From a virus (taxonomy: Duplodnaviria; Heunggongvirae; Uroviricota; Caudoviricetes), in IMG/VR virus record IMGVR_UViG_2684622582_000006, positions 1 to 23,577 of that record: DNA of 23,577 nucleotides, one strand, 5' to 3'. The notes under the pieces are model-generated. The model was not told where the DNA came from. It made no database searches and worked only from the letters and a program-made list of their open reading frames with translations. Both the position numbers and the translations under genes were made by a program. Numbering within the stretch: the first letter of the stretch is position 1; each line of letters opens with the position of its first letter. This document shows, in pieces, positions 1 through 23,577 of the stretch.

Positions 1-7667: not shown

Positions 7668-8248
7668 CAGCTCACCTCCTGCGGCGGTTCCGGTAATTTC
7701 ATCCAGTGAGTTGCCTGCTCAATACCATTACCCGGCTTAATCGTTGCATCTCCGCGACGAAAGGTGCTTCCGGTATAGCGTGCGGAGCATATTAGCGGTT
7801 CAACCAGAGAGCTATCGAAATTCACCGAAATCAGCACATTCTGACCCTTTTCAGGCATTCGCTCACTACAGCTTATCCAGCCATCCGGAGTTACCGGAGG
7901 GGTGCCCGATAGTGAATTCTTCTCCAGTGATGCTTTTACAAAACACGCGGCCTGAACTATTACGTCATGAATCCAGCGCAAATCAGCATCGCGATCTTTC
8001 TTTTTCATCTTTTCGCCACTTAAAGCCTGGCTTATGTGGCTTCGAACCAAATCTTCGTAAAGTTCTTGTGTTTCCTTAATTGTAAATCCACCAGGCAGAC
8101 TTGGCGCTTCTGCTTCCAGCGATGCCAGTGCGATACGAAACACATTGGCAAGCAGGCTGTCTGAAGATTGGTTATCGTGCGCCGGGTCGCTCAGGAAACC
8201 AGTGATGAATGATTTAATTTCCGCGTTTTCTCTGGTAATAGTGGTCAT
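7667..8248 (-). CDS. DUF551-domain phage protein
   Basis: 193 aa; C-terminal ...GWISCSERMPE...THWMKLPEPP matches the recalled DUF551 signature; SD GAGGA; ATGA-coupled to the upstream gene. Confidence 0.65.
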   Translation of the reverse strand: MTTITRENAEIKSFITGFLSDPAHDNQSSDSLLANVFRIALASLEAEAPSLPGGFTIKETQELYEDLVRSHISQALSGEKMKKKDRDADLRWIHDVIVQAACFVKASLEKNSLSGTPPVTPDGWISCSERMPEKGQNVLISVNFDSSLVEPLICSARYTGSTFRRGDATIKPGNGIEQATHWMKLPEPPQEVS

Positions 8249-8454
8249 TTGTTAATCCTCAAAACTTTATGCCCGGGCGCAAAAGCACGTGTTTTGTCTT
8301 TGCTTATTCGCCAGCCATCCTTACGCGCCTCTTTTGCACAACCAGCCCATGACGTACCGATATACTCTCCGAAGTCTGGCACTGGATATACACCTTCCGT
8401 ACACTGGCGGCAGTCACAATAGAGATGCATGGTGTAACTTGCAGCGATAGCCAT
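8245..8454 (-). CDS. small Cys-containing phage protein, unknown function
   Basis: 69 aa, SD AAAGGAG, ATG start; CDCRQC...GC cysteines. Confidence 0.5.
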   Translation of the reverse strand: MAIAASYTMHLYCDCRQCTEGVYPVPDFGEYIGTSWAGCAKEARKDGWRISKDKTRAFAPGHKVLRINK

Positions 8455-8455
8455 A

Positions 8456-9217
8456 TCAGTCTCCTTTGATGCCAGTGTTTACAGCCTGGCAAGCCTCTTT
8501 GAGCACCCAGTCAACAGCGTCTTTCCATGCTCCGGTTTCGACTGGCGGATTTTCACGCTTAACCTGTTCATAGAAGCGCACTGCTTTAATCAATCCTTCC
8601 GGTACTACTGGCGATGGCTGTTTAGCTTCTAAATCAGCAATTCTGTCAACCACGGCATTGACAGCATCTGAAAAACCGAACCAGTTACTCCACTCAGGCC
8701 TATCCCCGGTTGCTGCAAAATACATATCAGCTAAAGCAGACTCAGCATGGTCACGCTCGTTGATGAGTTGCTCTTCGCTTTTCTCCAGTTCAGCAATACG
8801 CTTACTTCCATCCGCGATTACTCCCTCGTAATACTCGCGTTGCTCGTTGAGTTTTGATTTTGCTTCCTCAAGCTCAACACGCAGCTTCCCTACCGTTAGC
8901 GCAATATCCTCGTTCTCCTGATCGCGGAGTTTGATGTATTGCTGGTTTCTTTCCCGTTCATCCAGCAGTGCCAGTACGGTAGCTGGGTTAGCCTCTGCTA
9001 TGAATTCTGCGTTTGCATAAGCCTGAGCATCTGTTTCAACCAGGCAGTTAACGTGACATTCTGCAATCACGCCACCTGGCTCTCCTTTCCATTTTTGACA
9101 AACAAAAACTCCTGTTAAATTGCCGTGCTGGTTAACAGATGTATGCCCTGCGATGTAGCTTCCTTTAGTTGCTTTCTCTGCTTTTTCACGCAGTGCCTGA
9201 TAGTCAATCTCGCTCAT
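8456..9217 (-). CDS. Ea22-like protein (paralog 1)
   Basis: 253 aa starting MSEIDYQALREKAEKAT..., the N-terminus typical of lambdoid Ea22-family proteins; coiled-coil middle; strong SD AGGAGG. Confidence 0.7.
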   Translation of the reverse strand: MSEIDYQALREKAEKATKGSYIAGHTSVNQHGNLTGVFVCQKWKGEPGGVIAECHVNCLVETDAQAYANAEFIAEANPATVLALLDERERNQQYIKLRDQENEDIALTVGKLRVELEEAKSKLNEQREYYEGVIADGSKRIAELEKSEEQLINERDHAESALADMYFAATGDRPEWSNWFGFSDAVNAVVDRIADLEAKQPSPVVPEGLIKAVRFYEQVKRENPPVETGAWKDAVDWVLKEACQAVNTGIKGD

Positions 9218-9461
9218 TGGTTGCCTCCTGTTTTTCTGCCTTCAACACCATGCGCGAACCATCATCCAGCTCCCAATTAATTTCACCGCCTTCTGCCATG
9301 ACCAGATGCCAGACGAGTTGAGCGGCCTCGTTGGTTACATCACGACCGCGATCATTGCCAACACGACATTTTGTTCCATCCCCTAAGTCACGCATTTTTG
9401 CCAACACGATGGTTTTTGATAGCGGTGAAAAACCAAGCTGTAGTCGTGCGGAATTACTCAC
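9204..9461 (-). CDS. small phage protein, unknown function
   Basis: 85 aa; GTG start with strong SD AAAGGAGG 7 nt upstream; GTGA overlap with upstream gene stop. Confidence 0.5.
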   Translation of the reverse strand: MSNSARLQLGFSPLSKTIVLAKMRDLGDGTKCRVGNDRGRDVTNEAAQLVWHLVMAEGGEINWELDDGSRMVLKAEKQEATNERD

Positions 9462-10177
9462 TGTTTGCCTCCTTTTCGAAGCTGGGCGGCGATATCTTCG
9501 AGAACGCCATCAGAGAATGAGCGGTCAAAATCGCCTTCCGGCGCATTAGCCATAAACTCAGTAGAGGTAAGAATCATCCGGGCAATGTCCGCGGCGTTCT
9601 TCGCAGTATCATCAATAAAACCAGCTTCCCAGGCAGCCAGCATTCTGTTCGCCACAAAGTAAGCGCCTTCCTTGCGTGCTTCAGTCTTCACTTCAGCCAG
9701 GAAAGCATCGGTGGCTGGGGTTTCAGGAATCTGCCTCCTCATCCGCTCTATTGCATGATTGAATCCGAAGTCTTCAGCAAGAGATACGTCATCCATATTG
9801 TCATTGTCAGCATCAATATCCCGTAGTTGAGGAATTGCAGACTTTATTCCCGCATTCTCCACCGCCAGTGCCGCAAGATTAGTCTCCAGCTCTGCAATGC
9901 GTTTGCTTTGGGCTTCCCGTTCATCCAGTAACGCCAGCACTTCCGGGTCGCTAACATCGATGACAGTGACGCGGGACTGTTCATAATGGTCATCTGCGAT
10001 ACTGCGGCCTTCTGCGTAGTAGCGACCTTTATCGTCGTAGGTTGCGCCTGTACATCCATACGTGATGCGGCTGCCACATATACGCTGCACTGTCATTTCA
10101 TCACCACAAATGCGGCATTTTGGTACTGGCTTCGGTGCATAACGTTCACGTAACGCCCGGTAATTAATTTCGCTCAT
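9458..10177 (-). CDS. Ea22-like protein (paralog 2) with N-terminal Cys4 zinc-ribbon-like segment
   Basis: 239 aa starting MSEINYRALRERYAPKPVPKCRICGDEMTVQRICGSRITYGC...; same N-terminal motif as paralog 1 but divergent body. Confidence 0.65.
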   Translation of the reverse strand: MSEINYRALRERYAPKPVPKCRICGDEMTVQRICGSRITYGCTGATYDDKGRYYAEGRSIADDHYEQSRVTVIDVSDPEVLALLDEREAQSKRIAELETNLAALAVENAGIKSAIPQLRDIDADNDNMDDVSLAEDFGFNHAIERMRRQIPETPATDAFLAEVKTEARKEGAYFVANRMLAAWEAGFIDDTAKNAADIARMILTSTEFMANAPEGDFDRSFSDGVLEDIAAQLRKGGKQ

Positions 10178-10350
10178 TCATCACCCCATTCATCACAATA
10201 TGCTTCGACCGGAGTTTTTCCTGCTTCATAATCATCACGCCATGCTTCAGCATCAGCAGCACTTCCACCGCGTAACTCTGCATAATCCATTAACAATTCA
10301 TGCCATTCTTCAAAACTGACGTTATATTTAGTTGAACCAAAATCAGCCAT
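10174..10350 (-). CDS. small highly acidic protein (58 aa), not in ORF track
   Basis: Own translation: MADFGSTKYNVSFEEWHELLMDYAELRGGSAADAEAWRDDYEAGKTPVEAYCDEWGDE; strong SD AGGAGGAAGAACAAA-ATG; stop overlaps next start (ATGA). Confidence 0.5.
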   Translation of the reverse strand: MADFGSTKYNVSFEEWHELLMDYAELRGGSAADAEAWRDDYEAGKTPVEAYCDEWGDE

Positions 10351-10525
10351 TTTGTTCTTCCTCCTCGTCTTTTATTTCGTGATATGAGTAATTGCAGTAG
10401 TTAAAGAAAATTTCTTTTGCTTCGTCATGAATTTCATCAGGTGTTGCGTCATCATCCACTTCAAATACGTCCTCAAAATCGCCACCAGCTATTCCCGTCT
10501 CGATAATTATTTTAAATTTTCGCAT
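10343..10525 (-). CDS. small acidic protein (60 aa), unknown function
   Basis: MRKFKIIIETGIAGGDFEDVFEVDDDATPDEIHDEAKEIFFNYCNYSYHEIKDEEEEQNG; stop 2 nt before the next gene's SD/ATG. Confidence 0.45.
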   Translation of the reverse strand: MRKFKIIIETGIAGGDFEDVFEVDDDATPDEIHDEAKEIFFNYCNYSYHEIKDEEEEQNG

Positions 10526-10617
10526 TTCACTACCGTCCTGCCGGGCGGCCTCCTTATGTTCTGAGGGTGCAGAAATCCCTCCTGTTAAGGATTCAGTTTT
10601 ATTTACAGCGCTGAAAT

Positions 10618-10926
10618 TTAATTATTCAGTTCCACCTCTGATTTCAGAATTATCTCCGCCATTCTGATATCCGGATTTCCTGAAATCATTTTTTCCGGCG
10701 AATCACAGTCACCTCCACATTCAGTAATGCGTTCATAACCTGCACGGATAACTGCTTTGTGCGCATTAATCATCTGGTTAAGAGCATCCGTCAGTTCTGC
10801 AACTCTCCTGTCTTTAGCATCCAGTTCATCAAGAACCCTTTTTATGGCCGGCGAATGAACCATATATATTGCTGCCGGTCCGGAAAGCATTATTCTGAGT
10901 TGTGCTTTTGCTTTTTCTGTTTTCAT
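10618..10926 (-). CDS. hypothetical phage protein
   Basis: 102 aa ORF with ATG start, tightly packed with upstream gene. Confidence 0.45.
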   Translation of the reverse strand: MKTEKAKAQLRIMLSGPAAIYMVHSPAIKRVLDELDAKDRRVAELTDALNQMINAHKAVIRAGYERITECGGDCDSPEKMISGNPDIRMAEIILKSEVELNN

Positions 10927-11238
10927 TTATTCCATTACCTTATTTCGTAACCAGACGCAGACCGGACCATCTTCGGTGTCATGTATCGAACCAGTAAACC
11001 ATCCATCGCCCTCTGGTCGTTCCGGTTCCCATACAGAAACATCAGCACCACACGCATCAGGGTCAGCACATCCTTCATCTCTGTAAATGATGGCCCATTG
11101 AAGGTTATTTTTCTCCATCCATGCGTCAAATTCTTCGGTGGAAATATATTCACGACCTGCGCAAAACTTTTTATACTCCGGATGCGTCCAGCAACCATAT
11201 TCATCACGCTCCACCGGCATTTCCTTAATTATGCTCAT
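10927..11238 (-). CDS. hypothetical phage protein
   Basis: About 103 aa from internal ATG (MSIIKEMPVERDEYGCWTHPEYKKF...); Cys/Asp-rich; track ORF starts further upstream. Confidence 0.45.
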   Translation of the reverse strand: MSIIKEMPVERDEYGCWTHPEYKKFCAGREYISTEEFDAWMEKNNLQWAIIYRDEGCADPDACGADVSVWEPERPEGDGWFTGSIHDTEDGPVCVWLRNKVME

Positions 11239-11272
11239 GTCGCACTCCGTCCCTTGCCCCGACCTTAAACCT

Positions 11273-11590
11273 TCAGCCCTCATACACCCTCCTGTCGAAA
11301 TAAACGTAGTTATTCACCGTGCGCAGCGGTATTCCAAATTTTCTGGCGATTTCACGTCCGGGCATACCGTGTTGATGCAACTGCCGCATCAGCTCTATAT
11401 CACTCTGAGGATATTTTGCTGACTGGTGATAATCGCCCCGTAGCATCATGCTTATACCCAGCTCCCGTGCTTTCGTTCTGACCGCCGCGCCACTACGACC
11501 AGTCAGGCTGCCGATGGTTTCGACCGTCATTGTTCCCGCGCACTGCCGCAGAATCAGTATCTCGGCACACACCCAGTGACGCCATCTCAC
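11273..11590 (-). CDS. small HTH-containing protein (possible regulator)
   Basis: C-terminal ...SDIELMRQLHQHGMPGREIARKFGIPLRTVNNYVY looks like a helix-turn-helix; GTG start overlapping upstream stop (GTGA) or ATG 60 nt downstream. Confidence 0.45.
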   Translation of the reverse strand: MRWRHWVCAEILILRQCAGTMTVETIGSLTGRSGAAVRTKARELGISMMLRGDYHQSAKYPQSDIELMRQLHQHGMPGREIARKFGIPLRTVNNYVYFDRRVYEG

Positions 11591-12303
11591 TTTGCATCAC
11601 CTGCGGAAGAATTTATCTGTCGGACAACATCCCGGCATTCATTCAGCTCCCGCAGCGCGGCGCAGACCCGCTCCCACTTGCGGACATGGCTTTTCGCCCG
11701 ACGCAGTTCGCGGTTTGCCATATGCAGCGATGGTAAAACCAGGTCATCCGCTTGTTTTTCAGTGCGCGATGGTAGTGACCGGGCAACGTCAGTCACCGTT
11801 TCTGCTTTAATTTTTTCCTGTGCTGCCGCTTCCTGTACTGGTAATGCAACACCTGCTGGCTGGGGAAAGGCTTTACCAGCCGTTTTCGTTACCGGCGCAG
11901 CTTTCGGCTCTGTCGGTAAATTATCGCCCGGCATGCAGTAGCGATATTTACCATCCTGATTAACGCGAATCAGACGACCTTTGCTGATTGCCGTTGCCAG
12001 CGATGAGTTCGCCCGGCGGGAAGTAATTCTGAACATTGATGCCAGCTCTTCCGCCGTCCGGGGACCATGTTGTTCAATCGCATCAATCAGCATCTGTGCT
12101 GTCACTTTCGGCGCTTGCTCCACTGGTGCATTTTCGTCGTTCTGCGTCAGCCACCACATCGGGCCATTGTTATCTGCCTCACCCCGGCGTTTCAGCTTCC
12201 ACAGCTCGTTAATCGCCTCATCCCGTGTCATCCCCAGACGTGCAGCAACTTCCTGTGATGACGCTTTACCCATTGCCTTCAGCGCATCAAAAACGGTCTC
12301 CAT
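11587..12303 (-). CDS. prophage protein, possibly DUF1627-type winged-helix
   Basis: About 238 aa from ATG with strong SD GGGAGGAAATTTTA; N-terminal METVFDALKAMGKASSQEVAARLGMTRDEAINELWKLKRRGE is HTH-like; Pro/Ala-rich linker. Confidence 0.5.
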   Translation of the reverse strand: METVFDALKAMGKASSQEVAARLGMTRDEAINELWKLKRRGEADNNGPMWWLTQNDENAPVEQAPKVTAQMLIDAIEQHGPRTAEELASMFRITSRRANSSLATAISKGRLIRVNQDGKYRYCMPGDNLPTEPKAAPVTKTAGKAFPQPAGVALPVQEAAAQEKIKAETVTDVARSLPSRTEKQADDLVLPSLHMANRELRRAKSHVRKWERVCAALRELNECRDVVRQINSSAGDAK

Positions 12304-12337
12304 TAAAATTTCCTCCCGGTAAAAATTATTTCTCAAC

Positions 12338-13003
12338 TCAGACAAAACCGGCCGCTTTCCGGCGCTCATATTCCTGTTTCAGCAACTCCGCTGGCGTTGG
12401 TCCCGACGAGCGTTCTGGTGCCGCCAGTTGCCGCCGGACTGGCGGAACACTGAGACCCATACCAACATGCTTTGCCCATTTCGTCAGTTGCCGTTCTGCA
12501 AGTCGTTTTAACTCCCCTTCCGTCATCTGGCGCTCAACCCCCTTTGTCCGCATCTCAAGGCAAATGTGATACAGCACAGGCTGGGACCACGGATATTTAT
12601 CACTTCCGTCGTATCGCCAGGACTCATTGCGCCAGCAGCGGTATTCTTCCATCACGGCATCCACAGTCAGACCAAACGGGTTGGCCCCGCTTTCCGAAAT
12701 CAGCGCCACAAACTCAGCCAGGTCCGGAGGCCAGGTTTCACCCGCCCGGCAGCGGTCCATGCACTGGCGGCAGACCTGCCGGATTTGCTGCTCAGTCATC
12801 GCGCCAATCTGTGCAATCCAGAGCTTCGAAGGTGCGGCCCCGTTCTTCTGAGTCCAGCGGTTCGAATAAACCTCCCCCATGAGTTCCCACAGCTTCCACG
12901 CCGTTTCCGTCGCTGATAAATCTGTTTTCACGTTCCCACTGCTCACGTGCTGCCCGAATTTCCTGAACTGCCCGTGATGCGGTGCCACCTGGTGCTGCTG
13001 CAT
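12338..13003 (-). CDS. lambda-P-like replication protein (helicase loader)
   Basis: Aligns by eye with recalled lambda P: ...YPWSQPVLYHICLEMR... vs YPWKSNAHYWLVTNLYQNMR, ...TEGELKRLAERQLTKW... vs TDAELRRKAADELVHM. The 13003 start has SD AAGGGGGG but overlaps the initiator gene by ~210 nt; start may instead be an internal Met. Confidence 0.6.
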   Translation of the reverse strand: MQQHQVAPHHGQFRKFGQHVSSGNVKTDLSATETAWKLWELMGEVYSNRWTQKNGAAPSKLWIAQIGAMTEQQIRQVCRQCMDRCRAGETWPPDLAEFVALISESGANPFGLTVDAVMEEYRCWRNESWRYDGSDKYPWSQPVLYHICLEMRTKGVERQMTEGELKRLAERQLTKWAKHVGMGLSVPPVRRQLAAPERSSGPTPAELLKQEYERRKAAGFV

Positions 13004-13832
13004 GGCTGCCCCCCTTGCTTACTGGTCTGACCTGTGCCCTGACGTGATTTACATGACGGGCGAATTTCTGCTCCCACTGAACCTGCGTGAACACTTTGCC
13101 CTCCGACATCCAGTAATCCCGGAATGCGGCAAGTTCAGCAGGTGTAAATTCCGGTTCCGGCAGGACCGTTCCCCACAGCGCAGCACGCCGTCGAAAATCC
13201 GGCGACGGATGCCAGCCACCGGTCATCGGAAATTTCCCGATGGGTTCACTCAGGCCATCCGGAAATTCAGTTTCCGCCACCTGCAACGGCGTACCGTTCG
13301 GTTCACTGGTCGGAGCACTCTCGCGCACGCGCGCGTTATGTGTGGGGTTTAATTCTTTATCTGTATCTTTATCTGTCGTGACTCGTCGTGACATGTCGTG
13401 ACATATGCGTGACTCATCGTGACATCCCTCATTCTGTTTTCGTAATTTTTCCCTCTCACGCTGCGCTCTCTTCCGCTCTGACGGGGATTTCGCGGTATGT
13501 GAAACATTACCGTTATCCTCTTTCAGTACCTGGCGTTTTTCCCATCCGGTGATTAAATCTCCATCAAGTACCCGCCCCTGCATTGCCTGCAAAATTGAAT
13601 CAATTGACTCTTCTGTCACGTCGAGCGCACTTGCCAAATCTTCCGTCGTGACATCAATGTGACCACGTAGTGACACGCCGTGACATGTCGTGACATTTCG
13701 TGACGCACTCACCAGAAGGTGGACATAAACCGCCATCACCGTTGCGATTGGCTGTCCTGACACCCTGGAAATTGTTCGCCACTTGGGATCATTTGGCATG
13801 TCATGCCATAATCTGAGCCAGGCATTAGCCAT
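12792..13832 (-). CDS. replication initiator (YdaU/DUF1376-like, lambda-O functional analog) containing the origin iterons
   Basis: N-terminus MANAWLRLWHDMPNDPKWRTI... as recalled for Rac YdaU-type replication proteins; two iteron arrays lie inside the coding sequence; SD GAGGTGA before ATG at ~13832 (track starts at GTG 13838). Confidence 0.65.
   Translation of the reverse strand: MANAWLRLWHDMPNDPKWRTISRVSGQPIATVMAVYVHLLVSASRNVTTCHGVSLRGHIDVTTEDLASALDVTEESIDSILQAMQGRVLDGDLITGWEKRQVLKEDNGNVSHTAKSPSERKRAQREREKLRKQNEGCHDESRICHDMSRRVTTDKDTDKELNPTHNARVRESAPTSEPNGTPLQVAETEFPDGLSEPIGKFPMTGGWHPSPDFRRRAALWGTVLPEPEFTPAELAAFRDYWMSEGKVFTQVQWEQKFARHVNHVRAQVRPVSKGGSHAAAPGGTASRAVQEIRAAREQWERENRFISDGNGVEAVGTHGGGLFEPLDSEERGRTFEALDCTDWRDD
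13370..13425. repeat. iteron array 1 (5 copies of CGTGAC core at 10-11 bp spacing) plus adjacent AT-rich direct repeat
   Basis: CGTGAC at ~13377, 13387, 13397, 13408, 13418, preceded by tctttatctgt x2. Confidence 0.55.
13645..13705. repeat. iteron array 2 (6 copies of (C)GTGAC core at 10-11 bp spacing)
   Basis: Cores at ~13647, 13658, 13669, 13679, 13689, 13699. Confidence 0.55.
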
Positions 13833-13903
13833 ACTCACCTCTTCTGATACCGAATCTTTTTACTCACGAGTTGCCGGAGGCGATCCGGTATAACTATTGC
13901 CAG

Positions 13904-14329
13904 TCAGTGCATCACCACGGCATTACCCGCCGGGCCACCACGGTTCATCTGATTGAAACCGGCGATTGCGACTGCAATAAAATCATCAGCGTCTCTCACC
14001 AGTCGTTCTCGTGTCTCCAGCAACTCCCGAAAATAAGCTGAACTGTGACTACGCATTCTGGCCACCAGCAAAGGCGGCATTGCCTTTTCGATCGCTGGCA
14101 GTAACGCCTGAATTTTTTCAACCGCATCAGGGGTGTCTTTCTCCACCCAGCGGAAAATTTTCTGGGTATTACGGGCCAGGGCTTCCGGATGGCCGTCGTC
14201 ATACAGCTCAGGAAACGTCATGCCCAGCTCAAAATAAACCCTGGTTATCTCGGCTGCCGGAACTTTTTCACCGTCCGGACGCGCCCAGGCATTCATCGCC
14301 ATGCGGATGTGCTCATGCTTGATTTTCAT
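13904..14329 (-). CDS. YdaT-like protein (cII-position gene of Rac-type prophages)
   Basis: 141 aa starting MKIKHEHI..., matching the N-terminus I recall for Rac YdaT; start overlaps the YdaS-like stop. Confidence 0.65.
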   Translation of the reverse strand: MKIKHEHIRMAMNAWARPDGEKVPAAEITRVYFELGMTFPELYDDGHPEALARNTQKIFRWVEKDTPDAVEKIQALLPAIEKAMPPLLVARMRSHSSAYFRELLETRERLVRDADDFIAVAIAGFNQMNRGGPAGNAVVMH

Positions 14330-14592
14330 GAATCACCCTCCCGAGCATATGCAGTGTTAGCCTTATATCCAGCAGGCAAGCCATCGGTGGGATTAGGGTA
14401 AATATCTGGTCGGAGTTCATGGGGAGTAACCTCCCACCCCATAATCTCACACAATTGCAAAACCCTTGAGGCTGGCACCTGGTGGCCATTAGCCCATCGA
14501 GATACAACCTGTTGCGGTAACCCAATCAAGCGAGCAATACCTGCTTGGGATAGTCCTCTTTGGTGAATTTTATTTTTTAAACATTCATGCAT
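14326..14592 (-). CDS. YdaS-like Cro-type HTH protein
   Basis: From internal ATG: MHECLKNKIHQRGLSQAGIARLIGLPQQVVSRWANGHQVPASRVLQLCEIMGWEVTPHELRPDIYPNP...; HTH plus the ELRPDI motif recalled for YdaS-family proteins; first gene of the operon divergent from the repressor. Confidence 0.6.
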   Translation of the reverse strand: MHECLKNKIHQRGLSQAGIARLIGLPQQVVSRWANGHQVPASRVLQLCEIMGWEVTPHELRPDIYPNPTDGLPAGYKANTAYAREGDS

Positions 14593-14632
14593 ATCGTTAA
14601 CTCCAGTGAATTGCCATTGCCATAATTTATAC

Positions 14633-14690
14633 ACTTTTAAAGTTACTCAATCAACACTTATAAGTTAACTGTGCTAGTTACACTTTTTTT
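14633..14690. promoter_or_regulatory. OR-like operator/divergent promoter region between Cro-like and repressor genes
   Basis: 11-bp palindrome ACTTTTAAAGT at ~14633-14643, related palindrome ACTTATAAGT at ~14656-14665 and a third partial copy; the identical 11-mer recurs at the PL-like promoter (~15702-15712). Confidence 0.5.
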
Positions 14691-14705
14691 ATGTAAAATG
14701 AATGC

Positions 14706-15113
14706 ATGAAGCGAATGACTACTCTTGAAATAACCACGTACCGGATAAAACTGGTGCTGGAAAAAACGGGACTGAAGCAGGCGGAACTAGCCCGCAGGAT
14801 TGGTGTTGCCCAACAATCGGTCCAAAAGTGGGTTCACGGCATCACAAGTCCATCAACAGCTAATCTTGATAAACTTTCAGAAGTAACAGGCTTTCCCCCA
14901 TATTGGTTTATGTTACCGCCAAACGATGAAGAGCAGGTTGTGGTGCCTGATACGATGAAAATAGGTCCCAGGCAACGGGAACTACTTCAAACATTCGGAG
15001 CATTTCCAGAGGAAGATCAAGAACAAATGCTTAAAGATATGAAAGACAAAAAAGAGTCGATGGATCGCACAGTCGCAAGGTGGCTTGCAGCCCAAAAAGG
15101 GAATTTAGCGTAA
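14706..15113 (+). CDS. HTH (XRE-type) repressor without peptidase domain; immunity repressor and/or PaaR2-type regulator
   Basis: 135 aa; N-terminal HTH (LKQAELARRIGVAQQSVQKWVHG); no S24 autoprotease motif seen; divergent from the Cro-like gene; directly upstream of the toxin-antitoxin pair. Confidence 0.65.
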   Translation: MKRMTTLEITTYRIKLVLEKTGLKQAELARRIGVAQQSVQKWVHGITSPSTANLDKLSEVTGFPPYWFMLPPNDEEQVVVPDTMKIGPRQRELLQTFGAFPEEDQEQMLKDMKDKKESMDRTVARWLAAQKGNLA

Positions 15114-15142
15114 TCTCTATCGCCTGTAAGAGGAGGTGTGTA

Positions 15143-15334
15143 ATGAATACAGCCCTTTCACCAATGGTTTCTGAGTTTGAAACTATTGAACAAGAAAACA
15201 GTTACAACGAATGGCTGCGAGCCAAAGTAGCTGCAAGCCTTGCAGATCCGCGCCCAGCAATTCCCCATGATGAAGTCGAACGCAGAATGGCAGAACGCTT
15301 TGCTAAAATGCGCAAGGAACGGAGCAAGCAGTAA
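15143..15334 (+). CDS. PaaA2-like antitoxin
   Basis: 63 aa from ATG with strong SD (AAGAGGAGGTGTGTA-ATG): MNTALSPMVSEFETIEQENSYNEWLRAKVAASLADPRPAIPHDEVERRMAERFAKMRKERSKQ; stop overlaps toxin start (TAAATG). Matches my recollection of the PaaA2 antitoxin of E. coli O157 prophages. Confidence 0.7.
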   Translation: MNTALSPMVSEFETIEQENSYNEWLRAKVAASLADPRPAIPHDEVERRMAERFAKMRKERSKQ

Positions 15335-15616
15335 ATGTTACCCGTATTATGGCTTGAAAGCGCAGATAGTGACTTGGATGATATAACTAGCTATATTGCA
15401 CGTTTCGACATAAATGCGGCAGAACGCTTGTGGAAACGCTTAAGAACTTGCGTCCTGCCGTTATCCGAACATCCGTATTTATACCCACCAAGTGACAGAG
15501 TTCCGGGTTTGCGTGAGATTGTAGCCCATCCTAATTATATAATTCTTTACCGTGTAGCCACTTCAAGTATTGAAATTGTGAGTATCGTACACGCCAGACG
15601 CCAGTTCCCCAGATAA
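15335..15616 (+). CDS. ParE/RelE-superfamily toxin (ParE2-like)
   Basis: 93 aa; ...GLREIVAHPNYIILYRVATSSIEIVSIVHARRQFP fits the RelE/ParE fold signature; translationally coupled to the antitoxin. Confidence 0.75.
   Translation: MLPVLWLESADSDLDDITSYIARFDINAAERLWKRLRTCVLPLSEHPYLYPPSDRVPGLREIVAHPNYIILYRVATSSIEIVSIVHARRQFPR

Positions 15617-23577: not shown

What the first reader, a model, noticed from the sequence alone, without database searches (positions are those of the whole stretch)
14706..15616. ParE-type toxin and disordered-type antitoxin co-transcribed with the HTH repressor at the lambda cI-rexAB position
The repressor-like gene is followed on the same strand, with tight spacing and stop-start overlap, by a 63-aa antitoxin-like gene and a 93-aa RelE/ParE-fold toxin, then a strong terminator and the PL-like promoter. 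This is the architecture of the three-component paaR2-paaA2-parE2 module described for E. coli O157 prophages, and it is topologically equivalent to lambda cI-rexA-rexB. It raises the question whether the HTH protein is the prophage immunity repressor, a dedicated toxin-antitoxin regulator, or both, and whether the toxin contributes to phage exclusion or to prophage maintenance. The operator 11-mer ACTTTTAAAGT is shared between the Cro-side and PL-side promoters, which favours a genuine immunity role.
Basis: partly seen in the sequence, partly recalled or inferred. Interest (0 to 1): 0.55.

Follow-up and report, generated by a model that had tools for sequence, protein, structure and literature searches.

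The report
Prophage repressor operon carrying PaaA2-ParE2 toxin-antitoxin
This is a copy of the already described three-gene paaR-paaA-parE module of E. coli prophages, in which the prophage's own CI-like repressor is co-transcribed with a ParE-type toxin and its antitoxin; here the same toxin-antitoxin cassette sits behind a repressor with a different operator specificity.

Summary
Three + strand genes lie at 14706-15616: an HTH repressor (135 aa), PaaA2 (63 aa, 61/63 identical to E. coli O157 PaaA2) and ParE2 (93 aa, 82/92 identical to the O157 ParE2 whose structure is solved). A hairpin terminator and a PL-like promoter follow.

There PaaR2 acts as CI, YdaS as Cro and YdaT as CII, and paaA2-parE2 takes the place of rexAB.

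This locus is a mosaic. The repressor shares only its C-terminal ~55 residues with PaaR2 (49%). It is 64% identical over its full length to the repressor of the second EDL933 locus, presumably PaaR1. The operators (CACTT-N3-AAGTT, in PR and PL) are unrelated to those of CP-933P.

The parts occur independently. Homologous repressors in Salmonella and Raoultella hold the same immunity position without the toxin-antitoxin (TA) pair. PaaA2-ParE pairs in 80 non-enteric loci have no PaaR-like gene.

So the HTH protein is first of all the immunity repressor, and the TA pair is swappable cargo, most likely an addiction module. This is a new member of a known kind, of low to moderate interest.

The parts
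13904..14329 (-). ydaT-like gene (CII analogue), 141 aa
   Evidence: Pfam YdaT_toxin. 83% aa identity to CP-933P YdaT. DNA 81.5% identical to O157.
14319..14336 (.). YdaT operator OM-like inverted repeat TTGATTTTCATGAATCAC at the ydaS/ydaT junction (PRE region)
   Evidence: One mismatch to the published TTGATT-N6-AATCAA site. It lies in the same position as reported in PMC9986795.
14326..14592 (-). ydaS-like gene (Cro analogue), 88 aa from ATG 14592. The mechanical ORF runs up to GTG 14634, which lies inside the PR -10.
   Evidence: Pfam YdaS_toxin/HTH_3. GGAG lies 9 nt before ATG 14592. Gene callers give 88 aa in identical loci. 26% identity to CP-933P YdaS and 53% to EDL933 locus 2.
14626..14654 (-). 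PR-like promoter: -35 TTGATT (14654-14649), 17-nt spacer, -10 TATAAA (14631-14626)
   Evidence: Read from the sequence. Same layout as PL. Not flagged by the consensus scan. Assigned by analogy with the mapped PR933P.
14632..14644 (.). Operator OR1, CACTTTTAAAGTT, in the PR spacer
   Evidence: 13/13 conserved in L002 and L084.
14655..14666 (.). Operator OR2, CACTTATAAGTT (one base shorter spacing), abutting the PR -35 and centred about -45 from the PRM start
   Evidence: Variable in L002 and L084, so probably a weaker site. Its role is inferred.
14694..14706 (+). PRM-like -10 TAAAAT (14694-14699) followed 6 nt later by ATG 14706: predicted leaderless start
   Evidence: TGTAAAAT-N6-ATG is conserved in the window, L002, L084, L088, L091 and L094. 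CP-933P has GATAAT-N6-ATG, where leaderless translation was shown by 5' RACE and N-terminal sequencing.
14706..15113 (+). CI-like immunity repressor, 135 aa: N-terminal XRE-type HTH plus a PaaR-type C-terminal domain, with no peptidase domain
15143..15334 (+). paaA2 antitoxin, 63 aa
   Evidence: Pfam PaaA2. 61/63 identical to O157 PaaA2. dN/dS 0.04.
15335..15616 (+). parE2 toxin, 93 aa
   Evidence: Pfam ParE_toxin. 82/92 identical to O157 ParE2, PDB 5cw7_B. dN/dS 0.07.
15635..15665 (+). Intrinsic terminator of the repressor-TA operon
   Evidence: dG -11.3 kcal/mol, z -4.3, U-run follows.
15678..15719 (+). OL/PL: OL2 AACTTTATAGGTG (15678-15690), -35 TTGACA (15691-15696), OL1 AACTTTTAAAGTG (15701-15713), -10 CATTCT (15714-15719)
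   Evidence: This patch does not align with CP-933P, while the flanks do.
15729..16057 (+). Conserved PL leader and the first PL gene (DUF1391/ydfA-like, ATG 15905)

Best explanation
The three genes are the lysogenic (PRM-type) operon of a Rac/Qin-like lambdoid prophage of E. coli.

The first gene encodes the prophage's CI-like immunity repressor. It is a PaaR/DicA-like protein with an N-terminal HTH and a short C-terminal oligomerisation domain, and it has no RecA-cleavable peptidase domain. It is probably translated from a leaderless mRNA that starts at ATG 14706.

The repressor binds CACTT-N3-AAGTT operators. One lies in the spacer of PR and one in the spacer of PL, each with a second site abutting the -35. 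Binding shuts off the divergent ydaS(cro)-ydaT(cII) operon and the leftward early operon (ydfA, kil, recE, recT, int), and it autoregulates the repressor's own promoter.

paaA2 and parE2 ride on this transcript, in the slot that rexAB occupies in lambda. ParE2 is a DNA-damage and SOS-inducing toxin. The labile, intrinsically disordered PaaA2 neutralises it. Because the pair is made whenever the prophage is repressed, loss of this DNA segment frees ParE2. The pair therefore acts as an addiction module for the immunity region and the prophage.

Shown here: gene identities, mosaic structure, operator sharing, and the independence of repressor and TA cassette across genomes. Shown in the literature for the O157 orthologues: DNA binding, repression of PR, PL and PRM, leaderless translation, bistability, toxicity and plasmid stabilisation. 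Inferred for this locus: all biochemical activities, which sites are bound and in what order, and OL-OR looping.
For: Identity of the TA pair:
- PaaA2 is 61/63 and ParE2 82/92 identical to the solved and characterised O157 proteins.
- All three genes are under strong purifying selection, dN/dS 0.03-0.07.

Context:
- YdaS and YdaT are divergently encoded. O and P replication genes, Q, holin and endolysin lie on one side. DUF1391, Kil, RecE, RecT, Lar and integrase lie on the other.

Operators:
- The same 13-mer core sits in the spacers of PR and PL. Second sites abut both -35 hexamers. The O1 sites are 13/13 conserved in two diverged E. coli relatives.

Modularity:
- The same TA cassette (88% nt identity) lies behind two repressors with unrelated DNA-binding domains. 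In complete E. coli genomes 593 carry the CP-933P-type immunity DNA, 36 carry the window type, and 624 carry the cassette.
- Repressor homologues of 64-71% identity in Salmonella and Raoultella hold the same ydaT-ydaS/repressor position with other cargo and no PaaA2 or ParE.
- Of 80 ParE2-relative loci in other Proteobacteria, nearly all have a PaaA2-like antitoxin directly upstream and none has a PaaR-like gene.

Leaderless start:
- TGTAAAAT-N6-ATG is conserved in six loci from three genera.

Literature:
- PMC8630535, PMC9986795 and PMC4803016.
Against: - No experiment exists for this particular repressor or these operators.
- The simple sigma-70 scan did not flag PR, PL or PRM. The PL -10 (CATTCT) matches only 3 of 6 consensus positions.
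- OR2 has a different half-site spacing (N2) and is poorly conserved. A third OR site is only a half-site.
- Published work found no ParE2 activation in either transcriptional state, so the benefit of the TA is known only from plasmid-stabilisation assays.
- The published partial autorepression by the PaaA-ParE complex at the paaR promoter has no conserved DNA target here.
- PADLOC has no model for the pair, so a role in defence is neither supported nor excluded.
Confidence: 0.85

Rival explanations
1. The HTH protein is a dedicated third component of the toxin-antitoxin system, a 'split antitoxin' DNA-binding module as in omega-epsilon-zeta. On this view its main job is to regulate paaA2-parE2, not prophage immunity.
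For: The module was first described as a three-component TA (Hallez 2010, as cited). PaaA2 has no DNA-binding domain. In complete E. coli genomes the window-type repressor DNA and the full repressor-TA stretch were each found in 36 genomes, which suggests the two always travel together there.
Against: - Homologous repressors (64-71% identity) sit in the same prophage position without any PaaA2 or ParE.
- The PaaA2-ParE pair exists without any PaaR-like gene in 80 non-enteric loci.
- The operator is present in PR and PL, promoters of prophage early operons, and not only upstream of the TA.
- Experiments on PaaR2 show that it represses PR933P and PL933P.
Confidence: 0.05
2. The main function of paaA2-parE2 at this position is superinfection exclusion or abortive infection, like lambda RexAB, rather than addiction.
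For: The cassette occupies the rexAB slot and is expressed from the lysogenic promoter. That slot carries different cargo in related prophages, as expected for a defence or moron hotspot.
Against: I found no published phage-exclusion phenotype. There is no PADLOC model. The only demonstrated phenotype of the orthologue is post-segregational killing and plasmid stabilisation. The two roles are not mutually exclusive.
Confidence: 0.15
3. The module is a decaying remnant of a cryptic prophage with no current function.
For: CP-933P, the reference element, is cryptic. In the orthologous system no ParE2 activation was detected in steady state.
Against: All three ORFs are intact. dN/dS is 0.03-0.07 against relatives with dS of 0.2-0.8. 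The operators and the -10/ATG geometry are conserved. The window shows an apparently complete early region from int to lysis genes.
Confidence: 0.03

Closest known systems
paaR2-paaA2-parE2 of cryptic prophage CP-933P / Sp12, E. coli O157:H7 (Hallez 2010; Jurenas 2021, PMC8630535)
   Same: - Same gene order and the same position between ydaS-ydaT and PL.
- PaaA2 61/63 and ParE2 82/92 identical. YdaT 83% identical, with an OM-like site.
- The repressor C-terminal domain is conserved at 49%.
- The geometry of -10, 6 nt, then ATG points to the same leaderless start.
- The terminator and then PL are followed by the same conserved leader.
   Different: - The repressor N-terminal DNA-binding domain does not align.
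- YdaS is only 26% identical.
- OR and OL/PL DNA does not align, and the operator motif is CACTT-N3-AAGTT rather than GTTTAGTAA repeats.
- This is therefore a heteroimmune relative.
Second three-gene locus of E. coli O157:H7 EDL933 (presumably paaR1-paaA1-parE1; the naming is inferred from PMC8630535 and PMC4803016)
   Same: The repressor is 64% identical over its full length and YdaS 53%. The architecture is the same, as is TGTAAAAT-N6-ATG.
   Different: - PaaA is only 71% and ParE only 72% identical. Published work reports that PaaA1 and PaaA2 do not cross-neutralise.
- The operators differ (ACAGT...ATTGT type).
Lambda cI-rexA-rexB immunity operon
   Same: - A repressor is co-transcribed with host-affecting cargo, followed by a terminator and then PL.
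- The same operators occur at PR and PL.
- A cro/cII-type operon is divergently transcribed.
- The repressor mRNA is leaderless.
   Different: - There is no sequence similarity.
- The repressor lacks the S24 peptidase domain, so RecA-mediated autocleavage is not expected.
- The cargo is a type II TA rather than RexAB.
- OL1 and OR1 are about 1.07 kb apart, compared with about 2.4 kb for OL-OR in lambda (the lambda figure is from my own knowledge).
DicA repressor of the Qin prophage (E. coli K-12)
   Same: Same length class. The match to NCBIfam NF007257 covers the whole protein (residues 12-131). It holds the same position opposite a Cro-like gene.
   Different: The score of 59.7 bits is below the family cut-off of 101, so this is not a DicA orthologue. 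I did not examine the Qin locus itself.
Stand-alone PaaA2-like/ParE pairs of alpha-, beta- and gamma-proteobacteria, including Pseudomonas syringae-group plasmids
   Same: A 62-66 aa antitoxin with the conserved SPxVSEFET..EQE..Y..W motif lies directly upstream of a ParE that is 45-75% identical.
   Different: There is no PaaR-like gene and no prophage immunity context.

Membership tests
ParE toxin family (RelE/ParE superfamily), ParE2 subtype | Sequence membership: Pfam PF05016 above the gathering score, and close similarity to the solved ParE2 | tested here: met
   62.3 bits against a cut-off of 23. E=5e-55 to 5cw7_B, with 82/92 residues identical.
ParE toxin family (RelE/ParE superfamily), ParE2 subtype | Toxicity (SOS induction, nucleoid association) that the cognate antitoxin neutralises | not testable with these tools
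   Shown for the O157 orthologue only.
PaaA2 antitoxin family (PF21217, 'stability determinant') | Sequence membership, a short protein without a DNA-binding domain, and a gene directly upstream of parE | tested here: met
   73.7 bits against a cut-off of 27. NCBIfam NF050103 85.6 bits against 50. 61/63 identical to O157 PaaA2. Its stop codon abuts the parE2 ATG.
PaaA2 antitoxin family (PF21217, 'stability determinant') | Intrinsic disorder and degradation by ClpAP/ClpXP | not testable with these tools
   Reported for O157 PaaA2. At 97% identity the same is likely here.
PaaR-type repressor of three-component paaR-paaA-parE modules | HTH regulator encoded immediately upstream of paaA-parE on the same strand, with no intervening terminator | tested here: met
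   A 29-nt gap with no promoter or terminator hit in it.
PaaR-type repressor of three-component paaR-paaA-parE modules | Homology to PaaR2 | tested here: inconclusive
   Only the C-terminal 55 residues align (49%, E=3e-16). The N-terminal domain does not. A full-length match of 64% exists to the repressor of the second EDL933 locus.
PaaR-type repressor of three-component paaR-paaA-parE modules | Octamer formation, and binding to OR and OL operators | not testable with these tools
   Reported for PaaR2.
Lambdoid CI-type immunity repressor (functional class) | Divergent from a cro-like gene, with shared operators in PR and PL | tested here: met
   YdaS and YdaT are divergently encoded. The 13-mer core lies in both promoter spacers.
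Lambdoid CI-type immunity repressor (functional class) | C-terminal S24 peptidase domain for RecA-stimulated autocleavage | tested here: not met
   Pfam finds only HTH domains in the 135-aa protein. The same was reported for PaaR2. It therefore works like CI but is not a member of the CI/LexA family.
DicA subfamily (NCBIfam NF007257) | Score above the curated cut-off | tested here: not met
   59.7 bits against a cut-off of 101.

The most novel reading that the evidence does not exclude
The two DNA patches that set immunity specificity are ydaS-OR-repressor N-terminus (14336-15142) and the terminator-OL/PL patch (15617-15728). Both have been replaced relative to CP-933P. The paaA2-parE2 cassette lying exactly between them is kept at 88% nt identity.

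This is the pattern expected if the cassette polices immunity-region recombination, so that only exchanges retaining it survive. That is the hypothesis put forward in PMC8630535. The locus would then be natural evidence for a TA acting as a guard of a prophage immunity module.

Alternatively, the cassette may be a precisely bounded mobile moron that hops between heteroimmune repressor operons.
Probability: 0.25. Interest if true: 0.5.

Novelty: new member of a known kind. Interest (0 to 1): 0.25.

Why it matters
The finding adds little new biology. The module, its CI-like repressor and the rexAB analogy are all published.

Its value is comparative. It shows that the PaaA2-ParE2 cassette is coupled to at least two unrelated operator and repressor specificities. 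It also shows that the repressor family exists without the cassette. Together these settle, for this locus, that the HTH protein is an immunity repressor with TA cargo and not a TA-specific regulator.

The locus also offers a natural heteroimmune partner to CP-933P. With it one can test whether the reported feedback by the PaaA-ParE complex on the paaR promoter depends on DNA sequence, and whether the cassette constrains immunity-region recombination.

Tried and rejected
- The sigma-70 and terminator consensus scan reported none of PR, PL, PRM or the operon terminator. The terminator was confirmed by folding. The promoters were assigned by layout and homology only.
- I looked for a conserved third (HTH) gene upstream of PaaA2-ParE pairs in 80 non-enteric loci. 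Raw ORF lists were too noisy in these GC-rich genomes. tblastn with the window repressor, PaaR2, YdaS and YdaT found nothing adjacent.
- PADLOC gave no hit for PaaA2, ParE2 or the alternative slot ORFs. The HTH hits there are generic.
- The phage collection holds the cassette in only one record, phage Evi, which is the CP-933P type. No isolated phage with the window-type immunity region was found.
- The plasmid collection matches were Pseudomonas plasmids with stand-alone pairs, plus two E. coli 'plasmid' records that look like chromosomal prophage DNA.
- The species-representative genome scan did not contain the source. The source was found by exact protein look-up: E. coli assembly GCA_001268365.1, contig CXYT01000003.1.
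- I considered whether the repressor is DicA. It is not, as the score is below the cut-off.
- The GTG at 14634 was rejected as the ydaS start, because it lies within the PR -10.
- One script printed nothing and was redone.
- I did not run a structure prediction. It would not address oligomerisation or DNA binding.
Full report
OBSERVATION

- 14706-15113: 135 aa, Pfam HTH_3.
- 15143-15334: 63 aa from an ATG preceded by AGGAGG.
- 15335-15616: 93 aa.

Spacing is tight but differs slightly from the description. 29 nt separate the first two genes. The second and third abut (TAA|ATG) without overlap.

Downstream, a 10-bp hairpin at 15635-15661 followed by a U-run folds at -11.3 kcal/mol, z = -4.3. 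After it come TTGACA (15691-15696), 17 nt, and CATTCT (15714-15719).

The 11-mer ACTTTTAAAGT occurs exactly twice in 23.6 kb, at 14633 and 15702. With up to one mismatch on both strands there are 6 matches against 0.45 expected, and 0 of 100 shuffles reach 6.

The consensus promoter and terminator scan flagged none of these elements. The promoter assignments below therefore rest on layout and comparison.

WHAT THE GENES ARE

- The 63-aa product hits Pfam PaaA2 (73.7 bits, cut-off 27). It is 61/63 identical to O157 PaaA2, PDB 3zbe/5cw7.
- The 93-aa product hits ParE_toxin (62.3 bits). It is 82/92 identical to O157 ParE2, 5cw7_B, E=5e-55.
- The HTH protein has only HTH domains. It gives a full-length but sub-threshold match to the DicA subfamily, 59.7 bits against a cut-off of 101. 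In the PDB it finds only weak matches to the 434 and P22 repressor N-terminal domains.

Divergently encoded are a YdaS-like gene (88 aa from ATG 14592) and a YdaT-like gene.

The wider window is a Rac/Qin-like lambdoid prophage:
- On the minus-strand side: O and P replication genes, the nin region, Q, holin and endolysin.
- On the plus-strand side, downstream of PL: DUF1391, Kil, RecE, RecT, Lar and integrase.

The window is 100% identical over 8.4 kb to E. coli assembly GCA_001268365.1, contig CXYT01000003.1.

WHAT IS ALREADY KNOWN

Jurenas et al. 2021 (PMC8630535) studied paaR2-paaA2-parE2 of the O157 prophage CP-933P. They showed the following:
- PaaR2 is a functional analogue of CI, YdaS of Cro and YdaT of CII.
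- paaR2 mRNA is leaderless.
- PaaR2 and YdaS footprint the 97-bp intergenic region.
- Both repress PRM933P, PR933P and a PL933P promoter downstream of parE2 that has matching operators.
- The locus is bistable.
- The region stabilises an unstable plasmid.

PaaR2 lacks the peptidase domain and is reported to octamerise.

Prolic-Kalinsek et al. 2023 (PMC9986795) defined the YdaT site TTGATT-N6-AATCAA at the ydaS/ydaT junction. They state that parE2 and paaA2 replace rexB and rexA.

HOW THIS LOCUS DIFFERS

Against the O157 locus (L001), DNA homology covers ydaT (13906-14335, 81.5%) and paaA2-parE2 plus the PL leader (15143-15899, 80.8%). It does not cover 14336-15142.

A closer alignment shows that the terminator-OL/PL patch (15617 to about 15728) also does not align. 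Homology resumes at ACCACCCCACCCCGCCCC. The 5' edge of the conserved cassette is the paaA2 ATG itself.

At protein level:
- The repressor matches PaaR2 only in its last 55 residues, at 49%.
- YdaS is 26% identical.
- YdaT is 83% identical, and an OM-like site (TTGATTTTCATGAATCAC, 14319-14336) is retained.

The repressor is instead 64% identical over its full length to the repressor of a second EDL933 three-gene locus, L094. That locus is presumably paaR1-paaA1-parE1; the naming is inferred. Its PaaA and ParE are only 71% and 72% identical to the window's.

The window is thus a mosaic:
- ydaT is CP-933P-like.
- The ydaS-operator-repressor module belongs to the PaaR1-like family but has its own operator sequence.
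- The TA cassette is CP-933P-like.

OPERATORS AND PROMOTERS

Read on the minus strand, PR is AACTTATAAGTG-TTGATT-GAGT-AACTTTAAAAGTG-TATAAA. PL is AACTTTATAGGTG-TTGACA-TTGT-AACTTTTAAAGTG-CATTCT.

Each promoter has one 13-bp site (CACTT-N3-AAGTT) in its spacer and a second site abutting its -35.

The spacer sites are 13/13 conserved in two E. coli relatives whose surrounding DNA is about 88-97% identical. The second sites vary.

Homologous immunity regions in Salmonella, Raoultella and EDL933 locus 2 have different palindromes at the same places. That is expected for heteroimmune repressors.

All of them keep TGTAAAAT-N6-ATG in front of the repressor gene. CP-933P has GATAAT-N6-ATG, with a mapped leaderless start. 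I therefore predict a leaderless mRNA beginning at A14706 and a 135-aa product. PGAP annotates the 132-aa form.

IS THE HTH PROTEIN A PROPHAGE REPRESSOR OR A TA REGULATOR?

Three dissociations argue for prophage repressor with TA cargo.

(i) The same cassette lies behind different repressors. In 5,426 complete E. coli genomes the cassette occurs in 624. The CP-933P-type ydaS-paaR2 DNA occurs in 593 and the window type in 36.

(ii) The same repressor family occurs without the cassette. Homologues of 64-71% identity in Salmonella and Raoultella lie in the same ydaT-ydaS/repressor/PL architecture. An unrelated 112-133 aa ORF fills the slot.

(iii) The cassette occurs without any repressor. ParE2 relatives (45-75% identical) in 80 alpha-, beta- and gamma-proteobacterial loci nearly all have a 62-66 aa PaaA2-like gene directly upstream. 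None has a PaaR-like gene. Pseudomonas plasmids carry such stand-alone pairs.

All three window genes are under strong purifying selection, dN/dS 0.03-0.07.

MECHANISM (BEST EXPLANATION, CONFIDENCE 0.85)

In the lysogen, the repressor binds OR and OL. It probably does so as an oligomer through the conserved C-terminal domain, and OL1 and OR1 are about 1.07 kb apart.

Binding silences PR (ydaS-ydaT, replication and late genes) and PL (ydfA, kil, recE, recT, int), and it autoregulates PRM.

paaA2-parE2 are co-transcribed with the repressor and terminate at 15635-15665.

ParE2 is held inactive by PaaA2. Loss of the segment leads to PaaA2 decay and ParE2-mediated killing, which is addiction.

YdaT bound at 14319-14336 would drive a PRE-like transcript through the repressor operon during establishment.

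Only gene identity, architecture and comparative patterns are shown here. The activities are taken from the O157 orthologues or inferred.

RIVALS

- A dedicated TA regulator (confidence 0.05) is contradicted by dissociations (ii) and (iii) and by the operator in PL.
- A RexAB-like exclusion role (0.15, not exclusive of addiction) has no support in PADLOC or in the literature I could search. It is not excluded.
- A decaying remnant (0.03) is contradicted by the purifying selection and the intact regulatory geometry.

OPEN POINT

Hallez 2010, as summarised in PMC4803016, reported partial repression of the paaR promoter by the PaaA-ParE complex. Here an almost identical TA pair faces unrelated promoter DNA. 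That feedback is therefore either not sequence-specific or absent in this locus.

NOVELTY AND VERDICT

This is a new member of a known kind. It is a heteroimmune, mosaic paaR-paaA2-parE2 immunity operon.

The most novel reading not excluded concerns the retention of the cassette between two independently replaced specificity patches. This may reflect selection by addiction against immunity-region exchange, as proposed in PMC8630535. I give that reading a probability of about 0.25.

Interest: 0.25.

Noticed in passing
window 21843-22021 (-), with ORFs 21635-21844 and 21765-22025 (+): Rfam RalA sRNA (216.7 bits, gathering score 170) lies antisense to Lar/RalR-like ORFs. This is the type I ralR/ralA toxin-antitoxin of Rac-type prophages, and a second TA system in the same prophage.
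   Followed up: no
window 6969-7150 (-), with ORF 7044-7256 (+): Rfam sok antitoxin RNA (65.7 bits, gathering score 59) overlaps a 70-aa + strand ORF. This is probably a hok/sok-type type I TA, and a third TA system in the window.
   Followed up: no
window 1984-2295 (-): Three tRNA genes lie between the Q-like antiterminator (3384-4046) and the holin and endolysin genes (1502-1747, 964-1497). I recall this arrangement from Stx-type lambdoid phages.
   Followed up: no
window 5022-6035 (-) and 5914-7038 (-): A 337-aa ORF with no PHROG hit lies next to, and overlaps, a DNA methyltransferase gene in the nin region. It could be a restriction or defence partner, or an ORF-extension artefact.
   Followed up: no
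window 15729-15865; also L001, L002, L088 and L094: The untranslated leader after PL (ACCACCCCACCCCGCCCCACAGAACGCAGGGCAATACTTCGAGTTACC...) is conserved across heteroimmune E. coli prophages and a Salmonella prophage. The OL/PL DNA just upstream is not conserved. This may be a regulatory RNA or an antitermination site. There is no Rfam hit at gathering score.
   Followed up: partly
L088:3577-3915, L089:3553-3915, L091:3530-3931: In Salmonella and Raoultella prophages with a homologous repressor, the slot that holds paaA2-parE2 here carries unknown 112-133 aa ORFs. The Salmonella ORF has a sub-threshold EACC1 (PF19953) match of 22.7 bits against a cut-off of 23.6. There are no PADLOC hits.
   Followed up: partly
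window 14706-14717: RefSeq/PGAP annotates the identical E. coli repressor from the second ATG (132 aa). The conserved TGTAAAAT-N6-ATG geometry argues for the first ATG (135 aa, leaderless).
   Followed up: yes
window 6931-6941: ACTTTCAAAGT, an operator-like palindrome one mismatch from the OR1/OL1 core, lies inside the methyltransferase gene. It is probably a chance match.
   Followed up: no
PLSDB records NZ_CP124741.1 (287 kb) and CP061244.1 (1.4 Mb): Two E. coli 'plasmid' records contain lambdoid prophage immunity regions with paaR-paaA-parE. They look like chromosomal fragments or misassemblies rather than plasmids.
   Followed up: no
window 12338-13838 (-): The mechanical ORFs for the O-like (348 aa) and P-like (221 aa) replication genes overlap by about 210 nt, and both hit phrog_15931. 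Gene callers on the identical contig give 346 and 153 aa with a small overlap, so this is an ORF-extension effect and not a fusion or frameshift.
   Followed up: partly
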